IMG/VR virus record: IMGVR_UViG_3300027785_000036
Span: 1-50,000 of that record
From: a virus
Taxonomy: Duplodnaviria; Caudoviricetes
DNA: 50,000 bases
Reading direction: 5' to 3' (one strand)
The translations under genes and the position numbers were made by a program. Below, one piece after another: positions 1 through 50,000 of this stretch (position 1 is the stretch's first letter; every line of letters begins with the position of its first letter). Under the pieces are notes generated by a model. It made no database searches, had not been told where the DNA came from, and saw only the letters and a list, made by a program, of their open reading frames with translations.

Positions 1-2470
1 AATAACCATCACCACCAGTATGTTGATAATAGTTGACTAACACAAGAATGTTACCTTGTGGTTGAGCTGCACCAGGAATTAAAGTAATTGATGCGTGGTC
101 ATAGTAACCGTCTCTTTGCCCATTATCAAAAGAATAACGATTTGTAACATCATAAGAAGAATTTGTCAACATAGCCAATGTTGGTGTAGTACCAACAGCT
201 TTTGTATCAATAATTTTAACGATTGATTGAACATCAGACAAATATAAGGATTGTTTACTTCTAGGTGTAACCAATCCGGCTTGTTGAATGTATATGTGGC
301 CAGTTGAAGTTAGTGATACATCATCAACAAAAGTATATGTTGCAACAGTAGTACCGTTTGTTTTAATTGTTGTTGTATTAGCAGTAATTAAATTTTTGAA
401 TTTTAAGAAATGACTTGAGTTATCAGCATTTGTGGCATATACTTTTTCTAATACAGTTGCTGTAAAGTCACCAGAAATGCTTGCTACTGGAATACTTAAT
501 GTAGCTGTTGCTCCAGCAATGTTTACTGTTCCACCTAAGTATGACCAAGGTATAGTTTGACCAATGGCCAGGTTTGAGGTACCAGCACTAGTGACAACAA
601 ATAACCAATTTTGTGTAATAGCATCAGAACTTAAGTTTCCATTACCTAAATGTGAAACAACACCGGCATAGTCATTACTTGAATATACAATAGTTTGTAC
701 CGCAGAACTTCCGGTAACGTTGAAGTTGACACCTGTAGTTAATTGTTGTGTGGTGTAAGATGCACTTGACAATGATGCAACATAAGGTGAACCTATAGTA
801 TATAATAATTCTGGTGCACCTGGATTTTGTAAAATAGTGTCACCAGTAGAAACACCACCAACACGACCTGATGCATTATTAATACTTGCATAAGCAGTGA
901 TTCCAAAAGTTGCGTTTGCTGATACAATAGTATCAATATCTTTGATATCAAAGTTCAATTCAAATACAGATGTTGCATCTGGTATGACTGTCCAGTTTTG
1001 ATTAACGGTCGCAACTCTAGTTACACCATTATATGAAGTGATTGTACGGAAATCACCAGCACTTGTACCTTTTTTGATAGAAATATTTACACCAACATAT
1101 GAAGTGTTAGATTGTGAATATGTACCAGGTAAAGTAATTGTACTTGCCGTAGCAGCAATCGCATTGGCTGTCAATACAGCATTTTGAATATCATGTACAT
1201 ATGCTTTATACACATATGTGTTTGCATTATTACTAGTTGTATTATAATCATAAATGAAATTTCGAATATAACCACTACCAACAACGGTAGAATTATATGT
1301 TGCGGTATTGGTACTATTGATGTTTGCTGTTGTGACACAATGTAGGTCAATTGTTTGACCTGTAGTTACACCAAAAAATGATCCAGTTGCGCCACCACGC
1401 ACGGTGTCAACATAGAAATATGAACCGTAGTCAATGAACGCAGGTGTGTTATCCTGTGAACCTGTGGTCCTGGCACGATTAGATACCAAATCCACATTTT
1501 TAGAATTTTGAATTCGGTAACCATGAACATATGCCAAACCTTTACCAACCGATAATGTGTATATTTCTGTATTGGCATTTGCTCTTGGTGTTAATTTGTA
1601 ATCTTCAACAACATAATCACCATTTGTTTCATAATCACGTTTCGCAAAATAATCATCGATAACATTATATACAGAACTTTCAACTAAATTTGAAACTACA
1701 CCAGATTCAACACGAACTAATTCCACAAATTTATCATCATCACCTAATGAAATTGGACGTGTATCTAATTCTAATGATATAACATAACGGTCAGCTCCTG
1801 GTGCTTGATAGTTTGATGCACCAATTGCTGGATCCAATAAAGATGCGTCATTGATGTAATCGTAAATTGTTTCTGTGATTGTAAGACCAACACGTTTTGT
1901 TGGCGTATTACTATATTTGTCTAATATTGTGGTGGATGGAGAAATTTGTACAAAATTACCCAAAATGTAAAACACACCTTGTGCAATAGAAGCAACAGAT
2001 GCGTAACCAGTTGCATCCGCAACAAGTGCTGTTGCTGCTAAATTAGATACAGTATCATATATTACATCACCGTTTTGAAAATGATTTCCTGATTTATAAG
2101 ATAAAATCAATGTTGGTGGATCACCACCAGTTGAAGTTGCTACGGCAACCACCTGAGCGATAATTGTTCCTGTAGCATCTGAAACTAACAAACCATCAAA
2201 ATCTGTTATATCAACAGCAGCACTATTGTATGTTGTTTGTATTTTTACATAATATACATTTAAGTTTGTTGTTACTTGTCCACCAGTGACTGGTGAATTT
2301 TGTTTGAAGATATTATCAGCAAACTTTGTAACTTGATCCTGCAGGATGGTTTGAGCCTGAGTTAATTCTCTGGCTTGAACCGCACGACCCGGTTTAAATA
2401 AAATACGATGAAAGTTTTTTGTTTGGTCAAAATCATCGTAATATGGATCAACGTTAAAATTCAGAGACAT
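1..2470 (-). CDS. large virion structural protein, DUF4815/VrlC-like (3' end runs off the window)
   Basis: Absent from the ORF track because it is truncated. Manual translation from ATG 2470 gives MSLNFNVDPYYDDFDQTKNFHRILFKPGRAVQARELTQAQTILQDQV, the N-terminus typical of this family in T4-like phages; AAGGA SD upstream. Confidence 0.85.
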   Translation of the reverse strand, partial: MSLNFNVDPYYDDFDQTKNFHRILFKPGRAVQARELTQAQTILQDQVTKFADNIFKQNSPVTGGQVTTNLNVYYVKIQTTYNSAAVDITDFDGLLVSDATGTIIAQVVAVATSTGGDPPTLILSYKSGNHFQNGDVIYDTVSNLAATALVADATGYASVASIAQGVFYILGNFVQISPSTTILDKYSNTPTKRVGLTITETIYDYINDASLLDPAIGASNYQAPGADRYVISLELDTRPISLGDDDKFVELVRVESGVVSNLVESSVYNVIDDYFAKRDYETNGDYVVEDYKLTPRANANTEIYTLSVGKGLAYVHGYRIQNSKNVDLVSNRARTTGSQDNTPAFIDYGSYFYVDTVRGGATGSFFGVTTGQTIDLHCVTTANINSTNTATYNSTVVGSGYIRNFIYDYNTTSNNANTYVYKAYVHDIQNAVLTANAIAATASTITLPGTYSQSNTSYVGVNISIKKGTSAGDFRTITSYNGVTRVATVNQNWTVIPDATSVFELNFDIKDIDTIVSANATFGITAYASINNASGRVGGVSTGDTILQNPGAPELLYTIGSPYVASLSSASYTTQQLTTGVNFNVTGSSAVQTIVYSSNDYAGVVSHLGNGNLSSDAITQNWLFVVTSAGTSNLAIGQTIPWSYLGGTVNIAGATATLSIPVASISGDFTATVLEKVYATNADNSSHFLKFKNLITANTTTIKTNGTTVATYTFVDDVSLTSTGHIYIQQAGLVTPRSKQSLYLSDVQSIVKIIDTKAVGTTPTLAMLTNSSYDVTNRYSFDNGQRDGYYDHASITLIPGAAQPQGNILVLVNYYQHTGGDGY

Positions 2471-2480
2471 TTTTTTCCTT

Positions 2481-3905
2481 TTAGTAACCTAGTACTATTC
2501 TTATTTGTTCTATACCATCAGAACTTCTTTGTACACCAGTTCTATTTTCTAAGAAAGAAATATAACCTGAAAATGGAGAAAAGTCTGGAGTAGTATAAGA
2601 CAATAAAGTTCTGTTAGTTCTTGAATCATTTCTAACAGGACTATTGTTCGTTGGCGTTCCTGTTGTATTTATCAGTCTTAAAACATTGGTTGCTGGATCA
2701 AAAGATAAAACTCTTGCAATAAAAGTTGCATTATCAATTGAATCTGTTGATCCTTGATAAATGATTTCATCTGGTGTATATACACCAAATCCAGGTGCAA
2801 CTGTCAAATCTGTGCTTGTTTTATATATTGAACTGTTTGCTGGATAAGGACCAGCAGCTCCATCATTTTGTGCCTGTAACCATCTTTTTGCTGAAGTTGG
2901 ATTAACAATTAAACCTATCTGGTGATAATCAATGTCAGTAGGTATTACACCACCTTCAGAACCATTAAATTCTGTCGTAAACATTACATGAGAACAACCC
3001 AAGTCAGAAACAGGATCAAATCCATGACCACCGATTGGTGATGTTGGTGAAAATGCCATTGCACCGGAACCTATAGAAGATACGATTGCAACATTAGCAT
3101 AAGTGTAATTTGTTCCCGGATTTGTAACTATAACATCAGCTACAGAACCAAGACTTACATTTGCTACAGCAGCTGCACCCGTTCCATCACCAGTTATTGT
3201 GATAGAAATAATTGCGTTGGCTGGATCATATCCTGAACCAACACTTGTTATATTAATAACATCAATACTTCCACGACCAGCAGTATTATCAAATGTGTTT
3301 GGTGTATTGGTTCCGATACCAACAGGCATCCATGCCTTATCCATAAATTTAACTTTTAAACCAGTATCTATCGTATAGATATATTTCCATTTGTACTTGT
3401 CAGCACCTTGAAATATGTTATTTGTGTTATAAGTTCCAGGTTGAAAATATGGTTCTACTGTGGATGCATTCAGAACAGTATTATCATATTCATCTAAAGT
3501 TGTGTTATTCCACAAACATTTGAAAACTTGGTCGTATTTGTTTTTGACATAAAAGTTTCGAATTAGATAACCATTGCTATCTAATTCCACCATATTAACA
3601 TCATCTTTATAATAATCATATACCACACCAGATTCCCAATCTATTCTCTGAATTACTGGTGATATTTCACTTGTGGTAAGTAATTTTGTCACAAACATAT
3701 TCTTCATCACTTGTTTCATATACTTCTGGTCGGAAGTTGGAACAGGAGGATTGGCTTCGTCCGTCCAAGGATCAGCTTTAGCTAAGAAACAATAAGTTGT
3801 GCCAATTGGTATGTTATATCCCTGAATAACAAGTACCGGTGAAAGGTACTGTTGCTCGATAATAGCAACTTTAGCTGATGGTGGTATGATATTTTTATTT
3901 GCCAT
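2481..3905 (-). CDS. gp8: baseplate wedge subunit gp8-like
   Basis: Motifs VIQRIDWESG, VFKCLWNN, DKYKWKYIYTI and C-terminal ENRTGVQRSSDGIEQIRIVLGY; synteny with gp6/gp7. Confidence 0.85.
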   Translation of the reverse strand: MANKNIIPPSAKVAIIEQQYLSPVLVIQGYNIPIGTTYCFLAKADPWTDEANPPVPTSDQKYMKQVMKNMFVTKLLTTSEISPVIQRIDWESGVVYDYYKDDVNMVELDSNGYLIRNFYVKNKYDQVFKCLWNNTTLDEYDNTVLNASTVEPYFQPGTYNTNNIFQGADKYKWKYIYTIDTGLKVKFMDKAWMPVGIGTNTPNTFDNTAGRGSIDVINITSVGSGYDPANAIISITITGDGTGAAAVANVSLGSVADVIVTNPGTNYTYANVAIVSSIGSGAMAFSPTSPIGGHGFDPVSDLGCSHVMFTTEFNGSEGGVIPTDIDYHQIGLIVNPTSAKRWLQAQNDGAAGPYPANSSIYKTSTDLTVAPGFGVYTPDEIIYQGSTDSIDNATFIARVLSFDPATNVLRLINTTGTPTNNSPVRNDSRTNRTLLSYTTPDFSPFSGYISFLENRTGVQRSSDGIEQIRIVLGY

Positions 3906-3915
3906 GATTTATTTA

Positions 3916-5223
3916 TTATGATTTAGACACTTTTACAAATGTATTTGCAAGATCCGAATTAATATTAAAGAACCTCAAATGAGCAGAACTTGCTGCTGCA
4001 ATGGTAAATGTGAGGGAATTAACTGTTGAATTCAAAGATGATACACCGTGTGTTATTGTACGGTTATTATTATCATCATTTATTAACCAAACTTCAACAG
4101 CTTTACCTGTAGTAAAATTGGAATGTGTTATTGTTAAGTCAGCGACTAAGTTTGCTTTAATCACGGTGTCTGTTGAATAATCAATTGCTAGTGTGGTTTG
4201 ATTGCCAACCGGTATTCTTACTGTTGGATATATTTGAAGAAGTGCATTATTAGCTGTCGTAAATGCACCGTTAGCATATATTGCAGCTGAGTTTGCCACA
4301 TAACTTGGTGTATTTGCCACTAGGAATGCAGCATTAGCTTGTATGAACGCACCATTAGCATAGATTGCCGCTGAGTTGGCTACATGAGTTGGTGTATTTG
4401 CCACTATGAATGCAGCATTAGCTTGTATGAACGCACCATTAGCATATCTACCAGAAACAACTGCTTTAGTATCTGCGATACCAGCGTTAATTATTCCTGT
4501 TGCAGCAGAATCAGCTGCTGTGTTGGCAAATGCACCTGCTGAGTTGGCTGCACCGAAGGCCGCATTCGCATATTGACCAGCAGAATTTGCTTTTCCAAAG
4601 GATGAATTGGCCGCAGTACCGGCAGAACCACTCGATGTATTTTGTGAAGTACCATCTGCAAAAACTACGTTGCGGTTAAATGTCAAAGCACTTGAACTCA
4701 TTTTTGCAACTACAGCGTTGGCTGCACCGCCACCTGCAATGAATCGAATTTCTTTACCTGTTGTTACAGCACCAACAACCAAGTTTCCACCCCATGTATT
4801 ACTTGTACTACCTTGTGTATAGATATAACCATCTAAACGATTAATCGAAGTGTCTAAGCTATTGGTTTCTGAACCAGGATTAAAATCTTTGTTTGCATAT
4901 CCCATATCAATGAAATATGTTGTGTCGGTACCTGAATTTGCAGTAACAACAAAATCAGCAGAACCACCATCATCTGTATTAACCAAATTAGTCTGAATGT
5001 AAGAAGCAGAATTCAAAGAGAATTGAGCAATTGTGTCTGGTAAATCAACTATTCTTGCACCAACATTCAATACTTCATTGGAATACAAACCTTGTGCTAA
5101 AGTATGTGCTGTGAATTTACCTGTCACACCAGTTGGAATATCCACACCAACCAATAGTGTATTGGCTGTGTTGGAATTAATTGTTGTTAGCGCAGCTAAG
5201 TCTGAAATTTTTACTGTTGACAT
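3916..5223 (-). CDS. putative tail fibre/baseplate-attached structural protein with Ala/Asn coiled-coil repeats
   Basis: N-terminal KISDL motif common to fibres; AN.AF..AN.A heptad repeats; position within the baseplate cluster. Confidence 0.55.
   Translation of the reverse strand: MSTVKISDLAALTTINSNTANTLLVGVDIPTGVTGKFTAHTLAQGLYSNEVLNVGARIVDLPDTIAQFSLNSASYIQTNLVNTDDGGSADFVVTANSGTDTTYFIDMGYANKDFNPGSETNSLDTSINRLDGYIYTQGSTSNTWGGNLVVGAVTTGKEIRFIAGGGAANAVVAKMSSSALTFNRNVVFADGTSQNTSSGSAGTAANSSFGKANSAGQYANAAFGAANSAGAFANTAADSAATGIINAGIADTKAVVSGRYANGAFIQANAAFIVANTPTHVANSAAIYANGAFIQANAAFLVANTPSYVANSAAIYANGAFTTANNALLQIYPTVRIPVGNQTTLAIDYSTDTVIKANLVADLTITHSNFTTGKAVEVWLINDDNNNRTITHGVSSLNSTVNSLTFTIAAASSAHLRFFNINSDLANTFVKVSKS
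4263..4445. repeat. in-frame ~84-bp tandem repeat (28 aa, ANGAFIQANAAFxVANTPxxVANSAAIY)
   Basis: Two near-identical copies plus a partial third, visible in DNA and protein. Confidence 0.8.
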
Positions 5224-5226
5224 TGT

Positions 5227-8007
5227 TTATCCTATTATTAGAACTCTTTCATCTTCTGTTGTTATTAATCTACCATCTTCTGTTACCATTTCTGGAACAT
5301 ATTGTAAACCAACTGGTCCGTAAATTATTATATCTGCACCGTTTGCTGTAAATGTTCTGTTGACGGACAAATAAGAGTTTGCAGTTGCACTCAAATTACC
5401 TGTCAAGTAAATCTTACCACCAGTATAGTCTACATAATTAACTGTCTTACTTGTATTATTCCCAACAAGAACCTTATCACCAGCATATACAATATCTTTT
5501 AATGGATATGCAGTATTACTATACACACCATTATTAACAATATTATATGAATTTGTTATAGTAGTAATATTTATGACGTTGGAACCAGAGTTACCTGTTA
5601 CTGTTGCCACATTTGCAAATGTCAACCAAACATTACTTGCAAGTGTAATTGTGTTTGCATTTGTGTTAACTGATAATACTTCCGAACGTATTGTCGGTCC
5701 ATGTTGTGGAACAATTACTATTTCAGATGATGGTATTCCTGGCACATAACCGTATATGAAATCAGACAATTTAGCACCAAGTAGGTTGGTGAAATGTATA
5801 ACATTATTACTTGGATTGTTAAAATCCGATAGTATTTCGAGACCAGATGCTGTATAACCTGTATAATACTCTAATGTTTTTCCTTGAAATAGAGCTTCCA
5901 GTCCACGATAATTAATACTATTATTGGATTTCATTACATTACGACCAATAAGATTTGTTCCTGATGGATGCAACAATTTCAATAATACATCTTTATATTT
6001 TGAAATTTCTTTTTCAACTGTAATTTGATATGTAAAGTTGTTATAAATTAAACTTTGTAATACATCAAATGAACTTGGTTGTCCCTGTGATGTTAGATAT
6101 TGACCTTGACTTACAACCAATCCATTTAAAAATGACGCAGTACCTTTTGCATTACCGTCACCATAATTTTTATAACTTAGTGTATTGTAATTGATACCTT
6201 TGTTATCAATCTTTAATACTTTTGTTGAGTCAGGATTAGAATTGTAATTGAATACTCTTAAATTAAATGTTGATAAATCTGGTGTAACACCAACTGAAAT
6301 ATTTGTTATAGAATCAACAAATGCAATGTATGTCGCTGTATTTATGTTGTTGCCTTGATATATTAAATCACCAGATAATGGGAAATTACTGATTGATACA
6401 TTTGAAACAACAATGTCTTGTACCTTCAAAGATACATTTGGTGTAGAAATATAATCTTCACCTGGATTTGTCAAGTTGATTGTTGTAACCGAACCCGCTC
6501 TGTCAACCACGACACCAACTTCTGCGCCTAAACCCAAAATACTAGGAATATAAAGACTTGCACCATTCGCTTGATTGTTGGCTGAATTAACTGTTAATGT
6601 TGGTAAATTATTAATGTTATAACCCATACCACCCAAAGGATAATCTACAGTTGGACCAGAAACATAACGAACTAATGTGATAGCACCATTAGCTGCAACT
6701 GTAATGACATTTGCTCTTGCGCCAACTCCAGGTCCACCGGAAAAAACAATCTTATCGTTTGCTACATATCCACTACCACCATTTAATATTTGTATAGGTG
6801 CCAGAATTCCTAAAGAATCTAAACTTTCATATGTTAAAATATCTGTTAAATATCTTGATTCTAAAGTAATACCTGGTATTTCACGAATACCTCCGCCACC
6901 ATTAGTGACAGAAATAGATGAAACTGGAAATGTTGTAAAAGCACTAAATGTAAATGCATTTGCTAGTGTTGTATTAGCATTTGATGTTGCAATATTAGAA
7001 AAATTGTAATTGATATTATCAATTGTTATATTTTTCTTTAAACCTATTGTATCCGTAGGTATATAAGCAACGTTAGCAATCTTACGTGAATCTGGATCTA
7101 CTGTGGCTACCTGCGCAGCTGCACCTGGAGCATTTGATATAGTAATAGTTGTGTTTGGTGTATATCGGTATCCATAACCACCATCGATTACGTTAATACT
7201 TTTGATAGAACCCGTTGTTATTTCTGATATTTCAGCGATTGCACCAACCACATCCGTATTTGATGTTAATCCATTATAAACAACAACAGGATCACCAACT
7301 TGATATAGTAAACCTCTATTATTAGGATCAATCTTAACTTGACTAATTTGACCTACAATTTTTGATCTTAGTGGTTGACCACCAAATAAAACATCTTGAT
7401 TATAATTATCAACAACTCGTACAAATTCTCCAGATTGAAAAAGTCTTTCAATATTTGATATAAAAACTTCTGTTTTTGTTCCAGCAACTAAAGAATTTTC
7501 TACTGTTGCTATAGATTTTGTTGTTTCACCAAACAATCTTAGATTGTTGATGTTCAATAGATTCGGATCTAATGAATTTAATTTTAAACTTTTTGCAACA
7601 TACCATGAACCAGCAGAAGCTTTTAATACAGCATCTTTAGTGTAAAATATTTCAATATCAGCATTATATAATAACCTAAAAAGAAACTGATAAGAAGCCG
7701 GTATACCTTTGGTTTGATATAATTCTTTGGCAATCTTTACTGCTTTGTTTCTATCAACTAGAATTTCTTGTGGAAAAAATGGTAAAAAATCATTTGTAAA
7801 ATAATCTATAAATTCTTCAGTTGTTGTATCAATATCTTTATAATTTAAAAGATTTTTTGTTCTATCTGTTACCTCACCCTCTTGTTCCAACCACTCATAG
7901 TATGCTTCTAAAAACAATTTAAAATTGGCATAGTCAGGATTATCCCTGACAAATTCAGGTAGTTGAGATGATACTAATAAGGAGGTGTTATGACCGTCTA
8001 ATATCAT
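5227..8007 (-). CDS. gp7: baseplate wedge initiator gp7-like
   Basis: N-terminal SQLPEFVR..FLEAYYEWLE, ELYQTKGIPASYQFLFRLLY and C-terminal LQS..YNNFTYQI..LLHPSG; follows gp6. Confidence 0.75.
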   Translation of the reverse strand: MILDGHNTSLLVSSQLPEFVRDNPDYANFKLFLEAYYEWLEQEGEVTDRTKNLLNYKDIDTTTEEFIDYFTNDFLPFFPQEILVDRNKAVKIAKELYQTKGIPASYQFLFRLLYNADIEIFYTKDAVLKASAGSWYVAKSLKLNSLDPNLLNINNLRLFGETTKSIATVENSLVAGTKTEVFISNIERLFQSGEFVRVVDNYNQDVLFGGQPLRSKIVGQISQVKIDPNNRGLLYQVGDPVVVYNGLTSNTDVVGAIAEISEITTGSIKSINVIDGGYGYRYTPNTTITISNAPGAAAQVATVDPDSRKIANVAYIPTDTIGLKKNITIDNINYNFSNIATSNANTTLANAFTFSAFTTFPVSSISVTNGGGGIREIPGITLESRYLTDILTYESLDSLGILAPIQILNGGSGYVANDKIVFSGGPGVGARANVITVAANGAITLVRYVSGPTVDYPLGGMGYNINNLPTLTVNSANNQANGASLYIPSILGLGAEVGVVVDRAGSVTTINLTNPGEDYISTPNVSLKVQDIVVSNVSISNFPLSGDLIYQGNNINTATYIAFVDSITNISVGVTPDLSTFNLRVFNYNSNPDSTKVLKIDNKGINYNTLSYKNYGDGNAKGTASFLNGLVVSQGQYLTSQGQPSSFDVLQSLIYNNFTYQITVEKEISKYKDVLLKLLHPSGTNLIGRNVMKSNNSINYRGLEALFQGKTLEYYTGYTASGLEILSDFNNPSNNVIHFTNLLGAKLSDFIYGYVPGIPSSEIVIVPQHGPTIRSEVLSVNTNANTITLASNVWLTFANVATVTGNSGSNVINITTITNSYNIVNNGVYSNTAYPLKDIVYAGDKVLVGNNTSKTVNYVDYTGGKIYLTGNLSATANSYLSVNRTFTANGADIIIYGPVGLQYVPEMVTEDGRLITTEDERVLIIG

Positions 8008-10091
8008 GATGATTTGGCTGTAACGTTAACCACAATTGCATTTGAATCAAATGGATCGATTGTAATAATTCTATTATATGTTGATGAAATGATTGTTGTG
8101 GTTGGAACAGATGATATTGTTAATTGTCCTAGTGGATTATCAATATCAATTGGATTAAAAGAATTTAATGTTACAATACCTAAAGTGTAATCGATTGTGC
8201 CAACATTTGCTTCAAAAACTGTTTTTGCATTTTGTGAATCATAATAATATGTTCTGAGTGTACCGTAACGACCTTCTAAACTTACTGTGGCTGCACCTAG
8301 TGATCCAGTTGTTGTTCCTTCTGCTGGTGTTATAGTAATAATAGCACTTGTATATCCGATACCTTTAGTTAATACATTAATTTTTTGGATTGAACCATCG
8401 CCGGTTATAATTGCTTGAGCGATTGCTCCAGTACCATCACCAGAAATAGTAACAGTTGGTGCGCTTTGGTAACCAAAACCCGGATTCAAAACGGAGATTG
8501 TTTCAACACCACCAGTTGATGACGGAACTTCTTCAACATAAACATTTGCAATTGATTGAGCAAAATTCAAAGGATTTCTATATGTTATAGAGGGTGTTGT
8601 GTTTACTCCACTTTGGAACATACCACGTTTTAATGATGAACCGTAATATAAGTTATATGTTGATGGAGTTGTTAAATTTGGTGTAAACTTTTTCTGTAAC
8701 TGTAATGAAATTTCATTTGTGATTATTGACGTACTTACACTAGCAATTGCTTTACTAAAATCCGTGGCAGAAAAAGTTGAATTGAATGTGTTTAAATTGG
8801 TTGCAGCTAAATTACTAATTGTTGTTTTAACTGCATCTTTGATTTGTGATGCGGTTAAATTTGTTTTTCTAGGATCATAATACACATTTGCCGTCAATTG
8901 AATATATGTGTAATCTGGATCAACTATTGTTGGTTCCACAGTCATTATAGAAATCGGTCTAATAACGTCAGCAATCAATCTTTCCTTTTGTGTAGCAGAA
9001 AGAACATATGCACCAGAAGGTTTAACAGTAATAAATACTTGGCCGTAAACGGGTGGATCATTTTCTTGTCCACCCCAAACATTTACGGCATCAAAACTAT
9101 ATCCTAAGTTGTTTTGTTGTATAACTGTAATATAATCTTCTTTGGTAACAGCACGTTTTTGTGAAGAATATGATTTTGGTGCTTGATATTTAATAGAATC
9201 AATAGATTCACGTAATGAACCTTTTGTTGTTGGTGTTACAGGATATATTGTTGCATTTGAATAACCACCAAATGAAGACATTAATGCAAAATTGTTTGCA
9301 CCATAAGAATCTGATCCTGATGTAGTAAGATATGAAATTAAAACAATATTTCCATCAGTAAGTTTTTTACCTAAAATTCCATCACCAAAAGAAATATCAT
9401 ATCCACCAGAAATATTTTCTTGTAAAAAATATACCAAAGATGATGAATCTAAAGTTAAGTATGTTTCGGATTTGTTATAAATTTCAATAGATGTATTTGA
9501 TGATGATTTTTGCACCAATACTTGTATTGTTGTAGTATCGATGTTTTCCGCTGATAGAAAAAATACATATTTTGGATTGTTAGTTGAATTTACTGAAAAT
9601 GATAGAGATGCTGGAATACCTTGTTTTAATATAACATTAGGAAATTCAGCTTGATTTGTAATTAAGTTTACGGTACTTGTATAAGAATCGGTTGTCACAA
9701 AGGTATAGTTGACACCATCAATTGCTTCTGACATAAAAGGTGTAAACTTTGGCAAGGTCAAGGTTGGATCCGAAACTGCATTCATTGTCAAATTAATTAT
9801 TGCGGTTGGTGCCAATGCTGATTTTGGTACATAATTCATTAATTTGGCTTGAGATACAACAGAACTTCTTTGCAATGCAGTATCCAAAAACATTTCATTG
9901 GCAACCATATTTAAATAATATGCATTATATTGTGTATTATATGCAAGAACATCCAAAAGAACAGACAGAGCTGAACCTTCATAATTATAATCTTTTAATA
10001 TGTCTTGAGACTGTAAATATGTTTTCAGATTGTTTTTAATTGTATTAAAATCCAAATCTGTCATTTGAATGTTTGAATTAGCACCAGCCAT
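8004..10091 (-). CDS. gp6: baseplate wedge subunit gp6
   Basis: LDFNTIKNNLKTYL, DYNYEGSALSVLLDVLAYNT, QKRAVTKEDY, VWGGQENDPPVYGQVFI. Confidence 0.93.
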   Translation of the reverse strand: MAGANSNIQMTDLDFNTIKNNLKTYLQSQDILKDYNYEGSALSVLLDVLAYNTQYNAYYLNMVANEMFLDTALQRSSVVSQAKLMNYVPKSALAPTAIINLTMNAVSDPTLTLPKFTPFMSEAIDGVNYTFVTTDSYTSTVNLITNQAEFPNVILKQGIPASLSFSVNSTNNPKYVFFLSAENIDTTTIQVLVQKSSSNTSIEIYNKSETYLTLDSSSLVYFLQENISGGYDISFGDGILGKKLTDGNIVLISYLTTSGSDSYGANNFALMSSFGGYSNATIYPVTPTTKGSLRESIDSIKYQAPKSYSSQKRAVTKEDYITVIQQNNLGYSFDAVNVWGGQENDPPVYGQVFITVKPSGAYVLSATQKERLIADVIRPISIMTVEPTIVDPDYTYIQLTANVYYDPRKTNLTASQIKDAVKTTISNLAATNLNTFNSTFSATDFSKAIASVSTSIITNEISLQLQKKFTPNLTTPSTYNLYYGSSLKRGMFQSGVNTTPSITYRNPLNFAQSIANVYVEEVPSSTGGVETISVLNPGFGYQSAPTVTISGDGTGAIAQAIITGDGSIQKINVLTKGIGYTSAIITITPAEGTTTGSLGAATVSLEGRYGTLRTYYYDSQNAKTVFEANVGTIDYTLGIVTLNSFNPIDIDNPLGQLTISSVPTTTIISSTYNRIITIDPFDSNAIVVNVTAKSS

Positions 10092-10092
10092 T

Positions 10093-10485
10093 TTATCTGT
10101 TTCTCTCTAAAAGAATTGTTGTTGTCGTTGGTTGTGTTGCATTTTCTATATAAAATGTTATTGTAACTTTGTATGCGTTTGCGTCTGTCATACCGTTTAC
10201 AGTAACATTTTGTATATTTGCTCTAGGTTCATATGCTTTAATCAAATTTTTTATAAGGCCTTCCATTGTTACAGCAACAATTGGAGATATGTTTTCAAAC
10301 AACAAACCAGTAATCTGAGAACCTAGGTCAGGATTAAAAAGACGGTCATAATTCTGAGTATTCAATAGATTTCTAATAGAACGTGTTACCGCTTGCACAT
10401 CATAACTCAATGCAATATCAGCCGTCACAGGTTTCTTCGTGAAGGTGAAATCTATGTCGGAATATATTCGGTTTATGGTTGCCAT
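10093..10485 (-). CDS. gp25: baseplate wedge subunit gp25
   Basis: YSDIDFTF, AVTRSIRNLL..RLFNPDLGS, YEPRA. Confidence 0.9.
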   Translation of the reverse strand: MATINRIYSDIDFTFTKKPVTADIALSYDVQAVTRSIRNLLNTQNYDRLFNPDLGSQITGLLFENISPIVAVTMEGLIKNLIKAYEPRANIQNVTVNGMTDANAYKVTITFYIENATQPTTTTILLERNR

Positions 10486-10492
10486 CTTTTAT

Positions 10493-11308
10493 TTATGAGT
10501 TTATCCTAGACTTCAATTTATCAGATCCAATGTAATTGTTGAATAGGTATGATTCCGTCTGTCCTATTGAAGAAAACTGATCCACTTTATTATAATCATC
10601 AATAACCGCACGTGAATTATTGAAAAAAGTAACATCAGAAGTTCTGCGGCCATTCATTAAATCAGCAATTGGTTGTAGATTACTTACCATTGTTGACACT
10701 TGAGATGGTGTCAGATTGGTAGTATATGAATATGTTGGTGCACCTGTGTCTGGATCTGTGCCCGCAGTTAAAACAATACTATTGGCAACCAAACCACGGT
10801 AGGTCTGAATTGTTGTATTTTGTGTAGATAGTGTGTTTGCAACTGTTAAACTAGTAAAATTACCCATCATAGGTGCATTATTTTGTATTCCGTCAGACTG
10901 AAAGGTGATATACATGAGTACCTTACTCGCAGACATTGCAGAAAAATAATGTGGTAGTGTTGCTGTACTTTCGTTTGGTTGTGTTATTCCTGAGATTCTA
11001 TCTGTATGCAATAAAAAATTATTACTAGCAGCTCTCACATTGTTTGTGGCTGTAACTAGAGTGGTCATGTTAGACACACTAGTAACTCCAGTAATTGCAA
11101 TTATAGAATTTGCAGTATTCCATATGCCTTGTGTTACATTTGCAACAGGATTGGAAAAATAACCACTTGTACTAGAGCTTGCCATATCTGCGGTTTGCCA
11201 CGAATTTAACAATGGTGGCATCGTATTCATTGTTGCAATTGCTGTATTTGACAAACTTATGGTTATTGTGTTTGCTGAATCGTATCCTAGTCTACTAAAA
11301 ATGCTCAT
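10493..11308 (-). CDS. hypothetical virion protein
   Basis: 271-aa Ser/Thr/Asn-rich ORF with SD, inside the baseplate operon. Confidence 0.6.
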   Translation of the reverse strand: MSIFSRLGYDSANTITISLSNTAIATMNTMPPLLNSWQTADMASSSTSGYFSNPVANVTQGIWNTANSIIAITGVTSVSNMTTLVTATNNVRAASNNFLLHTDRISGITQPNESTATLPHYFSAMSASKVLMYITFQSDGIQNNAPMMGNFTSLTVANTLSTQNTTIQTYRGLVANSIVLTAGTDPDTGAPTYSYTTNLTPSQVSTMVSNLQPIADLMNGRRTSDVTFFNNSRAVIDDYNKVDQFSSIGQTESYLFNNYIGSDKLKSRINS

Positions 11309-11317
11309 AATATATCC

Positions 11318-12214
11318 TTAGACCATTGGTGTTAGTGGTGGACTTGTTGGAAAACCTTTATTTCCAATATGTGTATGCAAATTATAAATATTCTTGTTTA
11401 TGGTATCAGTCATCATACCAGCTTTCATTATTTGAAAAGTACCTAACGGTGCGGCAACAACGGATGCAGAAGCAATAAATGACCCAGCACTTATACTACC
11501 AACACAAAGTATATTACCTGGTACTGCAATTGGCGCACCAATAGGTACACCAAGAGACAAACCGCCTAATGATGATACAAAACCCATCACACCGGCGCCA
11601 ATACCACCAGTCGGACCTGTGTCTATACGACCAAATGAGAATATCTTGTCAGCTGCAACTTCTCCTTTAACCCTTAGTGTGCCATCAATAGCAACACCTC
11701 TTAGACCTGTAGTGATGTTTAATCTACCCAATGGTCCTGAACCTGCCTCTACATACATGTTGCCTTGTGAAGCAATAGTTGACATACCTTCCACCGTCTG
11801 AGTATAATTGCCTTTAATATGTTGTGTTACATTACCATCGATTGTTTCTGTTTTGTCACCAGTTACATGCATATTAATATCACCATAGACTGTAATGTTT
11901 AATTTACATGGTATATTTCCATCAGTACCTGGTTTTCCACCTTCCACACCAATAGAGATGTTGTGGTCACCAAGTGTAATAACATAACCATCACCCCAAA
12001 TTTTATGCACCTCATCACCGTTAGGATGCATTTCTAGGAATGTGTTTGCACGATGTTGTAAACGAACTCTTTCACGGGTTTTGGTGTCATCCAGTTCGAA
12101 TAGGTGACCCGAATCGGTTCTTGTTACTTTATTATATGGATATACCGGTTGGAAATCCGTGTTGGCTGCGGATTCCGGCTCATTCCATCCAAAATATCTA
12201 TCTGGTTTGTTCAT
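11318..12214 (-). CDS. gp5: baseplate spike, gp5 C-terminal beta-helix part
   Basis: YPYNKV..SGHLFELDDT..ERVRLQHR..FLEMHPNG, VxGN repeats, C-terminal HTH apex motif; ATG 12214 overlaps the upstream stop (ATGA); alternative ATG at 12220. Confidence 0.8.
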   Translation of the reverse strand: MNKPDRYFGWNEPESAANTDFQPVYPYNKVTRTDSGHLFELDDTKTRERVRLQHRANTFLEMHPNGDEVHKIWGDGYVITLGDHNISIGVEGGKPGTDGNIPCKLNITVYGDINMHVTGDKTETIDGNVTQHIKGNYTQTVEGMSTIASQGNMYVEAGSGPLGRLNITTGLRGVAIDGTLRVKGEVAADKIFSFGRIDTGPTGGIGAGVMGFVSSLGGLSLGVPIGAPIAVPGNILCVGSISAGSFIASASVVAAPLGTFQIMKAGMMTDTINKNIYNLHTHIGNKGFPTSPPLTPMV

Positions 12215-13380
12215 GCCCATTGCACCTTTGTTGGATCATAATGATTATCTGTTACTGTTGTCATCACATTTGCTGTGTTTGCAATCGTACTAATATATGT
12301 TGTGATTGTATTACTGTGGTCTAAAAGTGGGTCAGTAAAGACACCATTTAATGCATCTGGTATTGTAATTGAATTGACATCAGCTGTTAGGCCTGCAAGA
12401 ATAGAATCTGCACCAGATTGAATCTGTGATGTAAGTGAATCTACTGTTGCACCCACTTGACCTGGCACAGCAGCAATAGCCGCACCAAACGCTTTTGCAC
12501 CAGCCAAAAACCTTGCTATACAATCTTGTACGATAGCTAAAAATCTTGCTGGCAAACTTTGTAAGTATGTAATAATTTGATTAATATCTTGAACTAGATA
12601 ATATACAGTTGACGCCATTGCAACATACTTGGCAATTTTTTCAATGTAATCGTTAATATCTTCAAGCTTAAATTTTAATGTGGCATAGATTGATGAAATT
12701 TGACCCGATGGATCCAGATTCATGGATGTAACGAGTGCTTTTAACGCAAATTTAATTCCATCATTCAATTTTTCAATTAAAAATCTAATGAAATTTGCTG
12801 CGTTATTTTTACCAGTTTTAATTGCATTTTGTATGGCAGTTATTGGATTTGTTAAACCAGCCAAACCAATATCAAATTTAAATTGATATCTGAAATCACA
12901 AACGTGAGCTAAATTTGCGTTTGTGAGGCCAACACCCGAACCTTTAACAATACCTCTTCCTAGTAATGGTGTATCTGGTTCTCCAATTTTCTTTTCTTCG
13001 ATACCAGGCGGTAATACAGGTTTGGCCTTTTCTGCTTCGGTTGGTGCTGAGTTTGGAAATAAAGGTTGAGGAGAAAATCCAATTGATGTATCTGGTGCTG
13101 CTGCTTGAATTCCTGGTAAAATAGCAGCAATATATGGATTCTGTGTTGATTCACCATCTGCAAAATAACCAGTAACATAGGCACCGGCTTCAGGCACATT
13201 AAAACTACCTGCTGCATTTGGTCCAGTCATTAATGTACACCAAGGCAACGCAGCCGTAGGTAACGATATAAGGTCTTCAGTATGATGACCAAATATGCGG
13301 ACCTTAACACGGCCTTGTTTTAATGGATCTTCGGTGTTTTCTACAACACCAATCCATGATTTACCAATAAAATTATTCAT
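12211..13380 (-). CDS. gp5: baseplate hub gp5 N-terminal OB-fold part plus helical domain
   Basis: WIGVVENTEDPLKQGRVKVRIFGHH..LPW..V.GYFADG is the gp5 OB-fold signature. Confidence 0.85.
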   Translation of the reverse strand: MNNFIGKSWIGVVENTEDPLKQGRVKVRIFGHHTEDLISLPTAALPWCTLMTGPNAAGSFNVPEAGAYVTGYFADGESTQNPYIAAILPGIQAAAPDTSIGFSPQPLFPNSAPTEAEKAKPVLPPGIEEKKIGEPDTPLLGRGIVKGSGVGLTNANLAHVCDFRYQFKFDIGLAGLTNPITAIQNAIKTGKNNAANFIRFLIEKLNDGIKFALKALVTSMNLDPSGQISSIYATLKFKLEDINDYIEKIAKYVAMASTVYYLVQDINQIITYLQSLPARFLAIVQDCIARFLAGAKAFGAAIAAVPGQVGATVDSLTSQIQSGADSILAGLTADVNSITIPDALNGVFTDPLLDHSNTITTYISTIANTANVMTTVTDNHYDPTKVQWA

Positions 13381-14731
13381 TTTTCGCTTCTGTTAAATTC
13401 TTACTACTACCAGAACTCAATGGTGTCTGATAACTTTCTTTTGCTAACTCCATAACTGTTTGGTATGCACCTTGTGATTGTAGCACATGACGAACAGCAT
13501 TCACCAAATATTTACCTGAATAAAAAGGATCCAATTCTCTATTATTACCAGATGACGACAAAGTATATAAATTAAAATTAACAGTTATACCAGCAGTAAT
13601 TCCTGGATCACCAGGAACAACAACTTTCAATAAAGTATAGTTTGCTAATGAAATTTGAGCCGTTCTATTTGGTATATAATTTTCAACATAAACGTCATTA
13701 ACTACCGAATCTGGTCTTTCTTTTATATAAGGCACTCTGTATTGTTCTGAATTGCCTACTACAACTTTTACCACACTCTGTGGATTCTGTGTGTTTTTGA
13801 GTCCAAACCTATTAGTGTTATCAAGTGAAATACCATTGTTTTTACCATTCATTGGCTCAGAAGTGCCTTTATATATATCATAATTAAAATCCGTTATTTT
13901 AAATGACCGGGTCAATGGATCAACCGAAATTAATCTATTTGCATATGTACCTGAAGTAATATCATTTAATACATCAAAAGATTTAACAAATTCATAATCT
14001 ATAACAGTTCTTGTTTTTTCTTCTATTGAAGCTTCAACATTTATTTGTTGAACCTTGTATGTATTGTATGGATCTTGTGCCATTAGACTTCTTAATGACC
14101 TAAAATGAAAACCATTTTTGTTTTCATAAAATATCATATCGGCACCAGCCAAATTTTGTGTAACTGGCCTTGCATAGGTAGACAACCAACTAATAGCTTC
14201 AAATGGTTTTAATGTATTGATGTTGAAATTGTAATTTCCTGTGGTCGGTTCAATATGAAGTCTTTTACTAATCTTTAAATCATTTTTCAATATTCTATTT
14301 ACGGTTACACTTATTAACTCACCGTTTGGATTTGCACCTTTTTGGAGTTTTTTTGATTCAGATAACAACATTTCTTCAGAACAAAAATGTAGTGTTATTT
14401 CTTCCGATTTGTGGTTACCAGAAGGTATTCTATCACTTTTATATATTCTAAAACTTCTGGATATATTTGACGAAGCTGTTTTTGTTCTACCAAAATTCAC
14501 TCTTAAAAATTCTTGTCCTAAAATTTGAAATTTTTGTAATAATCCTTGGCCATCTTGTAATATAACAAATCCCGAGGTAACAAAACTATATAAATCCTCA
14601 AAATAGGAAAGTTCAATCATCAGTTTTTTAACTGGTATTTCTTGACCTGTATTTGTTATAATTGTTAAATCATTTATACTTGCACTTTGTGCAGAATATA
14701 ATAGATTGCCAGTATCTGTTGTATCAACCAT
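13373..14731 (-). CDS. putative baseplate hub protein (gp27/GPD-like)
   Basis: Lies between gp53 and gp5; FYENKNGFHFRSL, VPGDPGITAG, YSGKYLVNAVRHVL. Confidence 0.6.
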   Translation of the reverse strand: MVDTTDTGNLLYSAQSASINDLTIITNTGQEIPVKKLMIELSYFEDLYSFVTSGFVILQDGQGLLQKFQILGQEFLRVNFGRTKTASSNISRSFRIYKSDRIPSGNHKSEEITLHFCSEEMLLSESKKLQKGANPNGELISVTVNRILKNDLKISKRLHIEPTTGNYNFNINTLKPFEAISWLSTYARPVTQNLAGADMIFYENKNGFHFRSLRSLMAQDPYNTYKVQQINVEASIEEKTRTVIDYEFVKSFDVLNDITSGTYANRLISVDPLTRSFKITDFNYDIYKGTSEPMNGKNNGISLDNTNRFGLKNTQNPQSVVKVVVGNSEQYRVPYIKERPDSVVNDVYVENYIPNRTAQISLANYTLLKVVVPGDPGITAGITVNFNLYTLSSSGNNRELDPFYSGKYLVNAVRHVLQSQGAYQTVMELAKESYQTPLSSGSSKNLTEAKNE

Positions 14732-14732
14732 T

Positions 14733-15338
14733 TTAACTCATCAATCGTTTAAGTTCCGATTCAAACTCATCTACATAAGATTTATTTAATAATTTAATAT
14801 TTCTTTTAGATTCATTCAATTCATCTTCATATTCATAATATGAAACTGCACGTGAGAATACATTAACTGTAACGGCACCTGTAGGTAATGTATATGTATT
14901 GGTCTCCGATGACGTTAATTCAAGGAATTGATCCAAACCAATTGTAACTGTATTTCTTGTAATTGTTTGTGTATTGATGTCGGTTTGAATATCCGTTTTT
15001 TCAAAATGATGAACATCAGCATATATGTCAATATCTGTTGCATCATATTTTTTAATTAAATATTTTTCAAATACAGATGAAGACATTGGCCAATCCCATT
15101 GTGGATCAGTAATCTGATTGGTGAATAATACTATCCAATAACGATATGGATCATCATAATATTTGTGTGCAATAATTTCTGGTGTGTCACCTTCTTGTAT
15201 ATCGTATGTGTAATACAATACTGGATTTTTCAAAGCCTCTGGAATAACACTAGCACGTGCCATAATATTAGTTAATAGAATACCATTGGAGTTATTATCC
15301 GATGTTATTATTTTTGGTAACGTATTAAAATATTTCAT
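14733..15338 (-). CDS. gp53: baseplate wedge subunit gp53
   Basis: MKYFNTLP, YDIQEGDTPEIIAHKYY..YWIVLFTNQITDPQWDWP, NESKRNIKLL. Confidence 0.9.
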   Translation of the reverse strand: MKYFNTLPKIITSDNNSNGILLTNIMARASVIPEALKNPVLYYTYDIQEGDTPEIIAHKYYDDPYRYWIVLFTNQITDPQWDWPMSSSVFEKYLIKKYDATDIDIYADVHHFEKTDIQTDINTQTITRNTVTIGLDQFLELTSSETNTYTLPTGAVTVNVFSRAVSYYEYEDELNESKRNIKLLNKSYVDEFESELKRLMS

Positions 15339-15339
15339 A

Positions 15340-16485
15340 TTAATAACCTTGTTCTATCTTATCTCTATCTACAAGGACAGTTTCTTTGAAGCTTAAATCC
15401 ATTGTCATTTGAGTTGGTTGCCCGTCTTTATGTGATGACCAACCGTTTGGTGCATAATTTACTGTCACACTTTCCAAAACACAATCGGTTAATTTGTTGA
15501 TATTTGGATTTACTGCGCCATCTTTCTTAAACGATAAATTAAAAACTCCAGGTGGTGTATAAAAGAAACCAGCAACACCTGTAACGATAGTTGGTGCAGC
15601 ATAAGACCTAAACAGTTTCACTATTTGTTGAACCTTTGATGATTCATGTGCTGACCGTGGTGAAAATGTAAATGACATTTCAAATGTTCTAAAATTGATA
15701 CCTTGAAATAAAACTTGTTCTTGTGGATTAAAAGCATAACCGAGTTTGTTTAATGCTAACTTAACTGCCTGATTATCCATTACACTATTTACAAAACTTG
15801 CAGGTTTACCTAAAAGACCAGGTAATGATGCAGCTGCACCTATTATAGATTCTTCACCATAAGATGTGGTGTAATTAAAACTTAAAGTTTCTGGCATATA
15901 CAGAGAAACAGTTGCTCTTAAATCTTTTTTCATTTCCATAAATTGAGCAGCTGTTTGACCTGTACCTAAATCATTAAAGTTTTGTTCTAAATATGAAACT
16001 GTTTTTTCACCTGCGGCTATAATAGCTCCTTTGGCTTGATTAAGATAATCGGTTTGACCGCTAGCAATATTGTAGGCTCCAACAGCTGCCGAACCAACTC
16101 CTGAAGCAACTGCTCCAGCTCCCGTTGCAAGTGCTGATCCAACTACTGCCGTCACACCTCCTGCCGCTTCTAATGCATCGCCTTGGCTTTTTACTACATC
16201 TTTAACGGTGTTAAGAACCTTATTTTTAGCTACCTCTACTGATGCTGATTGTGGTTGATAAATATCAAAAACAATTGCATGACCTTTACCAGAAGAGTTT
16301 AAATCTGATGGATATTGTATTGCATCATAGTTATATTTCGACTTAAATAGTGACGCCAGGGGACCATTAGCAAAATCGGATTGCGCTTTTACTTGGTCAC
16401 TTTGTAGGTCAGAACCATTTACGTCATTGTAACCAGCTTCAACAGAACTAAATGATCCATCTGGATTTTGAGTTTGTAATTGCAT
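15340..16485 (-). CDS. gp48: baseplate tail tube cap gp48
   Basis: YPSDL, VSLYMP, NPQEQVLFQGINFRTFEMSFTFSPRS, CVLESVTVNYAPNG, MDLSFKET. Confidence 0.85.
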   Translation of the reverse strand: MQLQTQNPDGSFSSVEAGYNDVNGSDLQSDQVKAQSDFANGPLASLFKSKYNYDAIQYPSDLNSSGKGHAIVFDIYQPQSASVEVAKNKVLNTVKDVVKSQGDALEAAGGVTAVVGSALATGAGAVASGVGSAAVGAYNIASGQTDYLNQAKGAIIAAGEKTVSYLEQNFNDLGTGQTAAQFMEMKKDLRATVSLYMPETLSFNYTTSYGEESIIGAAASLPGLLGKPASFVNSVMDNQAVKLALNKLGYAFNPQEQVLFQGINFRTFEMSFTFSPRSAHESSKVQQIVKLFRSYAAPTIVTGVAGFFYTPPGVFNLSFKKDGAVNPNINKLTDCVLESVTVNYAPNGWSSHKDGQPTQMTMDLSFKETVLVDRDKIEQGY

Positions 16486-16520
16486 TGAATCTATCTTAAA
16501 AAAAGTTATATATATTATTT

Positions 16521-16955
16521 ATGGCATATTCAGGAACGTTTAGACCCACAAATCCTCAGAAATACGTTGGGGACCACACAAAAATCATATACCGCTCTTC
16601 ATGGGAATGCAGAGTGATGAATTGGCTTGACAAAAATCCAAGCATTTTGTCTTGGGCTTCAGAAGAGGTTATCATTCCTTACAAATCTCCAGTAGATGGC
16701 AAGTTTCACAGATATTTCCCTGATTTTGTGGTTAAATCACGTGCCAAAGATGGTTCTTTGAAAACTATGATGCTTGAAGTTAAACCAAAAAAACAAACAC
16801 AACCACCAGTACAACAAAGACGAGTAACAAAACAATACATTACTGAAGTCACAACTTGGGGTGTTAATCAAGCCAAATGGAAAGCTGCAACAGAATACTG
16901 CCTTGACCGTGGTTGGCAGTTTATGTTGATAACAGAAGACCACCTAGGTCTGTAA
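16521..16955 (+). CDS. gp4: head completion nuclease gp4
   Basis: MAYSGTFRPTNPQKYVGD..IIYRSSWE, HRYFPDF, EVKPKKQT, NQAKWKAA. Confidence 0.93.
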   Translation: MAYSGTFRPTNPQKYVGDHTKIIYRSSWECRVMNWLDKNPSILSWASEEVIIPYKSPVDGKFHRYFPDFVVKSRAKDGSLKTMMLEVKPKKQTQPPVQQRRVTKQYITEVTTWGVNQAKWKAATEYCLDRGWQFMLITEDHLGL

Positions 16956-16966
16956 CTAAATAACCA

Positions 16967-17587
16967 ATGACAATAAAACCATCAATACTTACATCATTAT
17001 CCGAACAGAAGGCCTCTGCTGATTATCAAACAAACAGTAAAGAATCTTATAAATGGTTAATGACAAAGATAGCTGAATTGAGAAATCCAGGTCGTTTGGT
17101 TATTCCAATGACCAAAGAAAAACAAAGATTTACACGACCATCAGATAGACAAAAGTTTTTAATGGGTGGTCTATACTTCTTTGTATATGATCCAAAAACA
17201 AAAAATGATTTGCCATATTATGACAGGTTTCCATTAGTTATACCACTTAAACGAACACCTGATGGTTTTATAGGTTTAAATTTACATTACTTACCACTTA
17301 GATATAGGTTAATTTTTCTGAGAAAACTGTTACCATTCGCTATCTACAATGATGAAGATGAGATTAAGCGACTCCGAATCACGTATCCGATGTTGGATGC
17401 GTCATCCAAGTTCAAAGAATTCAAACCTTGTATCAAACAGTACCTGTACCCTCATATTAAGTCCAGGATTCTTGCGGTTGAACATAATGAATGGGATATT
17501 GCGGTATTCTTACCAATCCAACAATTCAAAAAGGCTCAACCTAGAGAAGTGTGGAAAGATTCAATAGAAGAAATAAGGAAGTCATAA
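16967..17587 (+). CDS. gp2: DNA end protector gp2
   Basis: YFFVYDPKTKNDLPYYDRFPLV, GLNLHYLP, PCIKQYL. Confidence 0.9.
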   Translation: MTIKPSILTSLSEQKASADYQTNSKESYKWLMTKIAELRNPGRLVIPMTKEKQRFTRPSDRQKFLMGGLYFFVYDPKTKNDLPYYDRFPLVIPLKRTPDGFIGLNLHYLPLRYRLIFLRKLLPFAIYNDEDEIKRLRITYPMLDASSKFKEFKPCIKQYLYPHIKSRILAVEHNEWDIAVFLPIQQFKKAQPREVWKDSIEEIRKS

Positions 17588-18118
17588 ATGGCAGGCTCGA
17601 TTAGCGATTTTAAATCCAGTTTTAGGACAGATTTAGCAAGACCAAGTAGGTTTGATGTTCTCATTCCTATTCCTGTTATTTTGTTTGCATCACCTTACGT
17701 ATCAAGTAGAAGTCTTACATATCGATGTGAAGCTGCAGTTTTACCAGGTCGTACATTTGAAACACACGAACAAAAAACATATGGACCAATTGAAAAGTTT
17801 CCACACCTAACGTCATACACAGATATTGACCTAACAATTTTAATGGATGATGATATGAAACAGAAATATGCATTTGATGCATGGCTGGATAGTATCAATT
17901 CACCAATTGACAATAATTATAGCTATAAAGATAGTTATTCAACAACAATTACAATCAATCAATATGATGTTACAAATAAAATGTCATACTCGGTTGATTT
18001 ATATGAAGCATTTCCAACCTCCGTGAACCAATTGGATTTGGATTGGAGTAATGACGGTGTGCATAAACTGTCAGTTACATTTGCATATACTTATTGGAGA
18101 AACAATTCTCTATTTTGA
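17588..18118 (+). CDS. gp54: tail tube initiator gp54 (gp19-like fold)
   Basis: LARPSRFDV, CEAAVLPG, LYEAFPTSV, KLSVTFAY. Confidence 0.8.
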   Translation: MAGSISDFKSSFRTDLARPSRFDVLIPIPVILFASPYVSSRSLTYRCEAAVLPGRTFETHEQKTYGPIEKFPHLTSYTDIDLTILMDDDMKQKYAFDAWLDSINSPIDNNYSYKDSYSTTITINQYDVTNKMSYSVDLYEAFPTSVNQLDLDWSNDGVHKLSVTFAYTYWRNNSLF

Positions 18119-18136
18119 TTTAATTAAGGAGTTATT

Positions 18137-18862
18137 ATGGCTTTACCAAAAATTGATGTACCAACATACGACATTACATTACCAGTTTCAAAGAAAGAGA
18201 TTAGATATAGACCTTTCCTTGTAAAAGAACAAAGAAATCTATTGATGGCCATGGAATCAGATGATTCGTCATCTGTGCATACGGCAATCCGAGACATTCT
18301 TTATAATTGTACCTTGACAGAAGGTGTTGATATTGAGAAGTTACCTATTGTTGACGTTGAGTTCTATTTTATTAATCTGAGAGCCAAATCGGTTGGTGAA
18401 GTGGTTGATTCGAAATATCGTTGTAACAATATTGTAGAAGATAAAGAGTGTGGCAATTTAATGGATTCTAATATGAATCTGTTAGAGGTTAAGGTTGAGA
18501 TGGATGAAAATGTTTCACCTGATATACAACTAACTGAAAAGTTGATGGTAAAAATGAAATACCCTGAGTTTGGTATTGTTAAAGATTCTATCAATATGGA
18601 AAATGATACTGATATCACCTTTAATATGTTGGCTCGTAGTATTGAACACATTTACGATGGTGAACAATTTTACTATGCACACGAAACACCAATTGAAGAA
18701 TTGGTACAGTTCGTTGAAGGTATGAACCAAGAACAGTTTATGAAGATTGAAAACTTCTTTAATAACTTACCAAAGTTACAACAGAAGCTTGAGATGACCT
18801 GTTCTAAGTGTGCATTCCACCACGTTATTAATGTGGAGGGACTTGAAAGTTTTTTCGTATAA
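18137..18862 (+). CDS. gp26: baseplate hub assembly protein (gp26-like)
   Basis: MALPKIDVPTY, YRPFLVKE, LRAKSVGE, CxxC and GLESFF C-terminus; AAGGAG SD. Confidence 0.85.
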   Translation: MALPKIDVPTYDITLPVSKKEIRYRPFLVKEQRNLLMAMESDDSSSVHTAIRDILYNCTLTEGVDIEKLPIVDVEFYFINLRAKSVGEVVDSKYRCNNIVEDKECGNLMDSNMNLLEVKVEMDENVSPDIQLTEKLMVKMKYPEFGIVKDSINMENDTDITFNMLARSIEHIYDGEQFYYAHETPIEELVQFVEGMNQEQFMKIENFFNNLPKLQQKLEMTCSKCAFHHVINVEGLESFFV

Positions 18863-18912
18863 CCTTTCGCCATGATAACCTGAAAAATTATTATAGAACT
18901 AATTTTTCATTG

Positions 18913-19044
18913 ATGCAACATCATAAGTACAGTTTAACCGAACTTGACAATATGATGCCATGGGAAAGGGACATATATGTTGCAATGTTGATTCAGTATA
19001 TTGAGGAAGAAAACCAAAAGATAAAAGAACGAATGAAAAAGTAA
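18913..19044 (+). CDS. gp51: baseplate hub assembly catalyst gp51-like (frame open from 18847; possible frameshift extension of gp26)
   Basis: Manual translation MQHHKYSLTELDNMMPWERDIYVAMLIQYIEEENQKIKERMKK; below the ORF-track size cutoff. Confidence 0.8.
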   Translation: MQHHKYSLTELDNMMPWERDIYVAMLIQYIEEENQKIKERMKK

Positions 19045-20607
19045 ATGGCACAACCATCAGAAGAAACAAAAAAGTCGGCAGCAAGTATGGCGTTTGGTCG
19101 CCTTAGTAAACTTGCGCTCACAGGTGCCAAAAAAACAATTTCAACTGTTGGTAAATTGTTTACTAAGAAGCCAGATAACCTTGTTGATGAATCTTCACCA
19201 CCGACCAAGATTATGGGTGAAATCTATAAGATGATGAAACTCATGGATTTAGATAGAAAACTAAATCAAGAAGCGGCCAACTCTCATATTGAAGAACAAA
19301 ATCATATGAGAGATAAACGCAATAAAGAAATAATCAAGGCATTAACTACTCCTAAAATAAAAAAACCAAGAGTAGTAAAACCTAAAAAAATAAAAACACA
19401 GGAAACAGAGACAACACCTTTACCTCCTGTTAATAAAACTCCTGGTCAAACAACAACACAACCAGCCACACCGCCAACAAAACCGCCAGCTACACCTCCT
19501 AAGACTGAAGCACCTGCACCGGCAAAAACTACGGCACCTAAGACTGAAGCACCTGCGCCGGCAAAAACTATGCCACCTAAAACTGCTGAACCAGCCAAAG
19601 AAATTGCAGGACCACTAAAACCAACAGCGGCGCCTGCAAAGAAAACAACTGCACCAGTCACTCAAACAGCCGCACCAGCTATACAGACAACTTTACCATC
19701 CGCATCCACAACAACAAAAATCGTAGGTGGTACTGCGGCTGTTGTGGTTGGTAGTAATGCATTAGCTGCAACCAGTAATATTGCAGAAAGTATTGCCAAG
19801 TATGAAAGTAAAACATCTTCTCCTTTAAGAACTAAAAAAGGTAACATAAAAACAAAATGGAAAAATGATTCTGAGTACAATGCATATAATAAAGGTACAA
19901 TTAATAACAAGATTGTTGGTGCTGATTTTGATGAAAAAAATGAATCTGTTATAAATTTTTCTGACATGACAATTGAAGAATATTTAAGAAGAGGAGATTT
20001 AAGAAATGATCCTGACAAAATATTTGCTGTTGGACGATATCAAATTATTCCAGATACGATGAAAGATATTGTTAAAAAATTAGAAATTGATCCAAAAAAT
20101 ACAAAATTAACTCCTGATGTACAAGATATGTTGTTTACAGAAGGATTAATAAAAAGAAAACGTCCAATTGTTAATGATTATATAAATGGAAAACCTGGTG
20201 TAACAAGAGATATGGCACTAATGGAACTTGCCAAAGAATTTGCTTCTATTGGTATACCATATGATTTGCCACAAAAGGGTTTAAAAAAAGGACAATCTTT
20301 TTATGAAGGTATAGGCGGAAATCAAGCTCATAATAAACCAGAAGATGTTGGTGCAGCCCTTGATGCAGATAGATTAAAAATTTTAGAAAAAAATAAATCA
20401 ATACCTATTCCAAATAATAAAGGTGGTAAATTAGGTGCGGCTTCAGTTGAAGGACAAGATTTAAGAAAAGATATGAGTGCTCAACAAGAAAAAATGCAAG
20501 CACAACAAACCACCAACATACTAGCACAGGCATCAACTGAACCACAAGTTAACCTAACTAAACCAAAAGATAGCAACCCATTACTTGATAAGGTAAGAGC
20601 AGGATGA
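19045..20607 (+). CDS. tape-measure-like virion protein with Pro/Ala/Thr linker and lysozyme-like (muramidase) domain
   Basis: IAKYES..YNAYN..AVGRYQIIPDTM..QD..LAKEFAS resembles the lambda-lysozyme-like family; follows gp26/gp51. Confidence 0.65.
   Translation: MAQPSEETKKSAASMAFGRLSKLALTGAKKTISTVGKLFTKKPDNLVDESSPPTKIMGEIYKMMKLMDLDRKLNQEAANSHIEEQNHMRDKRNKEIIKALTTPKIKKPRVVKPKKIKTQETETTPLPPVNKTPGQTTTQPATPPTKPPATPPKTEAPAPAKTTAPKTEAPAPAKTMPPKTAEPAKEIAGPLKPTAAPAKKTTAPVTQTAAPAIQTTLPSASTTTKIVGGTAAVVVGSNALAATSNIAESIAKYESKTSSPLRTKKGNIKTKWKNDSEYNAYNKGTINNKIVGADFDEKNESVINFSDMTIEEYLRRGDLRNDPDKIFAVGRYQIIPDTMKDIVKKLEIDPKNTKLTPDVQDMLFTEGLIKRKRPIVNDYINGKPGVTRDMALMELAKEFASIGIPYDLPQKGLKKGQSFYEGIGGNQAHNKPEDVGAALDADRLKILEKNKSIPIPNNKGGKLGAASVEGQDLRKDMSAQQEKMQAQQTTNILAQASTEPQVNLTKPKDSNPLLDKVRAG
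19498..19575. repeat. 39-bp in-frame tandem repeat (PKTEAPAPAKTxx) x2 plus partial copy
   Basis: cctaagactgaagcacctgc at 19498 and 19537. Confidence 0.85.
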
Positions 20608-21977
20608 TAGACAATAAATTAACATATCAACAAGCCAAGAGATTACGAGAACAATCTCTTTCTTCCGTTTTTGCTGACCAACTCATTATGGGTGAAGGTT
20701 ATGGTTCAGGTATTGCCAAAACCATTTCATTAAAATTGCGGTCCAAGATAACAGGCATCAAACAAAAATTTGATCCACTTAATATTGCCAAGTTTTTAAC
20801 TGGTGGTTCTCGTTTAGGTCCTGCCATTCTTGGTAAGATGTTAGGTCGTTCCAGAAGAGATATTGAATTCTTTACAGGTCGTGCGAGACCAGTAACAAGT
20901 AGAACTAAACAAATCGGTGCATTACCTAGCGGCGAAGATACTACAGGAATGTCAGCAATACTAAATGATGTATTAACATTCCTACAGAAGAGCCATGAAG
21001 ATGATATGATACTGAGGGAGAAAGAAAACAATCTCAGAGAAGGTCAGATGCATGAGGAAGAGAAACGACACAAAGAACTATTAAAAGCTTTGAGTGTTAA
21101 AGGTGGTAAAAAAGGTACCGCCACAGTTGTAAATGCCAAAGCCGAAGGTGGTGGTATGGCAGGACTGTTGAATTCTATTACTGCAATGCTTGCTGACATT
21201 AAGGCAATGGCACAAAGTGCAATTGATGACCTGAAAAGTTTTAAGAATTTTTTAGGTGGTGCTAAAGGTCTGGCATGGCTCGCTGGATTTTTATTAAATC
21301 CTGTTGCATGGATTGCAGCTGCAATAGCAGCCTTGGTTGGTATCAATGCTTCTATAAAAGCAGATATTGAAAAAGACCCTTATGATCCAAAATATAAAAA
21401 CCATCCATATGCCAAATTTTTACGTGGTGAAACAACAAACGTAAATGAAAAGAATGCTACTGCACAAAGAGCATCAAAAAAGGTTGGTACAGCACTATGG
21501 GGTGAAATACAACAGGCTGTAGATTCTTCGTTATCAGATGAAGAACTAAAACAAAGTTATGAAGCGGATAGACCGCAGCTGCTTGCTTGGTTAAAAGATA
21601 ATCCACCTAGCACAATGTTTAAAATTGGTGAATCAGTTGTCAACAATAATGCTGGTGATACAAATGTTGATGTTGATAATAGTGTGAACAACGCAGAAAC
21701 TTTAAAACTTCAACGCCAAAATGATATGGCGCCACCTCCGCCTGTTATACCACCGCCAGCCTCAGCACAGGTAACAACCAGAACAAACGAGAACCGTCAA
21801 GTGGAAATGGATGAACGGTTGAATCGTCTTACAAAGAGTACCGAACAAACCAGAACGGCATCAGGCAAACTTCTTAAGCCTGATGGTAAACCAAGATTCA
21901 AACCACCTATTATTGCTGTTCGTAATGTAGAACCAACATTCCGAAATGTTATATACAATTCAACAAGAATCGTTTAA
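20604..21977 (+). CDS. putative tape-measure/hub protein (gp29-like position)
   Basis: Helical, with a hydrophobic segment GLAWLAGFLLNPVAWIAAAIAALVG; shares a motif with the preceding gene. Confidence 0.5.
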   Translation: MIDNKLTYQQAKRLREQSLSSVFADQLIMGEGYGSGIAKTISLKLRSKITGIKQKFDPLNIAKFLTGGSRLGPAILGKMLGRSRRDIEFFTGRARPVTSRTKQIGALPSGEDTTGMSAILNDVLTFLQKSHEDDMILREKENNLREGQMHEEEKRHKELLKALSVKGGKKGTATVVNAKAEGGGMAGLLNSITAMLADIKAMAQSAIDDLKSFKNFLGGAKGLAWLAGFLLNPVAWIAAAIAALVGINASIKADIEKDPYDPKYKNHPYAKFLRGETTNVNEKNATAQRASKKVGTALWGEIQQAVDSSLSDEELKQSYEADRPQLLAWLKDNPPSTMFKIGESVVNNNAGDTNVDVDNSVNNAETLKLQRQNDMAPPPPVIPPPASAQVTTRTNENRQVEMDERLNRLTKSTEQTRTASGKLLKPDGKPRFKPPIIAVRNVEPTFRNVIYNSTRIV

Positions 21978-21982
21978 CCAAT

Positions 21983-22005
21983 AAAAACCCCGCCGAAGCG
22001 GGGTT
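21983..22005 (-). terminator. intrinsic terminator with cUUCGg loop after gp32, at the convergence point
   Basis: Minus strand AACCCCGC-TTCG-GCGGGG-TTTTT. Confidence 0.85.
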
Positions 22006-22023
22006 GCACTTGCATGGGAATCT

Positions 22024-22887
22024 TTATTCTTCAGCTAACTTAGAGAAGTAAGCCAAGTCCTCATCTTCCGAGATATCTGCTGTAACAAGCTTCTTAGGTG
22101 CAGCTTTCAGAGTCTCCACAGTAGTCTTAGGTACATCAGATACACCCAATACTCTATCCAAACGTGCCTTCAAGTCACTATATGATTTGAATTCTTTGTC
22201 AGCAGTCAACGCAGCAAGTGAGTGTTCTGCTTTCCAAATCTTTTCCAATTCCTCATCATCATCTAACAATGCAGATGCTGACATGAATTCTGATTTATCA
22301 TAGTTCTGATAACCAGCGACTTTAGTAATCTTCAATTTGAAGTTAGCACCTTTCCACATATCAAATGGATTGATTGGTGTTTCATCTTCAAACGCAGGAT
22401 TCATTGCCTCTGTAATCTTTTCGAAAATCTTGGCACCAAACTTGAACAATTTAACTTGTCCTTCATTTTCTGGATGCTTAGGATCACTTACGATATACAC
22501 GTTAGCAATATAGTTTAGTTTACGCTTTTGTTTGCGTACAATGTCCTTATTGGCTTCGATACCTGAATTCCATAATGTTGAATTGTGTTCACATACTGGA
22601 CATTGTTGACCTTTAGTAGTCAAACAATTATCGATTAACCAACCACCTGGACCCTGAAATCCATGACCAAAGATTTTAGCCCAAGGCAGACCATCATCAC
22701 CATCAACTGCAGCTGCAGGTAGGAAACGAATTACTGCAAGGCCATTACCTGCTTTGTCCACTTCTGGACGCCAGTAGTTGTCTTTGTCGGATTTGCCACC
22801 TTCTGATGAGCTTGAGAGTTGCTCGATGGCTTTAGTGAGTTTGTCCAGATTGCCTGAACTCTTTTTCAATTTTGAGAAGTCTGTCAT
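22024..22887 (-). CDS. gp32: single-stranded DNA-binding protein gp32
   Basis: DKAGNGLAVIRFLPA, HGFQGPGGWLIDNCLTT..CPVCE, GANFKLKI, acidic tail DLAYFSKLAEE. Confidence 0.96.
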   Translation of the reverse strand: MTDFSKLKKSSGNLDKLTKAIEQLSSSSEGGKSDKDNYWRPEVDKAGNGLAVIRFLPAAAVDGDDGLPWAKIFGHGFQGPGGWLIDNCLTTKGQQCPVCEHNSTLWNSGIEANKDIVRKQKRKLNYIANVYIVSDPKHPENEGQVKLFKFGAKIFEKITEAMNPAFEDETPINPFDMWKGANFKLKITKVAGYQNYDKSEFMSASALLDDDEELEKIWKAEHSLAALTADKEFKSYSDLKARLDRVLGVSDVPKTTVETLKAAPKKLVTADISEDEDLAYFSKLAEE

Positions 22888-22951
22888 AATTTTACCTTTC
22901 TAGTATAACGGAATATAAACGGATTATCCACATGATTCATAATATAAACTT

Positions 22952-22980
22952 ATTATAACACAAACCTAAGTCCATGTCAA
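22952..22980 (-). promoter_or_regulatory. sigma70 promoter for gp32
   Basis: TTGACA-N17-TATAAT. Confidence 0.85.
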
Positions 22981-22994
22981 CCTTTATTTATCCA

Positions 22995-24149
22995 TCAAAT
23001 CATCTTATCCAACTTATTATAGAGATTTAAGCCACTTAAATTTATCTTGTAACTTAGTGGTATTAATGCCGCATAGTTTAAATCTTCTGGTTTAAAAGAT
23101 TCACCAGGATTTTCTCCTTTCGACATTTCATATATGAATCTAAATTTTTCATTTTTCATCATTCGTTTGCAACTATTTTCTCCACGGAGTTTTGCAAAGT
23201 CCCAAAACGGTGTATCAAATTTAGAACCAGAATAATAGTGTAACATTATCATAGCTTCAACTTCTTCCAAAAGTTCCAAATATGTTGCGTTGTAATTCTC
23301 AATAGAATTTTCACCTGCCCATATATCATGGGCACCACGATTAATAAAATCCATGACCATGATTGATGTTGCTTCCATCGGTTCTAAGAAGAAAGAAGAA
23401 TTGCCATTATATACAACTCTTTCTGTAAAGTTTTCTTTTCTGAAATAATTTTTGAAGTTGAATGTATTTGTAACATCACTAGGTATTAAATGTAATTCAG
23501 AAAATACGTTCTTAACATCTTCTTTGACTTCTTCTAATGTATTGATATTGTGGTTATACATGTAACCAATAGAACAACGATTTTTTAATGGTATACCAAA
23601 AATCCATCCATATGGTCTAGCCAATGCTAATGTATTATTGAAAGTTGGATAATCCCAATAACATTGTGTTACATGAACAGCATTGACTGAAATGTAATCA
23701 GACATATGGAATTCTTCATAATTGTCTGGTTTACCAGAACAATCCATAATATAATCTGAATCAATGTCTTGGTGTTTTACATTCTTATCAATAATTTTGA
23801 TATCATTTTTTAGTTTATCTAAAATGAATTTCTGTAATTTACCTGCATTAAAATGATAACCAACAACAGGAGGATAAAATGGATGTATAAAATCTGAACC
23901 GCCCCAATTCCTCTTGTCTATGCCATGTTTAATCGTACCATCTACCTTTACTAGGTCATCAAAAGTAAAATGTAAATTGTGCCATAACACATTAGGCAAC
24001 GATGGTGTTGAACCTTCACCCACTGGTTGTGGACTAATATTCGAATCATAATATAATTCAATATCACAATCTTTTCTCCACCTATTAAAATGTGCAGCTG
24101 CAAGAACACCAGCTGTGCCTGCGCCAATGATTGATATTTTCTTACGCAT
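22995..24149 (-). CDS. flavin-dependent (tryptophan-halogenase-like) enzyme
   Basis: GAGTAG FAD motif, VGEGS, TIKHGI (candidate catalytic Lys), IMDCSG, GWIFGIP, FFLEPMEATSI. Confidence 0.85.
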   Translation of the reverse strand: MRKKISIIGAGTAGVLAAAHFNRWRKDCDIELYYDSNISPQPVGEGSTPSLPNVLWHNLHFTFDDLVKVDGTIKHGIDKRNWGGSDFIHPFYPPVVGYHFNAGKLQKFILDKLKNDIKIIDKNVKHQDIDSDYIMDCSGKPDNYEEFHMSDYISVNAVHVTQCYWDYPTFNNTLALARPYGWIFGIPLKNRCSIGYMYNHNINTLEEVKEDVKNVFSELHLIPSDVTNTFNFKNYFRKENFTERVVYNGNSSFFLEPMEATSIMVMDFINRGAHDIWAGENSIENYNATYLELLEEVEAMIMLHYYSGSKFDTPFWDFAKLRGENSCKRMMKNEKFRFIYEMSKGENPGESFKPEDLNYAALIPLSYKINLSGLNLYNKLDKMI

Positions 24150-24762
24150 ATTCTTTTAGTGTTTCTTTTAAAATAGATTTGAATTTATCTTTATCATAAT
24201 TAATAAATGGTGCATACTTTACAAACTTATTTCTCATTGAAGGCCATACGATTGTGTCAGAAATCTTTTTGTCCCACATAGGAAAGAAATTCATAATATC
24301 ATTTAAGATAACCAAAGTTTCTACAGCAATGGTGTTATGCATTACCTCTTTTAACAAAACTGGATATTGTCCATCTTTAACCACCAACATTTCATTTGGT
24401 GATTGTGTTTCATTAAGTAGACCTATTATATCCTGTTCAAAACGATATGTCAAGCTCTGAGTTCTTTTTTGCCACTTTTTATATGTTTCTTCACCTTCTA
24501 GGTTATTGATGTCACCAATCCAGTTGACATCTTTTTCTAGGAGGTTTGACACATAGAAGTTTTTTAAGTCTTCCAATCGGTACTTACGAGATAACTTATA
24601 GAAAGAGAATTTATCTTTTCTTGTGGAAAAATTATCGGTAGTAACATGGGACTTTCCGTGGTAACGAAAATAATCGTAAGAATCAGTGGTAAAATGAAGT
24701 TTAATCGCATTGAACATAGCAAAGGCCGAGAAGCCTGAACCTTCCTCAAAATTAAATAACAT
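24142..24762 (-). CDS. gp59: helicase loader gp59
   Basis: AIKLHFTTDSYDYFRYHGK, RKDKFSFYKLSRKY, ETLVIL; lies between gp33 and gp32. Confidence 0.9.
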   Translation of the reverse strand: MLFNFEEGSGFSAFAMFNAIKLHFTTDSYDYFRYHGKSHVTTDNFSTRKDKFSFYKLSRKYRLEDLKNFYVSNLLEKDVNWIGDINNLEGEETYKKWQKRTQSLTYRFEQDIIGLLNETQSPNEMLVVKDGQYPVLLKEVMHNTIAVETLVILNDIMNFFPMWDKKISDTIVWPSMRNKFVKYAPFINYDKDKFKSILKETLKEYA

Positions 24763-24765
24763 ACA

Positions 24766-24987
24766 TCAAATGGGTAGTCTAGCACTCTTTTTCAATAGAT
24801 TGAGTTCTTGTGCTTCTTCCCGCAGTTTAGATTTTAAGGCAGCCGAAACCAATGTGGAGGCCACATCAATTTCCATGCCCGTTTTTTCACAATATCCAAC
24901 GATAGCATCCATAATTGTAAGATTTAATTCTTCAGCCATTTCTGCTACCTTTATACTAAATTCACTTATTTCATTTTTTGTCGGCAT
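24766..24987 (-). CDS. gp33: late transcription coactivator gp33
   Basis: FS..VAEMA..MDAIVGYCEKTGMEID..LKSKLREEAQELNLLK..LPI; start reassigned to MPTKNE. Confidence 0.88.
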   Translation of the reverse strand: MPTKNEISEFSIKVAEMAEELNLTIMDAIVGYCEKTGMEIDVASTLVSAALKSKLREEAQELNLLKKSARLPI

Positions 24988-24988
24988 T

Positions 24989-25468
24989 TTAACTTCTTGT
25001 ATAGAATAGATGGTTTCCAATTTTAGCAACATACTTCAGTTTCCATGCCGGATTTACCGATGTATTATGATAGTACATTGAATTTGTTTTATGTATTATA
25101 TCATGTAATACACCTTCTGTCAAGGCCTTTCTGGCAACAATCATACACTCTTCCCATGCATATTTGTTTCTGACAGGACCAACTTTTTCACCAACCCAAC
25201 TGAATTGGTATGTTTGATTTACTTTCTGGTAAACAACTTCACAAACTGATTTTGGGAATTGTTTTGAATTAGCACGGTTCATAGTTACCTGTGCTACTGC
25301 TAATTTACCTTCAAAGGACTCACTTGCGGCTTCGTAATATAGATTCTTAGCCATGCATAGAATTTGTTGACCTAGTTCACCCGATACTTCTTGTACCTCT
25401 GTTACTGGTTGTTGATGACCAACTACCGGTATTAAAGCAAATAATGTAATGAGAATGAATTTCTTCAT
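24989..25468 (-). CDS. cell wall hydrolase (SleB/Hydrolase_2) with signal peptide
   Basis: CMAKNLYYEA..GKLAVAQVTMNR..SVCEVVYQ..QFSW..IGNHLFY. Confidence 0.9.
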   Translation of the reverse strand: MKKFILITLFALIPVVGHQQPVTEVQEVSGELGQQILCMAKNLYYEAASESFEGKLAVAQVTMNRANSKQFPKSVCEVVYQKVNQTYQFSWVGEKVGPVRNKYAWEECMIVARKALTEGVLHDIIHKTNSMYYHNTSVNPAWKLKYVAKIGNHLFYTRS

Positions 25469-25489
25469 TAATTCTCCTTGTGTGTGTTA

Positions 25490-25503
25490 GGGGCCGAAGC
25501 CCC
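25490..25503 (-). other. cUUCGg hairpin without U-tail (possible mRNA stabiliser or processing site)
   Basis: GGGGC-TTCG-GCCCC. Confidence 0.6.
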
Positions 25504-25508
25504 AACCC

Positions 25509-25787
25509 TCAGGTAGTTTTTCTACTGACCTTTACTTCAGGCGCAGTAACAATATTAGACACAAAACCATTCAAGGTTTGTGCCTTGTTGATAATGTCTG
25601 TTTCTGAGGGGATTGTTGGCAATCCTGGATGTTCAGGTGGTGTTTCACCTTTATTCCTTGCCGTTTCACATTGCATATGCCAAGTCTCTTGTATTCGATT
25701 GGTTTCTGCGTGATATACATCATATAACATATCTCTGGCCATTTTTAATAGTTCAAGACGGATTTCAAAGGGTGTCATGTTTGACAT
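25509..25787 (-). CDS. conserved hypothetical phage protein
   Basis: TPFEIRLELLKMARDML..IINKAQTLNGFVS; AAGGAG SD. Confidence 0.75.
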   Translation of the reverse strand: MSNMTPFEIRLELLKMARDMLYDVYHAETNRIQETWHMQCETARNKGETPPEHPGLPTIPSETDIINKAQTLNGFVSNIVTAPEVKVSRKTT

Positions 25788-25867
25788 AGTTTTCTCCTTG
25801 TGTTGTGTAAAGTGTGTTGGTGGTTTATTTGAATGGGTTCCACCGAACCCATATTTTATTTAGGCTA

Positions 25868-26404
25868 TTAGAAACCTACTGTGTATGCTACAGCAACAAC
25901 TTTCTGATTGCTGTCGCCTTGAACACGGTCATACTTCACTGCAATAGCATCGTTCTTATTCAAAGCATAAGACACAGCATAACGCATCGTATGTGTTTGG
26001 TCGTTGTTTGCAGTGTCAACTGCTGAACGCCAGCGATACCCAACCTTAGCAGTCAAACCAGCACCGATTGGTGTAGTAAAACCTGGTTCTACTGAGTAGT
26101 AGTTAAAGTCGGCTGTATTGCTATATTTTTGACCAATAGCAGTACGAGCATACAATCCAACTGGACCTGATACTGTTGCGCCTGCTTCTAAGCGTGTGCT
26201 CAAAGCATTTGTGCCTTCAGTTTGTGCATTTGCAAAAGATACATCACCGGCAAATTTGCCGAAATCTTTCTTAACACCCAAAACATATTGTTGCTGTGCA
26301 GCTGCACCAGCGTTGTTGATACGTTGACCTTCAACAGTAACAGTATCACCAGCATATGCCGATACACTTAATGCAATCAAAGTTGCAATTGCTAATTTCT
26401 TCAT
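25868..26404 (-). CDS. outer-membrane beta-barrel protein (porin-like)
   Basis: Sec signal MKKLAIATLIALSVSAYA, alternating amphipathic strands, C-terminal AYTVGF BAM signature. Confidence 0.8.
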   Translation of the reverse strand: MKKLAIATLIALSVSAYAGDTVTVEGQRINNAGAAAQQQYVLGVKKDFGKFAGDVSFANAQTEGTNALSTRLEAGATVSGPVGLYARTAIGQKYSNTADFNYYSVEPGFTTPIGAGLTAKVGYRWRSAVDTANNDQTHTMRYAVSYALNKNDAIAVKYDRVQGDSNQKVVAVAYTVGF

Positions 26405-26425
26405 TAAAACTCCTTTTTAAATTTA

Positions 26426-26720
26426 AAAACGGTTGATTATTCTGTTACGAGGAAATCAACCAAAACCCTAGTCAGCGTTTAGGCTGCCAATGCGAACTGT
26501 GAGTCGTTTGCGTTTACTTTGATTTAGTTTTTACACCTACTCTGGTGAGTTGTCCACTTCTATACTTGTTACCCTGTCGAAACTATGCAGCCCCATCAGA
26601 AACACACCCCATTAGAGCCCGTAAAACGGTTTCTTTTATCTAAGACATGTGCTTCTGGTGGAGCTGGGGGGATTCGCACCCCCGTCCAGAATACTTTTCT
26701 AGTTGCTTCATACAACAATT
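26426..26720 (-). ncRNA. ssrA: circularly permuted (two-piece) tmRNA, tag (A)ANDSQFALAA
   Basis: T-arm and 3' acceptor strand CAGCUCCACCA (ends 26656) precede 5' GGGGCUG (26594); G3:U pair; tag ORF 26511-26479; outer ends approximate. Confidence 0.92.
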
Positions 26721-26806
26721 CAGTCACCCATCTTATTATAGTACCATATTAACCATACAATGATTAAAAAACAAGCTATTAATATGATGTAGTTGAAGTA
26801 GTCCAT
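26720..26806 (-). CDS. putative 28-aa single-pass membrane peptide
   Basis: MDYFNYIILIACFLIIVWLIWYYNKMGD; no SD, and the ATG overlaps a -10 box. Confidence 0.35.
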   Translation of the reverse strand: MDYFNYIILIACFLIIVWLIWYYNKMGD

Positions 26807-26833
26807 TATACTATATTTAGGTTTGTTTGTCAA
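26805..26833 (-). promoter_or_regulatory. consensus sigma70 promoter with embedded late-type CTAAATA, upstream of the tmRNA
   Basis: TTGACA-aacaaacCTAAATAtag(17)-TATAAT. Confidence 0.85.
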
Positions 26834-26836
26834 GCC

Positions 26837-27565
26837 CTATTTTTTACCAAATCCAAAAGGACATTTTTTTGGTTTCCTGAACGATAAAGTTTTCATAAAT
26901 GATTCCGCCATAACATATAATGTTTTTAATGGTAAATTTGGTATGATATTTTTAACACCAAAACAAGAACCCATAACATTTGTTAATTCTTCATTCATTG
27001 AAACTCTTTTCAATTCAACTTTAGAATCATCATTTGTTTTAAATTTTACATAAAAAAGAACATCACCTCTTTTTATTCTTATTTTTTTATTATCATCTTT
27101 TACTTCAAAACTAAAATCAATAGGTCTAATCCATTTGGATATATTATATGTTCCTGGAACCAACATAGTATTTGACACACTATCATTTATTTCCATAAAA
27201 GGATGAATTGATTCTAACATAATATCATCATTTGAATAAAACAAATAAACAGGTGGAATAGACATTGCAAAAGGACTCAAAGGACCAATATCATTAACTC
27301 TATTGACTATAAATTTAGTTCCAATTTTTTCAGGAAGGCCTTCTACATCAATTGAATTGTTTTTTCTATTTACAGAAATTGCAAAATCGAATGGTGATTT
27401 TATCACAAATGTATTTTTAACATAATCCTGAAATGCAGGACATTTTAGATGTAAACTACCTTTTCTGGTTTCTTGTATGTGTTTAAATAAACTTTCGGGT
27501 TCAAAAAATATAATTTGCAACTCATCAAAACCGTAATCTGGAATTGTCCAAAAAACTTTACTCAT
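26837..27565 (-). CDS. conserved hypothetical protein (CPAF..IKSPFD family, possibly dUTPase-like fold)
   Basis: 242-aa ORF; KCPAFQDY, PGTYNISKWIRP, IKRGDVL. Confidence 0.55.
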   Translation of the reverse strand: MSKVFWTIPDYGFDELQIIFFEPESLFKHIQETRKGSLHLKCPAFQDYVKNTFVIKSPFDFAISVNRKNNSIDVEGLPEKIGTKFIVNRVNDIGPLSPFAMSIPPVYLFYSNDDIMLESIHPFMEINDSVSNTMLVPGTYNISKWIRPIDFSFEVKDDNKKIRIKRGDVLFYVKFKTNDDSKVELKRVSMNEELTNVMGSCFGVKNIIPNLPLKTLYVMAESFMKTLSFRKPKKCPFGFGKK

Positions 27566-27586
27566 AATAAAATATACTTTCTTAAT

Positions 27587-27862
27587 CTATGGGTCTATTG
27601 GATGACCATTAGAATCTATTGGTCCTAATGGTGCATCACCAAACATAACACCATCCATGGATTTTAAATATTCTTCCGTAATAACATCTGATGGAAAAAC
27701 TTCTTTAAGTTTTTGTTCAGTTATTTGTACCATATGTCTTTCACCAGTTTCGTTATATAAATCGATATCTGATATTTCTTTTGGGTGATAAAATGTGTGT
27801 GGTACACGATTTGAATCCAAATATGTTATTTCCCATTGATTGTTTTTTAATATATATTTCAT
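27587..27862 (-). CDS. hypothetical protein
   Basis: Likely start MKYILK, downstream of the adhesin-like gene. Confidence 0.55.
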   Translation of the reverse strand: MKYILKNNQWEITYLDSNRVPHTFYHPKEISDIDLYNETGERHMVQITEQKLKEVFPSDVITEEYLKSMDGVMFGDAPLGPIDSNGHPIDP

Positions 27863-27873
27863 TATTAATTTTC

Positions 27874-28770
27874 TTATACGTACCACCAGAGAAATACAGC
27901 ACCTTGAGTACCAGCAGTAGAAGCTATCCGAGCATTACTACCACCCCTATCGGCCTGTTTAGCGCCACCACCGGTACCGCCAGCACCATATATTGTACCT
28001 GAAGTGCTGGAGGCGTCTCCACTCTCAGTACCATAACTACCATAACCAATGATGCTGCCTATAGTTGTTGGTCCTACACTGATTGTGTAACCTCTTGCAC
28101 CCACTCCACCAGCACCACCCCAGTCACCAAATACATTGTTTCGGCCTAGTCCGCCAGATGTTGAACCAAGAGCATTGCTACCTACAGATACACCTCCGGC
28201 ACTACCAGGATTGCTACCTGGAGTTAATTCACCGCCGCCACCAGGTCCCGCTTGGCACACAACAGCACCATTTACAGAAACAGTAGTTGTGCCGCCACCT
28301 CCGCCATTTGTACCAGCACCGCCATATGCTCCATCTCTAGTATTGCCGCCACCACCGCCGCCGCCAATACTGTAATTAATAGTTTGTCCAGGTGTGACCG
28401 CTACATCTAAAGCATATGCAGCTGCACCTGATCCTCCGCCTGTTCCACCAATATAATAACCTGTCCATCTTGTACGTTGTGAACCACCACCGCCACCACC
28501 TCCGCCACCAATAGCAAGAATACTTATTTTTGGTCCTGATGTTTTAGGTAATGTAAATGATGAACCACTTGTTAAAATAGCACTAGTTGATGGTATTACG
28601 TATGATTTATTGTAACCATCACTCAAAGCAATTGTGGATAAATCTGTAGTTTTTTGAAAAATTGTCCGAACAATTGTATCATTGAGTGTGCGTAATGCAG
28701 TGCTAGCAGCAGGATTTATTTCTGTATTAACGTCTGCAAAACCAATTGCACCCGATGCCGGTAAAGTCAT
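27874..28770 (-). CDS. glycine-rich tail fibre/adhesin-like protein
   Basis: N-terminal LPASGAIGFADVNTE and poly-Gly GGGGGGG motifs with variable loops (gp38-like architecture). Confidence 0.65.
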   Translation of the reverse strand: MTLPASGAIGFADVNTEINPAASTALRTLNDTIVRTIFQKTTDLSTIALSDGYNKSYVIPSTSAILTSGSSFTLPKTSGPKISILAIGGGGGGGGGSQRTRWTGYYIGGTGGGSGAAAYALDVAVTPGQTINYSIGGGGGGGNTRDGAYGGAGTNGGGGGTTTVSVNGAVVCQAGPGGGGELTPGSNPGSAGGVSVGSNALGSTSGGLGRNNVFGDWGGAGGVGARGYTISVGPTTIGSIIGYGSYGTESGDASSTSGTIYGAGGTGGGAKQADRGGSNARIASTAGTQGAVFLWWYV

Positions 28771-29421
28771 TTAATTTTCCTTATAAAACTTTATATACTC
28801 CAATAATGTATTTATGTGGTCTGCCGTTTTCTCTATAAAAAGCAATGGTTCTTCATTATCAACAGCCATAATAATGACGATTTGTTCGATTCCTTGACCA
28901 ATTAGTTCTTCATACATGCAGGCATATGCCACACACTGTGCAAAATAATTGTCAATATCTTCTCTTTTTTTAATTCTTTTAGATGTTTTAAAGTCAATTA
29001 CAGACAAAACATCATCAAATTCACCAATACAGTCAACTCGGCCTGCCATACCAAGGTTTACAGACCAAAGTGTACATTCTTGGTAATGAATGTTGTTGAT
29101 TCGATTTAATAATGGTTTAAGTGGTAGAAACATGGCCTTTGCATCAGGCATAATTTCACCAACTGGTTCATTGTTTAGATATCGTTCACATAGTGTATGA
29201 ACATTCGTACCACGGGATGATGCCTTCCGTGATATCTTATTTGCCTCTTCTTCACCAACTCTTTTGCGCCACGCTAAAATGGATGCCTTACCTTTTGCAC
29301 CTATAACTGTGGTGACTGATGGTAATCTTGTGCCATCTGGTAGCTGATAGTATCTCTTACCATCAGGAAAGGTGGTTGCTTGTAGGTCTTGTAAATCTTT
29401 AGGTGGACAATAGTTGAACAT
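28771..29421 (-). CDS. PD-(D/E)XK exonuclease
   Basis: LPSVTTV, WRKRVGEEEANKIS..RGT.VH, AGRVDCI..VIDFKTS, Q..AYA. Confidence 0.88.
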   Translation of the reverse strand: MFNYCPPKDLQDLQATTFPDGKRYYQLPDGTRLPSVTTVIGAKGKASILAWRKRVGEEEANKISRKASSRGTNVHTLCERYLNNEPVGEIMPDAKAMFLPLKPLLNRINNIHYQECTLWSVNLGMAGRVDCIGEFDDVLSVIDFKTSKRIKKREDIDNYFAQCVAYACMYEELIGQGIEQIVIIMAVDNEEPLLFIEKTADHINTLLEYIKFYKEN

Positions 29422-29443
29422 AATGTATTCATGGTTAAATTTT

Positions 29444-29450
29444 TATTTAG
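29444..29450 (-). promoter_or_regulatory. T4-type late promoter-like motif
   Basis: CTAAATA upstream of the exonuclease. Confidence 0.5.
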
Positions 29451-29504
29451 TAGTCCATACCACGATACAAACTATCTCTATATCGTTCTATCTCTTTCAA
29501 ATTT

Positions 29505-29720
29505 TTAGCATACTCCGCTAATTCTTGTTCCAAACGTTTCTTCTTCATCTGTTCGTAGTAAATACGAATACTGCGAGGCATCATTCTTTTTTTGCTCATT
29601 CATACTTCCTTTTTTCTTTGTTGAATTTTTCTTGGAAGTATTAGGTTTCACGGAGGCTTTTTTAACATGCACACTCCTTGTTGGTGGTAAAAATAAAGCT
29701 GGAACTTGTGCCATTACCAT
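29505..29720 (-). CDS. hypothetical protein
   Basis: Overlaps the upstream stop; an alternative 44-aa ORF (29447-29581) overlaps its end. Confidence 0.4.
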   Translation of the reverse strand: MVMAQVPALFLPPTRSVHVKKASVKPNTSKKNSTKKKGSMNEQKKNDASQYSYLLRTDEEETFGTRISGVC

Positions 29721-29989
29721 TCTCGCTGCATCTTGGTCTTATGACCACTCATAGTGTTTCCTGGAATGGTATCTTTCATACGTTGTATGACATACTTTTC
29801 AAAAGTGGAGTCTGCCTTACCAGTTCCTGGTGTGTCCATACGCATACCATCACCAAAACCAGGAAGACCAGTTGGTGAGTGATATCTTACTAGGTGAGGA
29901 TTGTTGGTAACGAATTCATCATACTCAGCAAGGCGCATGGTATGTTCTTCGATTTGTTCGGTTTGTTTATTGTAAAAGTCGTATATCAT
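29714..29989 (-). CDS. conserved hypothetical protein (FmdB-like N-terminus lacking Cys)
   Basis: YDFYNKQT..M...EYDEF..NPHL. Confidence 0.65.
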   Translation of the reverse strand: MIYDFYNKQTEQIEEHTMRLAEYDEFVTNNPHLVRYHSPTGLPGFGDGMRMDTPGTGKADSTFEKYVIQRMKDTIPGNTMSGHKTKMQREW

Positions 29990-29998
29990 ATTGAATAT

Positions 29999-30562
29999 TT
30001 ATGCCTGAAACCATTGTGGAATTGGTCTATTTTTCCATTTAGCAAAACTTGCTTTTTCTTGTATATAGTATTTTCTGTAACTTTTTAACACATCATACTT
30101 ACGACCAGAAATAGGATTATCAGATAACACTTTACAATCTGCTGGCATGGCAGGTGTTGGTGGAAAGAATGAACCTTTTGAAATATTTTTTGGTGTGTTT
30201 CTGATAAATGGTAAATATTTTTCACATGCATGGATTCTACCATAACGATAGGTATATTCTTTGAGAAGCATTTCAGTCATGTTGTATAACCACATATAGT
30301 TCTCATTATTTTCACGGCACCAGATTGCACTAGGATGATTTAGGTGTGTAGCTTTCATAAGATTTTGTTCACGGTCATCAAATAACCGATATCTTTTGAT
30401 ACGCCGACCATTCGTAGTCAAGTCGGTATATTCTTTACCATCAAGCACACGATGCGCTGTAGAAAGTAGTTGTATTTGCTCAATTGGCATTTTAACAACG
30501 TGTTTATCTAAGTGTTCTTGCACACATAAATCAATAGAATCATTTACATAAAAGATATTCAT
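29999..30562 (-). CDS. pyrimidine dimer DNA glycosylase/endonuclease V-like family protein
   Basis: MNIFY..HLDKHVVKM..QLLSTAH, THLNHPSAIW, EYTYRYGRIH, AMP, YRKYY. Confidence 0.8.
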   Translation of the reverse strand: MNIFYVNDSIDLCVQEHLDKHVVKMPIEQIQLLSTAHRVLDGKEYTDLTTNGRRIKRYRLFDDREQNLMKATHLNHPSAIWCRENNENYMWLYNMTEMLLKEYTYRYGRIHACEKYLPFIRNTPKNISKGSFFPPTPAMPADCKVLSDNPISGRKYDVLKSYRKYYIQEKASFAKWKNRPIPQWFQA

Positions 30563-30687
30563 AGGAACAGGTGTTTAAAGAAAGCAAACAATAGGCCAAA
30601 AATTAATGTTGGTACTATTATACCCCAAATAAAGATGATTGGCAACCATAGAGGTAAAAATAGGATACAAATTATCCACTTTTTCAC
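30559..30687 (-). CDS. 42-aa membrane peptide
   Basis: Manual translation MKKWIICILFLPLWLPIIFIWGIIVPTLIFGLLFAFFKHLFL; coupled at both ends (GTGA, ATGA). Confidence 0.6.
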   Translation of the reverse strand: MKKWIICILFLPLWLPIIFIWGIIVPTLIFGLLFAFFKHLFL

Positions 30688-30980
30688 ACCAATAACATCC
30701 TTATTAAACCAATAAAATCAATCGTAACCAACAACATATAATTGGCTAACATACCAAAAGACTTACGAGTATAAGCAGCCCAAGCATACAAGGCGCAACC
30801 AGTAATCCATACAGGATAAAGAGCCAAAAGGGGGGGATTTGGAACTGTAACTGCCATAGTAATACTGCAACCAATAGAAATAGCCCAAGCGAGCAACTCA
30901 ATAACAAAACGAGAGCGATTACTATACCAATCATTTTTTATCCACTCAAAGCTTGGTTTCAGAGAATCCATCATCTTCAT
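30684..30980 (-). CDS. small 3-TM membrane protein
   Basis: Three hydrophobic helices. Confidence 0.7.
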   Translation of the reverse strand: MKMMDSLKPSFEWIKNDWYSNRSRFVIELLAWAISIGCSITMAVTVPNPPLLALYPVWITGCALYAWAAYTRKSFGMLANYMLLVTIDFIGLIRMLLV

Positions 30981-31143
30981 CTACAAATTCTAAAACACCA
31001 TTGAAGTAGTAACCACAGCCACGCAAGAAGGTTTGAAATTCTTCAATTACTTCTGGTAAAAAGTGTGCATCAGTTTGCACAGTTGTAGTCCGACTGGCAC
31101 CTATACCAGACTCTTGTATACATTTAAATTCAAATTTTGTCAT
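30946..31143 (-). CDS. hypothetical protein
   Basis: EF..FLRGCGY motif; ATGA coupling. Confidence 0.7.
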   Translation of the reverse strand: MTKFEFKCIQESGIGASRTTTVQTDAHFLPEVIEEFQTFLRGCGYYFNGVLEFVDEDDGFSETKL

Positions 31144-31436
31144 AGTTTAGGAATTTCATATTCTGGTGTTGTAGATTTCTTGCCTTTTGCTTCTGATGTT
31201 ACTTTAGGAAATCTAGCAGCAATATCTTCAGCACTTACAGGTTGAATTGCAAACTGTTTAAACTGTTCATATGAATCGGTTACTTTCATTGATGTTTTAC
31301 CACCAACGGCAGCCGCATCAGGAAAAAACAAAGCGCAACCACCGGATGCCAATGGTGCAATTTCCATTACAGATTCCAAATTAATAATAACTGGACAATT
31401 TTTATCAATAGAATTGACTTCAATAAACAAACTCAT
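31140..31436 (-). CDS. hypothetical protein
   Basis: AAGGAG SD. Confidence 0.7.
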   Translation of the reverse strand: MSLFIEVNSIDKNCPVIINLESVMEIAPLASGGCALFFPDAAAVGGKTSMKVTDSYEQFKQFAIQPVSAEDIAARFPKVTSEAKGKKSTTPEYEIPKL

Positions 31437-31445
31437 ACTAACTCC

Positions 31446-31691
31446 TTATTTTTTATCACAATCAGGCACCCGTACAAGATATACGGTTACATCATCGTTA
31501 GGTCGTACAAAAAAACATTCACCTTTGATTGACCAGGTCAGGTGATTTTGGATACCATCTTTAAAATCTTTTAGTACCGGATTTACTTTTGGTGGCATTG
31601 GAAAAAATAATACAACAACGACAATCACCACTATTATAGGTATCATCCACCAAGGAAATCCCTCAAATATATTAATAATATTTTTCCACAT
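31446..31691 (-). CDS. hypothetical membrane-anchored protein
   Basis: N-terminal TM segment; operon packing. Confidence 0.65.
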   Translation of the reverse strand: MWKNIINIFEGFPWWMIPIIVVIVVVVLFFPMPPKVNPVLKDFKDGIQNHLTWSIKGECFFVRPNDDVTVYLVRVPDCDKK

Positions 31692-31693
31692 AA

Positions 31694-31933
31694 TTAACCT
31701 CTTGTTACAACATCATAAAAAATATAAGCCACAAAACTCATGAATGCTGCCATACTAGAATAGAATAACATAGCAGTAACTCTTTCACCATAGTATTTTT
31801 TTTCAAGTGCAATCATATCACGCTGAGCACGTACCATCTCTGGTGCCTCACGTTCACCACCTAGCATCATAACAGTTTTCTTGGATTCTTCCAATCGTCT
31901 GCTTGCCGAAATGTAATGTATAATACTAATCAT
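31694..31933 (-). CDS. hypothetical protein with C-terminal TM
   Basis: Operon packing. Confidence 0.65.
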   Translation of the reverse strand: MISIIHYISASRRLEESKKTVMMLGGEREAPEMVRAQRDMIALEKKYYGERVTAMLFYSSMAAFMSFVAYIFYDVVTRG

Positions 31934-32148
31934 TAGTGTACCGCTTCAATAACCTTTGGTTTAAATGCTGGTATTTTTTCCAGCAATTTTCTAAAGTCAT
32001 CACCAGAACCTGTAACATCATTGGCCAATACCAATCTAGCCGTCACAACTGAACTCAATGTTAATGGATCCAATCCATATTTGTTAATCATCATCAAAAT
32101 AAAAGTATCTACTTCAAATGCTATATCTTCAATTTTATTGTCTGTCAT
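31933..32148 (-). CDS. hypothetical protein
   Basis: Start reassigned to MTDNKIE. Confidence 0.65.
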   Translation of the reverse strand: MTDNKIEDIAFEVDTFILMMINKYGLDPLTLSSVVTARLVLANDVTGSGDDFRKLLEKIPAFKPKVIEAVH

Positions 32149-32149
32149 A

Positions 32150-32794
32150 TCAATCCCACAATCCTTCATAGTATTTACCAAACAAACGGAACCCATTAGT
32201 GATTCGTTTCTGTACTTCTCTCATGCCTTCATAATCACATTTGTATGTATCATTTGGACCCTTTTCAAAGGTAAACAATGTTGGTTTACCGTCAGCGTCC
32301 CATTCACATGCTACACTTTTCATATCATGTTCACCTGAACTGAATTTTTCTTCCCATGAATCATCAATCTTACATTCAAAAGCAAAAATCATTTCATTCA
32401 ATACATAATCCCAACGAGCAAAGTGGTGCCCATCAACATCATATTCATCTTTAGCTGGTGAAGTCCAAGATTGTAATTCTATTGGTACATCTTCATCATC
32501 AACATGAGGTGAGCCATGTTTTTCTTTTTGTATTTTCTTCAACATAGGCAAAATGATATCAGCCAAGGTGTGATCCATTGACCATGTATCATAATAATCA
32601 ATCTTCACATAACTAATTCGAGGATGAATAAAATCCATAACAGCCTGATATGCTTTAGAAAAAGGTTGCAAACGGTCTGCCCATTTTTCAATCAATGGTT
32701 CATCATAATCAATCTCACGCCAAAAGAATACTTTCTCCAGTATTATATACGGAGAAATCCAATGATGGCGGTAATTTGACTTATAAACTATCAT
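32150..32794 (-). CDS. conserved hypothetical phage protein
   Basis: DTWSMDHTLA.II.PML..WDYVLNEMIFAF..GFRLFGKYYEGLWD. Confidence 0.8.
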   Translation of the reverse strand: MIVYKSNYRHHWISPYIILEKVFFWREIDYDEPLIEKWADRLQPFSKAYQAVMDFIHPRISYVKIDYYDTWSMDHTLADIILPMLKKIQKEKHGSPHVDDEDVPIELQSWTSPAKDEYDVDGHHFARWDYVLNEMIFAFECKIDDSWEEKFSSGEHDMKSVACEWDADGKPTLFTFEKGPNDTYKCDYEGMREVQKRITNGFRLFGKYYEGLWD

Positions 32795-32796
32795 TT

Positions 32797-33636
32797 TTAA
32801 ACCTTTAACATTTCTTCTATTGTAATATTGGCCAATGGCATATATGATGATACATCATCTAATACAGTTTTTGCAACGTCACCTTCACGGCGTTGCATAA
32901 TCTTTACACCAAAATCACAGTTGTTTGCTTTCTTAAATGCATTCACCATTTCTATTACAGAATGTCCCTTACCATGTCCTAGGTTTTCAATCAAAGAATT
33001 AGATGTTGGTGTATCAACAGCAAACTTAATTGCTAGACATACTTCAGTAACATGGAGATAATCTCTGATAGCAGAACCATCAGGCAACATATCATAATCA
33101 ATACCATACAGATGAAATAAACCAGTCTCTTTGGCTTTCATTAGATTATACATTAGACCATCCACATTGGTTGGTTCATAACCATTAGTACCAATCACAT
33201 TATAGAATCGGAATATTGTGCATTTCTTGTTATTCAATTTACAATACTGGCGAACTAATTGTTCAGATACAAATTTTGACATACCATATGGACTGGCAGG
33301 ATCTGTGGCAGCACCAGTTGAAGCAAAGATAAAATGTTTATAACTAACTCGTTCCAACATATTTAAAGTACCAATGACATTGTTACGGTAATATTCCATT
33401 GGTGCCTGCATTGACATACCAACATTGACCAATCCAGCCAAATGAATGACTGTATCGTATTCACCATTAATTTCAGAGTTTTCTAAAATATTTTGGCCAA
33501 TGAATTCATGGCACAATTGCTTGCGCCACATTTTATCAACACCAGTTAAATGGTAGTCATCTTCATATACAGCCAACAAGGCCGCCAGATGGCGACCAAT
33601 GTAACCAGAACTACCCGTTATTAGAATTTTCTTCAT
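32797..33636 (-). CDS. NAD-dependent epimerase/dehydratase (GalE-like)
   Basis: ILITGSSGYIG, HLAG, YYRNNV, SPYGMSK (YxxxK), FRFYNV, IRDYLHV, RREGD. Confidence 0.88.
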   Translation of the reverse strand: MKKILITGSSGYIGRHLAALLAVYEDDYHLTGVDKMWRKQLCHEFIGQNILENSEINGEYDTVIHLAGLVNVGMSMQAPMEYYRNNVIGTLNMLERVSYKHFIFASTGAATDPASPYGMSKFVSEQLVRQYCKLNNKKCTIFRFYNVIGTNGYEPTNVDGLMYNLMKAKETGLFHLYGIDYDMLPDGSAIRDYLHVTEVCLAIKFAVDTPTSNSLIENLGHGKGHSVIEMVNAFKKANNCDFGVKIMQRREGDVAKTVLDDVSSYMPLANITIEEMLKV

Positions 33637-33919
33637 CTTTAGTATATTCTATTTTATTAATATAAACTCGTTGTTGTTCTTTCGACCACTTTGAAAGATA
33701 ATCATTATCTCTCAAAAACAACTCATGGTATTGTTCTAATGAAATCTCACGGGAATCAAAGATGTGTGTGCCAAGGTGTTCCTGTGAGAACTCTTTGAAT
33801 TCAGTTTCACTTTCACGGCATACAACCTCATCAAGTGCATGAGATTCTTCTTTAGCTTCTACAACATAACGCATGCGAAATGAAGAGACAACATCAACAA
33901 CAAATAATTTCTTTTCCAT
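33611..33919 (-). CDS. hypothetical protein
   Basis: Start reassigned to MEKKLF (GAGG SD). Confidence 0.7.
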   Translation of the reverse strand: MEKKLFVVDVVSSFRMRYVVEAKEESHALDEVVCRESETEFKEFSQEHLGTHIFDSREISLEQYHELFLRDNDYLSKWSKEQQRVYINKIEYTKDEENSNNG

Positions 33920-33920
33920 A

Positions 33921-34805
33921 TTACACCTCAAAAAAACATAACTCAAATTGATCCGCACGGTCTTCATACGCATCATAACCTCTTGGATTACATAGAATAC
34001 GAGTACCACCAATCATGTAATCAAACACTTCATGTGTGTGTCCGTGTGTCCATACTTTAATCTGTGGATGATCCAGAATAAATTCCGACAACTCAGAACT
34101 GTAAGCACCGTTTACCATAACATCTTTTTGATATTTTGGTTTGGTACTTAGTTTACTCGGAGCATGATGACCAATGACAACATATTTATTGCTGGCATTA
34201 GACTCAACAGTTGCCTTGATTGTATCCAACATTAGTTTGTGTTCAACAACCGATGCTTCTGGTGACCACTTACTTGGCAATTTTTGTTTACCTGTATATG
34301 GTTCATTGTTTTCATTAAACATCCAGATTTCTGTTTCTGTATTGGTACGGCTATCTTTGATGATACGATAATCATTCATGTAACCTTTGATACCAAACAA
34401 TGTTTGTGGGTCTTCCTTGTTCATATCAGTCCACAATGTACCTGCAATAAAGGTAACATCTTCAATGACCATAGTCTGGCGTTCCATGATAAACACATTT
34501 TCCAAGTAACTCAGGCGTTCACGAATGATATCCAAACCTGTTGCAAAATCACCATGATAGTATTCATGGTTACCCATGATGTAGATAACATTAGGGAAAC
34601 GCTCAGAACATTCTTGGAAGAATTTGTGATACTGTTCAGATTTATTTTTACCATTCACTATAAGACCGGTAGCATCACCAAGTTCATTCAAATCAACAGC
34701 AACAAGAATATCACCGGACAAGATTAATACTTCGGCATTCTCTGTATTTTGTAGAGAAATTGCGCCAAATTCTAAATGTAGGTCAGAGCAGAGAGCGATT
34801 TTCAT
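33921..34805 (-). CDS. calcineurin-like metallophosphoesterase
   Basis: SDLHLE, SGD, GNHE, HHAP, HGHTH, NPRGY. Confidence 0.92.
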   Translation of the reverse strand: MKIALCSDLHLEFGAISLQNTENAEVLILSGDILVAVDLNELGDATGLIVNGKNKSEQYHKFFQECSERFPNVIYIMGNHEYYHGDFATGLDIIRERLSYLENVFIMERQTMVIEDVTFIAGTLWTDMNKEDPQTLFGIKGYMNDYRIIKDSRTNTETEIWMFNENNEPYTGKQKLPSKWSPEASVVEHKLMLDTIKATVESNASNKYVVIGHHAPSKLSTKPKYQKDVMVNGAYSSELSEFILDHPQIKVWTHGHTHEVFDYMIGGTRILCNPRGYDAYEDRADQFELCFFEV

Positions 34806-34811
34806 AGTAGT

Positions 34812-34840
34812 ATTATATCACAAACAGGTATACATGTCAA
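34812..34840 (-). promoter_or_regulatory. sigma70 early promoter
   Basis: TTGACA-N17-TATAAT. Confidence 0.85.
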
Positions 34841-34865
34841 GTGGTTTGTTGTTTTTATACAACGA

Positions 34866-35213
34866 TTACTTTTTGTCTAATTTAGGTTCTTGTTTAACTG
34901 GTTCTTCCAACATAACAGGTTCAAATGCTGCACGGTGATTAATCATCATCATAATACCTTGCCATATTCCATACAAAGGGAATGAAATGATTGCCAACAG
35001 TCCAACAGTAATCAAACCAAATAAGAATACTGTTTTAGTAAACAATACAAATACAATCTCAAGCATTAGATTCCAAAATCCTCTAGTGCCAATTGTGCCT
35101 TCTTCAGCAACAGCAGGCGTATCACTACGCACATGTTTAACAAATTCTTGTTCCTGAACTAACGATTGCTTGATAAAGATATCAACCAATCCACGATATA
35201 ACTTTAACATCAT
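34866..35213 (-). CDS. hypothetical membrane protein
   Basis: AAGGAG SD; long hydrophobic segment. Confidence 0.7.
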   Translation of the reverse strand: MMLKLYRGLVDIFIKQSLVQEQEFVKHVRSDTPAVAEEGTIGTRGFWNLMLEIVFVLFTKTVFLFGLITVGLLAIISFPLYGIWQGIMMMINHRAAFEPVMLEEPVKQEPKLDKK

Positions 35214-35222
35214 AACTTCTCC

Positions 35223-35618
35223 TTAATGATATTTAATTTGGCGATTTTGCCGTTTATAACTAACATCTGACAATTTGGCTTCATTAACCAATTCTTTTTC
35301 TGCTGCTAGGCGTTCAGCCCATAGTTTCTCACACTTTGCTTTAGGGTAGTCAGCAACCACCACGCAATCTTCCATGAATGCCAATTTATCTTCATCAACA
35401 GGTTCAACCTTAGTTACCTCAATCTTGGTAGGTTCTTCTACCTTAGCAACAGTTGATGTTTCAATGAATAGAAATGCAACAGTCAACATAACTGCACCTG
35501 GAACAATAATGTGCCAATACATACCAAGTACAACTGCTACGATAACAAACAGCACACCAAGTAATAACATTGAATGTGTAATACCTACGCTCGAGAGAGC
35601 AGACATTGCGGGAGACAT
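35223..35618 (-). CDS. hypothetical membrane protein
   Basis: Two N-terminal TM segments and a Cys pair. Confidence 0.7.
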   Translation of the reverse strand: MSPAMSALSSVGITHSMLLLGVLFVIVAVVLGMYWHIIVPGAVMLTVAFLFIETSTVAKVEEPTKIEVTKVEPVDEDKLAFMEDCVVVADYPKAKCEKLWAERLAAEKELVNEAKLSDVSYKRQNRQIKYH

Positions 35619-35626
35619 ACTAATCC

Positions 35627-35887
35627 TTACTTAAAAGTTGCTTCATAAACATCACATTGCACAGCGACAGGCACAATGATAGTACCGTGATCCGTTGGTT
35701 GTGGTACTCTTTGTATGATTGGTTTCATACGAGCATTCACACACTCACGGGCTGCCATGATTACCTCGGTCCTATCCATTTGTTTTATCTTATCACCACC
35801 AGGCAACACGATAACAGATGGAATTTTAGATAGACCATGACAACCTGTCAACAGGAGTAATGGCAGAATTAAATACACGGGTTTCAT
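35627..35887 (-). CDS. putative lipoprotein
   Basis: Lipobox LLLLTGC. Confidence 0.7.
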   Translation of the reverse strand: MKPVYLILPLLLLTGCHGLSKIPSVIVLPGGDKIKQMDRTEVIMAARECVNARMKPIIQRVPQPTDHGTIIVPVAVQCDVYEATFK

Positions 35888-35894
35888 AATATAA

Positions 35895-36116
35895 TTACCT
35901 TTTGGTAAATTGTTTCAAAAGTTTTTTGGCATCGTCTAGGAATGGAACAGCATCAATAAATTCATAGTGTTGCTGAAGCACCTCTGCCTTTGCAATACGA
36001 ATCAATTTCAATGCATAATCCAAATCTTCAGATGATGCCTGTTCCATCCATTCCTCAAATTCTTTTTCATCTCCGTGTAAGAAGAATTCAAGATTGTCAC
36101 GGTCGAAATCATTCAT
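35895..36116 (-). CDS. hypothetical acidic protein
   Basis: ATGA coupling. Confidence 0.7.
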   Translation of the reverse strand: MNDFDRDNLEFFLHGDEKEFEEWMEQASSEDLDYALKLIRIAKAEVLQQHYEFIDAVPFLDDAKKLLKQFTKR

Positions 36117-36313
36117 TTGGTGGTCACAGTATTCTTGAATAAAAAACCAGTCAATAGGTTAATACCCCATGCCTGTATCCATTCAATTTGATTAATGCCT
36201 GCAACAGCACCAACTAAGCAACTGTTCCAAAGAATCATTACTGGCCAACTCAACAAGAAGCTGAGTAGAATAACAATGCCGAGTAAACCTACAATTGGTG
36301 CAATTTTTTCCAT
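36113..36313 (-). CDS. small membrane protein
   Basis: WPVMILWN..I.WIQAWG. Confidence 0.7.
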   Translation of the reverse strand: MEKIAPIVGLLGIVILLSFLLSWPVMILWNSCLVGAVAGINQIEWIQAWGINLLTGFLFKNTVTTK

Positions 36314-36314
36314 A

Positions 36315-36641
36315 TTATGCCGTTACTGTTTCTGTAGGAGCAACAGTTGTTTTCTCTGTAGAAACAGTTTGCTTGCCAACATAACGGCCGTTAGCATCAA
36401 ACTCGGTGTGGTTAACCAATTGATATGCTTTGACCTTACGACCTTCTTTGAGAACTTTCACGATACCACCGTCTTTACGGATATTGTAAATGTTTGTTGA
36501 TAACCGATACAGAACCGATTCTTGGTCTGTGCCAGCAAATACAGATTTGATTTCATCTGGAGATACTGGTTTGCCTGAAAGCAAGGTTACTGTGATTTTT
36601 TCATGGCGATTTGGTTTGCCTTTACGAATTGTGTTTGACAT
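36315..36641 (-). CDS. putative winged-helix DNA-binding protein
   Basis: LLSGKPVSPDEI..RLSTNIYNIRKDGGIV..AYQL pattern; has its own promoter; start reassigned to MSNTIRK. Confidence 0.55.
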   Translation of the reverse strand: MSNTIRKGKPNRHEKITVTLLSGKPVSPDEIKSVFAGTDQESVLYRLSTNIYNIRKDGGIVKVLKEGRKVKAYQLVNHTEFDANGRYVGKQTVSTEKTTVAPTETVTA

Positions 36642-36684
36642 ATAATGTCCTTTCAAAATTTAATAATAAAATACCAACATATGG

Positions 36685-36713
36685 ATTATAACACAAATAT
36701 GGCATGTTGGCAA
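36685..36713 (-). promoter_or_regulatory. sigma70 early promoter
   Basis: TTGCCA-N17-TATAAT. Confidence 0.8.
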
Positions 36714-36731
36714 CCATACCTGTGTAGGATT

Positions 36732-37865
36732 TTAGAACGGGTCATCCGTTGTTGCTGGTGCTTGTTGTGGAGATTCCACTTTATCATCCACTTTAGAATA
36801 CAAATCCAAGAATGCTGTCTTGGTCTCAGTATCAAAGCGAGACACACAAAGTTCAATTGCTTTCATTTTATCACCAAAGATTTTGAATGCCTGTGCAATA
36901 TGAACCAATCGGCGTGTAGAGATAATCTCATCAACAGCACCTTGTTCAAACGATTTACGAACCACATCAGCCCATTGGCATAGGTTCTCAACAAACTCAG
37001 CATCGGCAATCAATGGTGTAAGAATCTTTTTCTCTGTCTTGGCATCAGGATATTCCTGTTCAACGGTGACAGGGAATCTTTCTAAGAAAGCATCATCAAG
37101 TATTTGTGATAGATAACGGCCTTCTTCTGAACCTTTGCCTTTAGTGTTTGCAGTTGCAATCACATTGAAACCATTCTTTGGATGAACCAACTCACCAGAT
37201 TTCTTATTGAAGTGTGGTTTGCCTTCTAAGATACCTTGTAGACACATTAGTTTATTAGAACCACGGTCAACTTCGTCAATCAATAGAATGGCGCCACGCT
37301 TCATTGCAATAATAACAGGACCATCACGATTGACCACATTACCATTGATAAGAGTAGGACCACCAAGTAAGTCAGTTTCGTCCGTTTCGATAGACACGTT
37401 GACACGGATACACTCCCGCTTAAGTTCAGCGCAGACTTGCTCCACCATGAGGGTTTTCCCGTTACCAGATAGACCTGTGATAAAAACAGGATAAAATTGA
37501 GCAGACTTAATAATATTATTAAGGTCTTTAAAGAAGCCAAAAGGAACATAATCGGGATATTTTAAAGGGATTGAAACATCTGAATCATCAATCAACTTTG
37601 GTTGTTTGAAGGACAGCACTTGTGCAGATAAGGCCATTTCTAATTCAGGCTCATCTTGTTTAACTACTGGCTTGGTGCCAATATCAGGTAATTGGTATTG
37701 GCCACGACCTGAACGATATTCAGATTTGGTTACAAACCAAAATGGAAAGGACATATCTTCTTCACGTGCAACATGCTGAATGTTATCACGGCTCAATACT
37801 GAACCTACACCATACAAACGCTCTGCTGCTTTAACGAAAGCAACTTGATTTTTATTTAAACTCAT
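36732..37865 (-). CDS. cobS: CobS/MoxR-like AAA+ ATPase
   Basis: GLSGNGKT, LLIDEVD, ATANTKGKGSEEGRY, AFLERF, ISTRRL. Confidence 0.88.
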   Translation of the reverse strand: MSLNKNQVAFVKAAERLYGVGSVLSRDNIQHVAREEDMSFPFWFVTKSEYRSGRGQYQLPDIGTKPVVKQDEPELEMALSAQVLSFKQPKLIDDSDVSIPLKYPDYVPFGFFKDLNNIIKSAQFYPVFITGLSGNGKTLMVEQVCAELKRECIRVNVSIETDETDLLGGPTLINGNVVNRDGPVIIAMKRGAILLIDEVDRGSNKLMCLQGILEGKPHFNKKSGELVHPKNGFNVIATANTKGKGSEEGRYLSQILDDAFLERFPVTVEQEYPDAKTEKKILTPLIADAEFVENLCQWADVVRKSFEQGAVDEIISTRRLVHIAQAFKIFGDKMKAIELCVSRFDTETKTAFLDLYSKVDDKVESPQQAPATTDDPF

Positions 37866-37874
37866 AATATATCC

Positions 37875-38255
37875 TTAATTAGTATCAATCATCACACGGT
37901 CAAACTGTATCACACCATCTTCTTTGCCTGTTGCAAAATCAACTGGGAAATTCATAACAGCACCAAAACTTTTTATATCATCAAAGGTATCACCTCTGCG
38001 GATATCTTCTAATCTAATACAACCAATACCACCAGAATCAACTGAATGGTCAGTCCACATATTTGATTCATATCGACCATCACCATATTTGGTATTGTAT
38101 GTTACGAATCGGCGGCCATCTTTCAATGTGAATTCACCTTCATTACATCCATGGTCACTTCTGCCTTCAAATAGTAAACCACACACTTCGTCCCATTCTT
38201 CATCGGTCATTACATAACATAAGTCACCGACATAGTATTTGCCTGCTGGCATCAT
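37875..38255 (-). CDS. conserved hypothetical protein
   Basis: GKYYVGDLCYV..T.YGDG.Y..VDSGGIGCI. Confidence 0.8.
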   Translation of the reverse strand: MMPAGKYYVGDLCYVMTDEEWDEVCGLLFEGRSDHGCNEGEFTLKDGRRFVTYNTKYGDGRYESNMWTDHSVDSGGIGCIRLEDIRRGDTFDDIKSFGAVMNFPVDFATGKEDGVIQFDRVMIDTN

Positions 38256-38282
38256 AACAAAATTCCTTTCATTTGTATGTCA

Positions 38283-38311
38283 ATTATAACATAACCTAGA
38301 GTGGTTGGCAA
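38283..38311 (-). promoter_or_regulatory. sigma70 early promoter
   Basis: TTGCCA-N17-TATAAT, with GAGAACT 10 bp upstream. Confidence 0.8.
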
Positions 38312-38319
38312 GTATCACT

Positions 38320-38577
38320 TTAGTTCTCAATTCCAAAATGTGTTTTGATGATTTTAATTTTACCATCCAACAGTTCCAATCCATCCACACCACCGAGATA
38401 ACTTGGTGCCCATGCCTCATGGTGTTGCGTAGGTTTTACAACCTCAATACATTCCTTGATAACCAACTCGGTGAATTTCTCCACATTAAATTTACCGTTA
38501 ATCATAAATTGTTTGTTGTCGTACACTTGGTGCCACGCACCACATTGTAGAGCCAATTCTTTAATTCGTTTGTTCAT
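38320..38577 (-). CDS. MNxRIxELA..KFAELIVxEC..KHFG family paralog 1
   Basis: Start reassigned to MNKRIKELA (ATGA coupling). Confidence 0.75.
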   Translation of the reverse strand: MNKRIKELALQCGAWHQVYDNKQFMINGKFNVEKFTELVIKECIEVVKPTQHHEAWAPSYLGGVDGLELLDGKIKIIKTHFGIEN

Positions 38578-38876
38578 ATCTTGGGTCCTGTAAATATGTA
38601 AGTGCTGAATCCACCAGTACCCAGCACACATGCTATTTTCTCATCAAACTGAATCAATGTCCATGTTTTGGTGTCATCATTCACAAACAGACTATACTTT
38701 GACATTGGGGCATCAGATTCTATACCCATCCATATGGGTTTTTCTTTGTAATCACTACCACTTAGTCCTTTTAGCATTATCTCTGTGCTAATACATCCTA
38801 TAGTTTTTTGCAGGTTAACAGTTTGTGCGGCCACAAATCCAAATATGAGTGCAAGTATGATTAATATGTATTTCAT
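38574..38876 (-). CDS. exported hypothetical protein
   Basis: Signal peptide; N..TKTWTLI..ACVLGTG. Confidence 0.75.
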   Translation of the reverse strand: MKYILIILALIFGFVAAQTVNLQKTIGCISTEIMLKGLSGSDYKEKPIWMGIESDAPMSKYSLFVNDDTKTWTLIQFDEKIACVLGTGGFSTYIFTGPKI

Positions 38877-39037
38877 TCCGCATAAACCAGACTTCTGGCT
38901 TCCAATTTAGTTACAGGACATATAAAGTACATAATATCACGACCTTGTATGTCCTCTTCGACATTACAAAATTCAATATCTTCCGTACTATGCTCTTCAG
39001 AACACTCAGTACAAATCACAATGAAACCTCTATTCAT
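38873..39037 (-). CDS. 54-aa putative zinc-ribbon protein
   Basis: Manual translation MNRGFIVICTECSEEH..FICPVTK. Confidence 0.6.
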   Translation of the reverse strand: MNRGFIVICTECSEEHSTEDIEFCNVEEDIQGRDIMYFICPVTKLEARSLVYAE

Positions 39038-39227
39038 ATCCGAAATGCTTTAATAACAATTGGTTAATATCAACAAAATCTCCACATCCATTATCTATTG
39101 CAACATCAACACATTCCCTCACAATCAACTCAGCGAACCGTTCCATAAACTTTGTCTGCTCTTCCCAAGAATCACTTTGAGTTGTTTTAGCAGCCTCTTC
39201 CCAAAGTTGTTTAATTTGTTCGTTCAT
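39030..39227 (-). CDS. KFAELIV family paralog 2
   Basis: MNEQIKQL..RFAELIVREC..KHFGYE. Confidence 0.75.
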   Translation of the reverse strand: MNEQIKQLWEEAAKTTQSDSWEEQTKFMERFAELIVRECVDVAIDNGCGDFVDINQLLLKHFGYE

Positions 39228-39544
39228 TTCTCTTTCTCATTGCGTATAATGCTGCCGTCTTTGTGCAACTTCAAGTTGAGATTGTATTGTTTATTAGCGT
39301 GGTTGATTTTATCCATACGACCTGCTTTGAAACCTTTATGAAAGTGTTTTTTATACATACCGCCGTGTTGGTCGTGCCAGTGGTTAATTGCTGTTGCTCG
39401 TTTCAGCGTGGCACCGTCAGCAAGGCTTACTCCCTTGACATGACCATCATCATGCGCCATCTTGGCAATTTCTGGATTGAATTCTTCATCTAATGAGGAC
39501 TCCTCCACACCTTCCGATTTGATATAGTTTATAAATGTTTTCAT
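39224..39544 (-). CDS. putative internal head protein
   Basis: MKTFINYIKSEGVEESSLDE resembles a T4 capsid-targeting leader; ATAAATA late motif upstream at 39584-39590. Confidence 0.55.
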   Translation of the reverse strand: MKTFINYIKSEGVEESSLDEEFNPEIAKMAHDDGHVKGVSLADGATLKRATAINHWHDQHGGMYKKHFHKGFKAGRMDKINHANKQYNLNLKLHKDGSIIRNEKEK

Positions 39545-39586
39545 AGCGTTCTCCTTTGTTTATATGTTGTGTTAACACTTCTATAT

Positions 39587-39817
39587 TTATTCCTCAACTC
39601 CAAAATGTTTTTTGATAATCTTACGATACTTGGTTTGAAATAACATTTCCTCTGGTGTATACTGATTACCTAATTGCATGCGCAGGCATTCATGCATACA
39701 CTCCAACACAATCAACTCGGCGAACTTTTCGTGGTCAAAATTCATATAAGCAGTATGATTACTGCCTCTATCATCGAAGCCAGCCTGTTCAGCAAGTTCT
39801 CGAATTTGCTCATTCAT
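39587..39817 (-). CDS. KFAELIV family paralog 3
   Basis: MNEQIRELAEQAG..KFAELIVLEC..KHFGVEE. Confidence 0.75.
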   Translation of the reverse strand: MNEQIRELAEQAGFDDRGSNHTAYMNFDHEKFAELIVLECMHECLRMQLGNQYTPEEMLFQTKYRKIIKKHFGVEE

Positions 39818-40386
39818 TTTTTAACTCCATACATCATCATCATTGCATCCAATACACAATCGTCAATTGGATTGTGTTTAGTGATATGATTTCTTGAATC
39901 GAAACCTGGATAATCTACATCAACATAACCATTGGTTGTATTGTATAGAAAATCCACAGCAGTTCTTACATCACGCCATCTGGCATATGGCCAAATTGGT
40001 TCTAATTCTAATTGTTCTTCAATGTCATCCATTACCAATTGGTCAAGATTACCTCGAGCCCATACCCAACACTTGGTATCATTTTTTGATGCAGCCCACT
40101 TACGCATAGATTCGTAACCATCAACAAAGGAACAATCTACCTTACTTGGTAAGAATGATGCAACTCGAACATTGCGGCATTGTTTATTCCACCAATCCAT
40201 AGTTGATTGGTTCATCTCACGACCATATTCTTTTACCTGTTCAATCACACTAAACTTGGCAAAGAAAACATCTTCACGCAGTTCTTGTGGTGATGGTTTG
40301 GTATCAGGATCAAAATGAATAGCAGCCATCGATAGAATCACCGAATTGGATCTCTTACCTAGTGTTTCAACATCAAATATAAACAT
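39814..40386 (-). CDS. DEDDh 3'-5' exonuclease (DexA-like)
   Basis: FDVETLG, STMDWW, VWARG..D, RDVRT, HNPIDDC. Confidence 0.85.
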   Translation of the reverse strand: MFIFDVETLGKRSNSVILSMAAIHFDPDTKPSPQELREDVFFAKFSVIEQVKEYGREMNQSTMDWWNKQCRNVRVASFLPSKVDCSFVDGYESMRKWAASKNDTKCWVWARGNLDQLVMDDIEEQLELEPIWPYARWRDVRTAVDFLYNTTNGYVDVDYPGFDSRNHITKHNPIDDCVLDAMMMMYGVKK

Positions 40387-40679
40387 TATACAACCACATC
40401 TATATGTTTACCCAAATGTTTGGAGTATTGATACAATCCATATTCCACATTTCTTTTAACATTTAGGTATCTGTTTACCTCATCAATATCTTTTTTATAA
40501 TCAAAATCATTTAGATGAGCACGATTGGTTTCAAAGTCTTGCTTCTTAACCTTGTAGAATTCATTTAACTTTTCTTGATGTAATCTGTGCAAATGTTCAG
40601 CCTTAACTTTTCTAAGGTTATTCATAGCCGATGTATCAATCGGTGGTATCTGATTGGTGTTTGGTATTTTTATGTTCAT
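40386..40679 (-). CDS. hypothetical protein
   Basis: C-terminal LGKHIDVVV; translational coupling. Confidence 0.65.
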   Translation of the reverse strand: MNIKIPNTNQIPPIDTSAMNNLRKVKAEHLHRLHQEKLNEFYKVKKQDFETNRAHLNDFDYKKDIDEVNRYLNVKRNVEYGLYQYSKHLGKHIDVVV

Positions 40680-40897
40680 AAACCAAATCTATTTTTAATT
40701 GCTTTAGATATCGCCATTGCATCACGGCTTGTACCGTCAGGCTCGGCATATAGTTCGGCAATAGTAACACACATACTTGCCACCTCATTGGTATAAACTT
40801 CCAATGATTCTTTGGTGAATGTATAATTTACCTTACCTTGGCCACCATCAACATACAATGCCAATGCGGATGCCAACCGTTTTAAATTACTATTCAT
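40676..40897 (-). CDS. divergent KFAELIV family paralog 4
   Basis: MNSNLKRLA..EVYTNEVASMCVTIA..IKNRFGL. Confidence 0.65.
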   Translation of the reverse strand: MNSNLKRLASALALYVDGGQGKVNYTFTKESLEVYTNEVASMCVTIAELYAEPDGTSRDAMAISKAIKNRFGL

Positions 40898-40997
40898 ATA
40901 TCAAATGATTCAATAACAACAATAACAATACCACACATACAATCCAGTGTATGATGGTTTTTCTTTTTTCTTCTTTGGCAAATATTTTACTCAACAT
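40890..40997 (-). CDS. 35-aa membrane peptide
   Basis: Manual translation MLSKIFAKEEKRKTIIHWIVCVVLLLLLLNHLIYE; GGAG SD. Confidence 0.5.
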   Translation of the reverse strand: MLSKIFAKEEKRKTIIHWIVCVVLLLLLLNHLIYE

Positions 40998-41050
40998 AAT
41001 TATCTAACTCCGGATAATATAAGATAATTCATCATTGGAGCTACACCGAT

Positions 41051-41079
41051 ATTATAAATGAATACCACAATATTGGCAA
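41051..41079 (-). promoter_or_regulatory. sigma70 early promoter
   Basis: TTGCCA-N17-TATAAT. Confidence 0.8.
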
Positions 41080-41087
41080 GCACTTTT

Positions 41088-41336
41088 TTAGGTATAAAAG
41101 AACTTTACCACATGAGGTGTGCAGTAATCAGGTCCTGTACCTGAATCTAACCTGTAGGACTTGGCATTTTTAATTGCCTGCCAAATATCATCATCTAATT
41201 CATCACCAAAGAAATCAGATTGTGATTCTTTTAGAACCTTAAACAAATCTTCTTCATCTTTGGCAACAACAGCCCACATACCACCATATTCGGACATTGG
41301 GAAATCTACCCAATACGAACCAATGTAAATCTTCAT
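41088..41336 (-). CDS. hypothetical protein
   Basis: YWVDFPMSEYGGMWAVVA. Confidence 0.7.
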   Translation of the reverse strand: MKIYIGSYWVDFPMSEYGGMWAVVAKDEEDLFKVLKESQSDFFGDELDDDIWQAIKNAKSYRLDSGTGPDYCTPHVVKFFYT

Positions 41337-41449
41337 ATCATTCCAATTAAAAATGCTACACCAAAACCAATCACACCTGCCAACAATACAATTCCAATAT
41401 ATGTAAATGGGTCATCAATCAATTTTTCAAATTTTTCAAAATCTATCAT
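41333..41449 (-). CDS. 38-aa membrane peptide
   Basis: Manual translation MIDFEKFEKLIDDPFTYIGIVLLAGVIGFGVAFLIGMI; ATGA coupling at both ends. Confidence 0.6.
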   Translation of the reverse strand: MIDFEKFEKLIDDPFTYIGIVLLAGVIGFGVAFLIGMI

Positions 41450-41637
41450 AACTTCCTACATTCAAAAACACCAGGAAATGCCTTGCCTTGTGTAGACAGT
41501 TTATCCATATATTCTTGCAACACCACTTTGGATTTCATACAATCTTCTAATGCTTGAAACCTTGCAATGTGTTCAACATTAAAACCAGGAATTCCTGTTT
41601 TGTTTATAACCATCATTGTAAATATTAACTCAAACAT
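41446..41637 (-). CDS. small exported/hypothetical protein
   Basis: F..LEDC..C pattern; GAGG SD. Confidence 0.65.
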   Translation of the reverse strand: MFELIFTMMVINKTGIPGFNVEHIARFQALEDCMKSKVVLQEYMDKLSTQGKAFPGVFECRKL

Positions 41638-41649
41638 ATTTTACCTCAA

Positions 41650-42531
41650 TCAACCACAAATTGTATACTCAGCAAGATTAGACCAATTGCTACCTGCGCT
41701 CTTACGGATTTTAGTTACCTGAATCAAGGTACGGAGTGATAACTCTTTAACCTTGTCTTGTAACTTGTCAATCAATGACATAGCATCATTCTTTGTTACC
41801 TTGTCAAACTCTGGCATAAACTCACCTGAATTTAACAGGTGATGCATACGTTCAATCTTTTGTTTACGAGTCATGGACAAATCAACTGCCATTGACCGTG
41901 TGATAATCGCTTGGTCAATTTGTGTAGATGCCAGATTGGAGATAAACACAATACGACCTTTGAATTCAAAGGTTGTTGGCAAATCTTCATCTTTGATATC
42001 TGCTCTCCATGATATGATACGGCGTGAATATGAATCAAGCGCACCTTTGAGTAGGTTCAACGATACAGGATCTTTCAATACGGAATCGCAGTCATCAAAT
42101 ACAATCACACCATCACGGTTTTCATACAAGGTACGATACAAACCTTTTGGTGTAGAGTAACCTTTGATAACACGGAATGCTTTATTGGTTTTGATAACTG
42201 CACCAACTGCAAAATCTTCCAATGTGGAAACATCTTTGAAACCATTTGCTGTGAGTGTTTGGTTAACAGTAAAGGACTTGCCGAGACCGCCAGGTCCCGT
42301 GACAACCACGGATGCTTGTGCACCGTTTGCCAACATTGTCACCATATCAGATACGAAACCGAATCGTTCATTGATACTGAACCGTGATTCCTGAGCGACC
42401 ACCGCATCGGAGGTCGATCCTTCTGCCTTACGAACCACATAGTCCATATGCTCTTTTTTAGAGCGTTTAACAGTCTTTCCGTTGATAACGGCAACATATT
42501 TACCACCAACAAATTTCACTTCAATCATCAA
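41650..42531 (-). CDS. P-loop (AAA-like) ATPase
   Basis: Walker A GPGGLGKS, Walker B VIVFDDCD, NLLKGALDS, IVFISN. Confidence 0.85.
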   Translation of the reverse strand: MMIEVKFVGGKYVAVINGKTVKRSKKEHMDYVVRKAEGSTSDAVVAQESRFSINERFGFVSDMVTMLANGAQASVVVTGPGGLGKSFTVNQTLTANGFKDVSTLEDFAVGAVIKTNKAFRVIKGYSTPKGLYRTLYENRDGVIVFDDCDSVLKDPVSLNLLKGALDSYSRRIISWRADIKDEDLPTTFEFKGRIVFISNLASTQIDQAIITRSMAVDLSMTRKQKIERMHHLLNSGEFMPEFDKVTKNDAMSLIDKLQDKVKELSLRTLIQVTKIRKSAGSNWSNLAEYTICG

Positions 42532-42557
42532 TCACTCCTTATCAATCAATAGAGGCA

Positions 42558-42604
42558 ATTATACAAGGTTTTGGCACAAATGGCAACCTAATACTATAGT
42601 TCTC
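42558..42604 (-). promoter_or_regulatory. sigma70 early promoter with upstream GAGAACT box
   Basis: TTGCCA-N17-TATAAT; box 11 bp upstream of -35. Confidence 0.8.
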
Positions 42605-42680
42605 AGTTTCTCCGGTCAAGTATTATTGTCATCCGTATCCACGGGTTTTGGTTTTTGTCTCTTACGCCATAAACTCATAA

Positions 42681-42875
42681 TCAATCCTTATCAACAGGCA
42701 AACAAACATAACGAACACCTTTTCCATTCTTTTTGGTCAATCGTGCTTGTTCTTTATTACATTCAGAGATAGATTTGTAATAATCTAATGGTTCATAGAA
42801 TATTTCATATACACCATTAAATGGGTTCTTTGCTGCCATTACAGCAACCAATACAATTTCAATCGGTGATACCAT
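42681..42875 (-). CDS. small hypothetical protein
   Basis: Y.SISEC..VCLP, similar in pattern to 41446-41637. Confidence 0.6.
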   Translation of the reverse strand: MVSPIEIVLVAVMAAKNPFNGVYEIFYEPLDYYKSISECNKEQARLTKKNGKGVRYVCLPVDKD

Positions 42876-43020
42876 TCTTTTCCCTTATTTTCTCAAGAAC
42901 CATTTCTATCAAGGTCAACTGAAAACATTCTCCCATAGTTTTGCCAGCAATTGGTTTTGTATTCATTGCTGCCGCCATACGGATTTCTTTGCTTTCATCT
43001 TCAGTTAGTGTGGTAATCAT
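42859..43020 (-). CDS. 53-aa hypothetical protein
   Basis: Manual translation MITTLTEDESKEIRMAAAMNTK...; ATGA coupling. Confidence 0.5.
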   Translation of the reverse strand: MITTLTEDESKEIRMAAAMNTKPIAGKTMGECFQLTLIEMVLEKIREKNGITD

Positions 43021-43193
43021 TGGTCGTTTTTATCGTTGTGATATTCAGTATAAGAATCTTCAATCATATGATATGCTGACCGTGCTTGTTCAATGGCATC
43101 GGTAATATCATTTTGTGATTCAAGTAGATAATTGGCATTTGCATTTGCTCTCAATGCCAACACCCAGCCGGTCACAAAGTCTTTTTCACCCAT
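43017..43193 (-). CDS. hypothetical protein
   Basis: Start reassigned to MGEKDF. Confidence 0.6.
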   Translation of the reverse strand: MGEKDFVTGWVLALRANANANYLLESQNDITDAIEQARSAYHMIEDSYTEYHNDKNDQ

Positions 43194-43194
43194 A

Positions 43195-43587
43195 TTACCA
43201 CCACGAATCGTAGTATATAGCGGCACCGTCAGCAATAGAAATCTTTGCTTTCATAATGAATGCCATATCCTGTTCCCGTGAATATTCATCAGGTGGATTA
43301 TTACCAAAGAAAGAACCAGTTGTTTCCGGTAATCGATTAGTCAAAACATCATGTTCTAAACAAACCAAATCAGCCATTGATAATCGTAATGGTATACAAT
43401 TAAATGATTCTTTGGTGCCGCCTTTTGAACGATACAGGCGTTCCATCCATCCGTGTAGGTCGTGGTGCTTACGCCAATATGCCAATTCTTCCAACTTTTC
43501 TTTACGACCATCAGTTTCTTCACGCACAGTAAAGTCATCAATCACATCTTCCGCTTTGACACGGTATGCATACATATCTAAACCCAT
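43195..43587 (-). CDS. conserved hypothetical protein
   Basis: MGLDMYAY..YWRKHHDLHGWM..FNC..LP.T.G.FFG..YDSWW. Confidence 0.85.
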   Translation of the reverse strand: MGLDMYAYRVKAEDVIDDFTVREETDGRKEKLEELAYWRKHHDLHGWMERLYRSKGGTKESFNCIPLRLSMADLVCLEHDVLTNRLPETTGSFFGNNPPDEYSREQDMAFIMKAKISIADGAAIYYDSWW

Positions 43588-43596
43588 ATTTTACTC

Positions 43597-43740
43597 CTAA
43601 AATAGTTTTAAAAAAATCAATGATGTTTCAAAAGCAGAACAGAACAAAGCAATCCATCCTGAAATGTTCCAATCTCTCTCAAAGAAATCACGGGACGCTG
43701 CCAACAATATGCCAGCAAATATAACATCAAATACAATCAT
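43597..43740 (-). CDS. 47-aa membrane peptide
   Basis: Manual translation MIVFDVIFAGILLAASRDFF...; ATGA coupling. Confidence 0.5.
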   Translation of the reverse strand: MIVFDVIFAGILLAASRDFFERDWNISGWIALFCSAFETSLIFLKLF

Positions 43741-44288
43741 TTCAATACAACGCCAACGACATTATATTTTTTCTTCAAGAATACTAAACACGCATCGGAT
43801 GTTGGTCGTGCCGCTTCTTGCTTGCCATTCATAACAGCAACCCATTTCTGACGGTCAGCACGGTAGAACACGGTGCCATCTGTATGTACAACTTTGGTAC
43901 TACTAGACTTGGCAGATTTGAGAACTTTAGTATTACTTTTTGTTACTACTTTAGTATTACTAACGACCAATTTCGATCCTGTCTGTTTAGCAAGGCGTTT
44001 GCTCTGCTTCTTTGGTTTGGTAGATTCTGGTTCTTCAATTTGAACCATATGCACAGGTCGATCCAGTTTGAGATTGGGTCCTGTAAGGGGACCCACCCAA
44101 GGAAATACACCAACAGTTTCAAATGTGTTGTGATTATCTTTGCCTTCTAGTGCTTCATTAAAATCATAACCACACATACCCCATTTATCAATGTCGGCAT
44201 TATAGTAACGATATGCTTTTCCTTGCATACCACGGTCGACTAAGTATAACGCAGACTTGGTGGGCGTATCAGTTTTAAATTCTATCAT
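43737..44288 (-). CDS. hypothetical protein with basic linker and AP2-like C-terminal motif
   Basis: C-terminal VFYRADRQKWVAVMNGKQ; has its own promoter. Confidence 0.65.
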   Translation of the reverse strand: MIEFKTDTPTKSALYLVDRGMQGKAYRYYNADIDKWGMCGYDFNEALEGKDNHNTFETVGVFPWVGPLTGPNLKLDRPVHMVQIEEPESTKPKKQSKRLAKQTGSKLVVSNTKVVTKSNTKVLKSAKSSSTKVVHTDGTVFYRADRQKWVAVMNGKQEAARPTSDACLVFLKKKYNVVGVVLK

Positions 44289-44325
44289 ATAGTTTCCAGT
44301 TGCAAAATGTTTCTCAATATAGACA

Positions 44326-44354
44326 ATTATACACTATTTTGTCTATAATGGCAA
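44326..44354 (-). promoter_or_regulatory. sigma70 early promoter
   Basis: TTGCCA-N17-TATAAT. Confidence 0.8.
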
Positions 44355-44369
44355 TATACATCAAAAGTA

Positions 44370-44549
44370 TTACTTTGCCGCAAAGCGTTCCATAACAGTT
44401 GGCGTATACAAACGATTGGTCAATAATGTATATTGGCGTGATTGTGTCACTTTGCCAATATTGATTTCTGCCATTTTCTGTAAACCAAAATTACTGAACT
44501 TTTCGCCTGACAATATATCAAGCATATACATCCAATTCAAATCTTTCAT
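44370..44549 (-). CDS. 59-aa hypothetical protein
   Basis: Manual translation MKDLNWMYMLDILSGEKF...; AAGGA SD. Confidence 0.55.
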   Translation of the reverse strand: MKDLNWMYMLDILSGEKFSNFGLQKMAEINIGKVTQSRQYTLLTNRLYTPTVMERFAAK

Positions 44550-44636
44550 ACATTTCCTTTAAGTTTTTGTAATGCCTGTGCTGCCAAATATTCACTAATC
44601 TTTGCTTCCCAAAGAGTTTTCATATAATCTCCAAAA

Positions 44637-44849
44637 TTAAACAATACTCAGTTGAATATTGTATGTGTGTTGAACCATTTTATGGTCATAATATTTTACA
44701 GTTGTGCTAATACCATCCGATTTTCCCATTAAATAATGAGCATAGAATAAGGCATCATTCTGTAACATAAAATCACCAACTCTTTTCTTTTTAATGTCCG
44801 CTCTAGTTGTATAGAAACTGACACGATTTACAATCGCACGAATCTTCAT
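44637..44849 (-). CDS. hypothetical protein
   Basis: ATGA coupling. Confidence 0.65.
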   Translation of the reverse strand: MKIRAIVNRVSFYTTRADIKKKRVGDFMLQNDALFYAHYLMGKSDGISTTVKYYDHKMVQHTYNIQLSIV

Positions 44850-45064
44850 TCTTCAACTCCAAAATGTTTTAAAATATAACTACCAGAATCATTGAATTGA
44901 TGTTGGTTGATTGTTGCAATAATAGCACATTCTTGAATAATCAACTTAGCGAATTTCTCAGGATCCAAGTGCTCGTTATAGGTTAGAATTTCTTCGCCTG
45001 ATACATCACACACTTCCGTCCAACCACCTGCACGGTTGAATAATTCATTTACAATTTTATTCAT
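44846..45064 (-). CDS. KFAELIV family paralog 5
   Basis: MNKIVNELFNRAGG..EKFAKLIIQEC..KHFGVEE. Confidence 0.75.
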   Translation of the reverse strand: MNKIVNELFNRAGGWTEVCDVSGEEILTYNEHLDPEKFAKLIIQECAIIATINQHQFNDSGSYILKHFGVEE

Positions 45065-45258
45065 GAATAATAATCCAATTCATCCAATGCTGCATCAATA
45101 GCAGAATCAGCCGTGCTCAAGAGCGAGGCAATTTCCGCATTAGTCTTTAATGGCGAAACCTGTAAACCATTTGTCATAGGCGTATTCGCCCAATGATATA
45201 CATCAGCAAGCAACGCCTGTGCTTGTTGTAATCTATCAACCAACTCCGAATTTGTCAT
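45061..45258 (-). CDS. hypothetical protein
   Basis: Operon packing. Confidence 0.65.
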   Translation of the reverse strand: MTNSELVDRLQQAQALLADVYHWANTPMTNGLQVSPLKTNAEIASLLSTADSAIDAALDELDYYS

Positions 45259-45259
45259 A

Positions 45260-45490
45260 TTAATCCAATAAAGTCATATATTCAGCAGGGAAATACCTAC
45301 GAAACCAATCTAAACCTTTTTGCATACGCTTATAATCACCAACTATTTGGCAACCCATAATTGAATCGTATACAGCAACCGCTTCAGGCGTCAAGGTACA
45401 AGATTCACCAGAAAATGGATTACTTACCTTGACAGGTTCAGAATCCAGAATCATACAATCAAACGGCAACTTAATTTTCTTCATAATCAA
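45260..45490 (-). CDS. conserved hypothetical protein
   Basis: NPFSGESCTLTPEAVAVYD..GLDWFRRYFPAEYMTLLD. Confidence 0.75.
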   Translation of the reverse strand: MIMKKIKLPFDCMILDSEPVKVSNPFSGESCTLTPEAVAVYDSIMGCQIVGDYKRMQKGLDWFRRYFPAEYMTLLD

Positions 45491-45783
45491 TCCTTGTAAA
45501 TAGCAAAACTTGTAGCATCTTCACGCAGGCAGGTTGTTTGCCTACTATTTGATGAGCGATAATTGCGGTGCGCACGAGGACCACGATACCTCAACTTTAC
45601 CTTAACATCAATGCTTTTGAAATAACTCAATACTTCATCACGCAACGAAGCAGGCACACCATGAAACCATGAGTGTCTACCATATGATTGATACTTATAG
45701 ATTTTCAACCATGTCAACAATTCTAAATTAACAGTCTGGGTCATAATCCATCCATTCTGTATATTCATCAGGTTGACCGTCAT
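45487..45783 (-). CDS. hypothetical basic protein (true start probably ~45720)
   Basis: RYRGPR motif; start uncertain. Confidence 0.55.
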   Translation of the reverse strand: MTVNLMNIQNGWIMTQTVNLELLTWLKIYKYQSYGRHSWFHGVPASLRDEVLSYFKSIDVKVKLRYRGPRAHRNYRSSNSRQTTCLREDATSFAIYKD

Positions 45784-45976
45784 AGTCTATCTCAGAATTC
45801 CATGAACCATTGATTTTCATAAAAACATCAATAATCGTCAATTTAGCGGACGGGAGCCAACCACGCTCGAGCATTGAAATTGCTTCTTCAGCATCTTCAG
45901 CCAGATATTCTTCTGTATGCTGTTCACCGTGTGGGTCAAGATATTGAATCAAATACAGGCGGTCATCATTATACAT
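45728..45976 (-). CDS. hypothetical acidic protein
   Basis: C-terminal DGQPDEYTEWMDYDPDC; start reassigned. Confidence 0.65.
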   Translation of the reverse strand: MYNDDRLYLIQYLDPHGEQHTEEYLAEDAEEAISMLERGWLPSAKLTIIDVFMKINGSWNSEIDYDGQPDEYTEWMDYDPDC

Positions 45977-46181
45977 TGTAAAATTCATCCTTGTAACATA
46001 ATGCATCATACACTACCTCACGCACGGCAGTATCCATTGCTTCCTCGTAACCTTCACGATTACTCAATTCTTGCAACTCACGATACACATCTAACCAAGT
46101 CAAATTGTGTACCTGAGCATTTTGTATCAACAAGCGAATGGCATTATTGCCATGCTCTGTAAACATACCATAATCAAGCAT
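45969..46181 (-). CDS. hypothetical protein
   Basis: YGMFTEHGN..EAMDTAVREVVY; start reassigned to MLDYG. Confidence 0.7.
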   Translation of the reverse strand: MLDYGMFTEHGNNAIRLLIQNAQVHNLTWLDVYRELQELSNREGYEEAMDTAVREVVYDALCYKDEFYNV

Positions 46182-46380
46182 TTGCTTTACTTTCAAAATC
46201 AATTTCCATCTGAATTTCTTCAGCGTCCCATTGGTCAATGACCGTTTTAATCAATTCCATTGCGTAGTCATGGTCAATACGATATTGAGCAAACAAATGC
46301 ACAGCAATCGCTTCGTAGGTGTAGAAACCATTGCTCAACATATCTTCAATAACCGATCGAACTTCTTTCATCTTTCCCAT
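46174..46380 (-). CDS. hypothetical acidic protein
   Basis: MGKMKE; AAGGA SD; first gene after its promoter. Confidence 0.75.
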   Translation of the reverse strand: MGKMKEVRSVIEDMLSNGFYTYEAIAVHLFAQYRIDHDYAMELIKTVIDQWDAEEIQMEIDFESKANA

Positions 46381-46411
46381 ATCTTTTCCTTTTGTTTGTT
46401 TGTAAGACTCA

Positions 46412-46481
46412 ATTATACCAGATTTTACTCAAAGTGGCAACCTAACACGATAGTATTCACATTTTTAACTGGAATACTATC
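46412..46481 (-). promoter_or_regulatory. sigma70 early promoter plus palindromic element
   Basis: TTGCCA-N17-TATAAT; GATAGTATTC-N13-GAATACTATC at 46449-46481. Confidence 0.8.
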
Positions 46482-46489
46482 TAATTACA

Positions 46490-47101
46490 TTACTCGTTTG
46501 TAGCACTCAGACCGCCGTCCAAGTCGATTTCTTCGTTTTCCTCTTCCCATTCTGCTATATTAGCAGAGATATTGAACATTTCATCCAAATCACCAGGAAT
46601 CGTATCTGCAACTTCCTCAGAGGTCATATCTGAGAAATTATACTCATTATCAAAACCATCAGAATATGTACCAGCATAACCCATGCCAGGTTCGTAATAA
46701 TACGCATTAACTGTAAAACCTAATTCTTCCAGTTTTTGATAGGCACCAATAGGCGGCGACCAAGCAGAATCAACAGAAAATGTCATTTTCTTACCTGATT
46801 CGTCAACCGATGCTTCTGTACCATCACCACCTAAGTCCCATTTTGTGCCCCACTCACTTGTGCAAAACGAGTACCAATCAGCATAACCGTGTTTGGCGAT
46901 ATTTTGCTCAACTTGCAACTCATGTGCTACCTGCTCAGGCGAACCTTTTTCACCTACATTACCTGCATCAATTTGCAAGTCAGCAGGCACGGGAATGAAT
47001 TCCTTCAATAACTCACCTTTACCTAATGCTTCTGCAGCACGGGAAATCATTACTGGGTCGTTGTGTTCCAGCTCCACATAGTTATTGCACCAATTTGGCA
47101 T
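46490..47101 (-). CDS. DUF1281/YubB ferredoxin-like domain protein
   Basis: MPNWCNN, WY.FC..EWGTKWD, SAWSPP, YYEPGMGYAG. Confidence 0.85.
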   Translation of the reverse strand: MPNWCNNYVELEHNDPVMISRAAEALGKGELLKEFIPVPADLQIDAGNVGEKGSPEQVAHELQVEQNIAKHGYADWYSFCTSEWGTKWDLGGDGTEASVDESGKKMTFSVDSAWSPPIGAYQKLEELGFTVNAYYYEPGMGYAGTYSDGFDNEYNFSDMTSEEVADTIPGDLDEMFNISANIAEWEEENEEIDLDGGLSATNE

Positions 47102-47176
47102 ACTTTACCTTTCGTTTGTGAAAAAAAATCAACCTCACAAGATAGCATTCAGGTTAGTAAATACTATCTAATTAGA

Positions 47177-47347
47177 CTAATCTACCTCAGATAAGAAACC
47201 TTGTAATATCTCGGCAGGCACAAATCGGAGCAATTCTTCAATCGCTGCCAAATCACCTGCCTTGACATCCGACACAACTTGAAACAAAGCAGATTGAACC
47301 AAACCTTCAAATTCATTACCACGCTCAAATACACTCAATTTATCCAT
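47177..47347 (-). CDS. 56-aa acidic hypothetical protein
   Basis: Manual translation MDKLSVF..DVKAGDLAAIEELL..LQGFLSEVD. Confidence 0.6.
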   Translation of the reverse strand: MDKLSVFERGNEFEGLVQSALFQVVSDVKAGDLAAIEELLRFVPAEILQGFLSEVD

Positions 47348-47356
47348 ATTTTTACC

Positions 47357-47515
47357 TTAGTTTGGTTGTGATTCGTTGACAAATTCAACAATATCCATCA
47401 AAATCTCGTTTTTATCTTCATCAGATAATTCCGTATCTTGTATAGAATTAACCAAATCGATAGCAAAACCCATTGCCCGTGAACGGGTCTCAAAATACAA
47501 TACATTATTACCCAT
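47357..47515 (-). CDS. 52-aa acidic hypothetical protein
   Basis: Manual translation MGNNVLYFETRSRAMGFAIDL... Confidence 0.55.
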   Translation of the reverse strand: MGNNVLYFETRSRAMGFAIDLVNSIQDTELSDEDKNEILMDIVEFVNESQPN

Positions 47516-47769
47516 TAAATATTCTCCAATTCATTTATACGATCCTTTAAATCTTGCACCTCGTCAAAATCGCCATCTTCACCAAGATAATCTAACTCAC
47601 TTTTCAAATCTTCGATAAGTGCATCAGCAGTATCATTGCAAAGCATACGATATGCGGTGGCGTCTAACTCACGCAAAATAGCAGAGCGAGAAAATACAGA
47701 ACCTGCAATTTCTACAGTTCCATCCATATCGAGCAATTCGTCCACCATTTCTTCTATCATATCACGCAT
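47515..47769 (-). CDS. highly acidic early protein
   Basis: About 25 D/E versus 7 K/R in 84 aa (hand count); GAGG SD. Confidence 0.75.
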   Translation of the reverse strand: MRDMIEEMVDELLDMDGTVEIAGSVFSRSAILRELDATAYRMLCNDTADALIEDLKSELDYLGEDGDFDEVQDLKDRINELENI

Positions 47770-47797
47770 TTTACTTTACCTCTCACTTAAAAAAACA

Positions 47798-47873
47798 ATT
47801 ATACCAGACTTTACCTAATTTGGCAACCTAATGCTTTAGTTCTCGACTTACCTGCTTGAGAACTAAAGTATTA
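47798..47873 (-). promoter_or_regulatory. sigma70 early promoter plus 16-bp-arm inverted repeat
   Basis: TTGCCA-N17-TATAAT; TAATGCTTTAGTTCTC-N13-GAGAACTAAAGTATTA. Confidence 0.85.
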
Positions 47874-47904
47874 AGTCAGTTATTACTAACCTAATACCAA
47901 CCTA

Positions 47905-48093
47905 TTAGTCAAATTCGCTACATTGAACATAATACATTGCTTCGTCATACATACAAAATACACCTTCTACCTCAAGACCGTAACCTAAAGCAGTAATATA
48001 CTTGCCTAAACTTACTACCTCAGCAGTATATCCATCAGAATAAACCCGCTCTTCCAACTCATTAAGAGATTTCATTAAGTCAATAGATAACAT
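47905..48093 (-). CDS. hypothetical acidic protein
   Basis: AAGGAG SD. Confidence 0.65.
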   Translation of the reverse strand: MLSIDLMKSLNELEERVYSDGYTAEVVSLGKYITALGYGLEVEGVFCMYDEAMYYVQCSEFD

Positions 48094-48103
48094 TTTTTAC
48101 TCC

Positions 48104-48265
48104 TTAAAAATGACCTGTAATTTCATCAGGCACAACCCCATAGATTTTATTATTGATAGAACTAACCAATTCAATATTTTCATCAGTATCATCATAAAGT
48201 TCTACTATATTCAATTGGTCATAAATTAGTTCTAATTCTGACTCGCTGAATACTAAAGTATACAT
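48104..48265 (-). CDS. 53-aa acidic hypothetical protein
   Basis: Manual translation MYTLVFSESELELIYDQLNIVELYDDTDENIEL... Confidence 0.55.
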   Translation of the reverse strand: MYTLVFSESELELIYDQLNIVELYDDTDENIELVSSINNKIYGVVPDEITGHF

Positions 48266-48305
48266 TTTTTCTTTTTCCAACTTTTACCTCACTCTTAAAA
48301 CAACC

Positions 48306-48371
48306 ATTATACACAAAATCCTAGAATTGTCAATATAAGTCAATAGTTCTCACAATTTTACCCGTAAGACT
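48306..48371 (-). promoter_or_regulatory. sigma70 early promoter with upstream box
   Basis: TTGACA-N16-TATAAT (extended -10); AGTTCTC-N13-TAAGACT. Confidence 0.75.
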
Positions 48372-48374
48372 ATA

Positions 48375-48701
48375 TTACTCATATTCTAACTCATTTACAT
48401 CAAAAGTATTCAAAAACTCAGATACGATAGAAATGTAGTTCTTTTTATCTACTTCAATATCATATGTAAGTGGAAAGTCTACATTTTTAAAGAAATGAGT
48501 ATTATCTTCTTCATTATACACTTCAAATTGAATACTATTGTTTTCAGTATAACAAGGGGTACAATATAGTATTACATCACTATCAGATTGTAAGTATAAA
48601 GTATTAACAAACACTTCAGAGTATAATGTATACTTTTGTATTACAATTTGACTTTCAGATAAACTTACTACTAAATCATTCACATATTGATAGTTAATCA
48701 T
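48375..48701 (-). CDS. hypothetical acidic protein
   Basis: 108 aa; has its own promoter. Confidence 0.7.
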   Translation of the reverse strand: MINYQYVNDLVVSLSESQIVIQKYTLYSEVFVNTLYLQSDSDVILYCTPCYTENNSIQFEVYNEEDNTHFFKNVDFPLTYDIEVDKKNYISIVSEFLNTFDVNELEYE

Positions 48702-48736
48702 ATTGTATTACTTTCTTCTGTTCTAATTAAAAGACA

Positions 48737-48764
48737 ATTATACATGAAACCAAAGAAATGGCAA
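48737..48764 (-). promoter_or_regulatory. sigma70 early promoter
   Basis: TTGCCA-N16-TATAAT. Confidence 0.75.
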
Positions 48765-48822
48765 GTAACCAAATAGTATTACAGCAGACCGGTCAAGTAT
48801 AATCCGAATTGCAAAAAAATGC

Positions 48823-48877
48823 TGTGGATAACTCTGTGAGTATGCTGTGTATAAGGCTGTGGATAACTTGTGGATAA
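48823..48877. promoter_or_regulatory. array of co-oriented DnaA boxes
   Basis: TGTGGATAA at 48823, 48858 and 48869; TGTGTATAA at 48846; degenerate copy at 48835. Confidence 0.8.
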
Positions 48878-49106
48878 GTCGCACAACTTGTCGCCAGTAT
48901 AGTGTAGTACCAAAGTCTTAGTTTGTAGGTCAGATGCCGGATTACTTCCAAAGTATTCAAAACCACACAGGATGAAAACAAAATGACTCATTGTGGGTGA
49001 CCGAGAAACAAAAGTATTCATTGCCAGAGAGGGTTTAAACCTTTTGTTTTCGGATCAAATAATACGCAGGATCCGTGTGCACCCCAGTCGCTTTCGAATA
49101 GGTACC

Positions 49107-49212
49107 ATTATACAGGTTCCGCTCCGTTTGGCAATATAAGAAAAAAGTTCACACAATGCCTCCTGGAGAACTAAAGTTTACAGTTGCCAAAACCTGTGAA
49201 ATACCCTATAAT
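49107..49212. promoter_or_regulatory. divergent sigma70 promoter pair sharing one palindromic element
   Basis: Minus: TTGCCA(49134)-N16-TATAAT; plus: TTGCCA(49184)-N17-TATAAT; AGTTCAC-N13-GAGAACT centred between them. Confidence 0.8.
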
Positions 49213-49243
49213 TCATCCATACAAACAAACAAAGGGAAACAAA

Positions 49244-49393
49244 ATGACAAAAACCAAAAGCAAAAAAACCTTAGGTGCTCTGCTTCGCAAGCGCTTAGGG
49301 TTGAAACCAACTCTCGGTGAGCTTTTCAGAGCTCGCATGGGTACGCCGAAACCAACGCTTGGTGAGCTTTTCAGAGCACGCCTGAGCGCTTAA
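49244..49393 (+). CDS. 49-aa basic peptide with three TLGxLxRxR repeats
   Basis: Start reassigned to ATG 49244, after the promoter and the AAAGGG SD. Confidence 0.7.
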   Translation: MTKTKSKKTLGALLRKRLGLKPTLGELFRARMGTPKPTLGELFRARLSA

Positions 49394-49439
49394 GGTTGAC
49401 CAGTAACCGTAAAGGTTGCTGGAGAACTAAAGTACTAGG

Positions 49440-49468
49440 TTGCCAAAACGGCAAATATCGGTTATAAT
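49440..49468 (+). promoter_or_regulatory. sigma70 early promoter with upstream GAGAACT box
   Basis: TTGCCA-N17-TATAAT. Confidence 0.8.
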
Positions 49469-49503
49469 TATCTCTTACAAACAAACAAACAAAGGAAAAA
49501 AGT

Positions 49504-49839
49504 ATGTTTACATTCGCTTGTGCTTCTATTCAGGGTCTTACACTCAACCAAAAGCGTGAAACCCTCGCCGCTTTGAAAATATCTATTAAGCAAGATATCA
49601 CCGAGAGAAAATTTGCAAGAATGCTCAACGCTGAAGCGAAGCGCCATGCTGTTGTGACCAAGCGTGAGCAGGCAATTGCGAGAGCAGAAGCACGCCTTGC
49701 TAAATTGCTTGCTAAACAGGCAGCGCCAGTAGGCGTTAAGGCGCTCAAAGCAAACCGCAAACCGAGCAAGGTTGTGACTTATGGCGCAGAAGCGAATGAA
49801 ATCGCTGCTGCTATCATGGCGAAAAAGCAAAGCGCTTAA
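49504..49839 (+). CDS. Ala/Lys-rich basic coiled-coil protein
   Basis: Own promoter, AAGGA SD and terminator. Confidence 0.75.
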   Translation: MFTFACASIQGLTLNQKRETLAALKISIKQDITERKFARMLNAEAKRHAVVTKREQAIARAEARLAKLLAKQAAPVGVKALKANRKPSKVVTYGAEANEIAAAIMAKKQSA

Positions 49840-49847
49840 CGCATCCC

Positions 49848-49874
49848 CCGAGGCGAGCAACCCCTCGGTTTTTT
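49848..49874 (+). terminator. intrinsic terminator
   Basis: CCGAGG-N9-CCTCGG-TTTTTT. Confidence 0.7.
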
Positions 49875-49966
49875 AAAGGATAGCGTAAGCAGTTAAGCCG
49901 GAGGGATCGTATCCCCGAGGTGGCGGTTGCAAAATCACCGCCAACTTTTTTATATAAGGACATTTT

Positions 49967-50000
49967 ATGATTGCGAAAATTGAAGCGGTTCTGCTGACCG
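49967..50000 (+). CDS. start of a truncated ORF (MIAKIEAVLLT...)
   Basis: AAGGA SD followed by ATG. Confidence 0.45.
   Translation, partial: MIAKIEAVLLT

Follow-up and report, generated by a model that had tools for sequence, protein, structure and literature searches.

A phased array of predicted host DnaA boxes as an optional module in the early control cassette of a T4-like phage

In Bacillus subtilis, extra-origin clusters of DnaA boxes restrain the initiation of replication (PMC3245932). According to PMC2533591, stability of such clusters (DBCs) is associated with a score threshold of A > 0.3 and "probably four or more" boxes, and some of the clusters regulate neighbouring genes. Escherichia coli carries 307 consensus boxes and about 200 DnaA molecules per oriC, a mioC copy binds ~8 monomers, and plasmid-borne boxes raise the initiation mass, i.e., delay initiation (PMC5835720 and PMC4585315). 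The datA locus depends on an IHF site that is flanked by two essential boxes, and in case of DARS a correct orientation of the boxes is essential (PMC5835720).

In phages, the first-step-transfer region of T5-like genomes contains pairs of DnaA boxes 3 bp apart, for which Davison disfavours a role as origin (10.1101/866236). T5 boxes and software-predicted phage origins are also treated in PMC13250531, PMC11512268, and 10.1101/2024.12.16.628780, and further related literature is found in PMC13674477. T4 origins are situated near strand switches, oriE combines an early promoter with 12-nt repeats, oriF and oriG depend on an AT-rich unwinding element, and the review describing them has 0 mentions of DnaA (PMC3016281). 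A search of the open-access literature turned up neither an account of DnaA arrays in T4-like phages nor one of DnaA sinks in phages. Paired boxes have already been published for T5, and an earlier sequence-only reading of this DNA had pointed to DnaA-box-like repeats in the T5 injection-stop region.

The window, i.e., the whole stretch of 50,000 nucleotides analysed, encodes gp32, gp59, gp33, and baseplate genes, in agreement with the T4-like identity assigned earlier; the closest cultured gp32 matches are cyanophages (~55-61%). A tryptophan-halogenase-like gene (PHROG 2928) is located between gp32 and gp59 at 22995-24149. An outer-membrane beta-barrel protein is predicted at 25868-26404 (Atlas 0.96-0.99 to viral porin/OMP clusters), which implies a Gram-negative host. 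The 177-kb record of the complete relative G001 encodes gp43, gp41, gp61, the clamp loader, UvsX, and gp46/47. Due to the fact that a Bac_DnaA match is present in neither of the two genomes searched (G001 and G002), the sites can serve only a host protein. Searching GTDB genomes with a 28-nt pattern of the array gave 0 hits, and with the pattern of the adjacent conserved core three hits, of which two are chance and one is a near-identical phage variant (L478); its 3.3-kb contig was assigned to a Bacteroidia bin, probably by mis-binning, and gives at most a weak hint at the host.

A scan of the 50-kb window for TTATNCACA revealed minus-strand matches starting at 48823, 48846, 48858, and 48869, three of which read TTATCCACA and one TTATACACA. 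The fifth site at 48835 has two mismatches to the consensus and is thus outside the list of boxes with one mismatch (Table 1). Four consensus boxes and a degenerate one, all co-oriented with a 12/11/12/11-bp period, are therefore borne out by the starts. Comparing the box count with expectation gave a divided answer. The total for the window is ordinary (9 versus 5.5 +/- 2.0 in shuffles, with 7 of 100 shuffles reaching 9), but local clustering is far beyond chance: when 50-kb sequences were simulated with an order-3 Markov model, 0 of 150 had more than two co-oriented boxes within 55 bp, and for four boxes the expectation calculated analytically is ~1e-8 to 6e-8. A further TTATACACA at 48307 was rejected as a DnaA box, as it represents the -10 element of a promoter.

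Table 1. Features of the array and its surroundings (positions in the window)
Feature	Position	Strand	Basis
108-aa ORF downstream of PL1; left edge of the non-coding stretch	48375..48701	-	no PHROG match
PL1, predicted sigma70 promoter TTGCCA-16-TATAAT, reads away from the array	48737..48764	-	promoter prediction; conserved in relatives
DnaA box 1, perfect TTATCCACA	48823..48831	-	sequence match
Degenerate box, 2 mismatches, in register	48835..48843	-	in-register position kept in close relatives
DnaA box, TTATACACA	48846..48854	-	sequence match
DnaA box, perfect	48858..48866	-	sequence match
DnaA box, perfect; 11-bp tandem pair with the box at 48858	48869..48877	-	sequence match
Conserved core TCGC-N8-TCGC-N22-CTTAGT	48879..48924		single copy per genome
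Conserved 15-mer, anchor for the search of relatives; inverted in G008	48973..48987		conservation
PL2, predicted sigma70 promoter, -35 at 49134	49107..49134	-	promoter prediction
PR1, predicted rightward sigma70 promoter, true divergence point	49184..49212	+	promoter prediction
Basic early ORF of 49 aa containing an internal repeat of 15 codons; borders the non-coding stretch on the right	49244..49393	+	frame kept in variant L478
111-aa basic early ORF, query for fetching relatives	49504..49839	+	ORF call

The surrounding stretch is gene-free, as read before, with a length of ~540 bp (48702-49243) instead of ~480 bp; overlapping ORFs of 80 and 48 aa were rejected as shadow ORFs, since 1-bp indels cross both in relatives. 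A 2,340-nt contig from the independent DNA run X11, which is not flagged as a possible source of the record, aligns over 47742-50000, where it shows 11 differences and 2 gaps. Because this single contig spans the array, a chimeric assembly with host DNA, which had been named as a refutation, is ruled out. The array region is present in freshwater metagenome runs from many studies. Contamination of the IMG/VR arrays by host oriC was rejected as well: DnaA/DnaN families were found in 0 of 140 flanking ORFs, most of which lack any Pfam match.

The array had been placed between divergent promoters in a strand-switch region. Instead, it is situated between the two leftward promoters PL2 and PL1, with the boxes spanning 59-113 bp upstream of the edge of the PL1 -35 element at 48764, and the strand switch is a small local one ~300 bp off without a change of replichore. 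The plus-strand island covers only ~2 kb in G001, the rest of this genome being mostly on the minus strand. GC skew is negative on both sides of the site in G001, so that the expected switch is missing, and detrended skew extremes are located elsewhere in G001 and G002, although T4-type replication may leave no skew signal. The label "pre-early" for the flanking promoters was overstated, too. A family of early promoters near the consensus TTGCCA-16/17-TATAAT occurs on both strands at 44320-49468 with shared upstream blocks. Relatives look mosaic at such promoter blocks, which suggests recombination between promoter cassettes, and the motifs of the cassette occur in either orientation among relatives, which points to DNA sites. 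For the 111-aa ORF, an Atlas search returned no function.

The core is more widely kept in the phage group than the boxes (seen in L315, L324, L326, L336, L395, L409, and L411), and its spacing is strict (N22 in 30 of 120 hits, the next commonest spacing in 13); it might represent the actual origin or an operator. An AAAGTAYWC motif is repeated in both orientations in the cassette (48950 and 49011 in the window, and L303). Neither this motif nor the TCGC repeats matched any of the host-regulator consensus sequences considered. A predicted PL2 transcript would cross core and boxes. In RNA libraries, the array is represented by a single variant contig (X15) spanning 48792-48996, which may stem from either strand and may be DNA; libraries X16-X18 have no coverage of the array and are uninformative. 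A structured RNA transcribed from PL2 is not supported: the folding z-scores are -0.61 and +0.58, the consensus fold is weak (-6.7 kcal/mol, covariation term -0.14), and no Rfam family reached its gathering score on this transcript.

Anchor scans for relatives returned 5, 23, and 27 loci, and 21 of the last 27 were dropped as chance since they lack the cassette. One retrieval of 22 loci contained six with boxes and cassette and two that were too short upstream; a strict locus filter kept 2 of 120 loci and was then relaxed. After removal of duplicates and incomplete loci, 21 distinct arrays remained, the window's own included, in which boxes with at most one mismatch were compared. In 21 of 21 arrays, at least one pair of boxes with the same orientation is retained at a spacing of 11 or 12 bp, which answers the call for a conservation check in the affirmative. 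Among neighbour spacings, 29 of 50 are 11 or 12 bp and 7 more are 23 bp. The arrays contain one to four perfect boxes, six of the 21 having just two and one having a single one. Over all arrays, 68 boxes are oriented one way and 3 the other; in L154 the pair is inverted, and L165, with one flipped box, is the sole array of mixed orientation.

In six alignable arrays, 1 of 32 box-consensus columns is variable, whereas 26 of the 71 columns beside them vary (p=2e-4 by Fisher's test); neither column counts nor p are independent, as the arrays are related and mosaic and the anchor favours close kin. The X15 contig differs at 20 positions over 206 nt, 0 of them inside the four consensus boxes. The box nearest to the PL1 -35 edge is 42, 43, 51-53, or 57-59 bp away in 17 arrays. 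The array lies between two leftward promoters in all of the 17 arrays tested and also in G008 and G009, and the last box abuts the core in many arrays. Varying box number, promoter distance, and orientation fit binding as such instead of a fixed geometry. These comparisons lend good support to the view that selection maintains the boxes as sites for host DnaA, and DnaA very probably binds the array.

Ten near-complete relatives (gp32 68-86% identical) were compared. A tandem exact cluster occurs in five of them (G001, G002, G007, G008, and G009) and is absent in the other five (G003, G004, G005, G006, and G010), so that the boxes are optional and not essential across the group. The core is kept without boxes in G004 and G006, G003 has only a weak pair with one mismatch, and in case of G010 the cassette was not located; furthermore, 6 of 9 cassette-like loci are without TTAT-type arrays. 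A perfect 19-bp palindrome (9-1-9), putatively of the Fur type, replaces the distal boxes in L157, L160, and L189 (3 of 17 arrays), and G005 has an 18/19 match to it and no box pair. The background of Fur-type palindromes at <=3 mismatches is 0-1 per genome. A literature search for the exact palindrome string gave no match. A perfect or near-perfect 19-bp palindrome is also situated in the cassette of L307 at about 1469.

The Ishikawa score, whose formula was checked on two published table rows, is A=1.91 for the array, 1.40 and 1.11 for those of G001 and G002, and <=0.18 for the best off-array site. Although the score was derived for Bacillus, the array ranks above all eight stable Bacillus sites (0.36-1.64; PMC2533591). 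It resembles the DBCs of B. subtilis (PMC2533591) in being a dense intergenic cluster of 4-5 boxes with a score over the threshold of A > 0.3. The DBCs are chromosomal, self-regulating, and position-dependent, whereas the array is viral, and its effect on the host would depend on how many copies are present. With datA, mioC, and the dnaA promoter it shares closely spaced high-affinity boxes that could titrate DnaA at high copy. An exact IHF consensus was detected in 1 of 17 arrays, where it overlaps a box, and is absent from the window's array; hits with one mismatch occur in 15 of 17 arrays, mostly on boxes or outside the array. Without an IHF site between the boxes there is no basis for datA-type ATP hydrolysis, and the array resembles mioC-type titration only, not datA function.

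The core of DARS consists of two oppositely oriented boxes, whereas the boxes of the window are all co-oriented. An AT-rich unwinding element was not found beside the array (40-bp windows in the 15th-56th percentile of melting ease); AT content over and to the right of the array is 58-64% compared to ~64% for the window, and the sole easily melted DNA is located beyond PL1. A DnaA-trio run, searched for with an approximate pattern, occurs in 0 of 17 arrays. Lacking IHF site, unwinding element, and trios, the array is not a datA, DARS, or oriC, as judged from those of their defining features that can be read from sequence.

As in T5, the paired boxes belong to an early, non-coding part of a lytic phage genome, with 2-3-bp spacers in 21 of 21 arrays. 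T5 boxes, however, lie within inverted repeats at a fixed genome end and are tied to two-step injection, whereas the array is an optional, co-oriented run of 2-6 sites between promoters of a T4-type phage. None of the 25 longest of 258 listed inverted repeats surrounds it, and in G001 it is internal, at 76.4 kb of the 177-kb record, so that it would not lie in a terminal repeat. The array resembles T4 oriE in its 12-bp repeats, evenly spaced close to a strand switch, into which the predicted early promoter PL2 would fire, but the AT-rich unwinding element required by oriF and oriG was not found at the array.

We tentatively prefer, as a reading just short of probable, that the array is a titration sink for host DnaA which becomes effective only after phage amplification. 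Of the sink or datA mimic proposed by the sequence-only reading, the plain sink is retained and the mimic is given up, since an exact IHF site is absent here. The array would represent a docking site for host DnaA and an optional module of the early control cassette. Cooperative binding of DnaA is presumed, since in box density and affinity score the array is well above the stable in-vivo Bacillus sites. One incoming copy would hold ~5-8 monomers, a few percent of the pool, and with E. coli-like ~200 per origin the effect at phage entry would be small. After replication, 25-40 copies would hold approximately the whole pool; this arithmetic uses borrowed E. coli numbers, and the DnaA pool of the host may differ. 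Drained of DnaA, the host would re-initiate later and DnaA-repressed promoters would be relieved, which would leave more nucleotides to the phage. In some relatives, the Fur-type palindromes occupying this slot would then serve as another decoy of this sort.

Arrays of this type are not confined to T4-like phages. A blastn search with 3 kb around the array against 50,697 phage records revealed no homologous region, the best matches being short and mostly at the array itself. With the array alone as query, 69 phage records were found at E <= 1, including microviruses, T5, Lactococcus phage AM4, and the T7-like A7. All 8 perfect boxes of A7 (L430, NC_048180.1) are located within its repeated ends, 22-147 and 39903-40028, which contain nine boxes each (4 perfect and 5 with one mismatch). 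Microvirus L199 (PQ006258.1) has five perfect phased boxes at 701-755, right behind the Rep gene, and several further microviruses match the query. A triple-box pattern occurs in ~670 IMG/VR stretches (not species; estimated from 12 of 64 IMG/VR parts) compared to 9 in reversed and 37 in permuted controls, i.e., roughly 18-74x. Among 80 unrelated IMG/VR arrays (L001-L080), 9 are inside an ORF >=90 aa, and 10 flank terminase, 3 GP88, and 2 zincin-like (ArdC-type) genes. A near-consensus promoter is situated at most 400 bp away from 18 of the 80, versus 1.4% of shuffles, although large non-coding gaps and early promoters co-occur anyway. Several arrays of cultured phages are located at genome ends. 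As for plasmids, 4 of 72,556 records contain an array. What these replication modes would have in common is DnaA binding, not origin function, and this favours the sink.

Several points speak against a sink. Each genome has one short array, whereas expansion might be anticipated for an element dedicated to soaking up DnaA, and 7 of 21 arrays contain only one or two perfect boxes, under the "probably four or more" of Bacillus. The E. coli chromosome already has 307 boxes. Should this phage, like T4, degrade or silence the host chromosome early, a late sink would add little. Finally, the invariable place between two early promoters beside a fixed core is not needed by a pure sink, and the promoters close to 18 of the 80 IMG/VR arrays point the same way.

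This place, shared by all 17 arrays tested as well as G008 and G009, would be expected if DnaA bound between PL2 and PL1 tuned early transcription, either by blocking read-through from PL2 or by modulating PL1, and thereby coupled early genes to the replication state of the host; Fur would likewise couple them to iron. The presence of another host-regulator-type site in the slot (3 of 17 arrays, and the G005 cassette) agrees with such tuning, and precedents are given by CtrA sites controlling phage promoters (PMC9437464) and by those Bacillus clusters that regulate neighbours (PMC2533591). Nevertheless, the boxes never overlap a promoter, their distances to the -35 element (42-59 bp) do not keep one helical phase, the orientation flips, and the RNA-library contig X15 crosses the array, a weak point, as it may stem from either strand. 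Altogether, we regard promoter tuning, which includes the promoter sensor proposed by the sequence-only reading, as rather unlikely.

Less likely still is an oriE-like origin, with the PL2 transcript as primer, the 12-bp TCGC repeats as iteron-like elements, and DnaA as an optional helper as in iteron plasmid origins. The single-copy, strictly spaced core, which the last box abuts in many arrays, would suit such an origin, as would the early promoter and 12-nt repeats of T4 oriE (PMC3016281). It is at odds with the lack of an easily melted stretch beside the boxes or downstream of PL2, the absence of trios in 17 arrays and of a skew switch, the core without boxes in G004 and G006, and the 6 of 9 cassette-like loci without TTAT-type arrays. 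Moreover, the phage has its own helicase loader, and the arrays in T7-like ends and microviruses would be left unexplained. The DnaA-assisted origin proposed earlier is weakened by the missing unwinding element, trios, and skew switch, by the replisome that G001 encodes itself, and by the five of ten relatives without a cluster.

It is improbable that DnaA tethers or positions the phage DNA, in line with the membrane anchor considered by Davison for T5 DNA (10.1101/866236), or that the boxes are weakly selected passengers of a recombining promoter cassette: 10 of 80 IMG/VR arrays adjoin terminase genes, several cultured-phage arrays are at genome ends, and the occurrence of the module is uneven, with only 5 of the 10 near-complete genomes compared containing it, but T4-type genomes are circularly permuted (PMC3016281) and thus have no fixed first-entering end, and the conservation of box columns relative to their neighbours together with a pair rebuilt in inverted form argues against neutrality. 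A restriction-site decoy was rejected, as none of three genomes examined shows an enrichment of palindromic hexamers.

Replication of T4-type phages is generally regarded as independent of DnaA. Nevertheless, this T4-like group keeps, rebuilds, and swaps DnaA sites. If the arrays titrate DnaA, host shut-off would be encodable in DNA sites alone, and the function of the T5 boxes would become testable in cultured phages, e.g., T7-like coliphages and Lactococcus phage AM4. It is tempting to speculate, doubtful as this generalization still is, that lytic phages of many unrelated families carry short non-coding arrays of sites for host regulators, which would act as decoys that need no protein and amplify themselves, and that the T4-like phages provide a swappable slot for either DnaA boxes or a Fur box. 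If true, the DnaA boxes would stall host re-initiation and the Fur box would open iron uptake, with a strength that rises with phage copy number.
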